From a virus: a DNA stretch of 64,000 nucleotides. Shown here piece after piece: positions 1-64,000 of this stretch. The stretch spans positions 38,177 to 102,176 of the IMG/VR virus record IMGVR_UViG_3300009085_000022, one strand, 5' to 3'. Every line of letters starts with the position of its first letter. Within the stretch, counting starts at the first letter, position 1. The position numbers were made by a program, and so were the translations under genes. The notes under the pieces were generated by a model, which saw only the letters and a list, made by a program, of their open reading frames with translations, was not told the DNA's origin and did no database searches.

Positions 1-150
1 TTTGGTGAAAATTCTCCTTATGATAAATCTCCATCATTTTTCTATACGATACAAATGGCTTATGGAGGAAATCAATTATCGAGATTTTTTGAATTATATC
101 AACAATACGAAAAAAATCCATATCCAGTTATAGCATTGACAGGGCAATAA
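1..150 (+). CDS. 3' end of a plus-strand gene (truncated by window), product unknown
   Basis: Open frame 1 (FGENSPYDKS...ALTGQ) ending in TAA at 148-150, followed by a terminator. Confidence 0.6.
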   Translation, partial: FGENSPYDKSPSFFYTIQMAYGGNQLSRFFELYQQYEKNPYPVIALTGQ

Positions 151-176
151 AAAAAGGGGGACAATAATCCCCCTTC
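149..176. terminator. Hairpin at the convergence of the two gene blocks; intrinsic terminator for minus-strand transcription, possibly bidirectional
   Basis: AAGGGGGA-CAATAA-TCCCCCTT hairpin flanked by an A-run (U-run on the minus strand). Confidence 0.75.
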
Positions 177-489
177 AATTTTCCTAGTCAAATCTACATT
201 CACGTCACTGAACGTATTTCTTAAGTTTCTTAATAGTAATATTACTATAATCGCCTAAACTTTTTAAGCGATTTTCTTCTTTCATAGCTTCTGTAAAGGT
301 TGAAACTTCTTTTTCATAGTCCTCAATTGAAGTATCAGACCCTTTCATGAAAATTCTTACTGCTTTTATTACATAATTCATATAAATTGGATTTAAGCCC
401 TATTTTAAACGATTTAAAGCACTTTGCTCTTTTTTGATCCCGACTACTTACCATACTGTCAAAGTGGTCTAAATCATTAAATATAGAGG

Positions 490-1131
490 TCATTTTTTAC
501 TTGTAATAATTTTTTTGAGATTATTGTATGAAACCGGATAAAAATTGTTACCATCTATCCCTACATCATATTGAGTAGGTCTTAAAAACTTCATACAGGA
601 ATATTCTTCTTTAACATAGTCTGCAACTTCCTTGTTAGCTTCTAATAAATTATTTCCTTCATCGTCTGGCACAGCTATGGTATTACTATGCCAATGCCCA
701 AAAGCTTGCCAAGCTCCTCTATGACTTTGATACCAGGATAACATAGGATAATGACAAATAGTTATTCTTTGGTTGCCTTCTTTTGCATCAGGATCTTTAA
801 CAAGAATGTTTAATAATTCATAAACCATTTGAAATTTAGTCTTAGGATATGTTCCGTCTTTATCATGATTACCTCTTACAAGAATTTTAATTCCTTGTAA
901 TTGATCTAAAAAGTATAACCACATCTTAGTACTTCCCCAACAAAAATCTCCTGCTATAATTATATAGTCATCTTTTTGTACTACAGAATTCCAATTATCA
1001 ATTATTGTTCTGTCCATATGTCCCACATTTTTAAAAGGACGATTACAGAATTTAATAATATTTTCATGGTGTAAATGTAGGTCTGATGTAAACCAGAGTT
1101 TATCTGGATTTTCAAATTTTAATGTTTTCAT
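490..1131 (-). CDS. Calcineurin-like metallophosphoesterase
   Basis: Motifs DLH, GD, GNHD, CHYP, GHWH, DVGID. Confidence 0.9.
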   Translation of the reverse strand: MKTLKFENPDKLWFTSDLHLHHENIIKFCNRPFKNVGHMDRTIIDNWNSVVQKDDYIIIAGDFCWGSTKMWLYFLDQLQGIKILVRGNHDKDGTYPKTKFQMVYELLNILVKDPDAKEGNQRITICHYPMLSWYQSHRGAWQAFGHWHSNTIAVPDDEGNNLLEANKEVADYVKEEYSCMKFLRPTQYDVGIDGNNFYPVSYNNLKKIITSKK

Positions 1132-1352
1132 ACTTTCATTCTTAAGTTAACTTCACTTTCCCAAAATTCATCATCAGACTCCATACCAGGAGTCGGGTCT
1201 ACATAGTAAGATACTAAATATTTATCCTCCTGATAACAAGACTCTTGTTCAACTCTAACTGCTTTAATAACTCCGCTCTCTTCATTTCTATTACTTATTA
1301 CAGAATCACCATAAGTAAATTTGTGTTTAAATGTGTTTAAAAAGTTTTTCAT
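1128..1352 (-). CDS. Hypothetical protein
   Basis: ORF overlapping the next gene by 4 nt (ATGA coupling). Confidence 0.6.
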   Translation of the reverse strand: MKNFLNTFKHKFTYGDSVISNRNEESGVIKAVRVEQESCYQEDKYLVSYYVDPTPGMESDDEFWESEVNLRMKV

Positions 1353-1368
1353 ACTTAATATTTATTAG

Positions 1369-1440
1369 CTGTCCCTCAAGGATTCGAACCTCAACTCTCA
1401 GGTTCAAAACCTGATATGCTGACCATTACATAAAGGGACA
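1369..1440 (-). tRNA. tRNA-Gln (UUG)
   Basis: Acceptor TGTCCCT/AGGGACA; anticodon arm TCAGG-TTTTGAA-CCTGA; T loop TTCGAAT. Confidence 0.93.
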
Positions 1441-1443
1441 ATA

Positions 1444-1608
1444 AAGTAATTGTTGGAAAGAATAGTTTAGCGCGCAACAGCTATCTTTCTCTGATTATTT
1501 CTATCCGCAATCAGTAAAAGGAGACTCACCCATCCTTGATATTATCTTACCAGTCATCTACAGAGAAAAATGTCTCTTGTAGGGGAGTATTTGCTACAAC
1601 AATTACTT
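1444..1608 (-). ncRNA. Candidate multi-stem structured ncRNA between tRNA-Cys and tRNA-Gln
   Basis: 12-bp closing stem AAGTAATTGTTG/CAACAATTACTT enclosing 4-5 hairpins; no ORF in the track. Confidence 0.5.
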
Positions 1609-1610
1609 AG

Positions 1611-1682
1611 AGCCTCCGACTGGGCTCGAACCAGTACACACGGTTTTGCAGACCGCTACCTTAGCCATTTGGTTACAGAGGC
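1611..1682 (-). tRNA. tRNA-Cys (GCA)
   Basis: Acceptor GCCTCTG/CGGAGGC; anticodon arm GCGGT-CTGCAAA-ACCGT; TTCGAGC T loop. Confidence 0.93.
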
Positions 1683-1689
1683 GTATATA

Positions 1690-2274
1690 CTAAGGTATAT
1701 ATAAGTTAGTTGGATTATCTTTATGAATTTCAATATCTGGATATTTTGTATGAAAAGTCTGGACATTAAAAGGATGTGTAATCAAATGATTACCAGATTT
1801 TGATGGTAAAATAGCTACTAATTTATCATAGTTTCCTATTGGTTCGCAGTCAATATTAATAAACGCCATCATTATTGGAGATACTTGTTTATTATCTATA
1901 TCTAAAATCCAATAGGCGTTTTTTTCATTATGTCCTTGTCCTGTAGCTTTATCATAAGATTTGTTACAAAATGCGAATTCTTTATTAGAAATAGTATTTG
2001 CAAGATTAACCATACATTTATAAGCAGTCTTTTCAAAACTACGTTTATTTAATCTAAACATAGCCCTTGCATTAAAAACGTCACATAATTTAATAATCTC
2101 ATTTTCATGAGATAACAAATAATCTATAGATTTAATATAATAATTTCTTATTACATGTGAATTAGATCCAACTTCCTCATTCTCTTTTTTACGCTGTAAG
2201 ATTTGTAAAAAGTAAAAATCATCTTCGCTTGTAAAATTTAGAAGAGGAATTATTCGTTTAAAGTTATTTACCAT
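1690..2274 (-). CDS. Phage protein, possible archaeo-eukaryotic primase (AEP)-superfamily member
   Basis: WILDID (hhhDxD) and SGNHL (sxH) motifs in AEP order. Confidence 0.4.
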   Translation of the reverse strand: MVNNFKRIIPLLNFTSEDDFYFLQILQRKKENEEVGSNSHVIRNYYIKSIDYLLSHENEIIKLCDVFNARAMFRLNKRSFEKTAYKCMVNLANTISNKEFAFCNKSYDKATGQGHNEKNAYWILDIDNKQVSPIMMAFINIDCEPIGNYDKLVAILPSKSGNHLITHPFNVQTFHTKYPDIEIHKDNPTNLYIP

Positions 2275-2289
2275 AATTTTAAGTTTTAG

Positions 2290-2364
2290 GGTGATTGATG
2301 AGCTACGATCTCATTACCTTCAGATCCACAACCTGACGCTCTAACCAATTGAGCTACAATCACC
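2290..2364 (-). tRNA. tRNA-His (GUG), with encoded G-1 and atypical T loop
   Basis: GGTGATTG/CAATCACC acceptor; TCAGG-TTGTGGA-TCTGA anticodon arm; T loop ATCGTAG. Confidence 0.85.
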
Positions 2365-2371
2365 ATATTAG

Positions 2372-2445
2372 TAGAGACAGGAGGATTTGAACCTCCTACC
2401 TCCCGGATATCAGCCGGGTGCTCTAGCCAATTGAGCTATGTCTCT
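2372..2445 (-). tRNA. tRNA-Ile (GAU)
   Basis: AGAGACA/TGTCTCT acceptor; CCCGG-CTGATAT-CCGGG anticodon arm; TTCAAAT T loop. Confidence 0.93.
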
Positions 2446-2660
2446 AAAATTACCATAATCATTATCTGGGTAATTATTAATTATTTTTTTAATTTTTTGA
2501 TTTCTATCTTCTATAGTTTCAGAAGGTCGTAATGGCCTATTACATAAAAGATATAATTGGTAATCTTCTTCAATATTTTGTGGATATAATCTAAAATAAG
2601 ACAATCTTTTTAATAACGCCATAATTATTAATTTTAAAAACATTTATATTTTTATTAATG

Positions 2661-2731
2661 CAGAATGTGTGGGACTCGAACCCCTACTTCTCATAGACAG
2701 TGAGATATGTTACCATTACACTACACACTCT
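2661..2731 (-). tRNA. tRNA-Asp (GUC), imperfect T stem
   Basis: TCTCA-CTGTCTA-TGAGA anticodon arm; AGAGTGT/ACATTCT acceptor; TTCGAGT T loop. Confidence 0.78.
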
Positions 2732-2735
2732 AAAG

Positions 2736-2807
2736 TAGCGGAATTAGGATTTGAACCTAAGTCTTGAGCCTATGAAACTCACGAGTTAACCATTTCTCTA
2801 TTCCGCA
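2736..2807 (-). tRNA. tRNA-Met (CAU), initiator-like 1:72 mismatch
   Basis: TGCGGAA/TTCCGCT acceptor; TGAGT-TTCATAG-GCTCA anticodon arm; TTCAAAT T loop. Confidence 0.88.
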
Positions 2808-3231
2808 TAAAATTTTCTAAATATAAAATAGCATTTTTTAATATAGTAGTATCATCTTCTGCAAATCCTAACATTAAGTTACATTGTGCACATAATAATC
2901 CTCGTACTTTCCCGCTAATATGATCATGATCAATTACTGTACTAGGATTTTTATTACAAATAATACAATTTTTATTATTATTAATTAATTGTATTAATTC
3001 ATTTACAGAGATATTATATTTTTTTGCTTTTAAAGATAAAGTATTTTTCTTTTTGTATATTGCTGTAGCTTTTTGATGTTTAGCTTTATTTTTAGGATAC
3101 CATATTTCTCTAGAATACTTATTATGGCAACTTTTACAAACACTACGATACCCATCAATTGAAGCACTTTTTTTACTAAAAAAAATAAGTTCTTTATTTT
3201 CTCCGCATTTATTGCATATTTTATATTTCAT
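2779..3231 (-). CDS. Endonuclease VII-type (His-Me finger) endonuclease, probably homing-type
   Basis: CxxC pairs plus DHDHISGKVRGLLCAQCN motif. Confidence 0.85.
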   Translation of the reverse strand: MKYKICNKCGENKELIFFSKKSASIDGYRSVCKSCHNKYSREIWYPKNKAKHQKATAIYKKKNTLSLKAKKYNISVNELIQLINNNKNCIICNKNPSTVIDHDHISGKVRGLLCAQCNLMLGFAEDDTTILKNAILYLENFMRNREMVNS

Positions 3232-3260
3232 TAATATTTTATATTAGTATGTATTTTTGG

Positions 3261-3857
3261 TTAAATTATTCTTAAAGTTAAATCAAAATTCTGATACTTT
3301 CTTAAATAAGTTTCAACGGAAGTACCATTCATATCTCTTTTATTAACTTTTCCATTAGTTTTAAAATACAACTTAACATTTCCTGCTCCTGCTAAATGAC
3401 AAGCTGCTAATATACCAGATTTAGTAATAATTATTCCATTTAGTTCAGTCCCTTCTAAATCTTTAATATAGGTCTCCATAAGAGTACTATTATATTCCAT
3501 TAATGTTATTAATACTTCTTTTTGTAGTTCTGGTGGGAATATATTAGGATCTTTTTTAAATGCTTTAAGGGTTATATGATGATATCCAATCATTTTTAAA
3601 GTTCCAGTTAGAAACTGGTACTCACTAAAAGCACCTATTTTATTAATTTCTAACCAATTATTTCTAGATTCATCATATCCCAATTGATTTATCCATAAAG
3701 ATAATACATTATTGTATCGCTTTATTTCTAAAAAATTAAAAGCATTAGTTTCTCTTATTTTATTAGTAGTATTATCTAATACAGCAGGAGCTGTAGATTT
3801 ACTATAAGCTAATAAAATAATTAAAGTTAAAAAAATAATTTTTACTAGTTTTATCAT
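3261..3857 (-). CDS. Lysozyme-like / lytic transglycosylase-fold protein with N-terminal hydrophobic anchor
   Basis: ES catalytic motif, YQF motif, ILAACHLAGAGNV helix; signal-like N terminus. Confidence 0.65.
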   Translation of the reverse strand: MIKLVKIIFLTLIILLAYSKSTAPAVLDNTTNKIRETNAFNFLEIKRYNNVLSLWINQLGYDESRNNWLEINKIGAFSEYQFLTGTLKMIGYHHITLKAFKKDPNIFPPELQKEVLITLMEYNSTLMETYIKDLEGTELNGIIITKSGILAACHLAGAGNVKLYFKTNGKVNKRDMNGTSVETYLRKYQNFDLTLRII

Positions 3858-3877
3858 TTTTTAAAAATTTAGTACGA

Positions 3878-3909
3878 CAAAGATAATGATTAATTTTTAT
3901 ATTTCCAAA
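3878..3909 (-). promoter_or_regulatory. Bacteroidota-type sigma promoter
   Basis: TTTG-N20-TATCTTTG on the minus strand, upstream of the lysozyme-like gene and tRNA cluster. Confidence 0.8.
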
Positions 3910-3911
3910 TT

Positions 3912-4229
3912 CTACTTTAATTTAGATTTTTTGAATTTAATATTACGATTTACCAATTCTTCAACATAGCTTTTATCATTTTTAGCAAATAACACCCATA
4001 AGTCTTCAGACTCTTCTCCATCTCCAAATAATTTAAACAATGTGTTTGGATATTTAATTGAAAAAGATTTTATATCTTCTTGAGCATTATACCATTTAGC
4101 CTCATTTTTACTATATCCTTCATCATCTAGTGCCCAAGCAGCATCTTCATTTTCTTTTAATAAAGTACTAATTATATCAGGTGCTTCTGCATTTTCTAAT
4201 TCTAATCTATAGTTTGTATAATATCCCAT
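3912..4229 (-). CDS. Hypothetical phage protein
   Basis: Intact ORF in operon context. Confidence 0.65.
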   Translation of the reverse strand: MGYYTNYRLELENAEAPDIISTLLKENEDAAWALDDEGYSKNEAKWYNAQEDIKSFSIKYPNTLFKLFGDGEESEDLWVLFAKNDKSYVEELVNRNIKFKKSKLK

Positions 4230-4241
4230 AAATAATATTTA

Positions 4242-6245
4242 TTAATGATTCCAAAATTTACAAATAACAGCTTCAGCTTTTAAAGGTATCACTTTACAAT
4301 AAACTTTACCTGCTTTAGCCATACAATTTTCTACTACTTCTTTTAATCGTTCTCCTAAGTTTTCTGGGCATTCTAATAAAATTTCATCGTGTATTACATT
4401 TACAAATTTTACTATATTTAATAAATTATTCTCCTTAATATATTTAAATATATAAATACAAGCTAATTTTGTTATTTCAGCACTGCTGCCTTGTATAGGG
4501 TAGTTCAATGCCATTCTACTTATATTACCTTGTAATTTAAAATATTTACTTACTAAAGGCTTTAATTCATTAGAAAATAATATAGATTCTTTTGCTTTTT
4601 CTTCACGATATTTTTCCCAAAATCCTGGATGATTTACTTTTCCTTCTAAATTTTTATATATATCAAAGTTATGTATAAAACATTTACTATGACTTATATT
4701 ATTAAATAAAATATAACCATCTCTTAGAGCCTGTTTAATAGTTTGTTTAAAATACTTATTTACATCAGGAAAAGCTTTAAAATAAGCCTCATAAATAGCT
4801 TGTCCCTCTTCTTTAGGTATATTTAGATTATCAGATATAGTAGAGCCATCTCCTCCATAGTTTATAGCAAAACCTGCTGATTTTGCAATCTGACGTTCTC
4901 TTTTATATTTAGCTTTAATTTCTTTAAGAGGCACATCATTTAAATAAGGATAAATTTTAGAGGCAATATAGCTATGCATATCACCTAATCCATTTTGATA
5001 AAATAATAATATATCAGGATCTAAAGTCCAGTTAGCAAATACTATTTGTTCTTGTCCACTATAATCTGCATCAATAAATATATTACCTGGTTCTGGAACA
5101 AAACAATCTCTTTCATATATTTTATCCTTTTCTCTTACTTCAGGTAATCTTGGAATATTTTGTAAATTAATAGTATCTTTATCTCCTTGCTTACCACCAG
5201 AAGACATTCTTCCAGTATCCATTATTTGAGTAAAAGACGTATGTATTCTATTTGTAACAGGATGAACCTTAGTTAATACCGTTTCACCATATTTTGCTAA
5301 AATAGTTTCATTTTTTTTATAATTTAAATATAATGGAACTATCGGATGATTATCTTTAACTTTTTCTAATACTCCAGAATCAACAGAATCTTTTAATTCT
5401 CCTGTTTTTTCATCATTTACTTGTATATTTAAACCTAAGTAAGTAAATAACTCAGCAACCTGTAAAGGAGACGACCAGTTTATTGATAGTCGTTTTTCAG
5501 AATTAAATAAATCTAATTGAGATTCAATATATCTTGTAATATTATTATCTATTATCCATTGATTTAATGAATATAAACTTTGTTGATATATTAATTGATT
5601 CTGTAATATCTTTTGTTTCCAAAGATTAACATCTAATTTAATACCGGAATATTCAATATACGTTAAAGCTTGAACAAATAAATTTTCTAAATTAATAGAA
5701 TTAAGTAAGTTATTATCATTTAGTCTTCTCCATTGAGATGCTTTTAAATCAGGTAAATATTGGACATCTTCTGCACAATAATTTATTACTTTATAAGAAA
5801 AGCCTTCTCTGAAGATTTTACCTCTAGTTGTTTTAGTTAAACTATAATTAAAATATTTTTTAACAACTGCTTCCAAACTTTTTCTAACAGTTTTATCTCC
5901 TTTAGATAATACACATTCGCCTAAATAAGTATCCCATATTTTTTCAGGATAAATTCCTACATGATATAAAAATTTTAAATCAAATTTAGCATTATGTATT
6001 AACAATTCTTTATTTAAAAGAATATCCTTTACTTCTTCTATGGGATGAATGGAGGCATCAACAACAAATTGATGCACTCCATTACCTAATTGATAGGATA
6101 TAAGTTTATCTATATAGGGGTCAAATCCAGTAGTTTCTGTATCAAATCCTATTTCATCTTTATGTTTAAAATACTCTATTAAATCCTTAATAGTAGCATT
6201 TTCTACTCCAATATGATTAACTTTTTGTCCAATAAAATATATCAT
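4242..6245 (-). CDS. polA: DNA polymerase family A with 3'-5' exonuclease domain
   Basis: DTETTG exo I, HNAKFD exo II, YCAED exo III; TGRMSS, NLQNIP, DYSGQE (motif A), KSAGFAINYG (motif B), IHDE (motif C). Confidence 0.96.
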   Translation of the reverse strand: MIYFIGQKVNHIGVENATIKDLIEYFKHKDEIGFDTETTGFDPYIDKLISYQLGNGVHQFVVDASIHPIEEVKDILLNKELLIHNAKFDLKFLYHVGIYPEKIWDTYLGECVLSKGDKTVRKSLEAVVKKYFNYSLTKTTRGKIFREGFSYKVINYCAEDVQYLPDLKASQWRRLNDNNLLNSINLENLFVQALTYIEYSGIKLDVNLWKQKILQNQLIYQQSLYSLNQWIIDNNITRYIESQLDLFNSEKRLSINWSSPLQVAELFTYLGLNIQVNDEKTGELKDSVDSGVLEKVKDNHPIVPLYLNYKKNETILAKYGETVLTKVHPVTNRIHTSFTQIMDTGRMSSGGKQGDKDTINLQNIPRLPEVREKDKIYERDCFVPEPGNIFIDADYSGQEQIVFANWTLDPDILLFYQNGLGDMHSYIASKIYPYLNDVPLKEIKAKYKRERQIAKSAGFAINYGGDGSTISDNLNIPKEEGQAIYEAYFKAFPDVNKYFKQTIKQALRDGYILFNNISHSKCFIHNFDIYKNLEGKVNHPGFWEKYREEKAKESILFSNELKPLVSKYFKLQGNISRMALNYPIQGSSAEITKLACIYIFKYIKENNLLNIVKFVNVIHDEILLECPENLGERLKEVVENCMAKAGKVYCKVIPLKAEAVICKFWNH

Positions 6246-6526
6246 AACTTTTTATTCTTATTTATACTTGGTGCACAATTCAAATAAACTAAACCAAACA
6301 TACGTTTAGTATATTTTTTAGACATATGAAAAGTTTTACTTAATATATCAATTGCCCAACTATACCATTCATCGTGTTGAACTTGAGTTACTGCATATTT
6401 TTTATACCAATTTCCAGATTTACATAATCTTGGGTGCTTTTTAATCATTTCTGTAACTGTAATTCCATGATATTTTTCAAGCCACCAATTTATAAGAAAT
6501 TCTTCAGTTAATTCTGTTTTTTTCAT
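6242..6526 (-). CDS. Hypothetical protein
   Basis: Translationally coupled ORF. Confidence 0.6.
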   Translation of the reverse strand: MKKTELTEEFLINWWLEKYHGITVTEMIKKHPRLCKSGNWYKKYAVTQVQHDEWYSWAIDILSKTFHMSKKYTKRMFGLVYLNCAPSINKNKKL

Positions 6527-6741
6527 CCGTCTAAAGATAATAAAGTTTTTATCATATCCTGTTCTTCTTGTTCAAAATCTCCATTAGAATTAGTTCTTGC
6601 ATAAGAATACGCACCTATTTTATCAAGAAGATCATCTACTTTTAGTTTATTTCCAGTCCATCTTGCTGTATGTAGATTTATTAATAGTCTTCTATATATA
6701 GCCAACTCTTCTTCTGGTGAGGGTCTTTTTAAATGTTTCAT
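6523..6741 (-). CDS. Hypothetical protein
   Basis: Translationally coupled ORF. Confidence 0.6.
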   Translation of the reverse strand: MKHLKRPSPEEELAIYRRLLINLHTARWTGNKLKVDDLLDKIGAYSYARTNSNGDFEQEEQDMIKTLLSLDG

Positions 6742-6747
6742 TTTGTA

Positions 6748-6957
6748 TTATTTAATAATTTTAAAACAATTAGCGCAAACATGCCCTTGATTAAGAGTTT
6801 CTTGTTTATATCTTTTTTGTATAGGACATTTGCAATATTTTTTATCATTCTCTTCTTTAAAAGCTTCTAAAATTTCATTAGCAATATGTTCTATCAATGA
6901 ATTTTCTAATGAAGTATGTCTAGTTATTTCCTGAATAATTATTTCCTTTCTTGTCAT
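6748..6957 (-). CDS. Small Cys-containing hypothetical protein
   Basis: CxC...CxxC; coupled ORF. Confidence 0.55.
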   Translation of the reverse strand: MTRKEIIIQEITRHTSLENSLIEHIANEILEAFKEENDKKYCKCPIQKRYKQETLNQGHVCANCFKIIK

Positions 6958-7148
6958 TTTGTATTATTTAAAAACTCTTTAAGTTTACTACATGTTTGAG
7001 TATGAGTACTCCAATCTTCTCCTATTACTTCTTTAACTACTTTAGTACGAATTTTACCACGTTTTCTATTTTTAGTAATAGTTCTAGTTAAATAAACTTT
7101 AGGAATTGATTGTTTACAAAATGGACAATAATGATTAAATTTTGACAT
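6954..7148 (-). CDS. Small putative zinc-finger protein (start likely at MSKFNHYCPFC)
   Basis: CPFC...HxxxC; the shorter start avoids a long overlap with RNR. Confidence 0.5.
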   Translation of the reverse strand: MSKFNHYCPFCKQSIPKVYLTRTITKNRKRGKIRTKVVKEVIGEDWSTHTQTCSKLKEFLNNTK

Positions 7149-7167
7149 ATTATTTTGTATTATTGTT

Positions 7168-9618
7168 TCAGTCACATTTTGAGTAGCCACACTGCTTACA
7201 GGATGTGCACCCGCTTTCACTGACCAGACTGCCACTACTATTACAATTAGGGCACATACTATTATTACTATTATTTCCATATTTAAGATATTTTTTAAAT
7301 GTTCTAGCTATTGCTTTAGCAAAAGATGTAATATCACCTTCGGCTTTATTTAGCTGTTCTACTCCAAATTCAAGTTTAGCACCGTGTCTTAATGCCCATG
7401 ATACAACTCTTGTAAAAGCCTCTTCTTCCTGAGTCATATTGTGAGTAATATCTTCAATAACTATTTGATTATCTAATGATATTAAATCATATCTTCCGCC
7501 ATGAACCCTTCTTAAAATACCATGTTCTATAGCTACTTTATCTATCTTACCATTAACAGCAAATACCTCATAAGGCAATCCATCTAATAATCCTATAAAT
7601 ACTTTCCAAGGTCTTCCTTTAGCCATTATATTATAAACATCACAATATAAATCTTTAGGACGTTTTGGGGCATCATATTGATTAAACTTAGACTGTTGAT
7701 TTATAGTAAGTATACCTTCTCTACTTCCATCTCTATAACAAGTTATACCTTTTAATCCTTTTTCCCAAGCTACAAAATATAAATTAGATACATCTTCTTT
7801 TGTAGCAGAACTAGGTAAATTATAAGTTACACTTATACTATGATCTATCCAAGGTTGAATAACAGATTGAAGTTCAAGTTTTTTAAAAGGATCAATTTCA
7901 TGAGCAGTTGCTTTACTATAAGGAGATTCCTCTATCCAAAGCTTTACATCTTCATCTGATAATTCATCTGCTGGAGCAGACGCATGAGCAGTAATTTCTA
8001 TAAATCTTTTAAATTTAGGATGAAATACATCATACTCTTCCCACCAATCTCCTTGTTTATCTTGAATAGTTTTATTAGGATTATCAGCAGTTACTTTACG
8101 TTTTCTTTTATAAGATAATGCAAACACTGGTTCAATTCCAGAAGAAACTTTAGCTAACATAGAAATACTTCCAGTAGGAGCAATAGTTAAATTGCCTATA
8201 TTTCTACGTCCTACATGCTCATATAATCCATAAACTTCTCTCTCACCACTATCATATAAAGCAGAAAGAACTTTATTTAAATAAGGATGGTCCTTTTCTT
8301 TTTCATAATTCCATATAGGAAAGCAATCTCTTTCAGAAGCTAGAATTATAGACTCTTTATAAGAATTAATAGCTATTACTTTATTAGCCAATTCTGCAAA
8401 TTTTATAAAAGAATCATCTCCATATTTTAATCCTAATGCGGCTCCTGCATCTGCGAGTCCCATTTGACCTAATCCAGTACGTCTGCCTAATAAAAGTTTA
8501 TCATATACCTTTTGCCATAAAAGTAATTCTGTGTTTTTAGTATCCTCATCTTCTGGATCTTGTTCGATTTTATAAATAATTTTACTTATTTTTTCTGCTT
8601 CTAAATCAATAACATCATCCATTAATCTTTGTGCTAATATTACATCTTTTTCTAATGTTAATAAATCATATTTAGAATCAGGCGTAAAAGGATTTAAAAC
8701 ATAGGCATAAAGATTTATTGCAGATAATCTACAACTATCATAAGCACATAATGGAAGCTCCCCACAAGGATTTGTCGAAATAGTTTTAAATTCTTCATAA
8801 CAATCTGCAGGAGATTCAGATATTATCTTATCCCAAAACAATACTCCAGGTTCAGCCGATTTCCAAGCTTGATGAATAAGTTTATTCCATAGATCTTTTG
8901 ATTTTATTAATTTTGCAAATTGCCCACCAAAAGAATCTTTAGTTAAATAATCATCATTTATCATAGATTTCATAAATTCATCAGTGACTTTTATTGAAAT
9001 ATTAGCTCCTGTAACTTTAGTTAAATCATCTTTTAAAGTTATAAAATCTTCTATATCAGGATGATCGACGTTCATTGAAATCATTAAGGCTCCACGTCTT
9101 CCTTCTTGTGCTACTTCTCTTGTAGTATTAGAGAATCTACTTGCAAAAGACACTGCACCAGTAGAGCTATTTGCTGCATTATTAACTTTAGAACGCTTTG
9201 GGCGTAGGGTGGAAATATCTATTCCTACCCCACCCCTGCGTTTCATTAATTGAGCTAATTCTTGATCAGCTTTAAATATACCACCATAACTATCTTTTGG
9301 AGAATCTACTACAAAACAATTCCCAAGAGTAGAAAGAGTAGTACCGTTACCTATACCAAATAAACAGGAACCTCCTAAAACAAATTTATTATAATCTTTA
9401 AGAAATTCATAAATAACATCATAAGCTATAGGATTAGGATATTTTTGTTCTATTCTAGCTAATTCTTTAGCTATTCTTTTAATTGTGTCATCAGGTGATA
9501 ATTCCAAAAAATTATCTTCATTAGTTTTTAATGCATATTTATCCAACCACACATTAGCTATTAGTTCATCTTTAAAATAATCTAATGCTTTTTTCTCAAC
9601 TTCACTTTTTTTATACAT
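7168..9618 (-). CDS. nrdJ: Class II (adenosylcobalamin-dependent) ribonucleotide reductase
   Basis: NCFV, GGVG, TNPCGE, TIAPTGSIS, SISVTYN, YRDGSR, C-terminal CxxC..CxxCGYSKC; no small subunit adjacent. Confidence 0.92.
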   Translation of the reverse strand: MYKKSEVEKKALDYFKDELIANVWLDKYALKTNEDNFLELSPDDTIKRIAKELARIEQKYPNPIAYDVIYEFLKDYNKFVLGGSCLFGIGNGTTLSTLGNCFVVDSPKDSYGGIFKADQELAQLMKRRGGVGIDISTLRPKRSKVNNAANSSTGAVSFASRFSNTTREVAQEGRRGALMISMNVDHPDIEDFITLKDDLTKVTGANISIKVTDEFMKSMINDDYLTKDSFGGQFAKLIKSKDLWNKLIHQAWKSAEPGVLFWDKIISESPADCYEEFKTISTNPCGELPLCAYDSCRLSAINLYAYVLNPFTPDSKYDLLTLEKDVILAQRLMDDVIDLEAEKISKIIYKIEQDPEDEDTKNTELLLWQKVYDKLLLGRRTGLGQMGLADAGAALGLKYGDDSFIKFAELANKVIAINSYKESIILASERDCFPIWNYEKEKDHPYLNKVLSALYDSGEREVYGLYEHVGRRNIGNLTIAPTGSISMLAKVSSGIEPVFALSYKRKRKVTADNPNKTIQDKQGDWWEEYDVFHPKFKRFIEITAHASAPADELSDEDVKLWIEESPYSKATAHEIDPFKKLELQSVIQPWIDHSISVTYNLPSSATKEDVSNLYFVAWEKGLKGITCYRDGSREGILTINQQSKFNQYDAPKRPKDLYCDVYNIMAKGRPWKVFIGLLDGLPYEVFAVNGKIDKVAIEHGILRRVHGGRYDLISLDNQIVIEDITHNMTQEEEAFTRVVSWALRHGAKLEFGVEQLNKAEGDITSFAKAIARTFKKYLKYGNNSNNSMCPNCNSSGSLVSESGCTSCKQCGYSKCD

Positions 9619-9627
9619 AATATTAAA

Positions 9628-10719
9628 TTAATATACTAAATTTTTATTCTTAGTTATTGTAGCATGAACCATTATCTCTCCATTGCACTTTTGTAAATCT
9701 AAAGGTGCAATATTTGTCTCTCCTAAATCAAATTGCCTTAAATAAATTTCTGCAGCTTCTAATACATCTAATAAAGCTGGTATGTCCCAATAACCATCTT
9801 GAATTCCCCATTCATGGAATTCTCTATGGCAAGTTTCAGACATTTTAGCAATAATAGGATATTTTGGCACTAATCTACTTATATAAAGAAATCTAAATAA
9901 ATCAACTGTATAAAAATCAAAAGATGGTAACTTATCTATAATTTTAGTTAATCCTTCTTTATATATTACCCCTTGATATCCATATTTATATTTATATAAA
10001 GCTGTTTTAACAAAGTTTCTAGGATAATCAGAACCGGTTTTAATATCCCAAGGGGAGATAATCTTATTATTATGATCAATATAGATAATATCAATTTTAG
10101 ATTTAAAGTTCATTCCTTCTAAATCAAATTTTATCTTAAATTGATATATTATTTCTACATTGTTCTGTTTTTGTTCATCTTTTGATATAAATAGATGTTT
10201 AGACCAAGGATGATTTCTTAACACTTCGGCTATATTATAAGCTTCAGTATACATACTCGAAGAAATAATTAATTTATCTCTATTATCTTCAAATATTTTT
10301 ATGTACTCTGAACATTCTGCTAATAATTTTTGCTTTTTAGTATCAACTTTCCAATTAACAGAAGAACCTGTTATATTATAAATATCTTCAATTTGATCAT
10401 TAGTTAAATTATTTAAATCCGCCCCCAATCCATTATCTAAAATATAAGTAGAAATTTTTAAAAATTGTTCAGAAGGTTTTAAATCATTTACTAATATTTT
10501 AGAATCAACAGATTCAGGTTCAGTTAACATAATATCAACGACAGACCCAAAATTAAAGTATTCTTTTTCTTCATGTTTTTGTTCTTGTATTAGAACTTCA
10601 GGATTATCATAAACATCTTTTATTCTGGAGTATGATAAACAATTTGATGCTTTATACTCTATATCATCTTTAAAAGATTCTTGTAATTGTAATAAACCAT
10701 ACGGTACAGATTCTTCCAT
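9628..10719 (-). CDS. PD-(D/E)XK family exonuclease-like protein
   Basis: LSYS, FGSVVD, KSKIDII...DIKT, Y..Q..Y motifs. Confidence 0.7.
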   Translation of the reverse strand: MEESVPYGLLQLQESFKDDIEYKASNCLSYSRIKDVYDNPEVLIQEQKHEEKEYFNFGSVVDIMLTEPESVDSKILVNDLKPSEQFLKISTYILDNGLGADLNNLTNDQIEDIYNITGSSVNWKVDTKKQKLLAECSEYIKIFEDNRDKLIISSSMYTEAYNIAEVLRNHPWSKHLFISKDEQKQNNVEIIYQFKIKFDLEGMNFKSKIDIIYIDHNNKIISPWDIKTGSDYPRNFVKTALYKYKYGYQGVIYKEGLTKIIDKLPSFDFYTVDLFRFLYISRLVPKYPIIAKMSETCHREFHEWGIQDGYWDIPALLDVLEAAEIYLRQFDLGETNIAPLDLQKCNGEIMVHATITKNKNLVY

Positions 10720-10733
10720 TTTTCAGTTATTAT

Positions 10734-10988
10734 TTATATGTTATTATCTATATAAGAAGATATAATTGCATCAAGTTCAATAGCATATCTACGTTTATCT
10801 TCATCAATTATTTTTAAATTAAAATAAATATCAGAATCTAATTCATAGATTATATTTTCTACTTTAATTCTTAATGGATGAGGATTTCCAGTTACAAAAT
10901 TACTAAATTCTTTTGAATTATTAGCATCTTCATCAAATATTTTTCTATATAATGTTTTAATATAATTTATATTATCTTCTTCTAGCAT
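10734..10988 (-). CDS. Hypothetical protein
   Basis: ORF in operon context. Confidence 0.55.
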   Translation of the reverse strand: MLEEDNINYIKTLYRKIFDEDANNSKEFSNFVTGNPHPLRIKVENIIYELDSDIYFNLKIIDEDKRRYAIELDAIISSYIDNNI

Positions 10989-10991
10989 ATA

Positions 10992-11681
10992 TTACCATAT
11001 TATATGAATATTATTAAATTTTAATAAATGTTCTCTTATTTTTACAAAATGATCACAATCCCATTCTACATTTTTATAAGCAGAATTAATAGGATGAGAA
11101 CTTGTAAGTATAGTATTAGAAACTGGGTAAATATCTCCTATAAAATTTTTAGCGTGTCCGCCCCATAAACAATAAGTTATTCCAGAATTAGTATAACTCA
11201 ATTTTTGTAATAGTTTTTTTGTAAAAACTGACCATAATTTTATATGACTTCCAGGTTTACCTTCTTCTACTGTTAAAGCTGTATTTAATAATAGTATACC
11301 TTGATTAGCCCATTTTTTTAATGATGGATCAAAATCAAAATTATGGCCATGATAAATAGTTTTACTTACGGTATCTTTTACAATTTGTAAAGAAGCACTT
11401 AGTATAGGAGTACGAGATTCATTAGCCAGTGCAATTCCTGTTGCAGACCCATTATAATATGGATCTTGCAACAAGATTACAACTGATAAATTTCTATAAG
11501 GGCACTCTTTAAAAGCTCTAAATACATTCTTTTGTTCTGGGTAAATTTTAGGACCCATATTATCTTTAGTAAATTTATAATATTCATTTACTGTATTTAA
11601 ATTTACAATAATTTCGTTATCACTAAAAATAGTTTGGAAAAACGGTTCCCAATCTCCTACCAAATCTGTTAATGTGGTCAT
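10992..11681 (-). CDS. ung: Uracil-DNA glycosylase (family 1)
   Basis: QDPY, ATGIA, LLLNTALTV, LWG, SHP motifs. Confidence 0.93.
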   Translation of the reverse strand: MTTLTDLVGDWEPFFQTIFSDNEIIVNLNTVNEYYKFTKDNMGPKIYPEQKNVFRAFKECPYRNLSVVILLQDPYYNGSATGIALANESRTPILSASLQIVKDTVSKTIYHGHNFDFDPSLKKWANQGILLLNTALTVEEGKPGSHIKLWSVFTKKLLQKLSYTNSGITYCLWGGHAKNFIGDIYPVSNTILTSSHPINSAYKNVEWDCDHFVKIREHLLKFNNIHIIW

Positions 11682-13135
11682 ACAAAAGGTGTTAGTGTAT
11701 ATAAATCTTTGTTTGAATGCTCCATAAGTATTTCAGCTTCTCCTACATTATCTTGCCTTTTAGAATAATGTTTTTTTCTTTCTTCAATGTATCTAATTAA
11801 AATATTAGAAACTTCATCAGGATAGAACTCTGTTAAAATAATTTTTAAATTTATAGGAGATATATCCTTTAATTCAGTAGTTCCTAATAAAGTTTGATAC
11901 TTTTTAGCATAAGCAAGAATAGCCATTGTAATATAAATCCAATTAATTACTTTTTGGTCATTCATTGTAGGCACATGACACCGAAACTCAATAGTCTCTT
12001 TTTTACCCCATAATAAAGGTACAAGATTAAGCCAATAGTATCTACTGTTAACTTCCCATTTGTGTTGACCATCTCTATCTAAAGGATGTTGTCCTGTTGG
12101 AAATCTGCCTGAAAATTCATTACCAGAGCTTAACCAGTGATAAATCACTTTAAAGATTTCATTAGTATCTGTTAAAGTAGCTCCTAAATTTGGTAATGGA
12201 TTACAATAAGATTTTCTTTTAAAGTTAGAAGTGTCTACATAATAGTAAGGAAATAATTTGTAAATTTCATCTTCAATTAATTGACCTAATCTGAATATAG
12301 ATACTATACCCTTTACAGTTTTTGGATAACCGCCTAAATGTATATGTAATGATTCTAAAGGAGAGCAACTACAGTATTTAAAAAGTAGTTTACAATTCTT
12401 TTTTATAGCTTGTATACCTTCTTTACCAAATAAAGGAATTGTTACATATTCAAATCCTGATATACTACCATCTTTACAAGCGATTAAACCATTAGGTTTT
12501 AATAAATTTTCAGGTATAGCACCTTTTTCAGTTTCAAATTCAACACCAAAAGTAAATCCTAGTTTCTCGATTAATTTATAATTATCAGATAATAAACTAT
12601 CTCCAACAAAGTTTTCTTTAAAATATTTAGAAAATTCTGCAATAAGATTATCACTATTATAATTTAAGGGAAAAGAATAGTAATTGTCTTTTCTAGGTTT
12701 TAACTTTATATTAAATTCTTTAGGAATATTAGCTTCTGTTGTACAGTAATAATAGCCATTTAACCCTTCAGCAATATTAGGAATCTTATTTACAATATCT
12801 ATACTTAAAATAGTTCTAAGTTTACCTTGAATGAAAATCTTAGTATTACGTAATCTATTTGAAGTAAATTTTCCAAAAGTGATTCCTTCATCCCAAGTCC
12901 AATCTACAATTCCTTCTACTACTCTTTCGTTATTATTTAAAAGTTTCCAGAGATTGTATTCATAATCATAAAAAATATATCCACTATTTACCCTGTACCA
13001 CTTATCATTTATTAAAAAGCATTGTTTATTTTTAATATAAAAATTGCCTTTAATAAACCTACATTCCTTTCGGATTGCTGGTGTACCATCATAAGTTTTT
13101 ATCAACTGCTCCATAGCTTCAATTAAATACTTCAT
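11678..13135 (-). CDS. Putative amidoligase (COOH-NH2 ligase fold)
   Basis: TFGVEFET, DGSI..FEYVT, HIHLG, RY..LN, TIEFR motifs. Confidence 0.8.
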   Translation of the reverse strand: MKYLIEAMEQLIKTYDGTPAIRKECRFIKGNFYIKNKQCFLINDKWYRVNSGYIFYDYEYNLWKLLNNNERVVEGIVDWTWDEGITFGKFTSNRLRNTKIFIQGKLRTILSIDIVNKIPNIAEGLNGYYYCTTEANIPKEFNIKLKPRKDNYYSFPLNYNSDNLIAEFSKYFKENFVGDSLLSDNYKLIEKLGFTFGVEFETEKGAIPENLLKPNGLIACKDGSISGFEYVTIPLFGKEGIQAIKKNCKLLFKYCSCSPLESLHIHLGGYPKTVKGIVSIFRLGQLIEDEIYKLFPYYYVDTSNFKRKSYCNPLPNLGATLTDTNEIFKVIYHWLSSGNEFSGRFPTGQHPLDRDGQHKWEVNSRYYWLNLVPLLWGKKETIEFRCHVPTMNDQKVINWIYITMAILAYAKKYQTLLGTTELKDISPINLKIILTEFYPDEVSNILIRYIEERKKHYSKRQDNVGEAEILMEHSNKDLYTLTPFV

Positions 13136-15134
13136 AATTTACTTCTTTTTCTAATAAAGTTGCTAAAGTTTTTTTACAGGCATTACAATCAGTACAACTA
13201 TGAAATGTAAAATGATTTTTATGCTCACAAGTTGAACACGCTCCTCTTACAGAATTTGTAAAATCTCTTAGAAAATGGATTAACATTAACTGTATACTCT
13301 TTTCGTCTTTTAAACTAGATGTAGCTAATAAAATATTTTGAAAAGGTGAAAAAGGATTATCCATATTCTCTAAGTTATATAATCTGTATCCTACTATATA
13401 TTCACTAGTTTTTGTAACACTCATTTTACAATCACTAAAATACAAATTTACTAGTCCTTGATCATCACTGGAATGTGTAGCTGTTTTACTTTCTTTTTTA
13501 GTGTCTATTATAGAAACTAAATCTCCTTTATCAAAAGTATATTCTTTATTTGAAAACAAAGGAGCAAAAGATCCAGTATAGTACATATCAAAACTATCTT
13601 CTTTATTAAAATGATCACGACAATCTTGTTCCCCATATGTATCAGTTAAAGATACAGTAGGATAAGCTGAATATTTAGTTATTTTTGAGGTAAAATCTTG
13701 TTCCTCGCTTTCTAAATAAATAGGATTTTGTTTTAAATCCATCATAAAATCTTCATGGATTTTTAATGCTTTTTTATAGGCAAGTATACCATCCATCATA
13801 ATACCTTCAATAAAATAATAGATTTTTAATATAGCAATATCTTTAGTATACCTACCAGGAATTGCTCCTAGTACGTTTAAAGGATATATACCATGCATTA
13901 ATCCTTTATTCATCCAGAATCTACCTTTATTAAAGACAGCTCTTTTTAATCCTTTAGTAAGAAAATCATTATTTATTTCAGCTTGTAATCTAACTGGCTC
14001 ATCTATATGAAGTTTTCTAATAAAAATATGCAGATTTTTATGAAATTCCGCAATTCTTTCTAAATTATCGTGTCTTCCTATTACATTATATTTAGTTGGT
14101 ATTGCCGGTAATGAATTTTTACCTTCACTATATTTAAAAGGTAAATCATCCCAATCTTTATGATTTGCAAATCCAAAATGTGCATATAAATTTCTATGCT
14201 TATTCCAATTAATTGAATTATCCTTATATTTAGTTTTATCGTATACGTAAGGAGTATTCTGCAAACAGTTAGACCTATCTATTAAATTATTGCCAACTAA
14301 TATTCCTTGTTTAAAAACAAATAAAGTATTTGTAGCAAGATCTATAATAAATTCATTAGTACCTCCTATAAATTTTAAAGATTCTTCTATTGAAGAAAAA
14401 TAAATATTATTAGGCCCGATTGTCCAGGTAAATAAGGGACGTTCTTCTGAAACTACTTTAGAATAATCTTGTGCTTTGGATTCGCCTTTAAATATATAAG
14501 TTTTGCCAGTAATATGATTTTGCCAAACAAGGGCAGCAGTTCCAACATATTTAGTTAAAACATCGTGATTACCATAAAATAAGATACTTAACAATACTTT
14601 AGAATCATTATGGTCTTCTAAAGAGATACCATAACTAGTAGCTAATTCTTTATAATTATCAATAGTTCCATTATGAATGCCAGAAAAAACAATATCATCA
14701 TTTTGTAAATCTTTAATAGCTTTTTTTAAATGAGTATCCTTAATGGCTTTCATATTAAGATCTTTCTTTCTAAGAATTATAGGTTGAGCATACATATCTG
14801 CTTTACCGCCAGAAGAGGCTTTTCTACTATGTCCTAATACAGTATTACTAATAATAGGTACAGTAGGGCTTTTAACTTCTTGTACAAATTCATTATAAGT
14901 TTTTAATTTATCTAACCCATATTCACAAGAATTGTTAAACACTCTACCACAAGCATCACCCCCTCTTTTATCATTAATATACCCTAAAATATTAAATTTA
15001 TCCCATGAAAAATTAGTATTAGGATCTGTACCAATAAACCCAAATAGTCCACAACCATATATAATATAAGGGTCATTAGTAACAAAAAAGTTAATAATAC
15101 CTATTATCCATATTAATATTAATAATATTTTCAT
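13119..15134 (-). CDS. Class II (Ntn) glutamine amidotransferase-domain protein
   Basis: CGLFGF, RGGDACG, GHSRKAS, HNGTI.NY, DS motifs; catalytic Cys at residue 28. Confidence 0.82.
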   Translation of the reverse strand: MKILLILIWIIGIINFFVTNDPYIIYGCGLFGFIGTDPNTNFSWDKFNILGYINDKRGGDACGRVFNNSCEYGLDKLKTYNEFVQEVKSPTVPIISNTVLGHSRKASSGGKADMYAQPIILRKKDLNMKAIKDTHLKKAIKDLQNDDIVFSGIHNGTIDNYKELATSYGISLEDHNDSKVLLSILFYGNHDVLTKYVGTAALVWQNHITGKTYIFKGESKAQDYSKVVSEERPLFTWTIGPNNIYFSSIEESLKFIGGTNEFIIDLATNTLFVFKQGILVGNNLIDRSNCLQNTPYVYDKTKYKDNSINWNKHRNLYAHFGFANHKDWDDLPFKYSEGKNSLPAIPTKYNVIGRHDNLERIAEFHKNLHIFIRKLHIDEPVRLQAEINNDFLTKGLKRAVFNKGRFWMNKGLMHGIYPLNVLGAIPGRYTKDIAILKIYYFIEGIMMDGILAYKKALKIHEDFMMDLKQNPIYLESEEQDFTSKITKYSAYPTVSLTDTYGEQDCRDHFNKEDSFDMYYTGSFAPLFSNKEYTFDKGDLVSIIDTKKESKTATHSSDDQGLVNLYFSDCKMSVTKTSEYIVGYRLYNLENMDNPFSPFQNILLATSSLKDEKSIQLMLIHFLRDFTNSVRGACSTCEHKNHFTFHSCTDCNACKKTLATLLEKEVNYEVFN

Positions 15135-15997
15135 AAATCTTTAATTTCATTAAATGTTTGTTTCAAATTTTCATAATTTTTAAAAGATTGTAAAAGACTT
15201 TTAAATAGAAGTTTCATATCTGATATTAAATCTGATGTGATATAGGATTTATTATACAAGACATACAAATCTTCTTTAGTACATAGATTGATAAAACTTT
15301 CTATTTTCATAACTTGATCCCATACCCAAGATAAATGTTGTTCCTGGGTGTAATAGCTACTTAAAGTTCTACATTCTACTCCATATGTTTTACTTCTGAT
15401 AACTCCCCATCTGCCATATGTTTTAATTCTTTCTATCTCAGGTTTAATTTCATGTGACGGTATAGTAAGAAATAAATCAAATAATCTTCCTATCATAATA
15501 TCAGTATATATTTTACCATCATTTCCTTTAAGTATGGGCTCATCATATCCTATATGAATATGAAATCCAGCTACTCTAAATTTATAATTATCTAAACGAG
15601 GAGTTGCTTTAGTTTCAAATCCAGTATACATATTACTTAACCAGGTATCAATAACTGTAGAACAACCAAAATCACAAGCTTCTCTGGTTTTAAGATACCT
15701 TTTAGCAAAATATTCTACACCATTAGGAGATAATGAATATCCTACTGGAGTTACTTTATCACTAAAATATTTTCTTATTTTAACCATATTACTTACAAAT
15801 TCTTGTCTTGTATAAGCTTTTGGGATATTACCTTCAAAAGAAATATTATCTAATTGTTCAAAATATCCTTCTCCTAATTCATTAATAGCTGAAGGATTAT
15901 CTTTAGTTCCTTTTGCAAATAAAGTTGCCGGAAAAGGTTGTCCTTTTGGGTCATACACGAAAAATTCAGGATCAGATCCTAATGTTATAAACTTCAT
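15131..15997 (-). CDS. phiEco32-like COOH-NH2 ligase type 2
   Basis: LGSDPEFF, DNxxxExNI, FGC, GFHIHIG, YGVECRTLS motifs. Confidence 0.85.
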   Translation of the reverse strand: MKFITLGSDPEFFVYDPKGQPFPATLFAKGTKDNPSAINELGEGYFEQLDNISFEGNIPKAYTRQEFVSNMVKIRKYFSDKVTPVGYSLSPNGVEYFAKRYLKTREACDFGCSTVIDTWLSNMYTGFETKATPRLDNYKFRVAGFHIHIGYDEPILKGNDGKIYTDIMIGRLFDLFLTIPSHEIKPEIERIKTYGRWGVIRSKTYGVECRTLSSYYTQEQHLSWVWDQVMKIESFINLCTKEDLYVLYNKSYITSDLISDMKLLFKSLLQSFKNYENLKQTFNEIKDL

Positions 15998-17268
15998 AGT
16001 TCATCAATATTAAAATTAGATTTTTTATACCTTCTTATTCTTTCATCATCTCCTTTAATAAAGAAAAAATCATCCTGTTCTGATTCTATTGAATACGTAC
16101 TTTTTAATTTTAAATTGATAAACCTTGTAAGTTTTTCTGGTTTTAAAGTTAAAATATTAACAGAACCTAATATAATTTTACATAATTCTTCAATATTCTC
16201 ATTCTTATATAAAGCAATGATTTTATTTTGTATTACTGGAGAATAGTTTTGTTGTAATTTACGAAAAAAATCATTAGAAGAATCACTTGAATAATTTTTA
16301 ATAAGTTTTTCAAATTTTTCTTTAGATAGTAGTTTAAAACGCCTTACTCCAGTTAGCCACCAATACTCATATATACTAAATCCCATTTGAGCTATTAATA
16401 TAGCATTCCAGAAATATAAATCAGGTTTAAGTTCTTTTACTCTATAATACTGATTTACAAAAATATTTAATTCTGGAGAAATTCCAGCTCTAATAAAATG
16501 ATGTATTAGGTAGCTTTCTAAAGAATAAGTTCTTTTAGTATGTAATACTTTTAATATTATACGATCATGAAGTTCAGTACTCTGAAAAAGAATTTGTGAT
16601 GTTAAATACTTTTCATTAGAATATAAAATTTCTTTTACATATTGATAAAAATTATCACCATTTATGTTAATTTCAGATAGATAAATATAAACCTCGTTAC
16701 TATAATTATTTTTAAAAAAACTTCGATATCTGCTTTTTTTATCAAGTAAATTTTTAATTTTTAGATTATTAAGATAATATTCAAAAGCTTCTAAAATAGT
16801 AATAGGTTTTACCAAAGTTTTATATACTTGTAAAAAGTCCTCTAATATAAAATATAAATCAATAATTTCATAATTATCTTTTGTTTTTAAAGTAATCAGT
16901 TTACCTGTTTCATTGCTAAAATTAGTATATTCTAAATGTTTTGATTTATGATGATCACTACTTGGAACAAGATTTTCTTTTAATTCAAGATAAGAACTTT
17001 CTGGTAAAATTTCAAGATCTAATGTTGGAAAATTAGGTTTAAGTTCTTCTATCCAACGTGTAAAATCTTCTCTATTAACTCCTAAAGGTAAAATATAAAA
17101 CCAGTTCGATTTAGTATTTCTAACTTCTCTGGTACAGGATATACTATCATAAGTATATCTAGTACCTTTTTTTAAAGAAGTTTCTTTAGTTTTTATATAA
17201 TCTAAATATATTGTACTTTTATATCTTTGATATGTACAGTCTAATGGATCATATACAAGTTTATGCAT
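15994..17268 (-). CDS. Hypothetical protein within the ligase cluster
   Basis: 424-aa ORF overlapping both neighbours. Confidence 0.7.
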   Translation of the reverse strand: MHKLVYDPLDCTYQRYKSTIYLDYIKTKETSLKKGTRYTYDSISCTREVRNTKSNWFYILPLGVNREDFTRWIEELKPNFPTLDLEILPESSYLELKENLVPSSDHHKSKHLEYTNFSNETGKLITLKTKDNYEIIDLYFILEDFLQVYKTLVKPITILEAFEYYLNNLKIKNLLDKKSRYRSFFKNNYSNEVYIYLSEININGDNFYQYVKEILYSNEKYLTSQILFQSTELHDRIILKVLHTKRTYSLESYLIHHFIRAGISPELNIFVNQYYRVKELKPDLYFWNAILIAQMGFSIYEYWWLTGVRRFKLLSKEKFEKLIKNYSSDSSNDFFRKLQQNYSPVIQNKIIALYKNENIEELCKIILGSVNILTLKPEKLTRFINLKLKSTYSIESEQDDFFFIKGDDERIRRYKKSNFNIDEL

Positions 17269-18094
17269 ACCCTTTATTATTTATTAATTTTGTTATAACT
17301 TCTTTATATTTGATAATGCCTAAATCTCCTAATGCTGGGGCACTGTTTATTTCGCATACTATAAATTTTGGATCTCTTTGCGTATTAGATTGTACTCTGA
17401 TATCTACTGCACCAATATCTAAACCAGTAGAATTAACACAATTACAGGCTGCTTTTTCCATCTCTTTCCAACATCTTGGACGATCAAATAGTTTATGATC
17501 TTCTCCTACCCAATTGGAATTAATAGAATTAAAAAACCATCTTTCTTTAGCATCTTTAGTCCTAAGTTTACGCCACGATAAAAATACTCCTATATCTTTA
17601 GCTACATGTAATCTATATTCTCTGGCATAATTATAGAACTTTTCAAAGTACCAACCATCAAAATTACCTTCAAAATGGCGATGTTTAGTTATCCAGGCTT
17701 TTAATTCTTCTTGATTATTAATCAATTCCATTCCTCTTCCCTGAAATCCAAATATTCTTTTAATTACGATTGGAAAATCCATTCCTTCTATACCAGTAAT
17801 ATCAGATACAGTTTGAAAACCAGTTTTTTTTATAGTTGGGATATCAATATCTATACACCATTCTGCCTGTGGAACTTTTAATTGTTTAAAACACTCCTTC
17901 ATACGAAGTTTTGATCTACTATTTTGGATAGCATCTATTGTATTAATTTCAATAATACCTGGGATTCTACCAAAAATTTTTTCAGTTTTAGTCAAAGATC
18001 CTAATCTTACAATTGCTTTAAAATCAGTTAATATTGATTTTCTTAATGGTTTTGCAGTAAAATTAGCAGTACGAACTCTAGCAAATCTTTTCAT
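17261..18094 (-). CDS. ATP-grasp (RimK-like) ligase
   Basis: FPIVIK..G.QGRGM, REYRLHV, GAVDI, CEINSAPAL motifs. Confidence 0.85.
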   Translation of the reverse strand: MKRFARVRTANFTAKPLRKSILTDFKAIVRLGSLTKTEKIFGRIPGIIEINTIDAIQNSRSKLRMKECFKQLKVPQAEWCIDIDIPTIKKTGFQTVSDITGIEGMDFPIVIKRIFGFQGRGMELINNQEELKAWITKHRHFEGNFDGWYFEKFYNYAREYRLHVAKDIGVFLSWRKLRTKDAKERWFFNSINSNWVGEDHKLFDRPRCWKEMEKAACNCVNSTGLDIGAVDIRVQSNTQRDPKFIVCEINSAPALGDLGIIKYKEVITKLINNKGYA

Positions 18095-18486
18095 CTATTA
18101 GGTAGTTTTGTTTTAAAATAAGTTTTCCAATCTCCAGATTCAACAAAATTTCTGGAATTTTTATGTATATTATTATATACATATATATAAGCCTTGCCAA
18201 ATTCAGTATCGATTTCTAATCTATCATACATACCGAATTTAGGGTTAGTAGCTACAAATCCTTCTAAGCGATCTAATCGTTTTAAGGTATTCTCATCTAC
18301 TTCATACACTTCTCCTTTTATTTCAATAGGATTATCATTATTTAAGATAACACCAGGAAACCAACCTAAGTCTACCATAGAAAAAAGCTTGGGGCTTTTT
18401 GTTTCCCCAAGCTTTGTACTTTCAACTAATAAACCATGATTTCCTAATCCACTTAATAATGAGCCATAAACAAATACTTTATTCAT
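18091..18486 (-). CDS. Gamma-glutamylcyclotransferase (AIG2-like)
   Basis: VFVYGSL, FPG, GEVYEV, LDRLEG, SGDW motifs. Confidence 0.9.
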   Translation of the reverse strand: MNKVFVYGSLLSGLGNHGLLVESTKLGETKSPKLFSMVDLGWFPGVILNNDNPIEIKGEVYEVDENTLKRLDRLEGFVATNPKFGMYDRLEIDTEFGKAYIYVYNNIHKNSRNFVESGDWKTYFKTKLPNR

Positions 18487-18490
18487 TATT

Positions 18491-19225
18491 CTAATTTTCT
18501 TTAATTTCTACTTGAATAAATTGTTCAACTTCATTATTCTTAGACCTTTGAAGTAATTCTAAGATAATATAATCTCCTAATGGATCATTATGAAGCTCTT
18601 CTGGATGGTATTGTAACCCATATATAGGCAATCTTCGATGTCTGAATACTTCAATATTTGGATTCTTTTTACCAGAATAAACTCCCAGTATTTCTAATGT
18701 ATGATCAGGAAAATTATATGTTGATACACATTGATGGTGCATAGAATTAACTTTAATTCTTCCTTTACCATTAGCTCTTTCATATTCAGTTTTAAAAGTC
18801 GAAGGAACTAATTCTATATCATGTACTGTATCAAATCTGGTTTTATCATTAGTTTCATGAAACATATGCTGAATTAATTTTGCTCCATATAAAACAGCAA
18901 GACTTTGACAACCACGACAAATTCCTAGTACGCTGATGCCTAATGCAATATACTCAGGTAATATCTGAGTATCCATATATTCTTTTATTGGATCAGGTTT
19001 TGATGTGTAAAAATGAGGAATAGCATTATATCTTCCAGGATCAACATCTGCACCACCTGGGACAACTATTAAATCAATTCTTTCGTCCACAGGTTCTTCT
19101 GGTGATATTATTCTAACATTGCCAAATCCTCCTAAATATTCCATATAGGCAATACTAGACCCAAAACTATTATCTCCAGTTTTCCAACCAAACAGTCCGA
19201 TTAAAGGTGTTTCATTTTGTGGCAT
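18491..19225 (-). CDS. Peptidase C26 / gamma-glutamyl hydrolase (class I GATase fold)
   Basis: PGGADVDP, GICRGCQ, VNSMHHQ, QYHPE motifs. Confidence 0.9.
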   Translation of the reverse strand: MPQNETPLIGLFGWKTGDNSFGSSIAYMEYLGGFGNVRIISPEEPVDERIDLIVVPGGADVDPGRYNAIPHFYTSKPDPIKEYMDTQILPEYIALGISVLGICRGCQSLAVLYGAKLIQHMFHETNDKTRFDTVHDIELVPSTFKTEYERANGKGRIKVNSMHHQCVSTYNFPDHTLEILGVYSGKKNPNIEVFRHRRLPIYGLQYHPEELHNDPLGDYIILELLQRSKNNEVEQFIQVEIKEN

Positions 19226-19227
19226 AA

Positions 19228-19569
19228 TTATATCGTTTTATAAGTAGGTATATTAAATCCTATTTTTAAAGAAGTACTGTCAACTAATGTAAATTGTTTT
19301 ACACAATCTATAAAAGTTTTAACTCCAAGATCAGTAGTTGATACTGGTATTACAGTTTTTCCTGTAATTTTATTTGAATATAACCTACCTTCTGCTTTTG
19401 CTCTACCGACTTTTTTTGCAAAAGTATCTTTAGGACTGCATAATGCAATACTAAGTTTAAGAAAATTCTTTGATTTTCTTAGGATTCTTTTCTCTGTAGA
19501 ATAAAGTCCTGCAATAGTAAACCGTTGATTATCAACAGTTGTACCGTGAAAAAATAACACATTTTCCAT
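19228..19569 (-). CDS. Hypothetical phage protein
   Basis: ORF with CSPKDxFxKKVGR motif seen in phage proteins. Confidence 0.6.
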   Translation of the reverse strand: MENVLFFHGTTVDNQRFTIAGLYSTEKRILRKSKNFLKLSIALCSPKDTFAKKVGRAKAEGRLYSNKITGKTVIPVSTTDLGVKTFIDCVKQFTLVDSTSLKIGFNIPTYKTI

Positions 19570-19572
19570 AAG

Positions 19573-19743
19573 TTAATTTTTTTTAATTTTTAATAAATCT
19601 TCAATGTTTGTTATTGTATTAATATTTTCTATAATTTGTTTACCAAATTTTAGCATACTATTAAGTATGTAGTTTTTTTCTACTGGATTTAAAGCTAATT
19701 TAAATCTAATTTCTTCGTCTAATATTTCTTCTGCTGAGTCCAT
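19573..19743 (-). CDS. 56-aa protein (MDSAEEIL...), not in the ORF track
   Basis: Read manually; N terminus resembles the adjacent MKTAEEIL ORF. Confidence 0.55.
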   Translation of the reverse strand: MDSAEEILDEEIRFKLALNPVEKNYILNSMLKFGKQIIENINTITNIEDLLKIKKN

Positions 19744-19762
19744 ATTTTTATATTTTATCTAT

Positions 19763-20023
19763 TTACTTATCCTTCAAAGCCTGGAGTTCGGCTTCAATCC
19801 TTTTTATATCTGAATTGTATGCCAAATGTCCATGAGCAACATTTTTGTAACATACTATCAACATTTCCATCTTCTCAATGATAGCCTTGTCGGTAGCTGA
19901 ACTCTGGGCGGCGAACTCTTGCATAGCATCTATAATTGCTACATGATATTCACAAGCATATTTATCAAATGGCACATTTATTTTACCACAATGCCTTTCA
20001 AGTATTTCTTCTGCTGTTTTCAT
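19763..20023 (-). CDS. Hypothetical protein (MKTAEEIL...)
   Basis: ORF in a visibly less AT-rich patch. Confidence 0.6.
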   Translation of the reverse strand: MKTAEEILERHCGKINVPFDKYACEYHVAIIDAMQEFAAQSSATDKAIIEKMEMLIVCYKNVAHGHLAYNSDIKRIEAELQALKDK

Positions 20024-20246
20024 ATCTGTGTTAGTTGTTAAACTTCATTATAATCAACCTGAAGCGGTTGTAATATCTCATCTATCTGATATGTGTCATA
20101 AACAATGTTATCAGATTTAAGCCAGTCAGGAAGCAATACTTTTGCCTCAGCAATAGAGTATCCAGATATATCATAACATATTCTGGCTTTTTCTCCATTA
20201 AACGTGTAATTTATAAATACCAACATATCTCTGTTATTTGATTAGA

Positions 20247-20795
20247 TTACACTCCATCAAATTGAGGGTTTAAAACTGGACACGTATTGCAACTTTCACT
20301 ATTCTGATTAGGGCATGAATGGCACTCGGCGGGTATGTCTTTAATCAGTGGTTCAGACTTTGGACTATCAAGAAGTAAAGCATCATAATTAGCTCTACTC
20401 TTATTACCGAGAAAGTCAGATAATTGTTTCTCTAATTCCTTTGTTTCCTCTCTCTGCCCGGCATCAGTCATAAACCATTCATCCCTAAATTTATCCCATT
20501 CCCTTGTCAGGTGATGAGACCTGATAAAAGATTGCACACAGGATTCCATTTCAGGAGTTATACTCTGCCCGGCAACCATATTGTTGACGTCAACGGAATG
20601 GTCGGAGGTGCAAAGATCATCTGGTAATGATTCTCCATTTAACATTGAATGACAATAAGGGCACATATAATTAATAGAACAACGTTCCATAATTGTTCCA
20701 CAATCTTCGGCTGGGCACATCACCTTCTCCCTGCTTAGTGGCGGGGAGGTGGGCTCATCTGTCGCCAAATTGTCGACGGTTGGTTTGTTTTTCAT
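20247..20795 (-). CDS. Cys-rich hypothetical protein
   Basis: Several CxxC motifs; less AT-rich patch. Confidence 0.55.
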   Translation of the reverse strand: MKNKPTVDNLATDEPTSPPLSREKVMCPAEDCGTIMERCSINYMCPYCHSMLNGESLPDDLCTSDHSVDVNNMVAGQSITPEMESCVQSFIRSHHLTREWDKFRDEWFMTDAGQREETKELEKQLSDFLGNKSRANYDALLLDSPKSEPLIKDIPAECHSCPNQNSESCNTCPVLNPQFDGV

Positions 20796-20798
20796 CGG

Positions 20799-21782
20799 TT
20801 AATTATTTAAAAGATTGTTAATTTCTTCTACAGCTTTTAATACTCCAATTTTTTTAATTAAATCTGTAAAATCTTTGCATTCAAATTCTATAGGTATAAA
20901 TCTACTAGGAATATTATACATATTAAAATAAGAATTAGCTTGTTCCATTCCTTGAGTATCATTATCAAATAATGTAATAATTTTACTAAATCTTATTTTA
21001 TATTCATCTACAACAGAATCTTTAATAAAACAAGTTTCTGATTGTATAGCTATAGAAGGAATTCTCATATTTTCATATAAAGCCATTACATCTTTTAATG
21101 ATTTTGTAATGATAAGTAGTTTGCCTCTTTTAGGTAATTGAGTATAACCTGAATGTACTCCATAAGGATGATTATTACGCCATTTCTTACGTTTATTAGC
21201 AAAAGGACGATATATCTTAAAAGTTAAATTATTGTCTTTATATTCAATATATGCATATGCTATTCCAGGAGTATCAACATAGAAAGAGTTATGAAAATAC
21301 CCTGATATGGGCTTTACATTATATAAATTTAAAGTATTTAGTGATATACCAAATTCTTGCCAATATATTATATCTCGTTGTTCCCAAGGTCTAGCTACAA
21401 TATCCAATTTACAAACTTCTTTAGCTTTTAAATCTATAGTTTTAGATAGTTTAGATGTTGATGTAGATGATTGTATTAAATCTCCATATATTTTTTGGAT
21501 AGTCTCATGATAAGAAGACATGCCTAATAAATTCATTACAAAAATTATACAATCTCCTCTTCTACCAGCAAAATCTTTAAACAACAAACAATTATTACGC
21601 TTTGAATAAAATATATTAAAACTTGGAATTTCATCTCCTCTTCTTAATGGACTATTATATGTTTGTCCTAATTCAAAGTCTCCTATATAATACTTAAAAA
21701 TCTCCTGTTCTGAGAACCTATTTAATAATTGATCTTTAGTAATAAACTCAGTATTATATTTTGATTCATTTAGATTTACCAT
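20799..21782 (-). CDS. DNA primase (DnaG-type, TOPRIM)
   Basis: SPLR..D..PSF...FKDF N-domain; ITKSLKDVM and FDND TOPRIM motifs. Confidence 0.85.
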   Translation of the reverse strand: MVNLNESKYNTEFITKDQLLNRFSEQEIFKYYIGDFELGQTYNSPLRRGDEIPSFNIFYSKRNNCLLFKDFAGRRGDCIIFVMNLLGMSSYHETIQKIYGDLIQSSTSTSKLSKTIDLKAKEVCKLDIVARPWEQRDIIYWQEFGISLNTLNLYNVKPISGYFHNSFYVDTPGIAYAYIEYKDNNLTFKIYRPFANKRKKWRNNHPYGVHSGYTQLPKRGKLLIITKSLKDVMALYENMRIPSIAIQSETCFIKDSVVDEYKIRFSKIITLFDNDTQGMEQANSYFNMYNIPSRFIPIEFECKDFTDLIKKIGVLKAVEEINNLLNN

Positions 21783-21969
21783 ATATAATTTTTATTAAAA
21801 AATAACTTCCAAATCCAATATTTAATAACATTACATATTGTTCAGTAGTAATAAACAATATAATATTTAGTATTATAAAAACTATATAAGAATATCTAGG
21901 ATTTTTATGAATAAAATAATAACCTGTACAACTTAGTATACAGGTTATTATTTGTATGAAAATATTCAT
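21766..21969 (-). CDS. Small membrane protein
   Basis: Three hydrophobic segments. Confidence 0.55.
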   Translation of the reverse strand: MNIFIQIITCILSCTGYYFIHKNPRYSYIVFIILNIILFITTEQYVMLLNIGFGSYFLIKIIYGKSK

Positions 21970-22045
21970 ATAAATATAAATAAATGTATTAATAGATAAA
22001 TTATTAATAAAATAAAAAGTATATTATTATTAATTCTGATTTTTT

Positions 22046-22708
22046 TCATTGTAAGATCATTATTAAACAATCTATATTTATATTATTTGGAAGACTTCTA
22101 TATTCTATTCTATCTCCAAATATACCAGGTTTTATACTATATACACCCTTAACTCTTTTAGTATCTGATATTGATTTTTTAAAAAACATATCTATTTTTT
22201 GAATAACAGATAAATAATTAAATAAACAAGTATACTCTTTTTGAATTTGTTCTGCTTCATATCTATATTTATCTTCTACTGTAATTTTTTTATAAATAGG
22301 ATAATCAAACTTCTTATGTTCAGTAAAATTTAATTGTAAAGATGCTTTTACTTCTCCACGTTTTAATAATTTACCTAATTTTCCTTTAGGATAAATAGAG
22401 AATTCTTCTAATACTTCTATTTCTTTTTTAGATAAATTATCTTTATCTTTTCTAAACTCAATTAATTCTATGTCATTAAATTTATGATATGGAATGATTT
22501 CCATTTTAAACCCTTTTTTACTTAATATAAGTTGTTCAGTAAAAATTAATTTTTTTAAAGCAAAAACGGCATCTAAAATATTATTTTCAGGATTTGTACG
22601 AAGTTCTCCTAGAAAAGGATTACCATCTAAATTATTAGTAGCTTTATAAGCTGGTATAATTTTGTTATCTTTAGATACAAAAAATTCAAATTCTATTCCT
22701 ATTTTCAT
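22046..22708 (-). CDS. Second, shorter COOH-NH2 ligase-like protein
   Basis: KIGIEFEFFV, LGELRT, IEYRSLP motifs. Confidence 0.6.
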   Translation of the reverse strand: MKIGIEFEFFVSKDNKIIPAYKATNNLDGNPFLGELRTNPENNILDAVFALKKLIFTEQLILSKKGFKMEIIPYHKFNDIELIEFRKDKDNLSKKEIEVLEEFSIYPKGKLGKLLKRGEVKASLQLNFTEHKKFDYPIYKKITVEDKYRYEAEQIQKEYTCLFNYLSVIQKIDMFFKKSISDTKRVKGVYSIKPGIFGDRIEYRSLPNNINIDCLIMILQ

Positions 22709-22728
22709 ATTATTATTTTTTAATTATT

Positions 22729-23439
22729 TTATCGTCTTTTATCATATGGGTATAATGTTTTAACTATATCACTTTGCCAATACTCCTTAGAATCTATATC
22801 CATAAGAGTCAGTATTCCTTCCCAACCAGCCCCCTGATCTAAATTCCAGACATTACTTACATGTACTGGTTTTAAATTAGGATGCGACCAAGATGTAGTT
22901 GTATGTCCTACAAAAACTTCATCAAATTCTTTTGCAATAACTCCTTTACTTTTCCATTGATCCCACATGCAAGCTATTTGAAATAGTCTTCTATCCCAAA
23001 GAAGAGTATCTTTATCTTGATCTTTGATAGGAAGTTTCCATTCAAATCCTCCATGAACAAAGCATTTATTATCAGGTGTTACATGATAATATTTTGCATT
23101 AATTAACAAATCTCTATGTTTTTTCCAGTCAATTTTATCTAATTCTGTATGCCTATTATAAGCATTTATAGTAGCTTGTCCGCCTTGACTAGTCCAACTA
23201 ACAGGTGTAGCTCCAGTTTTAAACCAATCTAATAACCACTCATCATGATTACCAAGTACATATATAAGTTTTTTAATTTTCAATAATTCATGAAAACATT
23301 CTGGAACTTCTGGCCAACCATCAGCTGTATCTCCAAGTACTATAAGTTCATCTTCATCATAATCAAATCTTGATTCTTGAAAAACTTGTCTTAAAGCTTT
23401 ATAAGCTCCATGCGGGTCACCTAAAGCAAATCTTCTCAT
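22729..23439 (-). CDS. Metallophosphoesterase (Ser/Thr phosphatase-like)
   Basis: GDPHG, LGD, GNHD, VHGG, GHT, LDQG motifs. Confidence 0.9.
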   Translation of the reverse strand: MRRFALGDPHGAYKALRQVFQESRFDYDEDELIVLGDTADGWPEVPECFHELLKIKKLIYVLGNHDEWLLDWFKTGATPVSWTSQGGQATINAYNRHTELDKIDWKKHRDLLINAKYYHVTPDNKCFVHGGFEWKLPIKDQDKDTLLWDRRLFQIACMWDQWKSKGVIAKEFDEVFVGHTTTSWSHPNLKPVHVSNVWNLDQGAGWEGILTLMDIDSKEYWQSDIVKTLYPYDKRR

Positions 23440-23789
23440 AATTTATCTATATTTAATTGTATAATACATAATACCATTTTTGTACCAGTAGTATTAATAT
23501 AAGGCGTTTCAATAATACGTATTGTATACGGTTCTAATATTTCAATAATTTCTTTTTTAACAATTTTTTCTATATCTATAAAAAATTGTGGTTTTCCTAC
23601 AAAATTATAAATAGTAGAAAGAATTTTTGCTATTGATTTTTTATGTGCTATTATTTGGTAAGTATTACCTAGTGAAAAAATTTGACAATTAGCAGTTGGA
23701 CTATGGTTAACATAAAATACAGGATAATCATCTATACAGATTGCACTTGTTTTTGGATATTCCTTACTTATTTCTTTAATTGTTATCAT
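23436..23789 (-). CDS. Hypothetical protein
   Basis: Coupled ORF. Confidence 0.55.
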   Translation of the reverse strand: MITIKEISKEYPKTSAICIDDYPVFYVNHSPTANCQIFSLGNTYQIIAHKKSIAKILSTIYNFVGKPQFFIDIEKIVKKEIIEILEPYTIRIIETPYINTTGTKMVLCIIQLNIDKL

Positions 23790-23811
23790 GATAATATTTT
23801 TTTAAAATTTG

Positions 23812-23896
23812 TACCACTGATAGGACTTGAACCTACACGACCATAAAGATCAAGGGATTTTAAGACCCTCTCGGCTACCAATTACGACACAGTGGC
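23812..23896 (-). tRNA. tRNA-Leu (UAA)
   Basis: GCCACTG/CAGTGGT acceptor; CTTAAAA anticodon loop; long variable arm; TTCAAGT T loop. Confidence 0.9.
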
Positions 23897-23954
23897 GTGT
23901 AAAAAGGGAGCCTGTTTTCACAAGACTCCCAAACCTAAACTAACCAAACTAAAA

Positions 23955-24536
23955 CTAACCATTCATCCAATCCAGAGATGCAGGATTACCTCCTACAGTC
24001 TTTGGTATCAAAGCTTCTGCTGGAGTAGCTTCTTTAGGCTCTCCTCTTGTTGTAGAATCAGCACTACCAAGAGATAATGTATTAGGTACTGTTACTAGTT
24101 GTATAAAACTACCAAAAGATTTAAATCCTAAATATTGTGATTTTTTCTTCTTAGTACCATAACAAACTGCTACTCTAAAAAATTTATTTAATTCTGGTGC
24201 TACCATTCGCATAACACCATCTAATGCTTCCGTAGGCGTATTAAAAACTGGAAATTGTACATTATCTCCAAGAACTCCTTTCGCTAAATTAATAAGTCGT
24301 TGTGCCTGATATTTATTAAAAGCATCTGAATCAGGTTCACAATAATAGAACCCTTCATTTACTTCTCCTTTACCATCCGCAGCAATTACCTTATAATTAG
24401 GATTTTTATCTCCTGGATCTGTACTAGATTTCTTTTCAATTCTAACTCGAACATTCTCAACCACACCTGATAATCCATCATTAAAGATTTTTAATTCTTT
24501 AACATACTCTTCACTGTTGTTCAAATTTACTGACAT
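23955..24536 (-). CDS. Putative single-stranded DNA-binding protein
   Basis: Position after the AAA ATPase; flexible C-terminal tail ending LDWMNG; inferred from synteny. Confidence 0.5.
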   Translation of the reverse strand: MSVNLNNSEEYVKELKIFNDGLSGVVENVRVRIEKKSSTDPGDKNPNYKVIAADGKGEVNEGFYYCEPDSDAFNKYQAQRLINLAKGVLGDNVQFPVFNTPTEALDGVMRMVAPELNKFFRVAVCYGTKKKKSQYLGFKSFGSFIQLVTVPNTLSLGSADSTTRGEPKEATPAEALIPKTVGGNPASLDWMNG

Positions 24537-24561
24537 AATTTTTATCTGTTTTTAATTAATA

Positions 24562-25269
24562 TTACTTACCTGTTTCATATATATCTATACATTCTGCTAC
24601 AAATCCTAAATCATTTGGAATATACAGGTCTTTAAACATTCCATAAGGACTTTTAGCTGGATATATATTATCTCTATTTGTTACAAATTGATACAGCATT
24701 CGTTTATCTGTATCATTCCAAGTTGTTTTAGTATAGAGAAGTACTGTAAACAACCCTTGCAGGTCTATTTTCTCATCAAGAAAACGTCCAATTGTACGAA
24801 TTTTCTTAATAGTTTCAAAACCTATCTCCACATCTTCAGAATGTGCTATCACAAAAGTTTTAATGTTGTCCCTTAATCTTCGACCAGTATTTAAAACTTG
24901 CATTGTGTGCATGGCTATTTCATTAAATTTGTCAAAGCCTTTTATCATAGCCTTTTCTGTAAATTCAAATGATAACATATAATTAAAATCATCTAAGACA
25001 ATATTAGTTATCTCAGGACGATTCTCATGTATATATATCATTGCTTTAGTAATCTTATTTGGATCTTCTGTATTTAAATAATTGCCTTTAGTCCCTTCAA
25101 AGAGAAGATATTCATTTCTCCAACCTTTAAAAGGAAAAGGTTTACCAGATACATTAATCACAAATGTTTCTTTAGGGTCCAAGCCCTTAATTCCCAGACT
25201 AGTAGTAGGAAATAATGATGTGCTTTTTCCTGTACCAGCGCTCCCTACAATTCCGATAAGCGAACTCAT
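24562..25269 (-). CDS. AAA ATPase (Sak4/AAA_24-like)
   Basis: GSAGTGKST Walker A, IVLDD Walker B, IAH, AKSP motifs. Confidence 0.85.
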   Translation of the reverse strand: MSSLIGIVGSAGTGKSTSLFPTTSLGIKGLDPKETFVINVSGKPFPFKGWRNEYLLFEGTKGNYLNTEDPNKITKAMIYIHENRPEITNIVLDDFNYMLSFEFTEKAMIKGFDKFNEIAMHTMQVLNTGRRLRDNIKTFVIAHSEDVEIGFETIKKIRTIGRFLDEKIDLQGLFTVLLYTKTTWNDTDKRMLYQFVTNRDNIYPAKSPYGMFKDLYIPNDLGFVAECIDIYETGK

Positions 25270-25271
25270 TT

Positions 25272-26396
25272 TTAAATTTGACTTCTTATTATATGTTCAT
25301 AATTATTGTAATCAAATTCTGTCATTGTTCTGGGGAATTCAGAAAAATGTGAACTTGATCCCAGGAAAAACAACTGTATTCCTGCATTTGAAATTCCATT
25401 TCTATTTAAGTTAATCATAAATTCCCTATGACTATCTCCTATTCTATCCAAATCAATACCCTCATATTTATCAATATTATATTTTTTTGGATAAAATAAA
25501 CTAACCATTAAATCACAATCTCTACTAGTATATTTATTGTCTGCTAATCCTTCAGAGTCAGGTTTTATTTTATCAATAATTGTGTCTCCTCTGTAATTAA
25601 ATTGCGCTCTAGATGAATCTGCTGATTGTTGTTGAACTACTATTGGTATGTAATTCCATCTGTCACGCATTTCTAAACAATATTCACTACTATATTTTCC
25701 TATAGCTTGATGTAAAGTCTCTCCCTGACCTGTCTGTAATAATCCAATATGATCTACTATTACAATAACATATTCGTTAGGTCTTACAGGAATATACTTA
25801 TCTCTTACTGTTCTTTGACTATATGTACCGTCTTCATTTTGCCAAGGAATTTCTTTATAAGTATATTTACCATTATTAGGATGTTCAGCATAGGATTTCA
25901 CTAAGTGAAAAATACTATTAGGACTTCTTATAGTATCAAAAAAAGTTACAGTCTCTTCTAATTTTCTAAACCAATTTTGAAAAGACTCTCTTTTAATGAT
26001 TTCTTCAACCTTATCATCTAAAATATAACTTTCAAATATTGAACTAAGTTTTTGAGGACTTATTACAATACCATGATCTGCATATAGTTTATAACACATA
26101 GCAGCTTTAATTTTAGTTTCTTTAGATACTTCTAATGAAAAATAAAATATCTTTACAGTTATATCAGAATTAGGATTTTTTAAAATCCATTCTAAAGGTT
26201 GGTAGACATACAGGAAATCAGTCATCTGGGATTTTCCTGCTTTTGGGCTAGCAGATATTAAATTATATCTACCTTGTTCAATTCCAGGTAGAACTGTTGA
26301 TAATCTTGGTAATGACCAAGGTATAGCAATAGCATCTCCTGATTTTCTTCTGTGTTTGTTATTCTCTAATTCTCCTAATACATTATTATACAACAT
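25272..26396 (-). CDS. dnaB: DnaB-like (SF4) replicative helicase
   Basis: ASPKAGKS Walker A, FSLE, IVDH, VQQQ, RDCD, NRNG motifs. Confidence 0.85.
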   Translation of the reverse strand: MLYNNVLGELENNKHRRKSGDAIAIPWSLPRLSTVLPGIEQGRYNLISASPKAGKSQMTDFLYVYQPLEWILKNPNSDITVKIFYFSLEVSKETKIKAAMCYKLYADHGIVISPQKLSSIFESYILDDKVEEIIKRESFQNWFRKLEETVTFFDTIRSPNSIFHLVKSYAEHPNNGKYTYKEIPWQNEDGTYSQRTVRDKYIPVRPNEYVIVIVDHIGLLQTGQGETLHQAIGKYSSEYCLEMRDRWNYIPIVVQQQSADSSRAQFNYRGDTIIDKIKPDSEGLADNKYTSRDCDLMVSLFYPKKYNIDKYEGIDLDRIGDSHREFMINLNRNGISNAGIQLFFLGSSSHFSEFPRTMTEFDYNNYEHIIRSQI

Positions 26397-26418
26397 ATTT
26401 TCTCACTAATCAACTTCA

Positions 26419-26450
26419 CAAAGATACCATAAATATGTATGTATTCCAAA
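26419..26450 (-). promoter_or_regulatory. Bacteroidota-type sigma promoter
   Basis: TTTG-N20-TATCTTTG upstream of the helicase. Confidence 0.8.
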
Positions 26451-26457
26451 TTTTCTC

Positions 26458-27009
26458 CTATAATCTTGTATATTTTGTTGAACTTCTTTTATCGGGAATA
26501 TCATCCCATTTCTCCCAAGTCGCTTGACGCAACCAAGTGTCAATGTTTTGTAAAAAACCTAAAGAACCTTCTGCTTGACGGTGTGTAAGCTCTTTTTTTA
26601 AATTATTAATAATTTTCTCTTGTAGGTAAGGTTTGCCTTTTGTAACCTTATTCCAAATAACATGAGTAACTCTAGCAGACATTCCATCAGGGTCATTAGT
26701 AGATACCGGTCTAAAACCAGTATTTGTTGGAACCTTATGTGGGAATGTTTTGTAGAATTCCTCGAATAGATCATTTTCAGGATTAAACACCTTTAATCCA
26801 GCAGGACCTAGAGTAAATCCTGTACCATCTTCCTTTTTAATAATAAACTCATCATTTAAGAGCCTATCAAAAAAACGATCATCTGGTACAAAAGGAAAGG
26901 ATTTACCATCTAAGTCATGTTGGAATTTAACGAGTGTTAGATACTCATTAAAGTTTAATTTAAGTTTACTGATTTCTAATATGTCCAAAGTGACGAATAG
27001 TGCCACCAT
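26458..27009 (-). CDS. Putative replication initiator / DNA-binding protein
   Basis: FEEFYKTFP...TWLRQATW pattern typical of phage replication organiser C-domains; adjacent to the helicase. Confidence 0.5.
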   Translation of the reverse strand: MVALFVTLDILEISKLKLNFNEYLTLVKFQHDLDGKSFPFVPDDRFFDRLLNDEFIIKKEDGTGFTLGPAGLKVFNPENDLFEEFYKTFPHKVPTNTGFRPVSTNDPDGMSARVTHVIWNKVTKGKPYLQEKIINNLKKELTHRQAEGSLGFLQNIDTWLRQATWEKWDDIPDKRSSTKYTRL

Positions 27010-27014
27010 AATTT

Positions 27015-28277
27015 TTAAAAAAGATTAGAATGATCAACAACTTCAGCAGTAATATTATTTTCTTCTAAAAAAGATTCAATTTCTATATTTTGTAAAAACT
27101 CACTTAATTTGCATTCAGTAATACTTTCAATAGCTTTTAAAGAGTAGTCTTTACCATTAATATTAACTTTCTGATCAGATTTTTCTATATGATCAGTTAT
27201 TTTAATAGGTAAATTTCCTGTATTAACTAAAAAAGAATTAAATCCTGCGTGATTAGAATTACCTAGAAAATATTTTTCAGAAAATACAAATAAATAATTA
27301 AATAAAGGACTGTACATCAAAGCAATACATTCTTTATGTCTTCGCATTAAACTAAAATTACTATTCTGAATAATATTTTTTAAAGTCCAATCTACATTTA
27401 TATGTTTACTATTTATGACAGTAAACATTTCCTGAACGACTTCTAAACTATCTAATAATATAAAATCAGTTCTGATTATTTTAGGATCTACAGTACTAAT
27501 ATATAACTGAATTATGTTAGAAATTAAATTAACTATAATAGTACCTTCATTTTGTCCATCTTCAATATAAGGATGTATATCATAGTATATAGTATCTACT
27601 TTTTCTGCAACAAAAGCCTCTATTGATCCAAGTTTCATTATTTTCAATTGAACTTTACGAGGATCAGAAAATTCTTCAATATGATGATTAGCAGATATAT
27701 ATAACCATTTTATAAGAGGAAGCATTGAATTCTCATGAACAGCTTCTTTAATTATATTTTTCATACCATTACGATAATTTTCATTTAAATCTCTATTATC
27801 TCTATCTTCCTCTTCTACTTCCCAACCATTATCAGAATTTCTTAATATAAAATCGTGTTTATTTCTTTTAGATTGAGTTTCTAAACTTAAATCTCCTAAC
27901 ATAGTGTCGTCTTCATCTAACTTAGGAACATACACCTTTTTCTTCTGTTGTAATTCAGGATCTACAGGTTTAGCAAATTTTGGAGCTTTTATTGAATGAA
28001 CATCATTTAAATATTCATTAAGATACTTTTCTTTTGCTCTTCTAGCTTCTTCTGCTGCTGATGTAGGTTTAACTCTATGTATAGTTCCTTCTGAATCTAT
28101 TATATTTGTTGTAGTACTAGGAGGATCAATCCATTTATATTGATATGGATTTTGAAAATCCGCTATAAAATCAGATAACTTACTATAACTATTATCAAAA
28201 GGCACTTCTATTTTTTGTTCATTTATACCTGGTTGATCAGGTTTTTTATCTATTCTTCCTGGTTTAATTTTTTTCAT
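27015..28277 (-). CDS. Hypothetical protein
   Basis: 420-aa ORF with a low-complexity N half. Confidence 0.7.
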   Translation of the reverse strand: MKKIKPGRIDKKPDQPGINEQKIEVPFDNSYSKLSDFIADFQNPYQYKWIDPPSTTTNIIDSEGTIHRVKPTSAAEEARRAKEKYLNEYLNDVHSIKAPKFAKPVDPELQQKKKVYVPKLDEDDTMLGDLSLETQSKRNKHDFILRNSDNGWEVEEEDRDNRDLNENYRNGMKNIIKEAVHENSMLPLIKWLYISANHHIEEFSDPRKVQLKIMKLGSIEAFVAEKVDTIYYDIHPYIEDGQNEGTIIVNLISNIIQLYISTVDPKIIRTDFILLDSLEVVQEMFTVINSKHINVDWTLKNIIQNSNFSLMRRHKECIALMYSPLFNYLFVFSEKYFLGNSNHAGFNSFLVNTGNLPIKITDHIEKSDQKVNINGKDYSLKAIESITECKLSEFLQNIEIESFLEENNITAEVVDHSNLF

Positions 28278-28717
28278 ATCGTATAAAAACTATTTTTATT
28301 CATAATTAACACACTTTCACAATCCCAACCATATAAATTATAACTATTTAGAATAGAACTAGTTTTACCTACACCTTTTTCTGTTAACCAAATAGCATCA
28401 AATGATTTCATTATCTCTTCAAAATCAGGATAATAACAATCAGTTTCTTTATAATATATATGAGGTAATTTTAATAAATCTTCATTAAAATCTATTTTAT
28501 AAATTTTAGCAGATTTATAAAATTTTAATTTAAAATAATATTCAATATTACAAGGAAATTCTTCTTTTAAACACCAATCTTTCCAGCTAATTTGTGAATT
28601 AAGTGGTGATACCCATAAACCTCCCTTAGGTTTATTTCGCATAATCCTATTAACTATAGGTTTAAATAGTTCAGGATTATATTGTTTGGAACCATAATGA
28701 ATGAATACCATAATCAA
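28274..28717 (-). CDS. Hypothetical phage protein
   Basis: HYG, KPKGGLWVSP, GWDCES motifs. Confidence 0.65.
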   Translation of the reverse strand: MIMVFIHYGSKQYNPELFKPIVNRIMRNKPKGGLWVSPLNSQISWKDWCLKEEFPCNIEYYFKLKFYKSAKIYKIDFNEDLLKLPHIYYKETDCYYPDFEEIMKSFDAIWLTEKGVGKTSSILNSYNLYGWDCESVLIMNKNSFYTI

Positions 28718-28918
28718 TAAGTTTTAAAAGTAAGAGTAGTTAAATAAATAACTACCCTTACGATTATTATTTTATTTAACTAATATTTCTAATATTATTT
28801 ACTAACTTAAAAAGTTTTTACATAATAAATAATTATTTTTTCTCGTGCGCTTTTGATGCATTACAATATAAACCTTATTCAGCCGTAAAAAGCAAGGTTC
28901 TTTAAAAATATTAATTAT

Positions 28919-29401
28919 TTAAAATAAAGTTTTTACAACTATACCCAATTCATTTTTTCTATCTTTTGGAGCAAACATAAAAGATATACATTGTGCTGCA
29001 TAGGTATTACTATCACCACGAAATCTATAGTATACATATTTATTAATGCCCGGACAGAATAACATTCTTATTTTCTTATTATTAACTAATATATGTAAAG
29101 TCTTTAAAAGAGTATAATAAGTAAGATCAGGATAATAAGCTTTACATATCTTATATAAATCTTCTGATGATCTTCTTTTATAACTTGAACATTGAATACT
29201 TTTATCAAGATGATATGTATTATTATACATATTTAATTTAATAATTTCCAATAATCCTTCTTCAAATGGTAATTGTGATATTTTTTTAAAATAAATTGGA
29301 TTTTTACTATTTTTTCTTCCTAAGATTAAACTAGGAAGATGAAGGAGATCATCATTAATTTTGATAATCTCCTTCGTTTTTCTTGGCATATTAAGTCTCA
29401 T
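28919..29401 (-). CDS. Hypothetical protein, paralogue of 29973-30545
   Basis: Shared QC....RS..D.Y.....Y.P..T and C..INK.VYY motifs. Confidence 0.65.
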   Translation of the reverse strand: MRLNMPRKTKEIIKINDDLLHLPSLILGRKNSKNPIYFKKISQLPFEEGLLEIIKLNMYNNTYHLDKSIQCSSYKRRSSEDLYKICKAYYPDLTYYTLLKTLHILVNNKKIRMLFCPGINKYVYYRFRGDSNTYAAQCISFMFAPKDRKNELGIVVKTLF

Positions 29402-29404
29402 AAA

Positions 29405-29617
29405 CTATTTTAATTGTTTATACACGGGATATAAAACATAATACCAAATTACTGGTACTAAGAATATTATAATTATTCCAAGGATTACTCCAAGATCTGA
29501 TTCTGAGTTACTAACAAGCATAGGACTAACTACTCCCCATAATAGTAATGAGATTATGAGTAATCCTAATACTCTAAACCAGATTCCAACTGGTCCAATT
29601 TCATTATTTTTTTTCAT
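29405..29617 (-). CDS. Small two-TM membrane protein
   Basis: Two hydrophobic helices. Confidence 0.6.
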   Translation of the reverse strand: MKKNNEIGPVGIWFRVLGLLIISLLLWGVVSPMLVSNSESDLGVILGIIIIFLVPVIWYYVLYPVYKQLK

Positions 29618-29970
29618 AATTCATGTATTTTAAAACTATAGTTTGAACTTCCAAAATCACTTGCATATTTTGCAATATGAAAATGTAATCTTTCTAATTG
29701 AGTCATTTTTTTCCAGAAAGTATGTGCTTTATAACCATCACTTATAGCTGGTCTGCCATGATCACTTATAGCATGATTAACAAAAGCTTCACTTAATTCT
29801 GTTTTTCTGAAACAATTTGAATAAGTAGGCTTTTTAAAGATAAATAATCTTTGTTCTGCAGGCAATATAGACCCAGAAGTTGTTTTTTCTTTATACTCAT
29901 AACTTCCTGATGAGGTTAGTATTCCTGGTTGAGGAATAGTAACAGTAACATTTGCATTAAATAATCCCAT
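29614..29970 (-). CDS. Hypothetical protein
   Basis: Coupled ORF. Confidence 0.6.
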   Translation of the reverse strand: MGLFNANVTVTIPQPGILTSSGSYEYKEKTTSGSILPAEQRLFIFKKPTYSNCFRKTELSEAFVNHAISDHGRPAISDGYKAHTFWKKMTQLERLHFHIAKYASDFGSSNYSFKIHEL

Positions 29971-29972
29971 AA

Positions 29973-30545
29973 TTAATATATTTCAGTTAATATTAAACCA
30001 AACTCATCCAAATTACTTTTACTACGTATATTAGATTCACACACTCCATACTTAAATATTTTAGTATAATACACTCTTTTATTTATCGTACCACACCATA
30101 ATGTAGATATTTTAGCCTCTACAAGTAGTTGACATAAAGTATCACAAACTTCTTCTAGAGTAATTTCAGGTTTATAAAATTTTACTACACAATATATATC
30201 TGATAAAGATCTGTTTTTTTCAGGCTCACATTGAAGAGCATTATTTGTATATAATGTTCTACATGAATATAATGACAACATTATATAAAATAGTTCATCT
30301 TTAAAAGAATTACATTTAGGCAATTTAGATATAGTGTCTATTTTTAATAAAGGAAGTTTATCCAATCCTTTTTGTATATGTAAAAAATATTCTGATGTTA
30401 CACCAAAAGTTATTTGTTTAGGCCTTTTAGTGTATATTAAACTAGGATAGTTATTTACATAACTATCCTCATATTTAATAATCTCTGGAGTTTTTGGAAC
30501 TTTTTTATGATATTTAATATTTGTAGCTTGTATAAATCCATTCAT
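29973..30545 (-). CDS. Hypothetical protein, paralogue of 28919-29401
   Basis: Shared motifs as above. Confidence 0.65.
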   Translation of the reverse strand: MNGFIQATNIKYHKKVPKTPEIIKYEDSYVNNYPSLIYTKRPKQITFGVTSEYFLHIQKGLDKLPLLKIDTISKLPKCNSFKDELFYIMLSLYSCRTLYTNNALQCEPEKNRSLSDIYCVVKFYKPEITLEEVCDTLCQLLVEAKISTLWCGTINKRVYYTKIFKYGVCESNIRSKSNLDEFGLILTEIY

Positions 30546-30547
30546 AG

Positions 30548-30742
30548 TTAAATAGTTTTAGGTCGTTTCATTCTTCCTATAGGAATATCTTTTACTTCCT
30601 GTCCTAAAGTTTCTAAAAAAAATGCCGTAGCTACTCTAGGATCTTTAAATTTATAATAAGGCTGTGGGTATTCATTCTTTAAGGCTTCATGTGGTTTAAT
30701 TCTATATTTGAATTGTGTACCACTCATAATAATTTTAGGCAT
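30548..30742 (-). CDS. Small hypothetical protein downstream of the RNA array
   Basis: 64-aa ORF. Confidence 0.55.
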   Translation of the reverse strand: MPKIIMSGTQFKYRIKPHEALKNEYPQPYYKFKDPRVATAFFLETLGQEVKDIPIGRMKRPKTI

Positions 30743-30771
30743 AATTTTTTAGTTTTTAGTTAAATAAGATA

Positions 30772-31297
30772 CAGATCACTTTTACTTAACGAGCTAAACC
30801 TAGCACATGTAGTTTTTAAATTTGCAGTATGTGATCTTATACAGGACAGAACGTGATTACTTAAAAGGTAATTGTTTTTAAAATTGCTAAACTGTCCTTA
30901 TCAGAGTTGTTTGTTTTCAATCTAATGCTCTACCAACTGAGCTATCTACCATCTTTAAGGTAGAACTGGAATCGAACCAGTGACCCATAGAACCTTGAGG
31001 ATTATTTTTAATTTGCTGAACAACTCTTATCAGGTGTCGGTTATTACTGTTTCAAAACCAAAATTTGAGAGTATATAATTTTTAATTTGCTGATGACACC
31101 TTATAACAGAATACGACTTTTTTTCTTTTAGCAGAAGAATTTTAAATTGCTGAATGTATTCTTAAAATTATGGAGATTTCTTTAAAGTTTTTGATATATA
31201 CACCATTTTACAGGTGGAAAGTATATACACCTCTTTCAATAAAGAAATTCTCCAATTTTTACATATATTTAGTATATATGTTGCTGATATCCACCTA
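30772..31297 (-). ncRNA. Tandem array of six Y-RNA-like units, four with tRNA-derived cargo
   Basis: Units 31211-31297, 31107-31163, 31031-31102, 30902-31028, 30842-30899, 30772-30838; each (A/T)AG-stem-(C/T)(A/T)GCAA ... stem'-CTG with compensatory changes. Confidence 0.8.
30914..30991 (-). ncRNA. Circularly permuted tRNA-Phe(GAA)-like domain (YrlA-like) inside array unit 4
   Basis: T arm ACTGG-TTCGATT-CCAGT precedes the D arm GCTC-AGTTGGTA-GAGC; acceptor TCTACC/GGTAGA closed by an 8-nt loop. Confidence 0.8.
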
Positions 31298-31301
31298 TTT
31301 A

Positions 31302-32978
31302 TTATATTGTTATCATTTGAATTATTTCCTGATCTAAAGCAGCATTAAATAATTCATCTGCTGTACTAGGAATTTTTGCAGATTTACCTTCTGTACCTAA
31401 TAAGAAAGTAATAACTGAACCATCAAATCCACTAAAATAAAATACATTCTTTGCCGGACCATAAGTTTCAAATTTAACTTTCTGATTACGTCCATAAAAC
31501 TCATTTCTTATATCCCAAAATACGAATTTGAAATCTTCAACAAATTTAGGAGATAATCCAGCAAACAATAAACGATGTTTAAATGCTTTTATATTAGTAG
31601 TATCATACATTTTAGTACGATCAAATTCACCATCAGATATTAATATAATACCAGTAGGAAATTCAGATTCAGGAACTCCGCTTTCATAAACTTGTACAAA
31701 TAAGTTAGCTACAGCTTCAAAATTTGTATTAGCAGATTCAACTCTATTTTCTGTAATCCAATGGTCATAAAAATTAACACCCTGTATTTTTCTTAAATAA
31801 GCAGTGGTACTAAAATCTATATAATGATTATGAAACCATCCCTGTATAAGATTACCAAAAAATATAGATAATGATTTAGCTATATGATATGAACTCATAT
31901 TAGTTCCAATAGCTATACTATTCATACTACCTGAAGTATCTTTTACAACAATAAAATTAGCATTAACTTTACCAGCTTTTTCTAATAATTGTTTATACTG
32001 AGCATTAATAGTATCAATTTGATATTTTTTAATGTTCCCAACTATTTTACTAGCTAGTTCATATACATATCCTGTAAATTTAGCAACTGGTTTAGTACTG
32101 ATCCAAGTTTCGTACTTCGCTTCAAGACCATTATTTGCTAAAAACTTAGAAGATACTAATTGACTTAAAGCTCTACCATGAATAGTATTAAAATCAATTT
32201 CTAACATACGGCCCTGACTTATTAACTGTTGCCAGGAATGAGCCGTACCAGAAACTTTTAATTTCCTATATTTAACATAGTTATAATGCTTTTCATCAGG
32301 AGTTTTACCACCAAATAATAAACTACAAATATATTTTGCAATCATATTATCAGCCTGAGACTCAACTGTTGTACATTTAGAATGTGCTTTAATTTGAGGT
32401 AAATATTTCTTTATAAGATTATTAGTATTAGGATTTTCTAATCCTACTAATATTAATCTACCAAATTTATCCCAATTTAAAACTTTACCATTCCAACCAT
32501 GAAATATTAAATCATATTGTAACATTACAATTATATCTTTCCAAGAGCCTACAGATATAAATATATGTATATTTTTCCAGAAAGAATCTTCATGATTAAT
32601 AGCTATCCAAAGCATACGAAGAATGCCTTCATGCTTTAAACCGGCTCCTTTTTGTACTTCTTTAGTTTTCAAATTGTCAAACAATGATACAATACGGGTA
32701 ATCATTCTGATATAAATAGTAAACATAATAGTTACTAAAGGATTTAACCCCCATAGAATAGCCATATCTTTCTCAATCTCTAAGTATTTACGAGGCTCTT
32801 TATATCTACCAACCTGACCAAACTGATCTACAAATTCATTTCCTGTAGAATTAAATTTCATAGCATCATTGCCTGAACGCACTTTAGCTGATTTTCTCAT
32901 ACCAGCATTTAAAAATGAATTCTTATCTGATTTAACAGATGCTGTTCCTAATAAGGAAGATTTTTTACTTTCAAACAT
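31302..32978 (-). CDS. TROVE/DUF2828-like (Ro60-related) helical protein with C-terminal vWA domain
   Basis: Helical N-domain (STGNEFVDQF, GAGLK, GSWKD, KYLP); vWA MIDAS DTSGSM, NTNF, ILISDGEFD, FWD, SGFD. Confidence 0.75.
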   Translation of the reverse strand: MFESKKSSLLGTASVKSDKNSFLNAGMRKSAKVRSGNDAMKFNSTGNEFVDQFGQVGRYKEPRKYLEIEKDMAILWGLNPLVTIMFTIYIRMITRIVSLFDNLKTKEVQKGAGLKHEGILRMLWIAINHEDSFWKNIHIFISVGSWKDIIVMLQYDLIFHGWNGKVLNWDKFGRLILVGLENPNTNNLIKKYLPQIKAHSKCTTVESQADNMIAKYICSLLFGGKTPDEKHYNYVKYRKLKVSGTAHSWQQLISQGRMLEIDFNTIHGRALSQLVSSKFLANNGLEAKYETWISTKPVAKFTGYVYELASKIVGNIKKYQIDTINAQYKQLLEKAGKVNANFIVVKDTSGSMNSIAIGTNMSSYHIAKSLSIFFGNLIQGWFHNHYIDFSTTAYLRKIQGVNFYDHWITENRVESANTNFEAVANLFVQVYESGVPESEFPTGIILISDGEFDRTKMYDTTNIKAFKHRLLFAGLSPKFVEDFKFVFWDIRNEFYGRNQKVKFETYGPAKNVFYFSGFDGSVITFLLGTEGKSAKIPSTADELFNAALDQEIIQMITI

Positions 32979-32986
32979 CTTTTTAG

Positions 32987-33259
32987 TTATTTTTTAATTA
33001 AAAAAAGTTTATTTAAATTTATACGAATACGACCAAATTTACTCCAGTCAAAATCAAATTGATTTTTTATTGGCCATTGTATAAAAAATGCTAAATATCC
33101 TACTAGATTTATAATAGGAGTAAATACAAATTTAGCTTCTAAAGATGATATTTTTTCATCTTCACATTCACCATTTTTACTATACATAAGATGAAAATAA
33201 TACCAAAATATTACCATAGGTAATATATACATAGCAAATAAGAAATATATCCAAAACAT
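32987..33259 (-). CDS. Small membrane protein
   Basis: Two hydrophobic segments; MFWI start shared with its neighbour. Confidence 0.6.
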   Translation of the reverse strand: MFWIYFLFAMYILPMVIFWYYFHLMYSKNGECEDEKISSLEAKFVFTPIINLVGYLAFFIQWPIKNQFDFDWSKFGRIRINLNKLFLIKK

Positions 33260-33261
33260 AA

Positions 33262-33462
33262 TTAACGTTTTTTATAAATAGTTTTATCCCAAAAACTTAA
33301 TTCACTTATCATAATTAGAACCCAGGTTAATATTACTAAAGGAAAAAATCCTGATAATAGTATACAACCAAAAAGTGATCCTGTGGTTATTTTATTATAT
33401 GTTAAATAAACACTAAATAAATTAACTATGATTCCAATAAAAAGGTATATAATCCAAAACAT
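33262..33462 (-). CDS. Small membrane protein
   Basis: Two hydrophobic segments. Confidence 0.6.
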   Translation of the reverse strand: MFWIIYLFIGIIVNLFSVYLTYNKITTGSLFGCILLSGFFPLVILTWVLIMISELSFWDKTIYKKR

Positions 33463-33580
33463 AATTTTAAATTTTAAAAAACCCTGTAATACCTGACTGT
33501 ATATAATAGTTTGTTGAGTATAAAAAGGATAGAATTATCCTAAAGGAAGGCTAAAGTTATTAGTATTACAGGGTTTTTGA

Positions 33581-33745
33581 TTAATTGAATTTTTTAATAC
33601 AACAATTTTTAAATTTCTTATGTGAACCACATTTACAAGGCTCATTACGATTCTGAGTTTTAGTTCTTCTAATAGGCTCACGAGTTGATGTAGCGTATAG
33701 ACTATCATGTAATCTATCTGCAGCTTTATGTAAAAGATTTTTCAT
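33581..33745 (-). CDS. 54-aa SEC-C motif protein (not in the ORF track)
   Basis: Read manually: ...QNRNEPCKCGSHKKFKNCC matches SEC-C RNxPCxCGSGKKYKxCC. Confidence 0.8.
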   Translation of the reverse strand: MKNLLHKAADRLHDSLYATSTREPIRRTKTQNRNEPCKCGSHKKFKNCCIKKFN

Positions 33746-33844
33746 TTTAAACTACTATTAGAGATATAATTATTATAATAAATAATATTATACAGAACAC
33801 AATTGTTGAATTATGTTCTTTCATCGGATTATTACAAGTTGCCA

Positions 33845-34075
33845 TCATGGTACATATAGTTCACATTCTGTACAAGATTTAGTCAAATACATATCTGTAG
33901 TATCTACATATCTACAGGCAACATTATCCTGATATATACAAGCCATAGGCATTGTATTTTCAGTTTTAGGCACATCTTTATCTAAGCCTATCTGTATAAT
34001 AGCATAGATAAATAAAATTACTCCTATTACAAACATGAATAGTAATAGAAGAAAAATAATAGCAACTATTTTCAT
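33845..34075 (-). CDS. Small membrane protein with Cys-rich tail
   Basis: N-terminal TM segment; C-terminal cysteines. Confidence 0.55.
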   Translation of the reverse strand: MKIVAIIFLLLLFMFVIGVILFIYAIIQIGLDKDVPKTENTMPMACIYQDNVACRYVDTTDMYLTKSCTECELYVP

Positions 34076-34156
34076 AAGTTTAGTTAGTTAAAAAGGGTTA
34101 TAATAAATTGTCAAAAAAAGAAATTCTATTAATAATAGTTTTATATTATAACCCTT

Positions 34157-34840
34157 TTATAAATTAGATTCAATCCATTTGTCAATACTCATAAAAGGAG
34201 TTAATTCATGTGCAATATATTTTTCTCTTTTATTAAGGATTTCAATTACCTCATTTCTTGTCCAGGAGTTTTTCAAATTCTTAATATTGATAGTATTACC
34301 TGGATTGAATTTAAGAGATAGCCTCCAATCTTCCCCACCCTGATCAAAATATCCATAGAAGTTTTTCTCATACTCAACCAGAACTTCGGTAATTATATTA
34401 TCTACGTTATATTCACTGACATATTTATCAATAAATGATTGAGGAATAGAAGGAATAATAATATCTCTTTCTTTCATAATAGTTACACCATTAGTTGTGC
34501 CTTTACTATAGTCTATTACTCTATATGGTTCTTTATCAATAACAATAGATGAATCAGTTGAAGCAATGATCTTTTTCCAATCACCATAATAACTACCCTT
34601 TTCATGACATTGGGAGATATTATTAGTTATTAAATGTAAACACCAATCACCTTCTTTAATCTCATCATCAGAAAGAATATAAAGATGCTGTGGAGTAGTT
34701 AGAATAGTTGGGATATTTAAAGGTTGATTCACAATATATTCTAATACACCCTTTTTATTTAAACAAATATCACCTTTATTTAATTTATAAGGTACTTTTT
34801 CATTAGTAGGAAGCATAACTATCTTACAACGTTTATACAT
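34157..34840 (-). CDS. Hypothetical phage protein (start likely near MYKRCK)
   Basis: QHLYILSDDEIKEGDW and KKIIASTD motifs; the shorter start removes overlap with the upstream ORF. Confidence 0.6.
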   Translation of the reverse strand: MYKRCKIVMLPTNEKVPYKLNKGDICLNKKGVLEYIVNQPLNIPTILTTPQHLYILSDDEIKEGDWCLHLITNNISQCHEKGSYYGDWKKIIASTDSSIVIDKEPYRVIDYSKGTTNGVTIMKERDIIIPSIPQSFIDKYVSEYNVDNIITEVLVEYEKNFYGYFDQGGEDWRLSLKFNPGNTINIKNLKNSWTRNEVIEILNKREKYIAHELTPFMSIDKWIESNL

Positions 34841-34844
34841 AGTT

Positions 34845-35078
34845 TTATGATTTACTTGGTTGACCAAAAAGAATTTTATTAGATATATCTTGTTTTGGTA
34901 ATTTCTCATCACCAATTAAACAACAAGAAGGAATTAATCTTTTTTTATTATCTGAACAGATGCATAAAGCTATACCAGGATCATTTGTCCAAGATTTAAA
35001 TTCAGCTGTATATTTTGTATATCCTTTTATAGACTGTACAAAAAATCCATTATATCTAAAATTTTCTACTCTATACAT
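34845..35078 (-). CDS. Hypothetical protein
   Basis: ORF with A-rich start context. Confidence 0.6.
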   Translation of the reverse strand: MYRVENFRYNGFFVQSIKGYTKYTAEFKSWTNDPGIALCICSDNKKRLIPSCCLIGDEKLPKQDISNKILFGQPSKS

Positions 35079-35095
35079 AGTTTTATTTATTAAAT

Positions 35096-35338
35096 TTAAA
35101 TAATTAAACCTCCTAAGAGATAGGCTGATACAAATAAAGACCCAACTATCACTATATAAATAAGTATAGTAAACAGATTAGCTATTCCAGTAAATATAGT
35201 TTCTATTAGATCATCTATATCTATATGATCTGAATACGGTAACCAAGTCCAATCTAATTTATAAGATAAATATCCTATTAACCAACATATAGCTAATATA
35301 ATAAATATTATTAAAGATCCTATTAATAATTGTAACAT
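35096..35338 (-). CDS. Small two-TM membrane protein
   Basis: Two hydrophobic helices. Confidence 0.6.
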   Translation of the reverse strand: MLQLLIGSLIIFIILAICWLIGYLSYKLDWTWLPYSDHIDIDDLIETIFTGIANLFTILIYIVIVGSLFVSAYLLGGLII

Positions 35339-35524
35339 AGTTATATAGTTTTAAAGTTACCAATGTTTAAGTTTACCGGGTTTGGTGTAAGCTATTGGTT
35401 TGCCAATCTTACACATATTCTCGTATTGTTTCTGAGCAATAGATAATCGTCTTATTGCTCTACGATTAGGTCTGGATACTTTTTTTGTCATGATTATATA
35501 GTTTTAAATTATTTTATATTTAAT

Positions 35525-36065
35525 TTCAGACTTATCATTAAGTAGATAAGACCGTGAACTAATTTGTTTACAGGGGGTCCTGTAGTATTAGCTATCACAT
35601 ACACAATTGCTATGTATTGGCTGTTTTTGGCTGTAGCAAGATTACATTAGGCCATTATCAGACTTTGCCCATCGTCATGGGTATTATATACTCACCATAT
35701 CAATAGGTGAGTCGCACAATTAGTTTTAGTACTGGATTTCGCTACCCACCAGTGCAGTAGTCTTCTCAATTGCCTGACTGCATTTAAATTGCCTTTGAAG
35801 ACGATGGACGATTAAACACGTTTCCAAAACTATACGACAACATATTTCTATATTGAAGGCTAATAAAGTGTCCGTATTACTACGGCTGACTGGCCACTAG
35901 TCCATTGTCTTTTATATTAGCTGCCCTTGCACACTTGCCTCTCTCTGTTTTGATATAACAGTACTATTTAGTGTGCATGATATTATCACCTTATTAGAGG
36001 TGTGAATATTAACAGGCTTAACCTACCTGATATGAGACCTCAGCTTTCTCCGAGTGGCAAGGATT
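35525..36065. ncRNA. Candidate large structured non-coding RNA
   Basis: About 540 nt with no ORF in the track, less AT-rich than flanks, more than 10 hairpins and long-range stems. Confidence 0.45.
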
Positions 36066-36261
36066 TTTTCATTCTATTGGTATTGTCATTGTAACAGTAG
36101 TTGGATATACTGTTACAGTGAAATTATCAAATTCTTCTATAAGTTCAGGAAGTAATCTTTTAAGATCATCCTGAGTCATAGTATGTATTGTACATACTTT
36201 TTTACCTATGCCTACAAAATCTCTTCTATAAGCACGAATACTATCTAAAGTAATCATTAAG

Positions 36262-36714
36262 TTATATATTAAGGATTATACCTATATCAATTGTACCTTC
36301 CCATTTAATAGGATCAAATCTTACTCCAAATGCTATTCTATGAAGCATAATTCCTGCTCCTATATCAAGACTAATTGGATTCATGGCTTTAGCTGGTAAC
36401 AGACTATATATTTTTTGATCGTATCTATTCCAGGATATACCTATAGTACTAAATGACGGATAATTACAGTTATCTGTTATAGCTATTATACCTATTTCAG
36501 CTTTATCATGCAACATATAATTATTATCATATAATGGATATTTGCCTTTTGTAAATGATCCATATATACCATAAGTAGGTTTAATCATATGATCTAAGCG
36601 AATACCAATTCCAAGATCCTGAGGTTGTAATGATAAATAAACAATATTATTTTGAGCTAATGTAGTTACATTAAATACTATAAATAATGTAACAAAACAT
36701 AGTAGATTTTTCAT
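36262..36714 (-). CDS. Secreted protein, possible small outer-membrane beta-barrel
   Basis: Signal peptide ending in AQ; alternating G/aromatic/hydrophobic strands. Confidence 0.5.
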   Translation of the reverse strand: MKNLLCFVTLFIVFNVTTLAQNNIVYLSLQPQDLGIGIRLDHMIKPTYGIYGSFTKGKYPLYDNNYMLHDKAEIGIIAITDNCNYPSFSTIGISWNRYDQKIYSLLPAKAMNPISLDIGAGIMLHRIAFGVRFDPIKWEGTIDIGIILNI

Positions 36715-37271
36715 AGTTTAAAGTTTAGGTAAATGGTTGGGTTGGAGTGCATTAAAGTCTTTTCAGATAAGTAAAGACTCCAACCTATTTCAACCAAGCA
36801 AAAAAGCGTTTAATATTCATCATTATTTATTTTTACTATATAATATGCAAATAATACCATTAAATAAGTAATTACATATGCAAGAATAAATGCAAGCCTG
36901 TTTTCTTCTGTTTCAAATACACTAATAAAAGAACCAAGTACAAATGATCTTAGAAGATAAATAACTATTAAAGTTATTATACCTATTTTTATTATAGTTT
37001 TCATAGTAGTTAGTTTTAAAAAATGTGAGCCGCATGTATATATAGACATTAATTGTCGAGATTAAAAATTTCCAGGGTTACATACGACTCACATAATATA
37101 TTTAATCATTATTTATACTTCCGCCAGTATTGTCTCACGATTTATTCCTTGCAAGGTATTAAACAGTGATAAAATTATCTACTATTCAATTGCTGTAGAT
37201 CACAATAAATGTAAAAACAATTAAACTCAAATACGTTTCATAAATAAGCTCCTCCTCAAGCTATGGCCGGT

Positions 37272-37559
37272 TTAATCTAAAGGTATTATTTTATCTGTTA
37301 AGCCAAGAAATTCTTTATATTCATTAATAATTTCAATGGCTCTTTCTTTAGTAGGACCATATAAACAGCCAGCAGGCGTTTTAGTTAGTTCATACTCAGC
37401 ACGAGTATAGTATATAAAGTATCCGTTACATCTTGGATAATATCTTTTTGATATAGCTTTATATACAATATCATATCTATTAGGAGCATGTATAAGACGA
37501 TAATACATAAATATGATAAAAGATATGACTGCAATAAAAATAATTATAAGTAGTATCAT
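37272..37559 (-). CDS. Membrane-anchored hypothetical protein
   Basis: N-terminal TM segment. Confidence 0.55.
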   Translation of the reverse strand: MILLIIIFIAVISFIIFMYYRLIHAPNRYDIVYKAISKRYYPRCNGYFIYYTRAEYELTKTPAGCLYGPTKERAIEIINEYKEFLGLTDKIIPLD

Positions 37560-37812
37560 GGTAATATTTGTTAAGGATTATTTAATAGTTAAAACCTGGA
37601 TTATGTGCCATCAAGCTGAGTTACTCTGCATTCACTGCAGTTCTATCAACCATATATGCACTCATATATATTTTAAATTATATGACTTATGAGTAGTTAT
37701 CTCACTGTTTCATCCAGGGTTTATAATCATCATGCTACATCTCACTTGCGTGATCTAATGCTAAGTGCAGAGACAATGTAGTCCTAGTCTTTCTGCTTTC
37801 TAATGATATAAT

Positions 37813-37845
37813 TAAGGAGCTGAGTGTTTTAAGTTCAGCTCCTTA
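37813..37845. terminator. Strong hairpin (terminator or processing site)
   Basis: TAAGGAGCTGA...TCAGCTCCTTA inverted repeat directly after ORF 37848-38078. Confidence 0.6.
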
Positions 37846-37847
37846 TG

Positions 37848-38078
37848 TTATAATTTAATATTTCTTCCAAATAATATTCCAAGATAAAATAAATCACTAT
37901 CTGATATTCTATCTTCATCAGTATCAGTAATTTGAAGACGAATTTCACGATCAAAATTACTTTTTGAGACCATAAATGCTTTTACTATTGCTGGATCAAT
38001 TTTATTTAATGCATCAATAGCCGGCTGAATTTGCTGATCTAACAATATTGCAGGTACAGCATAAATTATTTCTCTCAT
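37848..38078 (-). CDS. Hypothetical early protein
   Basis: ORF followed by a hairpin. Confidence 0.6.
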   Translation of the reverse strand: MREIIYAVPAILLDQQIQPAIDALNKIDPAIVKAFMVSKSNFDREIRLQITDTDEDRISDSDLFYLGILFGRNIKL

Positions 38079-38220
38079 TTAGGTTATATTATTAGATTAA
38101 TAAACAAATTGAATGATGATGAAAAGAGTGAAAGAGTAGGTTAGTGTGTCTACCTCTTCATACTCAACCACTTACAGCATTGTAAGACCCTCTATTCTAA
38201 AGGTGAATGACCTATGAAAG

Positions 38221-38246
38221 TAGCTATTAGTAGCTATTAGTAGCTA
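38221..38246. repeat. Tandem 10-bp repeat TAGCTATTAG x2.6
   Basis: tagctattag tagctattag tagcta. Confidence 0.85.
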
Positions 38247-38349
38247 AAGTAAGACTAGTTAACCAAGAAACAAAGGTAATGACAATGAGAGTGGTGACTG
38301 TGATGATGATGTCACAGAAACCATAGCTCTCATTGTAATAAAGGAAGGA

Positions 38350-38628
38350 TTACTTCCTTCCAAGTCCTTTCCTGTCGAAGGGCTTCCTGACCGAGATAAA
38401 CTCACCGCTTGCGGAGAGTCTGCTATTGCCTGTAAGGCAATTCTCGTCATCGAGCTCAAGCTCGTCTGCACAATTGAAAATCTGTGCAGTACCAGTGTTG
38501 GTGACTTCACCATCACGGTCGATTTCTTCATAATCGATCAATCCAGTCTGCTCGTCAGTACTGGTAGGAGTCCAACTGGTAAGGCGGACTTTCTTTGAGC
38601 CGAATGCGGCTCTTAATCCTTTTTGCAT
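38350..38628 (-). CDS. First gene of the minus-strand (early) block, hypothetical
   Basis: 92-aa ORF, less AT-rich than the genome. Confidence 0.6.
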   Translation of the reverse strand: MQKGLRAAFGSKKVRLTSWTPTSTDEQTGLIDYEEIDRDGEVTNTGTAQIFNCADELELDDENCLTGNSRLSASGEFISVRKPFDRKGLGRK

Positions 38629-38879
38629 AGCATAAAAGTTAAATTTGACATAGAAAAATTTAGACAGTGGGGATACTACCCACTCACGAATGTGGGCGGG
38701 GTGTTGGTTGGAAGAGACCTACACTCTCTCTATACCTACCAATAATATTATTATACACGCTCTCTCTACTGTAATAAATACTCTATAAACTACACACTCT
38801 CTATATCTCCCATTAGACCTAGGGGGATATCACCAATTTCATAAAAAGTACCCCCGGCTTAAAAATAAGTACTTAAAAA

Positions 38880-38911
38880 TTTGGTAGTCTCAATAATAGT
38901 ACTTAACTTTG
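38880..38911 (+). promoter_or_regulatory. Bacteroidota-type sigma promoter starting the plus-strand block
   Basis: TTTG-N20-TAACTTTG. Confidence 0.82.
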
Positions 38912-38936
38912 CAGAATTAATTTATATATATAATAT

Positions 38937-39248
38937 ATGGGAATACTTGGAACAATTGACAGATGCTTACATGGTATACAATATGACTTGATTAAGGATA
39001 TGATTGTATATGTAGAATTAGATAGGGATAATTATAAGGTATTATTAGAAGAAGTAGAAAGGCAGGTACAAAATTTAACTTCAGTTAGTAATAGTAGCCA
39101 ATTATCTGTAGAGCTTAATCAGAAAGTTAAGGATTTTGGAAAATGCACTATTCTTAATTATATGGGGTATAAGATAATTATATCAGAGAATGATAAGAAG
39201 ATTAAGGATGAATGTTTTTACCTTGCATTTAAAACTAAAATAATATGA
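38937..39248 (+). CDS. Hypothetical protein
   Basis: First ORF after the promoter. Confidence 0.65.
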   Translation: MGILGTIDRCLHGIQYDLIKDMIVYVELDRDNYKVLLEEVERQVQNLTSVSNSSQLSVELNQKVKDFGKCTILNYMGYKIIISENDKKIKDECFYLAFKTKII

Positions 39249-39308
39249 TGATATTAATTGTAGCTTTTATAGTGGTGGTAGGATTATTAATTTATGCAAC
39301 TAAAATAG

Positions 39309-39671
39309 ATGATTGAATTAGTTATTAATCCTGTGGCTAAACCAAGGATGACACGTAGCGACATTTGGAAACATAGACCTATAGTAGATAGGTATTTTGC
39401 ATTCAAAGATCATCTGAATGCTTTATGTAGATTGAATAAATTTGAATTACCTGATAAGTATAGGGTGGAGTTTTTAATGCCAATGCCAGAATCTTGGAGT
39501 AATAGTAAGAGGAAGGGATTGTTAGGGAAGCCTCATCAACAAAAACCTGACTTGGATAATTTATTAAAGGCTTTAAATGATTGTTTAAAGATTGAGGATT
39601 CAGGAATTTGGAAGATTGAGGCATCAAAGATCTGGTGGGAAGAAGGAAAAATTATTATATATGAGATATAA
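39309..39671 (+). CDS. rusA: RusA-family Holliday junction resolvase
   Basis: PVAKPRMT, KPDLDNLLKAL.D, ED motifs. Confidence 0.85.
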   Translation: MIELVINPVAKPRMTRSDIWKHRPIVDRYFAFKDHLNALCRLNKFELPDKYRVEFLMPMPESWSNSKRKGLLGKPHQQKPDLDNLLKALNDCLKIEDSGIWKIEASKIWWEEGKIIIYEI

Positions 39672-39823
39672 ATGTATGATTTGTGGTAGAATTTATGTGG
39701 GTAATAAGGATCTACCTATTATCCAGGATGCTGAAGGTCTTGTAGGAGACGGATGTTGTAAAGTAGGGTCTTTAATAGAGATTGAAGATCGTATAGGTAG
39801 TTCAGATAAATATTTAATTAAGG

Positions 39824-40069
39824 ATGAAAATACAGATAGATACAAACAATAAAACTATTCAGATCTTAGAAAATATTAAGATTGGGGTGCTTTTAGAGAC
39901 ATTATTTAATATGTTGGGAGAGGATTATAAGGAGTATACTTTAAATTTAGAGCAAACTACTTATACTTATTATCCCTGGGTCTATCCAATTACTGTACCC
40001 TACCAGGAGCCAAGTTGGCCCACAATTACATGTGGTACTGGTACTTATAATATAGATGTTAGTTTTTAA
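39824..40069 (+). CDS. Hypothetical protein
   Basis: ORF in operon context. Confidence 0.55.
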   Translation: MKIQIDTNNKTIQILENIKIGVLLETLFNMLGEDYKEYTLNLEQTTYTYYPWVYPITVPYQEPSWPTITCGTGTYNIDVSF

Positions 40070-40113
40070 TAGGTAACCTATTAAAAGTTAGTAGATTTTT
40101 TTTACCTAATTAT

Positions 40114-40144
40114 TTTGATATTTAAAATAAAGGTTTTATATTTG
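40114..40144 (+). promoter_or_regulatory. Bacteroidota-type sigma promoter
   Basis: TTTG-N19-TATATTTG. Confidence 0.75.
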
Positions 40145-40354
40145 CAAAGTAAATCCAGTCCAACTCTGAGTACCTACAGGGGAAAAGACGGGTGGGGGGT
40201 GAATCTCCAAATAGGAAGAGAGTCCTCCATGGTAAAAATAAGTTAGTTAAGCACACGACTACAACCACCGATGGTAAGGGTAATAGTAGGCTAGGGGTAA
40301 ACAAAGACCAAGTGTTGTACGATTAACCAAAAAACTAAAAGATGGGGGAACCCT

Positions 40355-40882
40355 ATGGGGCATGTTATGAAGTATTCAGAACAACTACAAGATCCAAGAT
40401 GGATTAGTAAAAGATTTAAAATCTTAAAAAGAGATCATTTTAAATGTTCTGAGTGTAACTCAACTCATAATTTAAATGTACATCATAAGTACTATGTACG
40501 AGGTAAGAAAGCCTGGGAATACCCATATAATGTTCTAATAACTCTATGTAGCAATTGTCATAGTAAATGGCATAAAGAACATGATATTGAGATTAGAGAT
40601 GAAGTCTGGAAGAAGAATAGAGAGTATATAGTACCGTTAAAAAAATCTCATAAAAATAAAAAAAGAGTAGAAGATAAAAAACATATTTCTTTTAAAATTA
40701 ATAAACCAAAAGGTTTAGATTATATAACAAATAAGAAAGCTGAAATTAGAGTTAGAAAGAAAAAAGAATTGATTGAGAAATATGTGGGAAAATTTAAAGT
40801 TCTTGAAATGTATAATAAATTAAAATCTATGACGTTAGAAGAACTTGAGACATATTTAAAAAATCATGGTAAAGTTAAGTAA
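40355..40882 (+). CDS. HNH endonuclease
   Basis: RDHFKCSEC, LNVHH, LITLCSNCH motifs. Confidence 0.88.
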   Translation: MGHVMKYSEQLQDPRWISKRFKILKRDHFKCSECNSTHNLNVHHKYYVRGKKAWEYPYNVLITLCSNCHSKWHKEHDIEIRDEVWKKNREYIVPLKKSHKNKKRVEDKKHISFKINKPKGLDYITNKKAEIRVRKKKELIEKYVGKFKVLEMYNKLKSMTLEELETYLKNHGKVK

Positions 40883-40896
40883 TATTATAGTAAGTT

Positions 40897-41049
40897 ATGA
40901 AAGATTTTGTAAAATCAGAATGGTATCCCATGTTAGCAGGATTAACCACTTTTATTGGAACTTTAGTTAGTCCTGTATTTGGAGTACTCATTCTAGTTGG
41001 ATTAGTTACTCTGGCAATGCTGGCAAAGTTGAATGATTGGAATAAGTAA
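40897..41049 (+). CDS. 50-aa membrane peptide (not in the ORF track)
   Basis: Read manually: MKDFVKSEWYPMLAGLTTFIGTLVSPVFGVLILVGLVTLAMLAKLNDWNK. Confidence 0.6.
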   Translation: MKDFVKSEWYPMLAGLTTFIGTLVSPVFGVLILVGLVTLAMLAKLNDWNK

Positions 41050-41110
41050 TAATTCCTAGGCGAGATTCTCTACAATCTCAGAACCGGAGGTAGAATAAAT
41101 ACTCCGTGTT

Positions 41111-41145
41111 AATTAGCCCCTCTCCCTCAGGGGCTAATTTTTTTT
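41111..41145 (+). terminator. Intrinsic terminator
   Basis: AATTAGCCCCT-CTCCCTC-AGGGGCTAATT followed by a T-run. Confidence 0.85.
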
Positions 41146-41164
41146 GAAAATAATTGAAGAAATG

Positions 41165-41196
41165 TTTGGTAGATATAAATATGTGTTGTACCTTTG
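41165..41196 (+). promoter_or_regulatory. Bacteroidota-type sigma promoter
   Basis: TTTG-N20-TACCTTTG. Confidence 0.8.
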
Positions 41197-41222
41197 TATC
41201 GTTAATTAAATTTATATATTGC

Positions 41223-41810
41223 ATGGAACAAAAAAGAACACAGATTTTATTAGACATGGATGGGGTTTTAGCAGATTTTATTTCTAGTGCTGTTGACTCT
41301 TTAAACAGAGATTATGGTAAAGAAATTACTATGAAGCAATATGCTACAGAATTTGGAGCCTGGGAAACATATGATTACTATAATATTACTGTAAAAGAGT
41401 TTTGGAGGAGTATAGAGAAGACTCCTAATTTTTGGTTAAATATAGAACCATACCCTTGGTACAAGAAATTATATGAAGAGTTGTGTCAGATAGGAGACGT
41501 AACTATTTTAACAGCCCCTTCCTTAGATCCTATTTGTGTAGTAGAAAAATTAGCCTGGTTAGAAAAATATTTAAATATTAAATCAGATGGAGTTATCTTT
41601 GGTAGTAGGAAATATCTATTAGCCGGTAATGGTATTCTTATAGATGATTATAAAAAGAATATAGATAGTTTCAGAGCAGCAGGAGGAAGTGCTATTTTAG
41701 TGCCTTCTAATTGGAATACAGCAGATCTTACTTTTGGTAAGGTTTGGAAAGTAATACAAAGTGGTTTAATTGGAACAATGTTATATGAAAGAAGAAGGCA
41801 AGAAGTTTGA
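41223..41810 (+). CDS. HAD-family 5'(3')-deoxyribonucleotidase (NT5C-like)
   Basis: LDMDGVLADF, LTAP, K, LIDD motifs; start moved downstream of the promoter. Confidence 0.88.
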   Translation: MEQKRTQILLDMDGVLADFISSAVDSLNRDYGKEITMKQYATEFGAWETYDYYNITVKEFWRSIEKTPNFWLNIEPYPWYKKLYEELCQIGDVTILTAPSLDPICVVEKLAWLEKYLNIKSDGVIFGSRKYLLAGNGILIDDYKKNIDSFRAAGGSAILVPSNWNTADLTFGKVWKVIQSGLIGTMLYERRRQEV

Positions 41811-42081
41811 TACAGGTAAACTTAGATGGGATCTCCTGCCTATTGATTGTGTAGAAGATGTAGTCAAAATACTCACTTTTGGCTCCGAAAAATATGGCCC
41901 TAACAATTGGCAAGGAGTGGAAAAAGATAGATATTATGCAGCTCTTATGAGACATCTATCAGCTAGTAGACAAGGAGAATTGAATGATAGTGAGTCTGGC
42001 TTAAGCCATTTAGCTCATGCAATGTGTAATGTATTATTTTTATTGTGGTTTGAAAAACGTAAAGTAGATGGAAAGAATTAA
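41785..42081 (+). CDS. dATP/dGTP diphosphohydrolase domain protein (DUF5664-like)
   Basis: GKKFDTGKLRWDLLP, KYGPNNW, RH, DSESGLSHLAHA motifs. Confidence 0.82.
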   Translation: MKEEGKKFDTGKLRWDLLPIDCVEDVVKILTFGSEKYGPNNWQGVEKDRYYAALMRHLSASRQGELNDSESGLSHLAHAMCNVLFLLWFEKRKVDGKN

Positions 42082-42388
42082 AGACATTAGTAAGATGAAG
42101 TTGCAATTAGGATCTGTCCTAATTAAGATTAAATTAAAAGGAGGAATAATCCTGGCTCCTGAGGGTAATACCCCAAAACCTATGGTAGATTATGCAGAGG
42201 TAGTTGCTTTATCTAAAGATATTACAGATCTTAGCATAGGAGACATCGTTTTAGATTTTAGGACCGCTGAAGGATTTGACTGGAAAAACGACAAATATGC
42301 AGTAATCCCAAGGATGAATGTCAAGGTGGCAGTAGATAAGGAAGACTTTGATTTTGGTATAAAAGTTGATAAAAGAAAGTTGAATTAA
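42068..42388 (+). CDS. GroES-like co-chaperonin
   Basis: VLIK..GGIIL...AEVVA....GDIVL pattern. Confidence 0.6.
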   Translation: MERIKDISKMKLQLGSVLIKIKLKGGIILAPEGNTPKPMVDYAEVVALSKDITDLSIGDIVLDFRTAEGFDWKNDKYAVIPRMNVKVAVDKEDFDFGIKVDKRKLN

Positions 42389-42974
42389 TTATGGGATTTT
42401 TAGAATCAACCCTAGACGAGGGACAGACTTATAGAACATTTATTTTTAAGCAAGGAGAGGAAGAAATAAGATTGCAAATTCAATTTGAAGATTTAGTTGC
42501 AATATTCTCTGGAATGAGGCCTAGAAATTTAGATGCTGAACATACAAAACGTATAAGAGAGCTTTTAGCCAAAGAGCTTAAAAGGTATAGAAGGGGTACT
42601 CTTATACATACTTCCAAAGTAAGAAATGATGTTTGGAATGAATATAAAAAAGAACTTGGTATAAATAAAAAACAGAAGGGGCATACTTATGTCAAAGATA
42701 CAGAATAGTATAGCATACGTGACTACAGGTAAAGGATTTGATGATTATAGAAATAAGCTAATAGAGATTTTTGATGGTAGTTCTGCTGTACATAAAAAGA
42801 AAATGACTCAAGGTTTATTCTGGACTAGTGTTGATAAAGACCTTGCAAACCAAATGGTTAGAGAGGAGCGTTGGTTTCTTGGTGTAAAATATAAAGATGA
42901 GATAAGAGTTATAGATCACGGAACAAGTGATGATTCAATAAGCAATAAAGGTGTAGGATTTAAAAAGTAGTATT

Positions 42975-43322
42975 ATGAATTTTTTAGATTTATTTAATTC
43001 AACATTTGTCAATTATTATGACAATAAAGTTCCAATGTGGTCAAATTGGAACTATGATAAGTTCGGAATGCAGATTAAAATTGCAGTTCCTGGGTATGAA
43101 AAAGAGGCCTTTGATCTGTCTGTAAATGATGATGAGCTTCAACTGAAGATAGAAGATGGTAAGCGATTACGAACCTATTCTATAATTACAAGACAATGGG
43201 ATACAGCCTATGACTTAGAAAAAGCTAAGGCTACTTATAAAAATGGTATGCTGATTATAGACATCCCTAAAGAAGATCAAAAAAAGGCTTTACCAAGTAA
43301 AAAAATAGAAATCTCCTACTAA
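42975..43322 (+). CDS. Small heat-shock protein (Hsp20 / alpha-crystallin)
   Basis: AVPGY.KE, ATYKNGMLIIDIPK, KKIEI motifs. Confidence 0.85.
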   Translation: MNFLDLFNSTFVNYYDNKVPMWSNWNYDKFGMQIKIAVPGYEKEAFDLSVNDDELQLKIEDGKRLRTYSIITRQWDTAYDLEKAKATYKNGMLIIDIPKEDQKKALPSKKIEISY

Positions 43323-43335
43323 AGGAGATTTTTTT
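43309..43335 (+). terminator. Intrinsic terminator
   Basis: AAATCTCCT-ACTAA-AGGAGATTT plus T-run. Confidence 0.75.
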
Positions 43336-43344
43336 ATTAAAAAA

Positions 43345-43376
43345 TTTGGAAATGTCAATTATAGTATATATCTTTG
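43345..43376 (+). promoter_or_regulatory. Bacteroidota-type sigma promoter
   Basis: TTTG-N20-TATCTTTG. Confidence 0.8.
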
Positions 43377-43629
43377 TAAAAATTATGTAAAATGAAGTAT
43401 TACAGAAAGAACAGTGATCCACTTGTCCCAATGACGGAAGAAAAAATTAAGGCTGGAGAGATTGTTTATAATGAGCTAGGAAAATGTGTTAAAAAAATAT
43501 ATGTTGATGATAATATATATTTTGTAGAAGTTGTAGAATCTGTTTTAAATGAAGGAGAGACCTTATCAAGTTTAACTCCATTACAGTTGGAATTATTTTG
43601 GAAACTTAGCAATAATAAATTTAAAAAAC

Positions 43630-43989
43630 ATGAAGATAAGAATAAAGACCCAAGAAGATACTTATTTTCTTAAGCTTTTGTTTATCCTTAATAATATCCC
43701 ACCATTTAATAAACTTAGACCTAAAGAGTTAGAATTATATGCTAATTTATTAAGTATCAACTATAAATATAGGAATGTTCCTTTTAAAGAAAGGAATACA
43801 TTAATATTTAGTTATAACTCTAAACTTGAACTTGCGGCAAAAATGAGTATAAAATTGTCAGGAATATACAATCTTTTAAGTACATTAAGAACATTAAAAC
43901 TAATTGAGTCAGATAGTTTAATACCTAAATATATACTACCTAAGACTCAAGAATTAACTATTATATTTGAAGACGAGGACGAAAATTAA
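43630..43989 (+). CDS. Putative HTH DNA-binding protein
   Basis: ELAAKMSI.LSGIYNLLSTLR helix-turn-helix-like segment. Confidence 0.45.
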   Translation: MKIRIKTQEDTYFLKLLFILNNIPPFNKLRPKELELYANLLSINYKYRNVPFKERNTLIFSYNSKLELAAKMSIKLSGIYNLLSTLRTLKLIESDSLIPKYILPKTQELTIIFEDEDEN

Positions 43990-43994
43990 AAACT

Positions 43995-44945
43995 ATGAGT
44001 ATAGAAGAAATTGTTGAAAAATTCCATGAAAAATCCTATATGTCAAATATGGGAAGCGGTAAACTGGCCTCCTGGCTAAGAGTATCTCCTGAGATTATAA
44101 AAGAAGCAAAAAAATTATATCATAAGGAAAAAATAAGTACAGCAGTTCCAAAACATAAATTAGAGCCCCATACTACTCCAAGGATTCTTCTTTTGGATAT
44201 TGAAACAGCGCCTATACGAGCCTTTGTCTGGCGACTCTGGAAACAGAATATTTATATAGATCAGATTATATCTGAATGGTTTATGTTAACCTGGGCAGCT
44301 AAATGGCTATTGGAACCAGGAGTTGTATCTCAAAAATTAACTAGCGAAGAGGCTAGAACAGAGGATGATAGTAGGATAGTTCAAACACTTTGGTATTTAT
44401 TGAATGAGGCTGATATAGTAATAGCGCATAATGGCAATCAATTTGATATACCTAAAATTAAATCAAGGTTTTTAGTACATGGGTTACCTCCTACTACTTA
44501 TTATCAACAAGTAGATACAAAACAAGTAGCAGCCAAAGAATTTGGATTTTCTTCTAATAAATTAGATGCTCTAGCTAAAATTTTTGGAATTGATCAGAAA
44601 ATTGAAACTAATTTTAAATTATGGTCAAGATGCTTAGACGGTGAAGAAAAAGCTCTATCGGAGATGGAATTCTATAATAAGCATGACGTTGAGATCTTAG
44701 AAGAAGTATATTTACATTTAAGGCCCTATATTAAATCGCATCCTAATTATAATTTATTTATTGATTCCAATGAGCCAGTCTGTCCTCATTGTGGAGGTAA
44801 ACATCTGGAATTTGTTGGATATTATTATTTTACACAAACAGGTAAATATAAAAATTATAGGTGCACGGATTGTGGTGCTCTTGCAAGGGAACGTAAAACA
44901 GTGTTTAAAAATAGTAAATCTATTCTGATTAGTAATGGCAAGTAA
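43995..44945 (+). CDS. RNase H-fold 3'-5' exonuclease with C-terminal zinc ribbon
   Basis: LDIET, HNGNQFD, YNKHDV; CPHCG...CTDCG. Confidence 0.85.
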   Translation: MSIEEIVEKFHEKSYMSNMGSGKLASWLRVSPEIIKEAKKLYHKEKISTAVPKHKLEPHTTPRILLLDIETAPIRAFVWRLWKQNIYIDQIISEWFMLTWAAKWLLEPGVVSQKLTSEEARTEDDSRIVQTLWYLLNEADIVIAHNGNQFDIPKIKSRFLVHGLPPTTYYQQVDTKQVAAKEFGFSSNKLDALAKIFGIDQKIETNFKLWSRCLDGEEKALSEMEFYNKHDVEILEEVYLHLRPYIKSHPNYNLFIDSNEPVCPHCGGKHLEFVGYYYFTQTGKYKNYRCTDCGALARERKTVFKNSKSILISNGK

Positions 44946-45094
44946 ATGTGTTAGATGCGAATTGTTAGAAAGGAAACAGCAGAGTAAGCAGATACTTTAT
45001 TCTGGTCCAGACGGTTCAATACCAATTTGTTCCGTCTGTATGCAGGAAATAGCTGAAATGGATATGCTTTTTAAAAATATAGAAGTAGAGGAAG

Positions 45095-45358
45095 ATGAGC
45101 CCGGAAGTGAAGATTTTGTTGAATAGAGTTGCTAGAGAGTTAGATATTTCTATAACAGATGCAGAAAGGATGTATGAAGCTCCTTTTGAACTACAGTCTA
45201 TTATTATGAAGTATCGTTGTGATAGGCATAAACAAATTTTCCCAAGTTTAAGAATTCCTTATTTTTTAATATTTTATTGTCCTGAGTGGCATAAAGAGAG
45301 ATTAAAGAAACGAACAGAAAAAAAAGATAAAGAAAATGAGAATATTCGATCTGATTAA
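45095..45358 (+). CDS. HU/IHF-like small DNA-binding protein (putative)
   Basis: Two N-terminal helices then LRIPYF.IF strand; position before the terminase. Confidence 0.45.
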   Translation: MSPEVKILLNRVARELDISITDAERMYEAPFELQSIIMKYRCDRHKQIFPSLRIPYFLIFYCPEWHKERLKKRTEKKDKENENIRSD

Positions 45359-45887
45359 TAATCAAGTAGTTATTTCTGAAGAGGCATATTTATTAGTTCC
45401 TTTTAAGAAAATCTGGGATAGAGATAAAACAAAAACTAAAGAAAAAGCCTTAGCAGAATTAGCTTACATTTATTTTGTAGAAGATTTTAAATCAGATTTT
45501 TCAGATATTGTAGATGACTCTACAAGAGAGTCTGAGGTTATAAGTTCCATTGGATTGCCTAAACCCTGGAAAGAAGATGTCCTTGTCACAGAAGCCAGAG
45601 AGTTCTACCGTAAAAGAAGCGAGGAAATTACGCCACTATTAATGTTAAAAGATGCAAAAATAGTGATAGACAGAATGCGAGATTTCTATAGAAATGTAGA
45701 CTTTCTGGCTCTTGATAAGAATGGAAAAGCTAAATATGATATAGATAAGGTAGCAAGGGTTATTGAAAGAAGCGCTGGAATTTTGGAAGGCCTTGTGAAG
45801 CTGGAACATATGGTAAAAAAAGAAGTACAATCTAAGAAAGATAAAGTAGGTAATAAGACCAAGGCAACATTTGAAGATGGAGTATAA
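45336..45887 (+). CDS. Gene directly upstream of TerL, putative small terminase subunit
   Basis: Synteny; helical 183 aa. Confidence 0.45.
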   Translation: MRIFDLINNQVVISEEAYLLVPFKKIWDRDKTKTKEKALAELAYIYFVEDFKSDFSDIVDDSTRESEVISSIGLPKPWKEDVLVTEAREFYRKRSEEITPLLMLKDAKIVIDRMRDFYRNVDFLALDKNGKAKYDIDKVARVIERSAGILEGLVKLEHMVKKEVQSKKDKVGNKTKATFEDGV

Positions 45888-48135
45888 TAAATATCAATCT
45901 ATTTTAGAAGAAGCTAAATTAGAAAAAGAAGTATTAGGAGAAATAACTGAGTTTATAAACTCTGTTCAGTTTATACAAAACTTAATTAGACCTAATAGAA
46001 AATATGCCAAAGACTGTGAAAAAGATGAGTTTGGGAAGATTATAGTTAATCTTTCTGATCCTCATATATTAGAGGATGTTAATTATTTTAGGCAGCCTGC
46101 TATTCATTATGAACAGTTTAAAAAGTATACAAATTTATACCCTAATTCATCTCCAAATTCAGAATATAGTAAGTTTTGGAAAGAAGAAGCCAGACGCTGT
46201 AGAGATGGGTATATAAGAGAATATGATGGAGAATGGATACCTGGACCATTCTACTTTTATTTAAATTATTCTCCAATACTTAGAAATAAGATAGTTCCAG
46301 GTACGAAAAGATCAGAAAGAGGTAGAGGGTTTCCAGATTTTTATGATGGGTCCTATTTATACTATCATTATGTCCAGCAAGCTAAAGACTTTGGAAAACA
46401 TGCTGGCTTATTAAAAAGAAGAGGAGTGGGCTTCTCATATACCGCCGGTTCTGATTTAACTAGACTACTCATTCTAGGAAGTAGTTCCTTAAACAAAGAA
46501 GATGTTCAAGCATTTGCAATTGCAAGTGAAAAAGAATATTTAATAAAAGATGGAATTTTAAATAAATTTGATTATAATGTCAATTGGTGTGCAAGTACGA
46601 CTCCCTGGCCCAGGTTAAAAAGCAAAGATTCGTTGAATAATATGATTTGGGAAGTAGGATACACTGATCAAGACGGTATTACACGAGGAACACATAATTC
46701 AGTAATCGGAGTAACAACATCTGGAAATCCAGAACATGCTCGTGGTAAAAGAGGTACTATCTATTATGATGAGTGGGGAATCTTCCCAAACTTATTAAAA
46801 ACCTGGAACGTAGCTCGTGAATCAGTAGAAGAGGGAGATTTTGCCCACTCTACTATGATTGGAGGAGGTACTGGAGGTACAGAGGGGGCAAACTTTGCAG
46901 GAGCAGAGGAAATGTTTTATAATGCAGATGGTTATAATATATTAGCTCTTCCTAATGTATATGATAAAAATACTAATGGAAAAGTTAATTGTGCCTTCTT
47001 TTTCCCGGCATATCTTAATAGATTAGGTAAGTATGATAAGAATGGTAACTCAGATGTAATTGGAGCTCTTATAGAGATTATACAAAGAAGATTTAAAATA
47101 AAGTATAACTCTACAGATACTAATACTTTAGTGCAGCATAAGGCTGAGATGTGTATTACTCCACAAGAAGCTATCATGCGTAGAGAAGGTAGTATTTTTC
47201 CTATATCATCTCTTAAAGATTATCTCGCCGATGTAATGCCTAATTACCAAGAGTTTGTACATGCTCATTATGTAGGCCATCTAAAAACTAATGTTAAAGG
47301 AGAGATTTCCTGGGATAAACAGGAACTGCATCCACCCTTAAGGAATTTCCCGTTAAAAGACGAATTAGATCGTTTTGGCTGTATTGAGATTTTTGAAATG
47401 CCTAAAAAGATGGGAGATGGTAATATACCTACCTGGAGATATATAGCTGGGATAGACCCTATTGATTCCGATGCTGGTATGTATACTAATTCTTTAGGAA
47501 GTTGTTTTGTCTTTGATAGTTGGGAAGATAGAATTGTAGCTGAATATTCTGGTAGGCCTCCATTGGCATCAGAATTTTATAATAACTGTGTTATGTTATT
47601 AAAGTTTTATAATGCTGTTGCTAACTATGAAAATAACCTAAAAGGACTATTCCAATATTTTGATACTACCAGAAACCTACACTTATTATGTGATACACCC
47701 CAGATGTTAAAAGACATGGATTTACAAAAAGGGCCTTCATTTGGTAATAGATCAAAAGGCACAACTGCAAATAAGATGATTAATGCCTGGGGAAGGAAAT
47801 TACAAGCAGACTGGTTAATAGAAAAGGCTTATACGTCTCTAGATGATTCAGATATAAAATCTGAAGAAGAGAAGCCAAAATTATTAAATTTACATAAAGT
47901 ACGTTCTATAGGCTACCTTAAAGAGTTAATTAGTTGGAATCCAGATGATAACTTTGACAGGATATCTGCAATGGGAATGTTAATGATTTTACGAGCTGAT
48001 AGAGCTAAATATGAAATACAAAAGTATTCTGATAAAATTAAGACTATACATGATGATCCCTGGTTTATTAGATATTCAGGAGTTAGTAAAAAAGTAAAAA
48101 TTATAAATCCTGCTAAATCAATTAACTCCGTTTAA
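45871..48135 (+). CDS. terL: Terminase large subunit
   Basis: KRRGVGFS Walker A-like, YYDEWG Walker B, GTGG, AGIDPID nuclease, ENN, NFDR motifs. Confidence 0.92.
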   Translation: MKMEYNKYQSILEEAKLEKEVLGEITEFINSVQFIQNLIRPNRKYAKDCEKDEFGKIIVNLSDPHILEDVNYFRQPAIHYEQFKKYTNLYPNSSPNSEYSKFWKEEARRCRDGYIREYDGEWIPGPFYFYLNYSPILRNKIVPGTKRSERGRGFPDFYDGSYLYYHYVQQAKDFGKHAGLLKRRGVGFSYTAGSDLTRLLILGSSSLNKEDVQAFAIASEKEYLIKDGILNKFDYNVNWCASTTPWPRLKSKDSLNNMIWEVGYTDQDGITRGTHNSVIGVTTSGNPEHARGKRGTIYYDEWGIFPNLLKTWNVARESVEEGDFAHSTMIGGGTGGTEGANFAGAEEMFYNADGYNILALPNVYDKNTNGKVNCAFFFPAYLNRLGKYDKNGNSDVIGALIEIIQRRFKIKYNSTDTNTLVQHKAEMCITPQEAIMRREGSIFPISSLKDYLADVMPNYQEFVHAHYVGHLKTNVKGEISWDKQELHPPLRNFPLKDELDRFGCIEIFEMPKKMGDGNIPTWRYIAGIDPIDSDAGMYTNSLGSCFVFDSWEDRIVAEYSGRPPLASEFYNNCVMLLKFYNAVANYENNLKGLFQYFDTTRNLHLLCDTPQMLKDMDLQKGPSFGNRSKGTTANKMINAWGRKLQADWLIEKAYTSLDDSDIKSEEEKPKLLNLHKVRSIGYLKELISWNPDDNFDRISAMGMLMILRADRAKYEIQKYSDKIKTIHDDPWFIRYSGVSKKVKIINPAKSINSV

Positions 48136-48214
48136 AATAAATTACGCTATACCAGTAATTAAAATTTTTGTTAAATCAATATAACATCAGTACTTTTACA
48201 CAAAATTAAAAAAT

Positions 48215-50611
48215 ATGGCAACAAGTATGGTTAATGTATCAAAAATGACATTTCCTTTTCAGAAAAGAAGTCGAAATCAAAAGACCAAATCTTATTATAA
48301 AGAGTGTGTAGATGCTGCAGATACTATTGTCGGCTTTGATGTTGATAATGGATTACGTGCATCCATGCAAGAAAAACTTAGTAATGTTAACCTTATTAAT
48401 AATATTATAGATCCAAAAGAGATTCAAAATGTTATTAATCCTTATAAACTTGAAGCTAAGTTTGATAATACCTATAAAAATTATCCTCTTATAAATTCAT
48501 ATATGGCTGTGTTATTGGGTGAGGAACGTGAGATGCGTTTTAATCCTTTAATAACTATGTCTAATCCTGATCTGGTTAATTCTAAATTAGAAGAATTATC
48601 AGCATTAATGAATAAATCTATTTTAGAGAAAGTAGTTGCAAATAAGTTTTCGGAAGAAGAAGTTTCAGCAGCTATTCAATCTCAAGCTAAATGGATGAAG
48701 TTCAACTATAGAGATCGTAGAGAGCTAATGGCATCACAGATAATTCAGTATGGTTACGTTAACCAAAATATGAAAGAATTATTTAGCAAGGCTTTTGAAG
48801 ATCTATTAGTGCAAGGAGAAGAGATTTCTATATCAGAAATAGTTGGTGGAGAGCCAATTAGCAGAAAAGGCAACCCTTTAAATATATTTACAGTTCGTTC
48901 TGGGAATACTTATAGAATTGAAGATTCTGATATTATCATAGAATTAAGTTTTGTGCCTGTAGGACAACTTATAGATGAGTATCATGATGATTTATCAGAC
49001 GCACAGATTAAAAAATTAGAAGAAGGCTATGGTTATGCAAATGCCGCATCAGGTAAACTCTTCCAGCGTACCCTTAGAAATGTACCTATAGATTTAACTT
49101 CTTGGATAAATCAACAAGGAGGAATAGGTAGTGTCTTATCTGCATCAACTAAAGAAGCTGCCTCTTTTGGTGGATCATTTGATACTTATGGGAATGCTAG
49201 AAAGCTTAGAGTTCTCTGGAAAGGAATGCGAAAATTAGGAGTCTTAACTTTTATTGATGAAAATGGAGATATTCAAAAAACATTTGTAGATGAAGATTAT
49301 CCTTTAAATAATGTTGAAGATGAGAATATTAAGTGGATTTGGGTTAGTGAATGGAATGAAGGAACTAAACTTGCAGACGATATCTATGTTAAAATGGGGC
49401 CTCGTCCTGTTCAGTTTAGATCAATGGATAATCCTAGTAAGTGTTATCCTGGCATTGTAGGAAATATATTTACTACAAATGATTCTAAATCATTATCATT
49501 TGTTAGTTTAGCTAAAGATTACCAGCTAACATATAATTTCTTCATGCATAAGCTTTGGGAAGAGCTTAAAACATATAAAGGTAAAATTGCAAAAATAAGT
49601 ACCAGCATGATTCCCAGCAACTTTACTATGGATCAATTTTTATTTTATATTGACCAGATGAAGGTTATTTTTGAAGATGAATTTAATGAGGGCCAAAAAG
49701 GAGCTTCTTTAGGCAAGTTGGCTGGAAATATGAATCGTGGATCTGGCAGCGTAGAAATTGGAGATGCTAATGTAATTCAAAATCTTTTAGGCATATTAAC
49801 ATTCTTGGAGAATAGAATTCAGGATATTGTAGGTATTACACCTCAAAGAAAAGGCGCTGTAGATAATAGAGAAACTGTAGGAGGTGTGGAAAGATCTGTA
49901 AAACAGAGTTCACTTAATACAGCTAAATATTTCAGCATACATGATGACTTTATAAACAGATCCATAAATGCTTATATAGAAACAGCTAAAATTGCCTGGA
50001 AAGAACAGGCGTTTAAGAGACAATTTATTTTATCTGATGGTAGTCAGTCTATCTTAGACTTTGATGGTCAGATGTTTGCAGAGACAGAATATGGAATCTA
50101 TTCTACTAATTCAGCTGTTGATAAGGACATGATGAGTACTATTAAATCACTCGTTCAGCCTTTTATGCAAAATGGTGGTACAATTAGTATGGTAATGGAA
50201 CTTTATAGGACCCAAGATCCTGCTGCTTTACAGAGAAAATTTGAAGCTTTTGAAGAACAACTACAGCAACAACAAGCTGCTGCTCAGAAGGCTGCTGAGG
50301 AAAATAAAATGGCCATGATGCAACAGGAACAAGAACTTGAAAATCAGAGGCTTGAACTTGAGAAATATAAAGCTGATTTACAGGCTAGTACGGCTATCGA
50401 AGTAGCTTATATTAGAGCGTCTTCTACAAAAGAAGATACTGAAGAAGCTCCTGTGGTTGAGGATAATCAAGAAGATATTCAATTGAAAAAAGAACAACTT
50501 GATGAGGTTAAGAGGTCTAACCGTAAAAAAGAAGAGCAGAAAGATAGAGAGATTGAGATAAAGCGTAAGGTTGCTAATAAACCCTCTCCTAGACCTACTT
50601 CTAAAAAATAG
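48215..50611 (+). CDS. Portal protein
   Basis: 798 aa directly after TerL; NYPLI...LLGEE, GITPQRKG, ETVGGVERS; Q/E-rich coiled tail. Confidence 0.88.
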   Translation: MATSMVNVSKMTFPFQKRSRNQKTKSYYKECVDAADTIVGFDVDNGLRASMQEKLSNVNLINNIIDPKEIQNVINPYKLEAKFDNTYKNYPLINSYMAVLLGEEREMRFNPLITMSNPDLVNSKLEELSALMNKSILEKVVANKFSEEEVSAAIQSQAKWMKFNYRDRRELMASQIIQYGYVNQNMKELFSKAFEDLLVQGEEISISEIVGGEPISRKGNPLNIFTVRSGNTYRIEDSDIIIELSFVPVGQLIDEYHDDLSDAQIKKLEEGYGYANAASGKLFQRTLRNVPIDLTSWINQQGGIGSVLSASTKEAASFGGSFDTYGNARKLRVLWKGMRKLGVLTFIDENGDIQKTFVDEDYPLNNVEDENIKWIWVSEWNEGTKLADDIYVKMGPRPVQFRSMDNPSKCYPGIVGNIFTTNDSKSLSFVSLAKDYQLTYNFFMHKLWEELKTYKGKIAKISTSMIPSNFTMDQFLFYIDQMKVIFEDEFNEGQKGASLGKLAGNMNRGSGSVEIGDANVIQNLLGILTFLENRIQDIVGITPQRKGAVDNRETVGGVERSVKQSSLNTAKYFSIHDDFINRSINAYIETAKIAWKEQAFKRQFILSDGSQSILDFDGQMFAETEYGIYSTNSAVDKDMMSTIKSLVQPFMQNGGTISMVMELYRTQDPAALQRKFEAFEEQLQQQQAAAQKAAEENKMAMMQQEQELENQRLELEKYKADLQASTAIEVAYIRASSTKEDTEEAPVVEDNQEDIQLKKEQLDEVKRSNRKKEEQKDREIEIKRKVANKPSPRPTSKK

Positions 50612-50710
50612 TAAACCTATTAAAAAATAATAGGTTTACGTTATGCCAGAAACTAAAAGAAAGAAGATTATAGTTATAATTATAAATTAATAATTAAATT
50701 TGCAAAGAAT

Positions 50711-51931
50711 ATGAGTAAAGAAGTATTTGAACAGAGTTTGGATGAGATTTTAGAATTTGATGCTGGACTAGATATAAATAGTATTTTAGCCGCAGCGCCT
50801 GCTTTAGAAACTGATCCTATAATTAAAAAAGAACCAGAAAAAAAGGAAGATCCTAAAAAAGAGCTTTCTTTAGAAAATATTAATAAAGTCTTAGATACAA
50901 CAAAGCTACAAGACAAAACAGAAGATATTGAGGAAAAGGTTGAAGATCCTGATGATAAGGCCCCTGTACCCCTTGTGAATAAAACCGATGATACTTCCGA
51001 TGCTTCTTTTACTGTAATCTTTGCTAGAGACTTGGTGGCGCAGGGGCTATTATCATCTTTTGATGAAACTAAATTTATAGAAGATTCTAAGACTCTTGGC
51101 GAAGCTGAGGCTCTTAGAACTCTTATTAAAACTGAGATAGATGCAAATCTAACTGCTGCTCAATCTGATTTAGATGAAGGTTACCAGGAGTATTTAAAAC
51201 TTATTGGTAAAGGAGTGGCACAGGAAACTGCAGGCAGTTTAGTAGAATTAAAGACTAGATTTGAAGGTATTACAGTAGATGAGTTGAGTAAAGAAGAGAA
51301 TTCTGCTCTAAGAAAACAAGTGATGGTAGACTACTTTAAACTCACTACTTCAATGCCGGATTCTAAGATTGATAAATTAGTTCAAAGTAGTATTGATCTT
51401 GGAGAAGATATAGACGATGCTAAAGAATATTTAAGTGTTTTAAAGGATTCTATAAAGGAACAAATAACTCTTGAAGAACAAACAGCATCAAAACAACAGA
51501 AGCTTTTAGAAGACGAAAATAAACGTAGTATAGAGGCTTTAAAAGAAAATATAAACAGTCTTAATGAAATAGTAACAGGATTACCTATTAATGTTCAAAC
51601 TAAAAAACAAATGTTTGAAGCTATTACAAAACCTGTTAAAGATGGAAAAGGTAGAACAACTAATGCTATCTGGGCTTTAAGATCTGAAGATCCTATGTTT
51701 TTTGATGAAAGATTGGCTTATTTATTTGCAACAGGATACTTTAATAAAGGCAAGACCTGGGACAAAGTAGTTAATGTAAAAGCTACTAAAACTATTACAG
51801 AACTAGAAAAAGCTATCGAAAGTAAGAGAAATACAGGAACAACTGTTGGACATACTGTATTACAGAATGCTAATATAGATCCAACATCAAAAAGCAATAT
51901 AGATTCCATGCGTGGAATTTTTGGCAAATAA
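50711..51931 (+). CDS. Acidic scaffold-like head assembly protein
   Basis: Highly acidic and helical, located between portal and MCP. Confidence 0.6.
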   Translation: MSKEVFEQSLDEILEFDAGLDINSILAAAPALETDPIIKKEPEKKEDPKKELSLENINKVLDTTKLQDKTEDIEEKVEDPDDKAPVPLVNKTDDTSDASFTVIFARDLVAQGLLSSFDETKFIEDSKTLGEAEALRTLIKTEIDANLTAAQSDLDEGYQEYLKLIGKGVAQETAGSLVELKTRFEGITVDELSKEENSALRKQVMVDYFKLTTSMPDSKIDKLVQSSIDLGEDIDDAKEYLSVLKDSIKEQITLEEQTASKQQKLLEDENKRSIEALKENINSLNEIVTGLPINVQTKKQMFEAITKPVKDGKGRTTNAIWALRSEDPMFFDERLAYLFATGYFNKGKTWDKVVNVKATKTITELEKAIESKRNTGTTVGHTVLQNANIDPTSKSNIDSMRGIFGK

Positions 51932-51957
51932 AACCGTTTTTTAAATTAAATAGTTAA

Positions 51958-53448
51958 ATGAATCAAATTTCAAAACTTCAGATCGTAGATCCAAAACATT
52001 GGAGCGGTCTAACTCGTGAAAGTCATCTTGGTTGGCTTGGTATGCAGGAACCTGAAATTATAAGTAATACAATGAATCGTCTGTACGAATTAAATGTCGG
52101 TACTGACAACTTTGTTTCATTTATAAATAAGCTTCCTACTGAGTACATTAATGATGATGTTGTATACAGATGGTTTCTTCAGGGATCTGACGAAAGAAGC
52201 ATTCCTCTTAAAGCAGCCTTTTCTGATCTTGCATGTACAACTGTTATTACAGATGCAGCTCAGGCAGGTTTAAATAGAGGTGTATTCTACATGTTATTTC
52301 CTGAAAGATACTTTGAAAGCACATCTCATATCGTAGGTTCAAAGCCTGAATTGTACCAACTTAGGGTTATTGAAGATCCTGTACAGTTTGGTAACTACTG
52401 GCGTTATAAGGTCCAGTTATTCTCAGGTGACGACACATTGTGGGTTCCTGCAGCTGATCTTGCTGCTAACACTATGTGGTCAGAACTTTTTGGTATGGTT
52501 GAACAAGAGCTGTCCAAGAGAGGAACAGGTGTTCATCACACTGCTCCTTATCAGATGGAGAACGTACTTTCTATGATTCGTAAGAATTATAACGTACCTG
52601 GTAATATGATATCTAAAGGTAAGAATAAGCCTCTTGCTTTTGCTTTCATAGATCAGAACGGAAAGACACAAACTCGCTGGATTGATAAACTTGGTTGGGA
52701 TTTTTATGTACAGTTTGAACGTGATAAGGCTCGTCTTATTGGTTATGGTAAGTCTAATAAACTTGCTGATGGTACATTTGGACACGTAGGTGAATCAGGT
52801 AACACTATTCGTTCTGGATTTGGTTTATATGAGCAAATGGAATATGGAAATATTCTTTCATATAATACCTTCTCTTTAGATATGTTGACAGACTTTGCAA
52901 TGGATATGTCATACGGTAAAATTCCTGAAGATAAACGTGAGTTTATTCTTTCAACTGGAGAATACGGAGCATATCAATTCCACAAAGACGCTGTTAGTAA
53001 GGCAAACGCTATTACATATCTTAATACTAATGTTAATATTAAGACTGATGGTGGTAAGCTTACATTAGATGAAGGACAGTTCCTGAACTATGTAGCAGTT
53101 AATGGTATTAAATTTAAACTTACTATTGATCCGATGAAAGATGGATATCCTAATACTCTTAGGCATCCTGATGGTGGATTAGCTAGTTCGTATATTTATG
53201 AGATTTTTGATGTAGGAACTACTGGAGGTGTTTCTAACATTTCAAAAGTTAGTGTTAAAGATGAGGAAGAATTTTTTGGGTATATCCCTGGATTAAGAGA
53301 TCCATTCTCTCCATATAATAATAGGACAGATCCTAGAATGATGGCTACTTCGGTAGATGGTTATTCTGTATACAAAGGATTCATTGGAGGTGTGAAAATC
53401 ACCAACATGAAAAAAACTGCTCGTATTATCCCATCTATTCTTCGATAA
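51958..53448 (+). CDS. Major capsid protein
   Basis: 496 aa; WSGLTRESHLG N-term, GxGLYEQ motif; synteny; followed by a hairpin. Confidence 0.88.
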   Translation: MNQISKLQIVDPKHWSGLTRESHLGWLGMQEPEIISNTMNRLYELNVGTDNFVSFINKLPTEYINDDVVYRWFLQGSDERSIPLKAAFSDLACTTVITDAAQAGLNRGVFYMLFPERYFESTSHIVGSKPELYQLRVIEDPVQFGNYWRYKVQLFSGDDTLWVPAADLAANTMWSELFGMVEQELSKRGTGVHHTAPYQMENVLSMIRKNYNVPGNMISKGKNKPLAFAFIDQNGKTQTRWIDKLGWDFYVQFERDKARLIGYGKSNKLADGTFGHVGESGNTIRSGFGLYEQMEYGNILSYNTFSLDMLTDFAMDMSYGKIPEDKREFILSTGEYGAYQFHKDAVSKANAITYLNTNVNIKTDGGKLTLDEGQFLNYVAVNGIKFKLTIDPMKDGYPNTLRHPDGGLASSYIYEIFDVGTTGGVSNISKVSVKDEEEFFGYIPGLRDPFSPYNNRTDPRMMATSVDGYSVYKGFIGGVKITNMKKTARIIPSILR

Positions 53449-53466
53449 TTAAATTATTAGTAGGCT

Positions 53467-53501
53467 GTGGGGGATTAGGGTTCTTACCCTCTTCTCCCCA
53501 C
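53467..53501 (+). terminator. Hairpin after MCP (terminator or stabiliser)
   Basis: GTGGGGGA..AGGG-loop-CCCT..TCTCCCCAC. Confidence 0.6.
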
Positions 53502-53543
53502 CTATTAATTTGTTAAAGCAATTAATTACAGTAAAATTATATT

Positions 53544-54440
53544 ATGGAAGCAACAAAAATTACAAAAGAAGAAGCAATTAGGAAAAGTTATTTACAGAAC
53601 AAAACAGTTTATTTAAAGCCAGTGATTAGAGGAGGCAAAATGATTACCTCTCCATCACATGCTGCGTACTTTCAAATTGATGGTGCAAATAACTGGTTTC
53701 AACTACCTAAGAACATACAAACTGGTGAATTGGCAAACCCATTTACTAGTAATGAAGAGAAAGAATTTTTTGAAGGTGTATTGGATTTAGATCTTAATGT
53801 TTATAAAAAGAAAGATAATTTCTGGCATAAATTTTTTGTTAAGATCGTAAAAGATTTTAATCTTATGCATGATGGATATGTATTCAATCTTGCAGATCCA
53901 TTAGATAATTTAAAATGGAGAGTTACAAAACTTCAGGCTATGGTCGCTCCCAATTGGGATGAAAGACTGGCAAGGGCTGAATATCGTTTTGCCCTGGTTG
54001 AAGAAGGCTATGAAGAAGAAAAAGAACAGACTACAACTAATAAGGTTATTGAGGCTTATACATATTTAGGAAGTGTTCAGAATTCTATTAAACAGATGAA
54101 AGACTTTTTAGGTGTGTACTATATGGAAAAGAAGGAAATGAAGTTTGTTCCTGAAGACGCAGATAAAGATTGGTTGAAGAAAGAGATAAAAAAAGTCATT
54201 GATAATGAAACAGATTTAGCTCTGTTAATTATGAATGATCCTAATGCAAAAATTAAAAACTTTATTCTTCAGTGTCTTAGATCTGGTGCAATAAATAAGT
54301 CAGCTAGAAATAAATATGATATTCTTGGTGAAGGAGTATCTTACACTTATGATGAATTAGTTACATATTTAACTAGTGCCGAAGAAATTAAAGCTGATAT
54401 ATATTTAAAGTTAGTTGCTCAATCTAAAATGAACAAGTAA
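53544..54440 (+). CDS. Conserved-type crAss-like protein following MCP
   Basis: Synteny; NPF..EE..FFE, DNFW, LADPLD motifs. Confidence 0.6.
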   Translation: MEATKITKEEAIRKSYLQNKTVYLKPVIRGGKMITSPSHAAYFQIDGANNWFQLPKNIQTGELANPFTSNEEKEFFEGVLDLDLNVYKKKDNFWHKFFVKIVKDFNLMHDGYVFNLADPLDNLKWRVTKLQAMVAPNWDERLARAEYRFALVEEGYEEEKEQTTTNKVIEAYTYLGSVQNSIKQMKDFLGVYYMEKKEMKFVPEDADKDWLKKEIKKVIDNETDLALLIMNDPNAKIKNFILQCLRSGAINKSARNKYDILGEGVSYTYDELVTYLTSAEEIKADIYLKLVAQSKMNK

Positions 54441-55117
54441 TGATTTATGCAGAATTTCGTGCTGAAACAGAATTATTGTATGAAAGTTTAAACAGTAGCG
54501 CAGCTCCTGGATTTACTGATACAGAATGGGGACAAATTCTTACTGCAGCCCAGCGAAAAGTTGTTCATAATATTTTAAATGAAGGAGTAACACGAGATTC
54601 TCTTAATATTTTAGCTATTGAAAAGCTAATACGAAGTGATAGCTATACTGCTTTTAGTACTGATAGTTATTTTAAAAATTCAGATGATACGGATGCTCAG
54701 ATTATTAATATTGGAACAAAAGTATTTGAAACTAAATTTTTCTGGATTTTAGATGAATATATTGAAACTGCTTCAGCAACTAATATAAGATTAAAGAGAA
54801 TTTCTTTTGATTTTTATAGGGCTAATATAGATAATCCTTTTAGAACTCCTAATGTTACAGATGGATTTTGGGTACTACAATATAATAATGTGCCTGTATT
54901 TATAACTGATGGTACTACTATTACAGGTTATTATATAATGGCTGTGCATCATCCTGATAACTATCCAATAGGAACAGGAATAACTTATGGTACAGAAGGA
55001 TCTTGCTTAAATGAAGGAGTTCATTCTAAAATAGTAGAACAAGCTGTAAAATTAGCAAAAATGTCAGTAGATGATGCTCAAGGGTATCAACTTGCTTTAG
55101 CGGAATTCGCAAAATAA
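54440..55117 (+). CDS. Putative head-tail adaptor / ring protein
   Basis: SSAAPGFTD.E...LT.AQ N-term and H..IVE.AV C-term; synteny. Confidence 0.55.
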   Translation: MIYAEFRAETELLYESLNSSAAPGFTDTEWGQILTAAQRKVVHNILNEGVTRDSLNILAIEKLIRSDSYTAFSTDSYFKNSDDTDAQIINIGTKVFETKFFWILDEYIETASATNIRLKRISFDFYRANIDNPFRTPNVTDGFWVLQYNNVPVFITDGTTITGYYIMAVHHPDNYPIGTGITYGTEGSCLNEGVHSKIVEQAVKLAKMSVDDAQGYQLALAEFAK

Positions 55118-55141
55118 TTTTTTAATTTAATATAAAATACT

Positions 55142-56230
55142 ATGGCTTTAGAAAAAGTAACTAAACATAATCATATATTACATCCGCCTTTTTACCCGGC
55201 ATTTGATTATTGGTATAATGTTTTAGTAGACCATCTAAATACGTATCTTGATGATACAAGTAATATAACTCCAGTAGTAAGAACAAATAATCCTATATTA
55301 GCTGCTAATACTATAAATCAAAATATAGATGTATTAGACGGAGCAATAGGGGCAGACAATACTGCAGTAGCTAGAACGAATAATCCTACAGTAGTAAATA
55401 CTTCGTTAAATGCGAAAGTACAAGCATTAGATAATGCTATAGGTATAACACAGACAGTAAGTGTAAGAACAGTTGGACCTATATTGGCGACTAATGCAAT
55501 TACTCCTAATATAGCGGCATTAGATACCGCAATAGGTACAGATGCACAGTTGACAGCAGTAGCAAGGACAGCAGGACCGATAGCTACTAGTCAGAGTGTT
55601 AATCAGAACATTGATGATCTTGATGCAGCTATTGGTGCTAATATTTCACCGTTAACAAGAACAACAGGTCAATTAGTTGCTGCAAATACTGTTAATGATA
55701 ATATTGATCTTATTGATGATGTTATAGGGTCAGATGCACAAATGCCTACTTCTTCTTTAAATGTAACAAGATCACAAACTATTTACCAGAATTTACGAGC
55801 ATTAGACACATATAAAACAGTAAGGACAGTAAAGTATAGGGTAGGTAATGTGGGGGTAGCTTCATGTGATTTTAATTTCTCTTCTGCAGCTAATGCTAAT
55901 GAACAGAGTATTGATCTTGGTGCAATATTACCTGCTAAATGCAGACTGCTGGATGTGATGGTTTATACAGATGCAGCATTTACTAACCTTGGTGCATTAA
56001 CTACTGATGTTGGCCTTACAACTGGAACCGATGGGCTTATAGTAGCAGCAGACAATACAGCTATTGATGCTATAATGGCGACATCAGATGCTGGAGCTTT
56101 TGTTGCAACTCCAAACAAAGCAGCTCAAAATATATGGTTAAATGTTAAACCTACTAATAATTGGGATTCAGCTAATCCGGTAGGAAGAATGTCAGTATAT
56201 GTTACTTTTATTGATGTAACAAATGTATAA
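55142..56230 (+). CDS. Virion fibre-like protein with ~32-aa repeats
   Basis: Five to six RT..P...N.I..LD.AIG repeats. Confidence 0.65.
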   Translation: MALEKVTKHNHILHPPFYPAFDYWYNVLVDHLNTYLDDTSNITPVVRTNNPILAANTINQNIDVLDGAIGADNTAVARTNNPTVVNTSLNAKVQALDNAIGITQTVSVRTVGPILATNAITPNIAALDTAIGTDAQLTAVARTAGPIATSQSVNQNIDDLDAAIGANISPLTRTTGQLVAANTVNDNIDLIDDVIGSDAQMPTSSLNVTRSQTIYQNLRALDTYKTVRTVKYRVGNVGVASCDFNFSSAANANEQSIDLGAILPAKCRLLDVMVYTDAAFTNLGALTTDVGLTTGTDGLIVAADNTAIDAIMATSDAGAFVATPNKAAQNIWLNVKPTNNWDSANPVGRMSVYVTFIDVTNV

Positions 56231-56796
56231 TGGGAATACAGAGATCATATCCAGCACATGATGATATGCAGGGTATAATGACTACTGTAGCTGGGGGCAG
56301 TGCATTAGGCACTCTTGCGATACGTGATACTGGTTGTACAATGTTGTCTTTTCAAAATGCTAATGATGATGTAGCAGTACAAGTGTATCAGTTTTCACAT
56401 AGAAAAAAACTAGATACTAATTGCGATAGTCTCCATTTGCATTACTACTTACCCTCGGCTCCTAATGCTAATGATACTGTTATTTTTAAGTGGTGGTATA
56501 CTTGGTATAATAATGGAGATGTAATACCTGCAATAGCTAACTGGACAACAGGAGCAGATAAAGTATTAACATTTGCAGGGACAGAGGCCCAATATAGTAC
56601 TGGACTAGTATCAATAATAACAAATCTTGTTCATCCAAATAACGAAGGATACTCATCCATATTAAGAGTAAAAGTATTAAGAGATTCTACAGGTGTAGGA
56701 TCTGATACATATGCTGATGATTTAGGTATTGATTATTTTGATGTGCACTATATAGTAGATAGAAACGGCAGTTTAAATGAAGCAAGCGATTCTTAA
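56230..56796 (+). CDS. Putative virion protein
   Basis: Beta-rich ORF in the structural module. Confidence 0.55.
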   Translation: MGIQRSYPAHDDMQGIMTTVAGGSALGTLAIRDTGCTMLSFQNANDDVAVQVYQFSHRKKLDTNCDSLHLHYYLPSAPNANDTVIFKWWYTWYNNGDVIPAIANWTTGADKVLTFAGTEAQYSTGLVSIITNLVHPNNEGYSSILRVKVLRDSTGVGSDTYADDLGIDYFDVHYIVDRNGSLNEASDS

Positions 56797-56823
56797 AGAT
56801 TTTTTAATTTAATAATATTTAAT

Positions 56824-57741
56824 ATGATTTTAGAGTATTTAACAAAAGAAAACTTTGTACCAACAGGGCCTAAATTTAAGGTATATGACTATTGGTATAA
56901 TATTTTGGTTGATAAGATTAATAGCATTTTTAGTGCTGGCGTTACAAATAGTAATTTTGATGATGCTCCACTATTAGCTCCTCCTCCGTCAACTACAGTT
57001 TTTATGGAAGACTTTGTAGATACATACGGATGCATTGATTTGGCTTTAGCTAATGAATCAGATCCTGCTGCTACTTTTTCTGAAGTAGCTGATAGAGGAA
57101 AATGGTTAGCTACTATTGTTGATGGTGGTACTGGTAATACCGAGACAGTTCTTGGAAGACCTGTTGATGGTTCAACAAATGCTGGTGCTCAAGGTGGTTG
57201 GGGGGAATTTCGTACATGTAATGCCGATAATGATGCAGTAACCTGTCAATTAAATGGTGAGTCTTTTAAACTTGCTACAGGTAAAAAACTTTGGTTTGAG
57301 ACACAATTTATTATAGAAGATGTTAGCGAAAGTGAAGTTTTTATTGGACTTGCTGATACTGGTACAGATCTTTATGGTGCTGCCGGAGTAGGAGTAAATA
57401 ACCATGTAGGATTTATTCTTGATGGTGACGGTAACTTAGATTTTTCAGTAGATGAAGCCGCAACACAGAGTAAAACTGATACTGCAATAGATTTTGTAGA
57501 TGGTACTATGGCTACTTTAGCTACCGCTAACGTAAAACATAAATGTGCTTTTTATTGGGATGGTGCTGGTACAATAAAAGTATACGTAGACGGTACTCTT
57601 TGTTTAACTAAAGTAGATAATGGTACTACAGTACTGATCCCAGATGGAACTTGTTTATCACCAGGATTTACAATTCTTACACAAGGAACTACTGATGAGG
57701 CATTGTTTATTGATTACATATATGTCGCACAGGAAAGATAA
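56824..57741 (+). CDS. Putative virion decoration/fibre protein, beta-sandwich C-domain
   Basis: N-terminus shared with 55142-56230; ends IDYIYVAQER. Confidence 0.6.
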   Translation: MILEYLTKENFVPTGPKFKVYDYWYNILVDKINSIFSAGVTNSNFDDAPLLAPPPSTTVFMEDFVDTYGCIDLALANESDPAATFSEVADRGKWLATIVDGGTGNTETVLGRPVDGSTNAGAQGGWGEFRTCNADNDAVTCQLNGESFKLATGKKLWFETQFIIEDVSESEVFIGLADTGTDLYGAAGVGVNNHVGFILDGDGNLDFSVDEAATQSKTDTAIDFVDGTMATLATANVKHKCAFYWDGAGTIKVYVDGTLCLTKVDNGTTVLIPDGTCLSPGFTILTQGTTDEALFIDYIYVAQER

Positions 57742-57780
57742 TTATAAAAATTTTATTGTTTAATTTAATACGTAAATACA

Positions 57781-58986
57781 ATGTTTGAAGATTCAAGAAC
57801 ACAACTATTTGTATGTAATGTAACTAATGCCAATGCTGCTAGCTATGCAGTTCTTAAGGCCTTGGCTGGAAGCGCTGGTGCGTTTTATTATGAGCCACAG
57901 ACTTTTACAGAAACAGCTTTAGCTACAAACGCTACATTGGTTCATAGGTTTGCATTTAGAAATACAAGAGGTCAACTTAGTACAACTCTGCCTTTTAAAT
58001 CAGCTCAAGTTAAAAATGGTGGGTATTATGCTTATCTTGCAAGACAGGAACAAGTATCATATTTAGGATATAATGGAACTTCTGGTTCTATGGACGCTAC
58101 TAATTCAAAATATTATGGTCTCCAAGTTATTCTAAATCATACTTTTGGTATGCTGAATAATAGTCCTATGGTTATTACTATTCCTTATAAGAGCGATAGT
58201 TCTGCTACTCAAAGTGAAGTCGCTGCGGGCTTGGCTATTGCTGGAACTGCAATTTTTAAGCGTCAGGCTTATAAACCTTTAAAAATTGAACGTGTTAACT
58301 CTGGCGCTCAGGCTGTTGCTATAAACAACCTTGCTTTGGTTAATGGGTCCAAGAATTTTACTTCAACTGATGATGATACAGCTACACTATTAGTAGGAAC
58401 AATTCTTAGAATTGAAGAGCCTGAAAATAACGGTTCTGCAGTTACAGACCCCTGCTATATTATAGCTAGTCATGATTCTGGAGCTGGCGCAGCTCGTATC
58501 TATACTCTTGATCAAGAATTTCAGGGAGTAACTAATGCAGATCACGATCATTGTGAGACTGTTACTGAAGGTAATTGGGGGCTTAAATTCACTGGTATTA
58601 GTGTAACTGATGCTAACTTTAATCCGGTAACTGACGAACCATTTGTTGTATCATTTGAATTTGGTACTCGTGATTTTGATACCGCTACTGCTACTTATAC
58701 TACTGAAGCTCGTCTTGGCTCTGGTACATACCAGTTAGTAGCTGCCCAAGAGGCAAGAAGTCAGTTCGAGAATAAGACTCGTGAAATAAGTGCATATCCT
58801 CCGACAGTAAGAAACTTAGATGCTGTTGCAGGTACTACTTATAATATCTTCGCATTTGAAGTTTGGAATGATGACTTCGCAGATCCCACAACTGGTGTTC
58901 GTCCGATATCTAAAGTAAGATATGAACTTGCAGTTGAGGCAGCTCTTACTGAAGCCTTCCATACAGTACTTGGATTTGGTGCATAA
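57781..58986 (+). CDS. Putative auxiliary capsid / structural protein
   Basis: 401 aa, Ala/Thr/Gly-rich, followed by a terminator. Confidence 0.5.
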   Translation: MFEDSRTQLFVCNVTNANAASYAVLKALAGSAGAFYYEPQTFTETALATNATLVHRFAFRNTRGQLSTTLPFKSAQVKNGGYYAYLARQEQVSYLGYNGTSGSMDATNSKYYGLQVILNHTFGMLNNSPMVITIPYKSDSSATQSEVAAGLAIAGTAIFKRQAYKPLKIERVNSGAQAVAINNLALVNGSKNFTSTDDDTATLLVGTILRIEEPENNGSAVTDPCYIIASHDSGAGAARIYTLDQEFQGVTNADHDHCETVTEGNWGLKFTGISVTDANFNPVTDEPFVVSFEFGTRDFDTATATYTTEARLGSGTYQLVAAQEARSQFENKTREISAYPPTVRNLDAVAGTTYNIFAFEVWNDDFADPTTGVRPISKVRYELAVEAALTEAFHTVLGFGA

Positions 58987-59033
58987 TAAATAAATTTCTC
59001 CCCTTTGTCCCTGACAGATTTGGGGTAACTTAT

Positions 59034-59065
59034 AATGGGGAAGTCCAAAAGCTTCCCCATTTTTT
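59034..59065 (+). terminator. Intrinsic terminator
   Basis: AATGGGGAAG-loop-CTTCCCCATT plus T-run. Confidence 0.85.
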
Positions 59066-59077
59066 ATTCTTTTAACA

Positions 59078-59518
59078 ATGATGACAGTAATTTTACATTG
59101 TTCTGATAGTTCATTTGGTAATGCAATTGAGATTAACAAATGGCACTTACAGAGAGGGTTCTCCTCAATAGGTTATCATTTTGTTATATTAAATGGTAAA
59201 CTTACTCCTACAAAATATAATAAATTTTTTGATGGGATTATAGAGACAGGAAGGCCTATAGACGATGATTCTACTCTTGAAACAGATGAAGTGGGAGCTC
59301 ATGCTTTAGGATGGAATGGTAAGAGTATAGGAGTATGTCTTATAGGACTTAGTGATACTTTTACAATCAAACAATATAAAGCAGTAAGGGAACTATTATT
59401 AAATCTAAAATCTATTTTTGGATCTTTAGATGTTAAACAACATTCTGATGTTGAACCAAAAAAACCATATTGTGCTGGATTTTCTAAAGCTCAAATGGAT
59501 ATATTTAAAAATCTTTAA
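59078..59518 (+). CDS. N-acetylmuramoyl-L-alanine amidase (T7 lysozyme-like endolysin)
   Basis: ILHCS, IGYHFVI, GRP, GAHALGWN, SIGVC, H, CAGF motifs. Confidence 0.9.
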   Translation: MMTVILHCSDSSFGNAIEINKWHLQRGFSSIGYHFVILNGKLTPTKYNKFFDGIIETGRPIDDDSTLETDEVGAHALGWNGKSIGVCLIGLSDTFTIKQYKAVRELLLNLKSIFGSLDVKQHSDVEPKKPYCAGFSKAQMDIFKNL

Positions 59519-59520
59519 TT

Positions 59521-60108
59521 ATGGCTGACACACTTAAAATATATATTCTTGAGGCAGATGATGCCGAATCTTTTAAATTATATGATCAATCAGATTGGGC
59601 TGCATTTTCAGATGTAAATGTAACAGCCGCTTCTCTTACTGTTGAATATAATGGAACAACCTATACCTATACTACTGGAACTGGTCTATTAGCTGACTTA
59701 GCTATGGACGGAACTTATATAAATCTTTGTGGTACATCTGCTAACTCATACTTTGAAGTTACACCAGATTTGTTACTATCTGGAACTACAGAATTAAATT
59801 CTACTTATTTCCCAGATGGATATTATGAGATTACTTTAGATATAACATATTCTGCAGTAGATAAATCAGACACATCAACTCAGGGATTTTTATCAGAAAC
59901 ATATTTAATGGCTGCTCAGCTACCATTACAAATAGATATGAATAATTTTAATTATGAAGAAAATAGATTACAATTTCTTTGTATAGCATTACTTCAATCT
60001 TGTAAATGGGCTGGAGAATTAGGCAGAGAAACTGAATTTACAACTTTTACAGATAAGGTAAATTCATTTTTAGATGCTAGAAGTATTAGTTCTATTTGGT
60101 CTACTTAA
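59521..60108 (+). CDS. Putative tail/ring structural protein
   Basis: FPDGYYEI motif; structural module context. Confidence 0.5.
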   Translation: MADTLKIYILEADDAESFKLYDQSDWAAFSDVNVTAASLTVEYNGTTYTYTTGTGLLADLAMDGTYINLCGTSANSYFEVTPDLLLSGTTELNSTYFPDGYYEITLDITYSAVDKSDTSTQGFLSETYLMAAQLPLQIDMNNFNYEENRLQFLCIALLQSCKWAGELGRETEFTTFTDKVNSFLDARSISSIWST

Positions 60109-60118
60109 ATAAAGCTAT

Positions 60119-60580
60119 ATGTCTGAAAGAAGCAGAAGGCCATCTAGTAATTATAGTTTAAAGGCTCCATTTATTAAAGGAACTAAGGGTGAAAAAGGGG
60201 ATAAAGGAGACTCTGGATCTCCCGGATATACTCCTATTAAAGGAGTTGATTATTTTGATGGATTGCCTGGTATAAATGGATTAGATGGATTAGATGGTGA
60301 GTCCGGCTATACTCCTATTAAAGGAATAGATTATTTCGATGGAGAACGAGGTGAACAGGGTGAAAAAGGAGATCCTTTTATTTATTCAGATTTTACATCT
60401 GAACAACTAGCCTCTTTAAAAGGTGAGCCAGGTGTGCAAGGCATTCAAGGCCTAGATGGTTCTGACGCCACAGTAACCAAAGAGGTGGTAGAAAGCGTCC
60501 TTACAGGAGAAGTAGATTCGCATTCTCACGCAGGAGGCAGTGGTTTAACACAATCACAAATATTAACACGACAACTATGA
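60119..60580 (+). CDS. Collagen-like repeat protein
   Basis: Gly-X-Y runs with duplicated GYTPIKG.DYFDG. Confidence 0.8.
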   Translation: MSERSRRPSSNYSLKAPFIKGTKGEKGDKGDSGSPGYTPIKGVDYFDGLPGINGLDGLDGESGYTPIKGIDYFDGERGEQGEKGDPFIYSDFTSEQLASLKGEPGVQGIQGLDGSDATVTKEVVESVLTGEVDSHSHAGGSGLTQSQILTRQL

Positions 60581-61425
60581 TAATTTTAAGTCAGACAACC
60601 GATAATCTACAGGTAGCTTTAGCGGGGAATATTACCGCCAATCAACTACAGTGTTCTACCTTCTGGAGGGACGTAACAGAGACAACCTATGTACCGGGTC
60701 GCACGGTTGCGGCAACAAACAACACAACAGATGTTAATATTGCTGCTGCTCCTGCTGAATCAACTCAGAGAATAATTGATCATATCTCTATCTACAATGC
60801 CGATACAGTAAACGCTACGGTAACAGTCAAATTGGATGCAAACGGTACCGAATACATTCTTTTCAAAGGGGTGATCGCAACGGGAGAGATGCTTCAGTAT
60901 AATGATAAGAATGGTTTTACCGTTATGACTATTGCCGGGGCTATCAAACAGGCTCAGATGATAGGGTCAAATAATGTGGCTATAAACGTGCTTAATACTG
61001 TTGTCTTATCTGAGAACGTGGTTAATAATAACGTAGCTGCAAATACGATGCAGGATGTTACCGGGCTTTCTTTTCCTGTTACTGCGGGAGAGGTTTACTG
61101 GTTTGAGTTCACTATTCCTTATTCATCAGCAGCAACAGGCACGGGGTCGAGGTGGTCAATCAACGGCCCTTCAATATCAAGGCTTAACTACCGGAGTGAA
61201 TACACACTAACAGCAACAACCACTACGGTCAACTCTGCTACGGCCTATGATATCCCGGCAGCGAATAACGCATCTTCACTCACAACAGGGAACGTAGCAA
61301 CTATTTGGGGTGTGGTTGTCCCTGCCGCTAATGGAACTGTGATAGCCCGTTTTGCTTCAGAGACATCAAATACCGCCATTACCGCTTTGGCGGGTGCAGT
61401 TTTAAGATGGATAAGAGTAATTTAA
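60577..61425 (+). CDS. Putative tail fibre-associated protein
   Basis: Thr/Ala/Asn-rich beta protein; less AT-rich than flanks. Confidence 0.55.
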   Translation: MIILSQTTDNLQVALAGNITANQLQCSTFWRDVTETTYVPGRTVAATNNTTDVNIAAAPAESTQRIIDHISIYNADTVNATVTVKLDANGTEYILFKGVIATGEMLQYNDKNGFTVMTIAGAIKQAQMIGSNNVAINVLNTVVLSENVVNNNVAANTMQDVTGLSFPVTAGEVYWFEFTIPYSSAATGTGSRWSINGPSISRLNYRSEYTLTATTTTVNSATAYDIPAANNASSLTTGNVATIWGVVVPAANGTVIARFASETSNTAITALAGAVLRWIRVI

Positions 61426-61436
61426 AATTATAAAAC

Positions 61437-61697
61437 ATGATTTGGACTAGTACAGATATAACTAATTTAATATTAGTAGCAAAAGATGCAGGAATTAATT
61501 TAACTACTTCTATTTGTAGAAAATTAGATTTAGGTAAATCTATAGATCAAGATATAGAATATTTATATTTTATATCTAATATCGTTTTTGGATTAGAAAA
61601 TGATGGCACAGATGTATTCACTGATGAGGATTATAGTCTTATGAGTGAATATATTAACAGAATTGCAAATCAAAGAAATAGATTTAGAGGACTTTAA
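61437..61697 (+). CDS. Hypothetical protein
   Basis: ORF in the structural module. Confidence 0.5.
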   Translation: MIWTSTDITNLILVAKDAGINLTTSICRKLDLGKSIDQDIEYLYFISNIVFGLENDGTDVFTDEDYSLMSEYINRIANQRNRFRGL

Positions 61698-63480
61698 TAT
61701 GTGTTTTAAGCATGGAAGATTAAGAGGAATAAAAAAAGTTCCTAGATTTAAAAGGCCTCCTAAATATGAAGAAGGAGATTTATATGACTATGATGGTAAT
61801 TTATACCATTATATTACTATTGGTAATCAGCAATGGATTGTAGAGAACTTTAAATGTGAGCATTATGCTGATGGAACTGCGATACCAATAATAACAGATA
61901 GTGGATTATGGGTGGCAGATGTTACGGGCGGAATGTGCTACTACAACAATGATTCAGCAACATATAAAAATATTTATGGTGCTTTATATAATCATTATGC
62001 AGTAACAAATACTAATGGTCTAGCTTATCTTGAACAAGACGGAGTACAATCTTTAGGTTGGAAAGTCCCTACTTATGCAGATTGGTTGAGACTACAAGCA
62101 GAGGTTACTGAGAATCCCGGCGGAGGGAAACTTAAAGAAATAGGCACAAACCATTGGAGTGCGCCTAATATAGGTGCTACAGATGAATATGGATTTACAG
62201 CAGTAGGCGCTGGTTTTAGACAAGAAGAGGGGATATTTCGTGATTTGAAATCGCAGAATTATTTATGGTCCTCAACAGAATATGAATATGCTGAAGATTT
62301 TGCATATCATGCAATATTAGAAAAAGGCAATGCACAATTGGCTGTAACTCCTGTTGCTCTTCAAAAAAACCTTGGAATGTCAATACGTTTAATGAGAGAT
62401 ATAGAAGACTTTGTTTATGATTATGATGGTAATGTCTATACTTATGTTACTATCGGCACACAGCAATGGATGGTAGAAAATTGGAGATGTGAACATTATG
62501 CGGACGGGACACCGATACCTAATTTAACAGAGTCATCGTACACTCAGTTCTTGCCATCATTGTTACTTTTACAGGAGGCATATAATAACTTAAAATTATT
62601 TGGAGTAGGGGGATTCTCTAATGCTATATATAGTAGTTCTTCTTCGTTTTATGAAGATTCCAACGATTCTATAAAGGCCATTGATTTTACAGACGGTAGT
62701 TTAGTCTATTCAAATAAAGCAGATGTTTTAAAAGTTCGTCCGTTTATGTCATTTACAGACTCTATTGGGGCTTATTCACTTAGAGATAATGGCCCTAATG
62801 GGGGGCTTATTTGTTACATTAATGGTACAACATATTACGAAGCAGCCGCAGCAGACATTGCCGACTCTGCATGGAGTAACTTAACAACAGATTATTTGGT
62901 TACAGAAGAGGCAATCTCTGATAGTCAAACCAATACACTTGCAATAATTAACCAAGTAGGACATACCAATAGTGCCGCATCTCTCTGTAATGCAATATTA
63001 TATGGAGGTTGGATTAACGACACCACAGGCGCAATGTGCTACTACGACAATGATGAAGCAACATATAAGAGTGATTACGGAGCATTATATAATTGGTATG
63101 CAGTAGATAACGCACATGGACTTGCACCTGCGGGGTGGAGAGTGCCGAGTGCGGCTGATTTTGTCGTTTTAAGAACAGCGTTAGGTGGGGCTGCCGTGGC
63201 CGGAGGAAGTATGAAGGAGATGGGATTATCTCGTTGGAACGCACCTAATGATGGTGCTACCAATATAAGTGGACTTACTATCGTTGGTTCCGCTGCAAGA
63301 GATCATAATATAGGGAGCTTTGGTTTATTAAAACAGTTTGCGTTTTTATGGACAAGCACAGCATCGTCGACGTCTCATGCAACCAATTATTACACAAGTT
63401 CCGTATCAGCTTCGTTATTTAACAATAATGATTATAAAAATTACGGCTTTTCCGTCCGCATGATGAGAGACGTTGTTTAA
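61645..63480 (+). CDS. Tandem Fib_succ_major (CLec-fold) domain protein, putative receptor-binding protein
   Basis: Two copies of DYDGN.Y..VTIG.QQW.VEN, YGALYN.YAV, GW.VP, G.S.R.MRD; real start may be near 61699. Confidence 0.85.
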   Translation: MNILTELQIKEIDLEDFNMCFKHGRLRGIKKVPRFKRPPKYEEGDLYDYDGNLYHYITIGNQQWIVENFKCEHYADGTAIPIITDSGLWVADVTGGMCYYNNDSATYKNIYGALYNHYAVTNTNGLAYLEQDGVQSLGWKVPTYADWLRLQAEVTENPGGGKLKEIGTNHWSAPNIGATDEYGFTAVGAGFRQEEGIFRDLKSQNYLWSSTEYEYAEDFAYHAILEKGNAQLAVTPVALQKNLGMSIRLMRDIEDFVYDYDGNVYTYVTIGTQQWMVENWRCEHYADGTPIPNLTESSYTQFLPSLLLLQEAYNNLKLFGVGGFSNAIYSSSSSFYEDSNDSIKAIDFTDGSLVYSNKADVLKVRPFMSFTDSIGAYSLRDNGPNGGLICYINGTTYYEAAAADIADSAWSNLTTDYLVTEEAISDSQTNTLAIINQVGHTNSAASLCNAILYGGWINDTTGAMCYYDNDEATYKSDYGALYNWYAVDNAHGLAPAGWRVPSAADFVVLRTALGGAAVAGGSMKEMGLSRWNAPNDGATNISGLTIVGSAARDHNIGSFGLLKQFAFLWTSTASSTSHATNYYTSSVSASLFNNNDYKNYGFSVRMMRDVV

Positions 63481-63536
63481 AAGATAGACTATGGCACGAG
63501 AGATATTTAATTTTAATTTATTTTATATTATATAAT

Positions 63537-64000
63537 ATGAATCTTGACTTTGAAACAGCAATGTCAGCTGCGGCTGAAGACCCGTCTGATTTTGTTACAT
63601 GGAGTGTTATAATAGAAGCTTTTGAAAATAAAGTATCTACCTCAAGAACAGTTAATGGTAATCTATTATCTTCGGATATTATATTATTATTAGCATCAGA
63701 TGATTTTGAAAATCAGGGAACTACTACTACATTATTACATGGTAATGCAACTGGTAATCCCTCTTGGGGTGCTGTAGTAACAAATGATATAACTAACTCA
63801 GCAGTAACATATGCTAAAATGCAATCTGTATCTACAACTAGTAGATTTTTAGGTAGAATAACTGCGGGTTCTGGAACAATAGAAGAATTAACTGGAACAC
63901 AAGCTACTTCATTATTAGATGTTTTTGCTACTACTTCTACAACAAAAGGGCTGGTTCCAGGATCTAATTCTGCAGGTACAAGTTACTTTTTAAGAGCGGA
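63537..64000 (+). CDS. Tail fibre-like protein (truncated by window)
   Basis: Open frame from ATG 63537 with RTVNG, VTYAKMQ, EELTGTQA, KGLVP, FLRA motifs. Confidence 0.7.
   Translation, partial: MNLDFETAMSAAAEDPSDFVTWSVIIEAFENKVSTSRTVNGNLLSSDIILLLASDDFENQGTTTTLLHGNATGNPSWGAVVTNDITNSAVTYAKMQSVSTTSRFLGRITAGSGTIEELTGTQATSLLDVFATTSTTKGLVPGSNSAGTSYFLRA

What the first reader, a model, noticed from the sequence alone, without database searches (positions are those of the whole stretch)
30772..32978. Ro60/TROVE-like vWA gene followed by a six-unit array of Y-RNA-like RNAs with swappable cargo
Seen: 4 nt past the stop of the 558-aa vWA protein begins a co-oriented array of six units of 57-127 nt. 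Minus-strand scaffolds are TAGGTGGA-TATCAGCAA...TCCACCTG; AAGAATAC-ATTCAGCAA...GTATTCTG; AAGGTGTC-ATCAGCAA...GACACCTG; AAGAGTTG-TTCAGCAA...CAACTCTG; AAGGACAG-TTTAGCAA...CTGTCCTG; AAGATCAC-ATACTGCAA...GTGATCTG. The stem sequence differs in every unit yet always pairs. The flanking AG/CTG and the GCAA motif stay fixed, five of six units follow it with an A/T tract, and the interiors are unrelated. This looks like a conserved protein-binding handle with a variable payload. Known: bacterial Ro60 (TROVE+vWA) binds the terminal stem of adjacently encoded Y RNAs, and YrlA Y RNAs carry tRNA-like modules. Inference: a phage-encoded ribonucleoprotein system in which one Ro-like protein loads a panel of different tRNA-mimic RNAs cut from one precursor.
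Basis: partly seen in the sequence, partly recalled or inferred. Interest (0 to 1): 0.93.

Follow-up and report, generated by a model that had tools for sequence, protein, structure and literature searches.

The report
Phage Ro60-like protein with tRNA-mimic RNAs
A complete crAss-like phage genome encodes a ring-shaped relative of the RNA-binding protein Ro60, followed by six small RNA genes that share one conserved "handle" and carry pieces of tRNA. I found no paper describing this protein-RNA pairing, and the handle closely resembles the unexplained Class I RNAs of social amoebae.

Summary
Observation confirmed. Four nt after the stop of the 558-aa gene (31302-32978, minus strand) lie six co-oriented units of 55-125 nt. 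Each has (A/U)AG, a 6-bp stem whose sequence differs per unit, 2-5 nt, [C/U][A/U]GCAA, variable cargo, the matching 3' arm and CUG[U/A].

The predicted protein fold is Ro60: Z 23.3 to Xenopus Ro60 over 411 residues, the ten best entries all Ro60, MIDAS site intact. By sequence it is DUF7788/DUF2828, not Pfam TROVE.

A covariance model of the handle found 138 matches in 80 homologous viral loci plus the window. All are on the gene's strand and 108 lie within 1.5 kb downstream. The stem is 99.3% paired, against 58% in shuffles.

Cargo is tRNA-like. Unit 4 is a circularly permuted tRNA body with the YrlA layout. Units 2, 3 and 5 carry anticodon stem-loops of Ser-GCU, Gln-UUG and Lys-UUU type. Across the family 26 of 106 short units carry such loops, against 1.5 expected.

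The handle lacks the canonical Y-RNA GNCGAA site. It matches the Rfam Dictyostelium Class I model below threshold (37.3 bits, cut-off 41.5).

Binding, processing and function are untested. This scan has already noted the same system on other DNA (121 notes, at least 111 genomes). I found no published description.

The parts
31302..32978 (-). Gene for a 558-aa Ro60-like protein: N-terminal helical-repeat ring (about residues 29-335) plus C-terminal vWA domain with an intact MIDAS site (D347-x-S349-x-S351, T418, D449)
   Evidence: Pfam DUF7788 at 3e-10 and weak DUF2828; PHROG 850 'RNA-binding protein' at 3.5e-27. AlphaFold2 pLDDT 84.8. Foldseek top hits are full-length Ro60 structures. VIA-align Z 23.3 to 1yvp_A over 411 residues. 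The MIDAS residues are invariant in alignment A1.
32936..32981 (-). Start of the gene shaped like a unit: AAG, then GAUGUU (which contains the start codon), then AGCAUC-UG 36 nt downstream. In this window the GCAA motif has decayed to GUAA.
   Evidence: Relatives have the full form, AAG-AUGUU[U/C]-AACAGCAAA ... ACAUC-UG. Model R1, trained without these sequences, finds it in 8 loci. The window copy is not found by R1 at E<=1 and does not form in the minimum-energy fold. I therefore treat this part as doubtful for this window.
31211..31295 (-). Unit 1 (85 nt): UAG start, stem GGUGGA/UCCACC, UAUCAGCAA, two internal hairpins, CUGU end. A 49-nt spacer follows.
   Evidence: fold -20 kcal/mol, z -2.6. 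It is too long for model R1.
31107..31161 (-). Unit 2 (55 nt): stem GAAUAC. Cargo is an anticodon-type stem-loop at 31139-31123: UUCUU-CUGCUAA-AAGAA (Ser-GCU type).
   Evidence: R1 46.6 bits. Rfam Dicty_Class_I_RNA 37.3 bits, E 1.3e-4 and 7.6e-7 per genome. Stem-loop.
31031..31100 (-). Unit 3 (70 nt): stem GGUGUC. Cargo stem-loop at 31068-31052: UCAAA-UUUUGGU-UUUGA (Gln-UUG type).
   Evidence: R1 47.6 bits. RF01414 29.3 bits. The same stem-loop sits under different handle stems in L001 and L007.
30902..31026 (-). Unit 4 (125 nt): stem GAGUUG(UU). Cargo is a circularly permuted tRNA body (variable region, T arm, acceptor stem closed by an 8-nt loop, D arm, then an anticodon-type loop UUGAAAA leading into the 3' arm of the handle).
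   Evidence: Rfam YrlA RF02553 at 35.9 bits, E 2.4e-5, over 30989-30920, model positions 23-88. The fold shows T, acceptor and D hairpins. The same layout recurs in most of the 46 distinct 100-145-nt units listed from related loci.
30842..30897 (-). Unit 5 (56 nt): stem GGACAG, motif UUUAGCAA. Cargo stem-loop at 30872-30856: AUUAC-CUUUUAA-GUAAU (Lys-UUU type).
   Evidence: R1 36.9 bits. The CUUUUAA loop recurs in 7 loci, with 6 different stem-loop stems and 7 different handle stems.
30772..30836 (-). Unit 6 (65 nt): stem GAUCAC, motif AUACUGCAA, cargo of unclear type. The next gene's start codon lies 30 nt downstream.
   Evidence: R1 42.5 bits. RF01414 22.9 bits. No terminator-like site between array and next gene.

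Best explanation
This is a phage version of the Ro60/Y-RNA particle, built from a divergent protein family and a different RNA handle. The 558-aa DUF7788/DUF2828 protein folds as a Ro60-type ring with a vWA domain. Its gene and the six downstream units are most likely transcribed together, and the transcript is cut in the short A/U-rich linkers (consensus CUG-AUAA-G) into RNAs of 55-125 nt. Each RNA is closed by a 7-bp terminal helix next to a single-stranded (U)ACAGCAA motif and an A/U tract. I infer that the protein binds this handle, as Ro60 binds the terminal stem of Y RNAs. The variable part displays tRNA mimics: a permuted tRNA body (unit 4) and bare anticodon stem-loops of Ser-GCU, Gln-UUG and Lys-UUU type (units 2, 3, 5). 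The particles would then present tRNA look-alikes to host enzymes that act on tRNA. My preferred reading is that they act as decoys or tethers for anticodon nucleases, tRNA-modifying or tRNA-processing enzymes, or exonucleases such as PNPase. In close relatives the gene's own start region copies the handle, which suggests the protein represses its own translation. Shown here: fold, co-occurrence, strand and position bias, covariation, tRNA-like cargo. Inferred: binding, processing, function, autoregulation.
For: Fold: VIA-align Z 23.3, rmsd 4.1 A, 411 residues aligned to Xenopus Ro60 1yvp_A. The ten best entries are all Ro60, including Thermus phage phiLo Ro60. The next family is vWA-only at Z 9.6 (Foldseek). 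The MIDAS residues are invariant.
Linkage: R1 gives 138 matches at E<=0.01 in 80 homologous viral loci plus the window. None is on the opposite strand. 108 lie within 1.5 kb downstream of the gene, 12 lie further downstream, 12 lie upstream and 6 lie at the gene start. In 9 independent MAG contigs it gives 19 matches, all on the gene strand. Cultured phages also carry gene plus units: Leptolyngbya Lbo-JY46, E. coli SUSP1, Listeria WIL-1 and Cronobacter S13.
Reverse test: records found by the RNA motif alone and confirmed by R1 hold the gene in 14 of 33 cases, and in 4 of 4 records at least 90% complete. Motif hits not confirmed by R1 hold it in 0 of 14.
Structure: 99.3% of cells paired against 58.2% in shuffles and 32-47% with slid partners; all 6 pairs change on both sides. 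The test that does not presuppose pairing gives 149 against 11.7 expected.
Features not imposed by my detector: AA precedes the G in 150 of 190 units, and the commonest spacing is exactly 4 nt, in 41 cases.
Cargo: 26 of 106 short units have a 5-bp/7-nt hairpin with Y-U-NNN-R, against 1.5 expected. The Lys-type and Gln-type loops are kept while both stems covary. Long units have the YrlA layout. In phage S13 the handle is grafted, circularly permuted, into the anticodon position of normal-order tRNA bodies.
Precedent: Ro60 with neighbouring Y RNAs, including tRNA-like YrlA, occurs in bacteria and phages (PMC4201824). Phage phiLo Ro60 binds two phage Y-like RNAs and host PNPase (PMC12135203).
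Against: The handle lacks the GNCGAA or CGAA site used by known Ro60 proteins, so Ro60 gives no precedent for how this handle would be bound. The protein does not match Pfam TROVE by sequence. This phage carries no RtcB and no Rnl2-type ligase, so the bacterial link to an RNA-repair operon is missing here. The covariation alignment was fitted to the model's structure, and the related loci are not independent samples. Units 1 and 6 have no recognisable tRNA-like cargo. The gene-start mimic has decayed in this window. In some phages (SUSP1) the units sit among ordinary tRNA genes, which also fits a role unrelated to the protein.
Confidence: 0.75

Rival explanations
1. The handle is a processing or stability tag, read by a host RNase or some other protein, that lets the phage produce a set of small tRNA-fragment-like RNAs. 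The Ro60-like gene is only a neighbour in the phage's small-RNA and tRNA region and does not bind the units.
For: In E. coli phage SUSP1 the units are interleaved with ordinary tRNA genes, 12 nt from their ends. One unit in L012 encloses a normal-order tRNA-Tyr. tRNA and tmRNA genes often lie nearby. No binding has been shown.
Against: Units track the gene across very different phages (crAss-like, cyanophage, Ounavirinae, Herelleviridae, Straboviridae), with a strict strand and position bias. Every near-complete record with units has the gene, 4 of 4. In close relatives the gene's own start copies the handle, which is hard to explain unless the protein reads it.
Confidence: 0.12
2. The array works in cis as part of the mRNA, for example as a stabiliser, a ribosome or RNase barrier, or a regulator of the downstream genes, and is not cut into separate RNAs.
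For: There is no terminator-like site between gene, array and next gene, and the next start codon is 30 nt after unit 6.
Against: Cargo modules (permuted tRNA bodies and anticodon loops that follow tRNA rules) are conserved while the stems covary. In some phages the arrays lie upstream of the gene or among tRNA genes. The conserved AAG and CUG(U/A) termini equal the mature ends mapped for Dictyostelium Class I RNAs (PMC7919456).
Confidence: 0.06
3. The array is a type III toxin-antitoxin-like or CRISPR-like repeat array, in which the protein cuts a repetitive precursor and is neutralised or guided by the pieces.
For: A protein gene lies beside a tandem array of short structured RNA units with fixed junctions.
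Against: The protein has a Ro60 ring plus vWA fold with no nuclease domain. Unit stems pair within units, not between them. Units are not sequence repeats. Cargo is tRNA-like rather than derived from targets.
Confidence: 0.02

Closest known systems
Bacterial and phage Ro60 (Rsr) with Y RNAs YrlA/YrlB (Rfam RF02553; Chen et al. 2014, PMC4201824)
   Same: A ring-plus-vWA protein is encoded next to, and on the same strand as, several small RNAs closed by a terminal stem. At least one RNA carries a permuted tRNA-like domain (T arm, closed acceptor stem, D arm). Unit 4 matches the YrlA model over positions 23-88, and a unit in L067 matches it end to end.
   Different: The protein belongs to DUF7788/DUF2828 and has no Pfam TROVE match. 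The handle is AAG-stem-(U)ACAGCAA ... stem-CUG rather than a bulged helix with GNCGAA. No unit reaches the YrlA cut-off of 69 bits. There are up to about ten units in tight tandem arrays, and many carry bare anticodon stem-loops. This phage has no rtcB.
Thermus phage phiLo Ro60 with Yrl1/Yrl2 and host PNPase (PMC12135203; PDB 9KOP, 9L5Y)
   Same: It is a phage-encoded Ro60-fold protein with phage-encoded partner RNAs next to its gene. Structural match Z 16.9 and 15.9 over 411-417 residues.
   Different: The phiLo RNAs number two, lie upstream, and carry the canonical CGAA bulge. Sequence identity to the window protein is 11-12%. PNPase binding is shown for phiLo and untested here.
Dictyostelium Class I RNAs (Rfam RF01414; Kjellin et al. 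2021, PMC7919456)
   Same: Same build: AAG start, a short terminal stem of about 6 bp whose sequence varies but whose pairing is kept, a conserved motif ending in UACAGCAA directly after the 5' arm, an A/U-rich stretch, a variable interior, a CUGU end, and a length of about 55-65 nt. Three window units are the only RF01414 matches in the 102-kb genome at E<=1 (E 7.6e-7, 8e-5, 3.5e-3).
   Different: The best score, 37.3 bits, is below the cut-off of 41.5. The Class I RNAs are separate genes with a DUSE promoter in a eukaryote, and their known binder is the RRM protein Rnp1A. They are reported as unique to Dictyostelia. I could not test whether dictyostelids have a DUF2828 protein that binds them.
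Pfam DUF2828 (PF11443) and DUF7788 (PF25043); PHROG 850 'RNA-binding protein'
   Same: The window protein is a member: DUF7788 at 40.1 bits (cut-off 27.1) and PHROG 850 at 3.5e-27. More than 1,600 relatives were found.
   Different: I found no paper that assigns a function: full-text searches for DUF2828, UCP015417 and the Pfam accessions returned only incidental mentions. This analysis supplies a fold and candidate RNA partners.

Membership tests
Ro60 / TROVE2 / Rsr protein family | Ring of helical (HEAT-like) repeats followed by a vWA domain | tested here: met
   AlphaFold2 model with pLDDT 84.8. VIA-align Z 23.3 to 1yvp_A, residues 29-542 aligned to 12-537. The top ten entries are all Ro60.
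Ro60 / TROVE2 / Rsr protein family | Sequence match to Pfam TROVE, or to a solved Ro60 by sequence | tested here: not met
   The Pfam scan at E<=1 lists only DUF7788, DUF2828 and a chance hit. phmmer against PDB sequences gives no hit at E<=10.
Ro60 / TROVE2 / Rsr protein family | MIDAS motif DxSxS...T...D in the vWA domain | tested here: met
   D347, S349, S351, T418 and D449 are present and invariant in 30 homologues.
Ro60 / TROVE2 / Rsr protein family | Binds the terminal stem of Y RNAs | not testable with these tools
   Only genomic linkage and covariation are available.
YrlA Y RNA (RF02553) | tRNA-like domain: T arm, acceptor stem closed by a loop, D arm, joined through the anticodon-stem position to a terminal stem | tested here: met
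   Unit 4 matches model positions 23-88 at 35.9 bits, E 2.4e-5.
YrlA Y RNA (RF02553) | Reaches Rfam's gathering score of 69 bits | tested here: not met
   35.9 bits in the window. The best in related loci is 42 bits. None appears at the gathering threshold.
YrlA Y RNA (RF02553) | GNCGAAN0-1G Ro60-binding motif near the 5' end (PMC4201824) | tested here: not met
   There is no GNCGAA anywhere in the array. The conserved motif is (U)ACAGCAA.
Dictyostelium Class I RNA (RF01414) | Short stem joining the 5' and 3' ends, with pairing conserved but not sequence | tested here: met
Dictyostelium Class I RNA (RF01414) | 11-nt motif CCUUACAGCAA next to the 5' arm | tested here: inconclusive
   The family consensus shares UACAGCAA, 8 of the 11 positions. 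The window units have CAGCAA (four units), UAGCAA and CUGCAA.
Dictyostelium Class I RNA (RF01414) | AAG start and CUGU end | tested here: met
   AAG in 5 of 6 window units and CUGU in 4 of 6. AA precedes the G in 150 of 190 family units. The base after CUG is more often A than U across the family.
Dictyostelium Class I RNA (RF01414) | Reaches Rfam's gathering score of 41.5 bits | tested here: not met
   Best scores are 37.3, 29.3 and 22.9 bits. None of 20 related loci reaches the cut-off.
Dictyostelium Class I RNA (RF01414) | Separate genes, each with a DUSE promoter about 60 nt upstream, in dictyostelid genomes | tested here: not met
   The units form a tandem array with 4-5-nt linkers in a phage genome.
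DUF7788 / DUF2828 | Pfam match above the curated cut-off | tested here: met
   PF25043 at 40.1 bits against 27.1. PF11443 reaches only 12.6 against 29 in this protein, but many close homologues carry it.

The most novel reading that the evidence does not exclude
The phage handle and the Dictyostelium Class I RNAs are the same RNA class. On this reading, DUF2828/DUF7788 proteins, which Pfam also lists from eukaryotes (from my memory, not tested here), form a second, unrecognised branch of the Ro60/Y-RNA world spanning phages, giant viruses and eukaryotes. Class I RNAs would then be the Y-like partners of an amoebal DUF2828 protein rather than an invention tied to multicellularity. In phages the particles would display anticodon-loop and tRNA-body mimics to blunt tRNA-targeting host defences.
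Probability: 0.3. Interest if true: 0.9.

Novelty: new variant of a known kind. Interest (0 to 1): 0.8.

Why it matters
It gives a fold and candidate RNA partners to a large protein family of unknown function. That family has more than 1,600 clusters in the search here and includes well-studied Listeria, Staphylococcus, Enterococcus, Bacillus and E. coli phages. It also defines an RNA family that is absent from Rfam and often mis-annotated as tiny ORFs or odd tRNAs.

It extends the Ro60/Y-RNA principle to a new handle and to multiplexed arrays that display anticodon loops and tRNA bodies. This bears on how phages deal with host enzymes and defences that act on tRNA.

It offers a testable lead for the Class I RNAs of social amoebae, whose molecular function is unknown.

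Cultured systems exist in which the experiments can be done at once: phage SUSP1 on E. coli MG1655, P100-type Listeria phages, and Leptolyngbya phage Lbo-JY46.

Tried and rejected
- A search of viral contigs with the single protein found nothing. The 30-sequence alignment was needed.
- Rfam at gathering thresholds found no family for the units in 20 loci.
- Neighbouring ORFs within about 5 kb have no informative Pfam or PHROG match. They give no functional context.
- RtcB and Rnl2-type ligase are absent from the complete genome. The RNA-repair-operon reading of bacterial rsr loci therefore has no phage-encoded support here.
- A DUF7788 profile search of records missed known family members (G003 and G009, which alignment A1 recovered). 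Its counts are lower bounds.
- My first reverse test, using only the fetched stretches and an A1 profile, gave 11 of 119. It was uninformative because many motif hits are not units and many stretches are short. I replaced it with R1 confirmation plus whole-record searches.
- Literature searches found nothing that links DUF2828 to RNA, or Class I RNAs to Ro or TROVE. Avesson et al. 2011, which lists the four Class I-binding proteins, is not held.
- I could not test whether Dictyostelium encodes a DUF2828 protein, because no eukaryotic genome collection was available and the protein atlas returned only viral clusters.
- The phage's own tRNA-Gln anticodon loop (UUUUGAA) differs from unit 3's loop (UUUUGGU), so the cargo is not a simple copy of that gene.
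- I considered chance A/T-rich hairpins, REP-like elements, terminators, type III toxin-antitoxin arrays and CRISPR-like arrays. I rejected them on covariation, the conserved single-stranded motif, the protein fold and the cargo.
Full report
WHAT IS THERE

The window is part of a complete 102,176-bp virus record with direct terminal repeats. Its terminase, portal and major head protein fall in phage families. The head protein is 34-35% identical to those of crAss-like phages and Cellulophaga phage phi14:2. This is therefore a crAss-like tailed phage, probably of a Bacteroidota host.

On the minus strand a 558-aa ORF (31302-32978) is followed, 4 nt after its stop, by six co-oriented units:
- 31295-31211 (85 nt)
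- 31161-31107 (55 nt)
- 31100-31031 (70 nt)
- 31026-30902 (125 nt)
- 30897-30842 (56 nt)
- 30836-30772 (65 nt)

Each unit reads (A/U)AG, a 6-nt 5' arm, 2-5 nt, [C/U][A/U]GCAA, an A/U tract in five of six, a variable interior, the complementary 3' arm, and CUG[U/A]. All six stems differ and all pair perfectly. In the minimum-energy fold every unit closes with a 7-bp terminal helix, because the A before the G also pairs with the U of CUG.

THE PROTEIN

By sequence the protein is DUF7788 (3e-10) with a weak DUF2828 match, and PHROG 850 'RNA-binding protein'. It has no Pfam TROVE match and no sequence hit to any solved structure.

An AlphaFold2 model built from 30 homologues has pLDDT 84.8. Foldseek puts full-length Ro60 structures first. 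VIA-align gives Z 23.3 (rmsd 4.1 A, 411 residues, model 29-542 against chain 12-537) to Xenopus Ro60 bound to RNA. The ten best entries are all Ro60, including human Ro60, Deinococcus Rsr and Thermus phage phiLo Ro60. The next family aligns to the vWA domain only, at Z 9.6.

The vWA metal site (D347-x-S349-x-S351, T418, D449) is present and invariant. The first ~30 residues are modelled with low confidence.

IS THE ARRAY LINKED TO THE GENE?

The protein family is large, with more than 1,600 clusters. In 80 viral contigs that carry a homologue, a simple detector found 203 units on the gene's strand and 28 on the other.

I ran a test that does not presuppose pairing. Of 549 sequence-only anchors on the gene strand, 149 have the matching 3' arm followed by UG within 260 nt, against 11.7 expected when the stem is shuffled. 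On the opposite strand the figures are 8 of 223 against 4.4.

Several features that I did not impose are conserved:
- AA precedes the G in 150 of 190 units.
- The commonest spacing between units is exactly 4 nt (41 cases), giving the junction CUG-AUAA-G.
- Lengths are bimodal, 50-69 nt and 110-139 nt.

A covariance model of the handle (R1), built from 51 short units, found 138 matches at E<=0.01 in these 80 loci plus the window. None is on the opposite strand. By position, 108 lie within 1.5 kb downstream of the gene, 12 further downstream, 12 upstream and 6 at the gene start.

On the model-fitted alignment 99.3% of cells pair, against 58.2% in shuffles and 32-47% when partners are slid. All six pairs change on both sides. 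That alignment leans towards the structure, which is why matters.

Nine independent contigs from MAGs gave 19 further matches, all on the gene strand. In the complete phage genome R1 finds units only at this locus.

I also ran the reverse test. A scan of viral contigs for the 5' half of the handle alone gave 119 stretches. R1 was run on the first 100 of them, and 47 of their records were searched for the gene. Records whose hit R1 confirmed hold the gene in 14 of 33 cases, and the 19 without it are all fragments of at most 32% estimated completeness. Of records at least 90% complete, 4 of 4 hold it. Records with unconfirmed hits hold it in 0 of 14.

Cultured phages carry the pair too:
- Leptolyngbya phage Lbo-JY46: five units directly after the gene.
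- Escherichia phage SUSP1: four units among the tRNA genes downstream.
- Listeria phage WIL-1: three units upstream, lying under tiny annotated ORFs.
- Cronobacter phage S13.

THE CARGO

Unit 4 matches the tRNA-like core of Rfam YrlA (35.9 bits, E 2.4e-5). It folds into a T arm, an acceptor stem closed by a loop, and a D arm. This is a circularly permuted tRNA body that opens next to an anticodon-type loop, UUGAAAA. Most of the 46 distinct 100-145-nt units listed from related loci have the same layout.

I tested this across the family. Of 106 short units, 26 have a 5-bp stem and 7-nt loop with pyrimidine-U-NNN-purine, against 1.5 expected from shuffled interiors.

Window units 2, 3 and 5 carry CUGCUAA, UUUUGGU and CUUUUAA. 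The Lys-type loop CUUUUAA recurs in seven loci, with six different loop-closing stems and seven different handle stems. The Gln-type stem-loop is identical in the window, L001 and L007 while the handles differ. The cargo is therefore under selection.

The loops also follow tRNA rules. Anticodons ending in U are followed by AA, and those ending in G by GU. In real bacterial tRNAs these combinations are the determinants for t6A37 and m1G37. That last statement rests on established knowledge, not on a test here.

In Cronobacter phage S13, two features annotated as 113-nt and 121-nt 'tRNAs' are normal-order tRNA bodies. Their anticodon arm is replaced by a circularly permuted handle...CAAACUG-AC-AAGUUUG-UAUUCAGCA.... 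The same three-dimensional object, a tRNA body joined to the handle at the anticodon end, is thus built in two chain topologies.

Units 1 and 6 of the window have no cargo that I can classify.

RELATION TO KNOWN RNAs

The handle is not the canonical Ro60 site. There is no GNCGAA in the array, and no unit reaches the YrlA cut-off.

The best Rfam match for the short units is the Dictyostelium Class I RNA model. Scores are 37.3, 29.3 and 22.9 bits against a cut-off of 41.5, and these are the only three matches in the whole genome at E<=1.

Kjellin et al. (PMC7919456) describe Class I RNAs as follows:
- 42-65 nt long.
- A short terminal stem whose pairing, but not sequence, is conserved.
- An 11-nt motif, CCUUACAGCAA, beside the 5' arm.
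- A variable interior.
- An AAG start and a CUGU end.
- Reported as unique to dictyostelids.
- The one direct binder known is the RRM protein Rnp1A.

The phage consensus is AAG-N5-N-UACAGCAA-AUU-AAAAA ... CUG-A/U, which shares all of these hallmarks. It fails the score cut-off and lacks the promoter and genomic setting. It therefore works like a Class I RNA but is not a member by Rfam's criterion.

A HANDLE COPY AT THE GENE START

In many close relatives the mRNA start reads AAG-AUGUU[U/C]-AACAGCAAA ... ACAUC-UG. This has the full build of a unit, with the start codon inside the 5' arm.

Sixteen loci of those examined have both arms. R1, which was trained without these sequences, detects eight of them: six and two.

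The 3' arm floats 33-66 nt from the start within the poorly modelled N-terminus. Its codons vary between Thr, Ala and Ile only through changes that keep pairing or give G-U.

This suggests that the protein binds its own message over the start codon.

In this window the copy has decayed (GUAA instead of GCAA). R1 does not find it, and it does not form in the minimum-energy fold. I therefore list it as doubtful here.

HOW IT MOST LIKELY WORKS

Shown:
- Ro60 fold.
- Strict genomic linkage.
- Covarying handle.
- tRNA-mimic cargo under selection.
- Junctions too short for separate promoters.
- No terminator-like site between gene, array and next gene.

Inferred:
- Co-transcription and cutting in the AUAA linkers.
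- Binding of the handle by the ring protein.
- Display of tRNA look-alikes to host enzymes that act on tRNA.

The phiLo precedent shows that a phage Ro60 with its RNAs can capture host PNPase (PMC12135203). The bacterial precedent ties Ro60 and YrlA to the response to tRNA damage (PMC4201824).

This phage has no RtcB or Rnl2-type ligase, so for this phage I favour a decoy or tether role over a repair platform. My odds are about 0.75 that the units are the protein's partner RNAs, and about 0.3 that the specific role is to counter tRNA-targeting defences.

PRIOR NOTES AND NOVELTY

This scan has already recorded the same system many times on other DNA: 121 notes in at least 111 genomes, covering phages and giant viruses, and several mention the Class I likeness. 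I reached the Rfam result independently and tested the ideas that I reuse.

In the literature I could search I found nothing on DUF2828 function, on these RNAs, or on a link between Class I RNAs and Ro or TROVE.

Measured against what is published, this is a new variant of the Ro60/Y-RNA kind: a new protein branch, a new handle, and multiplexed arrays with anticodon-loop cargo.

Noticed in passing
L084 4824-4944 and 4954-5066 (Cronobacter phage S13, NC_028773): Two GenBank 'tRNA' features of 121 and 113 nt are normal-order tRNA bodies whose anticodon arm is replaced by a circularly permuted copy of the handle. A standard-topology long unit follows at 5083-5217.
   Followed up: partly
L082 4361-5186 (Escherichia phage SUSP1, NC_028808) and L083 2378-2639 (Listeria phage WIL-1): Units are interleaved with tRNA genes in SUSP1. 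They lie under short annotated 'hypothetical protein' CDSs in both phages (for example AVU07_agp138), and those CDSs are probably spurious. WIL-1 has an RtcB-type ligase 1.3 kb downstream of the Ro-like gene.
   Followed up: partly
L001 5317-5659, L004 5422-5781, L016 5306-5708: Phage-encoded tmRNA genes lie about 1 kb downstream of the arrays in three related loci, on the same strand.
   Followed up: no
L010 4205-4370: A ~165-nt region with a 12-bp closing helix lies between the gene's stop and the array. It gives a weak match to the Rfam freshwater-1 RNA (31 bits, cut-off 72).
   Followed up: no
L003 4545-4659, L004 5022-5133, L006 4424-4538, L007 4643-4754, L066 4997-5106, L074 4247-4359: There is a second class of long units (~110-115 nt), with a T arm followed by a conserved GGCACUUGGUGUGGAAUAUC-like element instead of a normal D arm. 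It is absent from the window.
   Followed up: no
L012 2936-3051: A normal-order tRNA-Tyr (Rfam 53 bits; also called by ARAGORN) is enclosed within one handle. If RNase P and RNase Z cut it out, the two handle halves would separate.
   Followed up: no
window 31162-31210 (minus strand): A 49-nt spacer lies between units 1 and 2, where other linkers are 4-5 nt. It repeats GGUGUAUAUA from the end of unit 1 and may be the remnant of a decayed unit.
   Followed up: no
L074 5040-5255: A group I intron (Rfam 91.9 bits) lies just downstream of the array in a related phage.
   Followed up: no

What the first reader, a model, noticed from the sequence alone, without database searches (positions are those of the whole stretch)
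30856..31139. Array cargoes are bare anticodon stem-loops (Ser-GCU, Gln-UUG, Lys-UUU): possible decoys for anticodon nucleases
Seen on the minus strand: three units each hold a perfect 5-bp stem plus 7-nt loop with canonical Y32-U33-NNN-R37 geometry. They are TTCTT-CTGCTAA-AAGAA (31123-31139, Ser GCU), TCAAA-TTTTGGT-TTTGA (31052-31068, Gln UUG) and ATTAC-CTTTTAA-GTAAT (30856-30872, Lys UUU). None has D, T or acceptor arms, so none can be charged. Known: anti-phage anticodon nucleases cut such loops; PrrC and PARIS AriB both cleave tRNA-Lys(UUU). Inference: these RNAs are protein-stabilised decoys or inhibitors of host tRNA-cleaving defences, or they titrate anticodon-modifying enzymes. The phage's own full tRNA-Gln has a different loop (UUUUGAA versus UUUUGGU), which would fit a resistant replacement plus a host-like decoy.
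Basis: partly seen in the sequence, partly recalled or inferred. Interest (0 to 1): 0.88.

Follow-up and report, generated by a model that had tools for sequence, protein, structure and literature searches.

The report
Anticodon-arm mimics on phage Y-like RNAs
Three small RNAs behind a crAss-like phage's Ro60-shaped protein gene each hold out a bare copy of a tRNA anticodon hairpin (two with exactly the loop of the likely host phylum's tRNA-Lys and tRNA-Gln), a design that recurs far above chance in related phages and may bait proteins that read or cut tRNA anticodons, though that role is untested.

Summary
All three 5-bp/7-nt hairpins sit at the stated coordinates. Each is the variable "cargo" of one unit in a six-unit array of handle RNAs. 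The handle is a closing stem, then CAGCAA-AUUAAAA, then the cargo, then the 3' stem arm and UGAUAAG. The array begins a few bases after a 558-aa gene whose model folds like Ro60.

The design generalises. In 86 short-cargo units from 30 related arrays, 21 best hairpins have the Y32-U33-NNN-R37 frame, against about 0.5 expected. Twenty-three carry a loop identical to a real tRNA anticodon loop, again against about 0.5 expected.

The phage is crAss-like. In six sampled Bacteroidota genomes, tRNA-Gln(UUG) has the loop UUUUGGU; in four, tRNA-Lys(UUU) has CUUUUAA. These are exactly the loops of units 2 and 4. The phage's own tRNA-Gln has UUUUGAA. Only the loops are copied, never the stems.

Among CU-NNN-AA cargoes, 19 of 31 carry UUU, UGU or CGU, the published target set of the PARIS nuclease AriB.

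The decoy function itself stays untested, and "resistant replacement plus decoy" does not hold in the other phages checked. The scan has noted this system before on other DNA. I found no paper on it.

The parts
31302..32978 (-). 558-aa Ro60-like protein (DUF7788 plus weak DUF2828; TROVE-like ring plus vWA domain with a conserved MIDAS motif). Presumed partner of the RNAs.
   Evidence: Pfam DUF7788 at 3e-10 and PHROG 850 'RNA-binding protein' at 3.5e-27. The AF2 model has pLDDT 82.5. The top 12 listed Foldseek PDB hits are all Ro60/TROVE structures, with E from 3e-7 to 2e-4. D347, S349, S351, T418 and D449 are invariant in 39 homologs.
31213..31295 (-). Array unit 0: handle GGUGGA..CAGCAA..UCCACC-UG with a long cargo that is not anticodon-like.
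   Evidence: Unit finder; sequence read.
31109..31161 (-). Array unit 1: handle GAAUAC..CAGCAA..GUAUUC-UG. The cargo hairpin at 31123-31139 is UUCUU-CUGCUAA-AAGAA, a Ser-GCU-type loop.
   Evidence: Rfam Dicty_Class_I_RNA scores 37.3 bits, below its gathering score of 41.5. The loop is identical to that of a phage tRNA-Ser(GCU). The one sampled Bacteroidota tRNA-Ser(GCU) has UUGCUAA.
31033..31100 (-). Array unit 2: handle GGUGUC..CAGCAA..GACACC-UGAUAAG. The cargo hairpin at 31052-31068 is UCAAA-UUUUGGU-UUUGA, a Gln-UUG-type loop.
   Evidence: the MFE fold keeps the hairpin. The loop is identical to tRNA-Gln(UUG) of 6 Bacteroidota genomes, one cyanobacterium and Sulfurimonas. The same stem type with an N3-5+GGU loop occurs in 10 other loci.
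30904..31026 (-). Array unit 3: handle plus a circularly permuted tRNA body. The order is anticodon-stem 3' strand, T arm, acceptor stem closed by a loop, D arm, anticodon-stem 5' strand, then UUGAAAA. The build is YrlA-like.
   Evidence: Rfam YrlA scores 35.9 bits (E 6e-6, below the gathering score of 69) and Rfam tRNA scores 24 bits. Sequence read.
30844..30897 (-). Array unit 4: handle GGACAG..UAGCAA..CUGUCC-UGUAUAAG. The cargo hairpin at 30856-30872 is AUUAC-CUUUUAA-GUAAU, a Lys-UUU-type loop.
   Evidence: The loop is identical to tRNA-Lys(UUU) of 4 Bacteroidota genomes. It is one of 12 UUU-loop cargoes (10 CUUUUAA, 2 CUUUUAU) on 12 different stems.
30774..30836 (-). Array unit 5: handle GAUCAC..CUGCAA..GUGAUC-UG with a cargo that is not anticodon-like.
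   Evidence: Rfam Dicty_Class_I_RNA scores 22.9 bits.
1368..1440 (-). The phage's own full tRNA-Gln(UUG), with anticodon arm UCAGG-UUUUGAA-CCUGA. Listed for comparison.
   Evidence: ARAGORN.

Best explanation
The three hairpins are deliberate mimics of tRNA anticodon arms. Each is the exchangeable cargo module of a small Y-RNA-like transcript. The constant handle of that transcript (a closing stem starting with G, the single-stranded CAGCAA-AUUAAAA motif, and the 3' C-UGAUAA tail) is most likely held by the Ro60-shaped protein encoded directly upstream.

The array is probably transcribed together with the gene and cut at the regular 6-8-nt UGAUAA-type linkers into separate RNAs. Each protein-RNA particle would then display a bare, uncharged anticodon loop of host type: Lys-UUU, Gln-UUG and Ser-GCU, plus a whole permuted tRNA body in unit 3.

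I think the most likely use is as bait for proteins that recognise the anticodon loop. First among these are host tRNA-cutting defence nucleases, which the particle would occupy or inhibit. That would spare the host tRNAs this phage depends on.

What is shown: the hairpins, their frame, their enrichment, the loop identity to real tRNAs, the Ro60-like fold, and the gene-array linkage. What is inferred: that the protein binds the handle, that the array is processed, and that the cargoes act as bait or decoy.
For: 1. Frame enrichment. 21 of 86 cargoes have the Y32-U33-NNN-R37 frame, against about 0.5 in shuffles and in natural windows.

2. Exact loop identity to real tRNAs. 18 of 86 match a set of 38 cellular loops, against 0.23 +/- 0.43 expected. 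23 of 86 match 90 phage plus cellular loops, against 0.53 expected.

3. Host-type loops. The phage is crAss-like. Bacteroidota tRNA-Gln is UUUUGGU in 6 of 6 genomes and tRNA-Lys is CUUUUAA in 4 of 4.

4. Selection acts on the loop and not the stem. Twelve UUU-loop cargoes (10 CUUUUAA, 2 CUUUUAU) sit on 12 different stems. Frame positions 32, 33, 37 and 38 vary less than positions 34-36.

5. The triplet spectrum is skewed. UUU occurs 12 times, UGU 4 and CGU 3 among 31 units. These are the tRNAs that AriB cleaves (PMC12409363). tRNA-Lys(UUU) is also the PrrC target, which is established knowledge.

6. Need. AAA is the phage's most used codon, at 64 per 1000. Yet the complete 102-kb genome has no tRNA-Lys. 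It also has no RtcB, Rnl2 or Rnl1 RNA ligase for repair.

7. Partner protein. The fold is Ro60-like. Chained arrays lie on the gene strand in 30 of 82 loci and on the opposite strand in none. The same handle sits beside DUF2828 genes in Listeria P100, Staphylococcus 6ec, Bacillus Tsamsa and Enterococcus A2 phages.
Against: - There are no expression, binding or cleavage data.
- The hairpins are thermodynamically marginal. Whole-unit MFE folds of units 1 and 4 prefer other pairings, with the A-rich handle pairing to the U-rich loop.
- The stems copy no tRNA. AriB cuts in the stem at 40|41 and needs contacts outside the anticodon arm. At least that nuclease may therefore ignore such mimics.
- Only 36 of 153 units are anticodon-like. 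58 carry a T-loop and others carry something else. The system's role may be wider than nuclease decoys.
- Related loci are not independent samples.
- The host is inferred only at phylum level.
Confidence: 0.4

Rival explanations
1. Adaptor model, as for classical Y RNAs. The anticodon-arm cargo recruits a tRNA-binding enzyme to the Ro60-like ring. The enzyme could be an aminoacyl-tRNA synthetase, a processing or decay nuclease, or a repair factor. The particle would then work in RNA quality control or turnover rather than as a decoy.
For: - Ro60 with Y RNA tethers effector proteins, and YrlA mimics tRNA (PMC4201824).
- Unit 3 is YrlA-like.
- Most arrays mix anticodon-like and T-loop cargoes.
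- DUF2828 genes often lie in tRNA clusters or next to an RNA ligase in distant phages.
- tmRNA and tRNA genes follow the arrays in L002, L005 and L020.
Against: - This phage has no RNA ligase.
- A single adaptor task would not need many different, fast-changing triplets.
Confidence: 0.25
2. The mimics titrate or hijack enzymes that modify position 37 or 34 of the anticodon loop. Candidates are t6A37 for NNU-A37 loops, m1G37 by TrmD for G36-G37 loops, and i6A37 for NNA-A37 loops. This would change host tRNA modification during infection.
For: The loops obey the tRNA 36/37 rule. 27 of 31 CU-NNN-A-A/U loops have U36 before A37, and the other four have A36 before A37. The second class keeps G36-G37-U38. 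These contexts are the known determinants of those enzymes, which is established knowledge.
Against: - The same pattern follows from plain mimicry of real loops.
- Several of these enzymes need more than an anticodon arm.
- No modification gene is linked to the array in this phage.
Confidence: 0.1
3. The hairpins are evolutionary leftovers of tRNA-derived cargo, or act through base pairing. Pairing could be loop to A-rich handle, or loop to codon-like sequences. There would be no protein that reads them as anticodon arms.
For: - Whole-unit MFE folds pair the handle's UUUUAAA with the CUUUUAAG loop in unit 4.
- Cargoes with tRNA bodies show that tRNA genes were the raw material.
Against: - Loops stay identical while stems diverge completely.
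- The A-rich handle is the same whatever the loop, so the two do not co-vary.
- Enrichment over natural windows is about 35-fold.
Confidence: 0.1
4. The three hairpins are chance products of AT-rich sequence.
For: The stems are AU-rich and weak. Single-hairpin z-scores are modest, from -0.8 to -3.3.
Against: Family-wide enrichment and exact loop matches lie far above both controls.
Confidence: 0.02

Closest known systems
Ro60 (Rsr) with Y RNAs, especially bacterial and phage YrlA/YrlB (Rfam RF02553; Chen et al. 2014, PMC4201824; Thermus phage phiLo Ro60, PMC12135203)
   Same: A ring-shaped TROVE+vWA-fold protein is encoded next to small RNAs whose paired ends form a protein handle. The distal module of those RNAs mimics tRNA. 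Unit 3 here has the YrlA order of T arm, closed acceptor stem and D arm.
   Different: - The protein is DUF7788/DUF2828, not Pfam TROVE, and is similar to Ro60 by fold only.
- The handle is a short stem plus single-stranded CAGCAA, not the Ro60-binding bulged helix.
- The RNAs come as a chained array of 3-10 units.
- Many units display only an anticodon arm, the one tRNA part that YrlA lacks.
Phage-encoded nuclease-resistant tRNAs (T5 tRNA-Lys, tRNA-Thr and tRNA-Asn against PARIS AriB; PMC11464382, PMC12409363)
   Same: This is a phage answer to tRNA-targeting immunity. The same tRNA identities dominate (Lys-UUU, Thr-UGU, Thr-CGU). This phage's own tRNA-Gln differs from the host type at positions 37-38.
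   Different: Those are full, chargeable tRNAs that replace the cleaved ones. The RNAs here cannot be charged, and they keep the host-type loop rather than a resistant one.
Dictyostelium Class I RNAs (Rfam RF01414; Kjellin et al. 2021, PMC7919456)
   Same: Both start with a 5' G and have a roughly 6-bp terminal stem. Both have the (CCUUA)CAGCAA motif next to the 5' arm, a variable middle part and a 3' C-UG(U). Three units here hit the model at 37.3, 29.3 and 22.9 bits.
   Different: All hits are below the gathering score of 41.5. The Class I RNAs are single eukaryotic genes with their own promoter, reported as unique to dictyostelids. Their known binder is the RRM protein Rnp1A. No anticodon-like cargo is described for them.
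Anticodon-arm mimics in mRNA leaders, such as the E. coli thrS operator bound by ThrRS (established knowledge, not tested here)
   Same: An isolated stem-loop copies the anticodon arm of a tRNA (Thr, CGU) and is read by a protein that normally reads the tRNA.
   Different: That mimic is a cis-acting translational operator. It is not a protein-held trans-acting RNA and not part of an array with swappable triplets.

Membership tests
tRNA anticodon stem-loop (mimicry, not tRNA membership) | 5-bp stem closing a 7-nt loop | tested here: met
   All three hairpins meet this. Across the family the commonest stem length is 5 bp, and 28 of 86 best hairpins have 7-nt loops against about 6.5 expected.
tRNA anticodon stem-loop (mimicry, not tRNA membership) | Y32, U33 and R37 frame | tested here: met
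   Met in 3 of 3 hairpins here. Across the family, U33 occurs in 25 of 28 loops, Y32 in 24 of 28 and R37 in 24 of 28.
tRNA anticodon stem-loop (mimicry, not tRNA membership) | Loop sequence identical to that of a real tRNA of the presumed host phylum | tested here: met
   CUUUUAA equals Bacteroidota tRNA-Lys(UUU) and UUUUGGU equals Bacteroidota tRNA-Gln(UUG). CUGCUAA matches a phage tRNA-Ser(GCU) but differs at position 32 from the one Bacteroidota example.
tRNA anticodon stem-loop (mimicry, not tRNA membership) | Stem sequence copied from a tRNA | tested here: not met
   None of 80 fetched exact matches of the Lys-like 17-mer in genome contigs lies in a tRNA. The stems differ from all sampled tRNAs.
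Functional tRNA | Acceptor, D and T arms | tested here: not met
   ARAGORN finds none in the array. Units 1, 2 and 4 are 53-68 nt, handle included.
YrlA / bacterial Y RNA (RF02553) | Score at or above the Rfam gathering threshold | tested here: not met
   Only unit 3 matches, at 35.9 bits against 69, covering model positions 23-88. The three hairpin units do not match.
YrlA / bacterial Y RNA (RF02553) | Encoded beside a Ro60 ortholog | tested here: inconclusive
   The neighbour has a Ro60-like predicted fold but gives no Pfam TROVE hit.
YrlA / bacterial Y RNA (RF02553) | Bound by the Ro60 protein | not testable with these tools
   This needs co-purification or a structure.
Dictyostelium Class I RNA (RF01414) | Score at or above the Rfam gathering threshold | tested here: not met
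   The units score 37.3, 29.3 and 22.9 bits against 41.5. No hit passes in 20 related loci.
Ro60 / TROVE protein | TROVE ring plus a vWA domain with a MIDAS motif | tested here: met
   By fold only: the top 12 listed Foldseek hits are Ro60/TROVE structures. The DxSxS..T..D residues are invariant in 39 homologs. A sequence search of the PDB finds nothing.
Decoy or inhibitor of anticodon nucleases (functional class) | Bound or cut by, or protective against, an anticodon nuclease | not testable with these tools
   Support is circumstantial only: the triplet spectrum compared with the AriB targets.

The most novel reading that the evidence does not exclude
Phages use a Ro60-like protein to hold retargetable RNA baits. 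A constant handle carries a swappable host-type anticodon loop that neutralises tRNA-cutting immune nucleases. This would be an RNA-based anti-defence system that is reprogrammed by changing three letters. It would be related in build to the unexplained Class I RNAs of social amoebae.
Probability: 0.3. Interest if true: 0.9.

Novelty: new variant of a known kind. Interest (0 to 1): 0.72.

Why it matters
tRNA cleavage is now recognised as a widespread anti-phage strategy (PrrC, RloC, PARIS, retrons, Schlafen-like nucleases). The known phage answers are tRNA repair and nuclease-resistant replacement tRNAs.

A protein-held display of bare, host-type anticodon loops would be a third answer. It is modular, since the triplet changes while the frame and handle stay. 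It would also give the tRNA mimicry of Y RNAs a concrete purpose, which has been an open question since YrlA was described.

The system is compact: one gene plus RNAs of about 55 nt. It occurs beside cultured Listeria, Staphylococcus, Bacillus and Enterococcus phage genes and is directly testable. Even if the decoy idea fails, the result defines an uncatalogued RNA family whose cargo is under clear selection.

Tried and rejected
- Searching viral contigs with the single protein found no relatives. The alignment query was needed.
- My first two unit finders failed. One picked long-range stems and the other over-extended stems. They were replaced.
- MFE folding of whole units is unreliable in this AU-rich RNA, because the handle pairs with cargo. 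I therefore used direct hairpin enumeration with two controls.
- I first read the UUUUGGU class as 'not really Gln', because the triplet varies among relatives. I withdrew that reading after finding UUUUGGU as the genuine tRNA-Gln loop of Bacteroidota and others, and UUUAGGU as a genuine tRNA-Leu(UAG) loop.
- An ARAGORN 'tRNA-Gln' at L029:4690-4760 looks like an array-type unit itself and was removed from the reference set.
- The Rfam gathering-threshold scan of 20 loci found only tRNAs and tmRNAs.
- RtcB, Rnl2 and Rnl1 searches in the phage genome gave no hit. The Rnl1 control also failed to ring anywhere, so that negative result is weak.
- A general test of 'replacement tRNA plus decoy' found no consistent pattern.
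- I could not learn whether dictyostelids encode a DUF2828 protein. Avesson et al. 2011 is not held, and the protein atlas returned only viral clusters.
- Paper searches for DUF2828, for anticodon-nuclease decoys and for anticodon-arm mimics with Ro60 found no description of these RNAs.

Full report
**What is there.**
On the minus strand, a 558-aa ORF (31302-32978) ends a few bases before a co-oriented row of six small units (31295 to 30774). Every unit has the same build:
- a 5-8-bp closing stem that starts with G;
- 0-3 linker bases, then (C/U)(A/U)GCAA followed by an A/U-rich tract (AUUAAAA);
- a variable cargo;
- the 3' arm of the stem, ending in C;
- UG(A/U)(U)AUAA, whose following G starts the next unit.

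The three hairpins of the finding are the cargoes of units 1, 2 and 4. Unit 3 carries a circularly permuted tRNA body (Rfam YrlA 35.9 bits, below threshold). Units 0 and 5 carry other cargo. ARAGORN finds no tRNA in the array. The array is the only place in the complete 102,176-bp phage genome with such units.

**The neighbouring protein.**
- Pfam gives DUF7788 (3e-10) and a weak DUF2828 hit. PHROG 850 is annotated 'RNA-binding protein'.
- A sequence search of the PDB finds nothing.
- An AlphaFold2 model built on 39 homologs has pLDDT 82.5. Its top 12 listed Foldseek hits are all Ro60/TROVE structures: Xenopus and human Ro60, Deinococcus Rsr and Thermus phage phiLo Ro60. E-values run from 3e-7 to 2e-4 and TM-scores from 0.35 to 0.55.
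- The MIDAS residues of the vWA domain (D347, S349, S351, T418, D449) are invariant.

So the protein has a Ro60-like fold without being a Pfam TROVE member.

**Linkage of gene and array.**
- In 80 IMG/VR loci with a homolog (42-58% identity), plus the Leptolyngbya phage Lbo-JY46 locus and the window itself (82 loci in all), chained arrays of at least three units lie on the gene strand in 30 loci. None lies on the opposite strand. This gives 153 unique units, 3-10 per array.
- The same handle sits beside DUF2828 genes in very distant cultured phages: Listeria P100, Staphylococcus 6ec, Bacillus Tsamsa and Enterococcus A2.
- Earlier notes of this scan report the same protein-RNA pairing in more than 100 other genomes and the anticodon-like cargo in about 25. 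I reached my reading before seeing them and tested it independently.

**Is the anticodon-arm reading more than chance?**
I took the 86 unique units with cargo of 50 nt or less and enumerated every hairpin with a stem of at least 4 bp and a loop of 3-10 nt. I kept the best one per unit, with ties broken against 7-nt loops.

| Measure (of 86 units) | Observed | Dinucleotide shuffles | Natural non-array windows |
|---|---|---|---|
| Best hairpin has a 7-nt loop | 28 | 6.8 +/- 2.5 | 6.4 +/- 2.4 |
| Loop is Y32-U33-NNN-R37 | 21 | 0.48 +/- 0.70 (max 3 of 300) | 0.60 +/- 0.81 (max 4) |

An MFE-based version gave the same answer. Within the 28 loops, U33 is present in 25, Y32 in 24, R37 in 24 and A38 in 20. 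Positions 34-36 vary most. The commonest stem length is 5 bp.

A sharper test asks how many units carry a hairpin whose 7-nt loop is identical to a real tRNA anticodon loop.
- With 38 distinct loops from cellular tRNAs, 18 of 86 match, against 0.23 +/- 0.43 expected (max 2).
- With 90 phage plus cellular loops, 23 of 86 match, against 0.53 +/- 0.72 expected (max 4).

**Comparison with host-type tRNAs.**
The major capsid protein is 34-35% identical to crAss-like phages of Bacteroides, Cellulophaga and Flavobacterium, so a Bacteroidota host is likely. I fetched real tRNA genes from Bacteroidota and other genomes.
- tRNA-Gln(UUG) has the loop UUUUGGU in six sampled Bacteroidota genomes: Flavobacterium, Prevotellaceae, Dysgonomonadaceae, Bacteroidales, Saprospiraceae and Tenacibaculum.
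- The same loop occurs in a cyanobacterium and in Sulfurimonas. Proteus has UUUUGAU.
- tRNA-Lys(UUU) has CUUUUAA in all four sampled Bacteroidota genomes.
- tRNA-Ser(GCU) has UUGCUAA in the one Bacteroidota example and CUGCUAA in a phage tRNA.

So the loops of units 2 and 4 are letter-for-letter host-phylum loops, and unit 1 differs at most at position 32.

The stems are never copied. The 17-mer of unit 4 has many exact genomic matches, but none of the 80 fetched lies in a tRNA gene. All sampled tRNA stems differ.

**Two cargo classes.**
- Class 1 is CU-NNN-A-(A/U), with 31 unique units.
  - Triplets: UUU 12 (on 12 different stems), UGU 4, CGU 3, CAU 2, CUU 2, GUA 2, UCU 2, and ACA, GAU, GCA and GCU once each.
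  - Position 36 is U in 27 of 31.
- Class 2 keeps a UCAA(A)/(U)UUGA stem with a loop ending in GGU.
  - UUUUGGU occurs four times, identical to real tRNA-Gln.
  - UUUAGGU occurs once, identical to a real tRNA-Leu(UAG).
  - Other variants are also seen.

Identical loops on fully diverged stems, and single-letter triplet switches on an otherwise identical hairpin, argue for selection on the loop and for retargeting. An example of such a switch is UUCUA-CUUUUAA-UGGAA in L001 against UUCUA-CUUGUAA-UGGAA in L016.

**Function.**
The published AriB target set is Lys-UUU > Thr-UGU > Asn-GUU and Thr-CGU (PMC12409363). UUU, UGU and CGU together account for 19 of 31 class-1 cargoes.

The phage's most used codon is AAA, at 64 per 1000. 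Yet the phage encodes only seven tRNAs, none for Lys or Ser, and no detectable RNA ligase. It therefore depends on host tRNA-Lys and cannot repair it by known routes. This fits a bait or decoy for anticodon-reading nucleases. It is still circumstantial.

Points that count against a simple decoy:
- AriB cuts in the stem at 40|41 and needs contacts outside the anticodon arm.
- The hairpins are weak, at -2.0, -2.0 and -0.7 kcal/mol. Whole-unit MFE folds keep only the unit 2 hairpin.
- Only 36 of 153 units are anticodon-like, while 58 carry a T-loop.
- 'Resistant replacement plus decoy' is not a rule. The L043 phage has a tRNA-Thr(UGU) with the same loop as its mimic. The L011 phage lacks tRNA-Thr(CGU). 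The L005 phage lacks tRNA-Lys.

The main rivals are a Y-RNA-type adaptor that recruits a tRNA-binding enzyme, titration of position-37 modification enzymes, and loops that act by base pairing.

**Comparison with what is known.**
- The closest system is Ro60 with YrlA-type Y RNAs (PMC4201824). It shares the ring-protein fold, the end-paired RNA and the tRNA mimicry. It differs in protein family, handle, array organisation and the anticodon-arm-only cargo. The units fail the Rfam thresholds for YrlA and for tRNA.
- The handle has the same build as the Dictyostelium Class I RNAs: a 5' G, a roughly 6-bp stem, CCUUACAGCAA and a 3' CUGU (PMC7919456). Three units hit that model below threshold. I could not test whether dictyostelids have a DUF2828 protein.
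- I found no paper describing these RNAs or any RNA decoy of anticodon nucleases.

**Verdict.**
The structural reading, that these are anticodon-arm mimics with host-type loops on Y-like RNAs, is well supported. The decoy function is plausible but untested. I class it as a new variant of the Ro60/Y-RNA kind.

Noticed in passing
L271 (Tenacibaculum skagerrakense, G009:C1:496499-499527): One locus holds a tRNA cluster whose Gln, Leu(UAG) and Pro loops have A37 (UUUUGAU, UUUAGAA, UUUGGAU). The same genome's other tRNA-Gln has G37 (UUUUGGU). The window phage's tRNA-Gln likewise has A37-A38. Mobile or phage-type tRNA sets may systematically replace G37.
   Followed up: no
window 1368-2806 and 23811-23896: Several of the phage's seven tRNAs have unusual loop positions 37-38 compared with the sampled cellular loops: Gln UUUUGAA, Asp CUGUCUA, Met UUCAUAG and Ile CUGAUAU. 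The array's mimics keep canonical host-type loops. The cellular reference set was incomplete (no His or Ile).
   Followed up: partly
L002:5317-5659, L005:5422-5781, L020:5306-5708: Phage-encoded tmRNA genes lie just downstream of the handle-RNA arrays in three related loci and are followed by tRNA genes.
   Followed up: no
window 31163-31184 and 31240-31261: A 22-nt imperfect inverted repeat (73% complementary) links the inside of unit 0 to the spacer before unit 1. Unit 0 may have a larger or alternative fold.
   Followed up: no
L029:4690-4760: ARAGORN calls a 'tRNA-Gln' here that looks like an array-type unit: a closing stem read as acceptor stem, a CAGCAG motif and a UUUUGGU hairpin. Automatic annotation may mislabel such units as tRNAs.
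   Followed up: partly
L082:1890-2190, L083:3800-4030, L084:1990-2470, L087:1120-1560: Cultured phages Listeria P100, Staphylococcus 6ec, Bacillus Tsamsa and Enterococcus A2 carry 2-3 handle RNAs (7-bp stem, UAACAGCAA, 3' CUGU or UGAUA) directly beside their DUF2828 genes. The middle Enterococcus unit has a CAGCGA variant and a YrlA-like permuted tRNA. These phages offer experimentally tractable systems.
   Followed up: partly
L016:2936-3049: One array unit in a related phage carries a whole tRNA in normal, non-permuted order as cargo (Rfam tRNA 53.4 bits). Its anticodon-loop position reads UGGUAAA, which lacks U33.
   Followed up: no

What the first reader, a model, noticed from the sequence alone, without database searches (positions are those of the whole stretch)
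30902..31028. Circularly permuted tRNA-Phe inside array unit 4 (YrlA-like architecture)
Seen on the minus strand: the 3' half comes first (TCTAT-GGGTC-ACTGG-TTCGATT-CCAGT-TCTACC), then an 8-nt linker TTAAAGAT, then the 5' half (GGTAGA-TA-GCTC-AGTTGGTA-GAGC-A-TTAGA-TTGAAAA). The acceptor stem is therefore closed by a loop and the molecule opens at the anticodon loop, which keeps a GAA anticodon. Upstream TCAA can pair with TTGA (positions 32-35) leaving a 3-nt GGT bulge, similar to a 37/38 splice-site geometry; with only 4 bp this may be chance. Known: YrlA Y RNAs have T-before-D order with a looped acceptor stem, and permuted tRNA genes are otherwise known from some algae and archaea. Standard tRNA scanners may miss it.
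Basis: partly seen in the sequence, partly recalled or inferred. Interest (0 to 1): 0.8.

Follow-up and report, generated by a model that had tools for sequence, protein, structure and literature searches.

The report
tRNA look-alike on phage Ro60 RNA
This is a real, conserved tRNA-shaped module with T arm before D arm and a looped acceptor stem, carried in one unit of a small-RNA array beside a phage Ro60-like protein gene; it is a tRNA mimic of the YrlA kind on a previously undescribed scaffold, not a working permuted tRNA-Phe.

Summary
On the minus strand at 30914-30991 the order is anticodon-stem 3' strand, V loop, T arm, 6-bp acceptor closed by an 8-nt linker, D arm, anticodon-stem 5' strand. 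Re-permuted, ARAGORN calls tRNA-Phe(GAA); Rfam YrlA matches at 35.9 bits, below its threshold.

The YrlA-like reading holds:
- The unit lies about 275 nt downstream of a 558-aa DUF2828/DUF7788 protein on the same strand.
- That protein's predicted structure matches full-length Ro60/Rsr.
- A covariance model finds 41 such modules beside homologous genes in 39 loci (36 metagenomic contigs, two cultured phages and this window).
- Covariation is very strong (93.9% paired against 40-46% in slid controls).

The "tRNA-Phe with a GAA anticodon and splice-like opening" reading does not hold:
- Only 5 of 40 modules show even a loose anticodon-loop pattern, about chance.
- The sequence after the stem strand is the A-rich tail shared by all 224 array units.
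- The UCAA/UUGA helix is not conserved.
- The acceptor has 6 bp plus U.U, with no discriminator A or CCA.

YrlA's Ro-binding GNCGAA motif is absent; a stem plus UACAGCAA scaffold replaces it.

Verdict: a new variant of a known kind. Its function, probably tethering or decoying a tRNA-binding factor, is inferred.

This scan had already noted the array and the Ro60-like gene on this same window.

The parts
31302..32978 (-). 558-aa Ro60-like protein (DUF2828/DUF7788; HEAT-repeat ring plus vWA with MIDAS), the presumed protein partner of the array RNAs
   Evidence: Pfam DUF7788 and phrog_850 'RNA-binding protein'. AF2 model pLDDT 86.4, pTM 0.87. The top 13 Foldseek PDB hits are all Ro60/Rsr/TROVE, full length. 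MIDAS residues D347, S349, S351, T418 and D449 are invariant in 40 homologues.
30772..31295 (-). Array of six stem-closed small-RNA units, starting 7 nt after the stop codon. Each unit reads AAG, 6-9 bp stem, (UA)CAGCAA-AUUAAAA motif, variable cargo, A-rich tail, 3' arm, CUG(A/U)AUAAG junction.
   Evidence: Read directly. Unit parser. The same grammar occurs in 54 loci and 224 distinct units with 187 different stem arms.
30902..31028 (-). Unit 4, the finding: the whole scaffold unit carrying the tRNA-like cargo
31019..31026 (-). Closing stem, 5' arm GAGUUGUU
   Evidence: Pairs with 30904-30911. RNAfold's MFE and centroid give 9 bp including A31027-U30903.
31005..31018 (-). Scaffold motif CAGCAAAUUAAAAA, predicted unpaired; the likely protein-recognition element
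   Evidence: AGCAA was the parser's anchor and cannot count as conservation. The bases around it are conserved: A 81% and C 91% before it, and A66 T62 t42 A58 A61 A62 A55 % after it.
30987..30991 (-). UCUAU, 3' strand of the anticodon-stem equivalent (tRNA 39-43)
   Evidence: Helix 1 in A5: 80% paired, 5 of 5 pairs with compensatory changes
30965..30981 (-). T arm ACUGG-UUCGAUU-CCAGU
   Evidence: Helix 2 is 98.5% paired. Also in the YrlA alignment.
30945..30964 (-). Acceptor stem closed into a hairpin: UCUACC, linker UUAAAGAU, GGUAGA (6 bp plus a U.U)
   Evidence: Helix 3 is 98.3% paired, 6 of 6 pairs covary. ARAGORN drawing.
30927..30942 (-). D arm GCUC-AGUUGGUA-GAGC
   Evidence: Helix 4 is 98.8% paired
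30921..30925 (-). UUAGA, 5' strand of the anticodon-stem equivalent (tRNA 27-31)
30912..30920 (-). UUGAAAACA: reads as a Phe anticodon loop, but is two or three free bases followed by the scaffold's A-rich tail
   Evidence: Tail composition across modules and across all units. No other viral contig has this configuration.
30904..30911 (-). Closing stem, 3' arm AACAACUC, followed by UG and the AUAAG junction
   Evidence: (I13)

Best explanation
Unit 4 is a Y-RNA-like small RNA whose cargo is a YrlA-type tRNA mimic. The mimic is a complete tRNA core (anticodon-stem equivalent, V loop, T arm, acceptor stem closed into a hairpin, D arm) that should fold into the tRNA L-shape but has no displayed anticodon loop and no free CCA end.

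Inferred mechanism:
1. The array is transcribed with the Ro60-like gene.
2. Units are released at the CUGAUAAG junctions.
3. The Ro60-like protein binds the closing stem and the single-stranded UACAGCAA-AUUAA motif.
4. The protruding tRNA-shaped module engages a protein that recognises the tRNA elbow or body. It either tethers that protein to the particle, as Y RNA tethers PNPase to Rsr, or soaks it up as a decoy.

Shown here: the fold, its conservation, its linkage to the Ro60-like gene, and the lack of a conserved anticodon loop. Inferred: expression, processing, protein binding and the identity of the engaged factor.

The module probably arose from a tandem-tRNA junction captured into the scaffold.
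For: - Architecture and tRNA-likeness: ARAGORN on the re-permuted sequence, 0 of 2000 shuffles called, all tertiary-pair nucleotides present. Rfam YrlA 35.9 bits over the tRNA-like part. MFE and centroid fold.
- Conservation: model R1 finds 41 modules (E < 1e-6) in 39 loci. In the 36 metagenomic contigs they lie beside homologues of the protein; 33 of 40 lie inside recognisable scaffold units.
- Covariation: 93.9% paired against 40-46% slid, score 0.851 against 0.10-0.19, and 18 of 20 pairs with double changes.
- Strand: in helices 2-4 there are 32 G.U cells against 9 non-pairs, which points to an RNA of the gene's sense.
- Protein partner: Foldseek gives Ro60, Rsr and phage phiLo Ro60 as the top 13 hits.
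- The nearest DNA match is a YrlA-like element next to an annotated Ro-like protein in phage Satis.
- Precedent: YrlA mimics the T arm, D arm and acceptor and is modified by TruB and DusA (PMC4201824). Phage phiLo Ro60 with its Y-like RNAs binds host PNPase (PMC12135203).
- Origin: cargos copy different tRNA bodies, and long acceptor loops begin with a discriminator-like base plus C or CCA.
Against: - There are no expression or processing data.
- Binding of the protein to the scaffold rests on adjacency and fold only.
- YrlA's presumed Ro-binding motif GNCGAA is absent (1 of 224 units), and the Rfam YrlA score is below the gathering value of 69.
- The protein is not recognised as TROVE by sequence.
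- The perfect UUGAAAA loop in a Phe-like body could be more than coincidence, and this phage has no tRNA-Phe gene.
- Alignment A5 was fitted to the model, which inflates pairing somewhat.
Confidence: 0.8

Rival explanations
1. It is a true circularly permuted tRNA-Phe gene. The transcript would be cut and ligated across positions 38/39 (30914 joined to 30991), then opened in the acceptor linker by RNase P and 3' processing, giving a decoding tRNA-Phe.
For: The re-permuted sequence is called tRNA-Phe(GAA), with a canonical 7-nt loop and all tertiary nucleotides. The phage has no other tRNA-Phe. UCAA can pair with UUGA across the opening.
Against: - The acceptor is 6 bp plus U.U, with U rather than A at the discriminator position and no CCA.
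- An anticodon-loop pattern occurs in only 5 of 40 homologous modules against about 4 expected, and U33 in 10 of 40.
- The look-alike units L014, L009 and L054 have AAGCAAA, AUAAAAC and AAUGCAA in its place.
- The loop merges into the scaffold's A-rich tail.
- The cross-opening helix is in 3 of 40 modules and absent from the MFE.
- No other viral contig shares the configuration.
- From general knowledge, no bulge-helix-bulge splicing endonuclease pathway is known in bacteria.
Confidence: 0.04
2. It is a processing signal. The tRNA-like fold recruits RNase P or RNase Z to cut the polycistronic transcript (tRNA punctuation), and the RNA has no role after that.
For: M. smegmatis YrlA is cleaved by RNase P and receives CCA (PMC4201824). 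Many modules in this family have 7-bp acceptors whose long loops begin A/G-C(CA). No terminator or promoter signal above chance separates the array from the flanking genes.
Against: The module sits inside a unit, not between units, so cleavage would split the unit rather than release it. The window's copy has 6 bp and a short closed loop, the type that Chen et al. did not see cleaved. The unit boundaries are marked by a different conserved junction, CUGAUAAG.
Confidence: 0.09
3. It is a relic of a tandem tRNA junction (3' part of one tRNA, spacer, 5' part of the next), or a scanner artefact of that kind, with no function.
For: Tandem tRNA junctions do match such models. Examples are the window's Ile/His junction at 32.5 bits, the Acinetobacter phage hit and Tsamsa junctions up to 43.8 bits. 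Chen et al. list this as the known false-positive class.
Against: - No complete tRNA flanks the element.
- The two acceptor strands pair with each other, and do so in 98% of cells across 41 modules with compensatory changes.
- The element is enclosed by a covarying closing stem and recurs beside the same gene in 36 metagenomic contigs.
Confidence: 0.03
4. The array is a DNA-level feature, for example repeated promoters on the plus strand (TTTTTAATTTGCTG contains a Bacteroidota-like TAnnTTTG -7 box), and the RNA folds are incidental.
For: The reverse complement of the scaffold motif resembles the Bacteroidota -7 consensus (general knowledge; sequence, D2).
Against: All neighbouring genes are on the minus strand. 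There are 187 different closing-stem arms that always pair. G.U pairs sit on the gene-sense strand. A tRNA-shaped cargo has no role in a promoter.
Confidence: 0.03

Closest known systems
YrlA Y RNAs of bacteria and phages (Rfam RF02553; Chen et al. 2014, PMC4201824)
   Same: Encoded on the same strand within a few hundred bases of a Ro60-type gene. The tRNA-like domain has the T arm first, then an acceptor-like stem closed by a loop, then the D arm, joined to the rest of the RNA through the anticodon-stem equivalent. The short-loop 6-bp form resembles Salmonella YrlA; the long-loop forms with CCA elsewhere in this family resemble M. smegmatis YrlA.
   Different: The partner protein is a DUF2828/DUF7788 family member that only fold comparison links to Ro60. 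The GNCGAA motif and the long Ro-binding helix are replaced by a 6-9 bp stem plus UACAGCAA-AUUAA. The RNA is one unit of a head-to-tail array of up to seven units with interchangeable cargos. The Rfam score is 35.9 against a gathering value of 69.
Thermus phage phiLo Ro60 with Yrl1/Yrl2 (PMC12135203; PDB 9KOP, 9L5Y)
   Same: A phage-encoded Ro60-fold protein with adjacent small RNA genes. 9KOP and 9L5Y are among the best structural matches to the window's protein.
   Different: The phiLo RNAs carry the CGAA motif and are two genes upstream of the protein gene, not an array. No tRNA-like module is reported for them in the passages read.
Circularly permuted tRNA genes of Cyanidioschyzon merolae and some archaea
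   Same: The 3' half precedes the 5' half, and the sequence re-permutes to a cloverleaf. This comparison rests on general knowledge.
   Different: Those genes have a conserved bulge-helix-bulge at the termini, a processable acceptor junction and a functional anticodon. Here the terminal helix and the anticodon loop are not conserved, and the acceptor is closed and short.
Dictyostelium Class I RNAs (Rfam RF01414; PMC7919456), for the scaffold only
   Same: Start AAG, a short covarying stem joining the ends, a conserved motif containing UACAGCAA next to the 5' arm, a variable middle, and an end in CUG(U). Rfam hits reach 37.3 bits in the window and 39.3 bits in L001.
   Different: The hits are below the gathering score of 41.5, and none passes in 17 array loci. 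The phage units are tandem and gene-linked rather than dispersed genes with a DUSE promoter. Class I RNAs have not been reported to carry tRNA-like cargo.

Membership tests
YrlA (RF02553) | Encoded within 4 kb of, and on the same strand as, a Ro60 orthologue | tested here: met
   The module lies about 310 nt and the unit about 275 nt downstream of the gene, on the same strand. The protein's predicted fold matches full-length Ro60/Rsr. It is not a TROVE match by sequence.
YrlA (RF02553) | tRNA-like domain ordered T arm, acceptor-like stem-loop, D arm | tested here: met
YrlA (RF02553) | GNCGAAN0-1G motif near the 5' end (presumed Rsr recognition) | tested here: not met
   Absent from unit 4. Present in the first 30 nt of only 1 of 224 units.
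YrlA (RF02553) | Reaches the Rfam gathering score (69 bits) | tested here: not met
   35.9 bits, local match to model positions 23-88. The Satis element next to an annotated Ro gene also reaches only 43 bits.
Permuted tRNA gene | The halves re-permute to a sequence that tRNA scanners accept | tested here: met
   ARAGORN calls tRNA-Phe(GAA), with 0 of 2000 shuffles called. The Rfam tRNA model could not be run on the re-permuted sequence because the tool reads held sources only.
Permuted tRNA gene | Conserved terminal helix or bulge-helix-bulge that allows joining across the opening | tested here: not met
   A 4-bp helix occurs in 3 of 40 modules and is not in the MFE or centroid.
Permuted tRNA gene | Anticodon loop maintained by selection | tested here: not met
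   A loose loop pattern occurs in 5 of 40 with about 4 expected; U33 in 10 of 40.
Permuted tRNA gene | Seven-bp acceptor with discriminator and a processable junction | tested here: not met
   6 bp plus U.U, U at the discriminator position, no CCA, 8-nt linker.
Permuted tRNA gene | Circular intermediate and mature aminoacylated tRNA | not testable with these tools
   Needs RNA from infected cells.
Ro60/TROVE proteins (the neighbouring gene) | HEAT-repeat ring plus vWA domain with MIDAS | tested here: met
   Foldseek E 3.5e-7 to 4.6e-4 against 2I91, 1YVR, 9KOP, 9L5Y and 2NVO over 509-618 columns. The MIDAS residues are invariant.
Ro60/TROVE proteins (the neighbouring gene) | Sequence match to the TROVE profile or to solved Ro60 sequences | tested here: not met
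   Pfam reports only DUF7788. phmmer against PDB sequences gives nothing at E up to 10.
Dictyostelium Class I RNA (RF01414), scaffold | Short covarying terminal stem, motif beside the 5' arm, AAG start and CUGU end | tested here: met
   features as stated in PMC7919456.
Dictyostelium Class I RNA (RF01414), scaffold | Reaches the Rfam gathering score (41.5 bits) | tested here: not met
   Best scores are 37.3 and 39.3 bits. No hit at gathering in 17 array loci.

The most novel reading that the evidence does not exclude
The array and its Ro60-like protein may form a modular tRNA-mimicry particle. A common scaffold, related to or convergent with Dictyostelium Class I RNAs, would display separate tRNA parts: whole tRNA bodies such as unit 4, Lys-type anticodon stem-loops, and T arms. 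The phage would use these to decoy or capture host tRNA-targeting defence enzymes or tRNA-repair and processing factors. Unit 4 would be the body decoy. If the scaffold is truly homologous to Class I RNAs, those RNAs would gain a candidate Ro60-like partner.
Probability: 0.25. Interest if true: 0.85.

Novelty: new variant of a known kind. Interest (0 to 1): 0.62.

Why it matters
tRNA-like Y RNAs are known only as partners of sequence-recognisable Ro60 proteins, and their role is still unknown.

This element shows the same tRNA mimicry attached to a different RNA scaffold and a very large, unannotated phage protein family: more than 1600 DUF2828/DUF7788 homologues, often labelled only "hypothetical". 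That gives the protein family a testable RNA partner. It extends Ro60-type particles to crAss-like and related uncultured phages.

The other cargos in these arrays are anticodon-loop and T-arm mimics. This points to a system in which phages display pieces of tRNA, which bears on the current interest in tRNA-targeting bacterial immunity.

The result also corrects a tempting misreading. A scanner-positive re-permuted sequence is not evidence for a permuted tRNA gene.

Tried and rejected
- **Closest relatives.** Whether near relatives keep the UUGAAAA sequence is therefore unknown.
- **Single-protein back-translation scan of viral contigs.** No relatives found. The alignment-based scan worked.
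- **Solved Ro60 by sequence.** Nothing. Fold comparison was needed.
- **Exact pattern search for D arm plus UUGAAAAYAA in viral contigs.** Nothing.
- **Distant DUF2828 genes in cultured phages** (Tsamsa, GAP32, PC79-13). No scaffold, and the model hits only tandem-tRNA junctions. The array is therefore not a feature of the whole protein family.
- **Rfam at gathering threshold on 17 array loci.** No Class I RNA or YrlA call.
- **Protein atlas.** It lists only viral clusters, so the Dictyostelium link could not be tested. Avesson 2011 is not in the library.
- **Promoter and terminator scan.** Uninformative, with counts at chance.
- **Rejected readings.** A functional Phe anticodon, a splice-like 37/38 geometry, a tandem-tRNA artefact and a DNA promoter array; the reasons are given under the rival explanations.

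Full report
**What is there.** On the minus strand, unit 4 (31028-30902) reads as follows:
- AAG;
- closing-stem arm GAGUUGUU;
- CAGCAAAUUAAAAA and a short spacer;
- UCUAU, GGGUC, then the T arm ACUGG-UUCGAUU-CCAGU;
- UCUACC, an 8-nt linker, GGUAGA, UA;
- the D arm GCUC-AGUUGGUA-GAGC;
- A, UUAGA, UUGAAAACA;
- closing-stem arm AACAACUC, then UG.

Standard scanners miss the element in its native order. Joining the 5' half to the 3' half gives a 70-mer that ARAGORN calls tRNA-Phe(GAA), while none of 2000 shuffles is called. The nucleotides of every class I tertiary interaction are present: U8.A14, G15.C48, G18.U55, G19.C56, A26.G44, the 9-23-12, 45-10-25 and 46-22-13 triples, U54.A58 and G53-C61. 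That these positions define the L-shape is established tRNA knowledge. RNAfold of the native unit gives the 9-bp closing stem, T arm, closed acceptor and D arm in both the MFE and the centroid, with z = -2.47. A permissive Rfam scan matches YrlA at 35.9 bits (E 2e-5) over model positions 23-88, which is exactly the tRNA-like part.

**Context.** The array of six units begins 7 nt after the stop codon of a 558-aa protein on the same strand. Pfam sees only DUF7788, and PHROGs calls the protein an "RNA-binding protein". Homologues carry DUF2828 plus DUF7788 and number more than 1600. Sequence search of solved structures finds nothing. A confident AlphaFold model (pLDDT 86.4, pTM 0.87) has full-length Ro60, bacterial Rsr and Thermus phage phiLo Ro60 as its top 13 Foldseek matches. 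The vWA MIDAS residues are invariant. The neighbouring gene is therefore a divergent Ro60-like protein.

**Relatives.** blastn of the intergenic region against cultured phages matches only the tRNA-like core:
- In Streptomyces phage Satis, the match lies directly upstream of an annotated Ro-like protein and scores 43 bits with YrlA.
- In a Vibrio phage, it is an unannotated YrlA-like element in a tRNA cluster.
- In an Acinetobacter phage, it is merely the junction of two tandem tRNAs, the known false-positive class (PMC4201824).

The closest cultured homologue of the protein (55% identity, Leptolyngbya phage Lbo-JY46) is followed by the same kind of array. Pattern scans and an alignment-based locus search brought in about 120 loci. 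Of these, 54 have arrays, giving 224 distinct units.

The scaffold consensus is cUGAUAAG, stem, UACAGCAAAUuAAAA, cargo, A-rich tail, stem, CUGAUAA. It occurs with 187 different stem arms that always pair.

**The module is conserved.** I built a covariance model of the permuted cloverleaf from ten short-loop modules. It finds 41 matches with E < 1e-6 in 39 loci. In the 36 metagenomic contigs they lie beside homologues of the protein, and 33 of 40 sit inside a recognisable scaffold unit. On their alignment:
- 93.9% of cells pair, against 40-46% when the partners are slid;
- the covariation score is 0.851 against 0.10-0.19;
- 18 of 20 pairs show changes on both sides;
- the T, acceptor and D helices are 98-99% paired, and the anticodon-stem equivalent 80%.

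The alignment was fitted to the model, which favours pairing. The acceptor and T stems are nonetheless unambiguous by eye. G.U pairs (32 cells in helices 2-4 against 9 non-pairs) fall on the gene-sense strand. The cargos copy different tRNA bodies: the common class I D arm, an Asp/Glu-like D arm, and class II bodies with a long variable arm.

There are two forms of the module:
- Short closed loops of 3-7 nt, which includes the window's copy.
- Loops of 13-22 nt that begin with A or G followed by C or CCA, like a tRNA 3' trailer followed by a 5' leader.

This pattern suggests the modules were captured repeatedly from tandem-tRNA junctions. That origin is an inference.

**Why it is not a working tRNA-Phe.**
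- In the 40 modules with enough flank, the seven bases after the stem strand fit a loose Y-U-NNN-R-N pattern in 5. About 4 are expected from column composition.
- U33 is present in 10 of 40, and the tail is 62% A.
- All array units, tRNA-like or not, end in an A-rich tail: 53% A in the last ten bases against 38% overall.
- In the window, UUGAAAACA is thus two or three free bases followed by that tail.
- Units that look orthologous, with the same GGGUC V loop and the same D arm (L014, L009, L054), have AAGCAAA, AUAAAAC and AAUGCAA there.
- The acceptor is 6 bp plus U.U, with U at the discriminator position and no CCA.
- No other contig in the viral collection has this D arm followed by UUGAAAAYAA.
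- The phage lacks a tRNA-Phe gene. This is the one point in favour of the rival reading.

**Membership.** By the criteria of Chen et al., the element meets linkage to a Ro60-type gene and the tRNA-like domain. It fails the GNCGAA motif (1 of 224 units) and the Rfam threshold. It works like YrlA but is not a member of that family as currently defined. The protein family and the scaffold are both different, and the RNAs come as arrays.

Literature searches found phage Ro60 with CGAA-type Y-like RNAs that recruit host PNPase (PMC12135203). [quoted passage not shown] Nothing was found on DUF2828 with RNA partners.

**Mechanism.** By analogy with Rsr and YrlA, I infer that the protein binds the stem plus the UACAGCAA motif and that the tRNA-shaped module engages a factor recognising the tRNA body. 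Short units of these arrays are strongly enriched in anticodon-stem-loop mimics (39 of 123 against 1.9 +/- 1.3 in shuffles), with the Lys-type loop CUUUUAA commonest. One such unit is the window's next unit (30897-30844). Anticodon loops and tRNA bodies are thus displayed on separate units. That fits a decoy or adaptor role in tRNA-centred conflicts, but this is a hypothesis.

In distant cultured phages the DUF2828 gene lies beside tRNA clusters or an RNA ligase. There the scaffold is absent, and the model hits only tandem-tRNA junctions.

**Side observation.** The scaffold has the same grammar as Dictyostelium Class I RNAs: AAG start, short covarying stem, a motif with UACAGCAA, a variable middle, and a CUGU end (PMC7919456). 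It scores 37.3 and 39.3 bits against that Rfam model, just under the threshold of 41.5. No unit passes at gathering. Whether this reflects homology or convergence could not be tested here.

Noticed in passing
window 30772-31295 (-); L001 4163-4511: The array scaffold has the same grammar as Dictyostelium Class I RNAs (RF01414), which are reported as unique to Dictyostelia. It scores 37.3 and 39.3 bits against a threshold of 41.5. DUF2828 also occurs in eukaryotes (the papers found concern plants). Whether Dictyostelia have such a protein that binds Class I RNAs is untested.
   Followed up: partly
L012 10501-10639, 10870-11005; L056 2188-2319; L078 5679-5769: Some tRNA-like modules have 7-bp acceptors whose 15-18 nt 'loop' begins A-CCA, that is, a discriminator plus an encoded CCA. 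They look processable into nicked tRNA-like RNAs with a free CCA end, as reported for M. smegmatis YrlA.
   Followed up: partly
window 30844-30897 (-), and 39 of 123 short units in other loci: Short units carry hairpins of 5 bp with a canonical 7-nt anticodon-type loop, far above shuffled expectation (1.9 +/- 1.3). CUUUUAA (Lys-UUU type) is the commonest loop.
   Followed up: partly
L045 6422-6781; L060 6306-6708: tmRNA genes (72.3 and 52.8 bits, above Rfam's gathering score) lie just downstream of the arrays in two related contigs. This places another tRNA mimic in the same neighbourhood.
   Followed up: no
L122 (Bacillus phage Tsamsa), L124 (Salmonella phage PC79-13), L123 (Cronobacter phage GAP32): Distant DUF2828 'RNA-binding protein' genes sit directly beside large tRNA clusters (Tsamsa, PC79-13) or an RNA ligase gene (GAP32), without the scaffold array.
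   Followed up: partly
L002 3495-3565 (Vibrio phage VB_VaC_TDDLMA): An unannotated YrlA-like element (Rfam 39.7 bits; R1 67.7 bits, though it was in R1's seed) lies in a gap of a tRNA cluster. No Ro-like gene is annotated within 3.5 kb.
   Followed up: no
window 31163-31295 (-): The first unit of the array is atypical. It has a GGUGGA/UCCACC stem (31295-31290 with 31218-31213). It also has a long-range inverted repeat, 31261-31240 with 31184-31163, that spans the unit boundary, and a repeated GGUGUAUAUA.
   Followed up: no
window 2332-2406 (-): The junction of the tandem tRNA-Ile and tRNA-His genes scores 32.5 bits with the permuted-module model. This is a concrete example of the dimeric-tRNA false positive, and a useful threshold guide.
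   Followed up: yes
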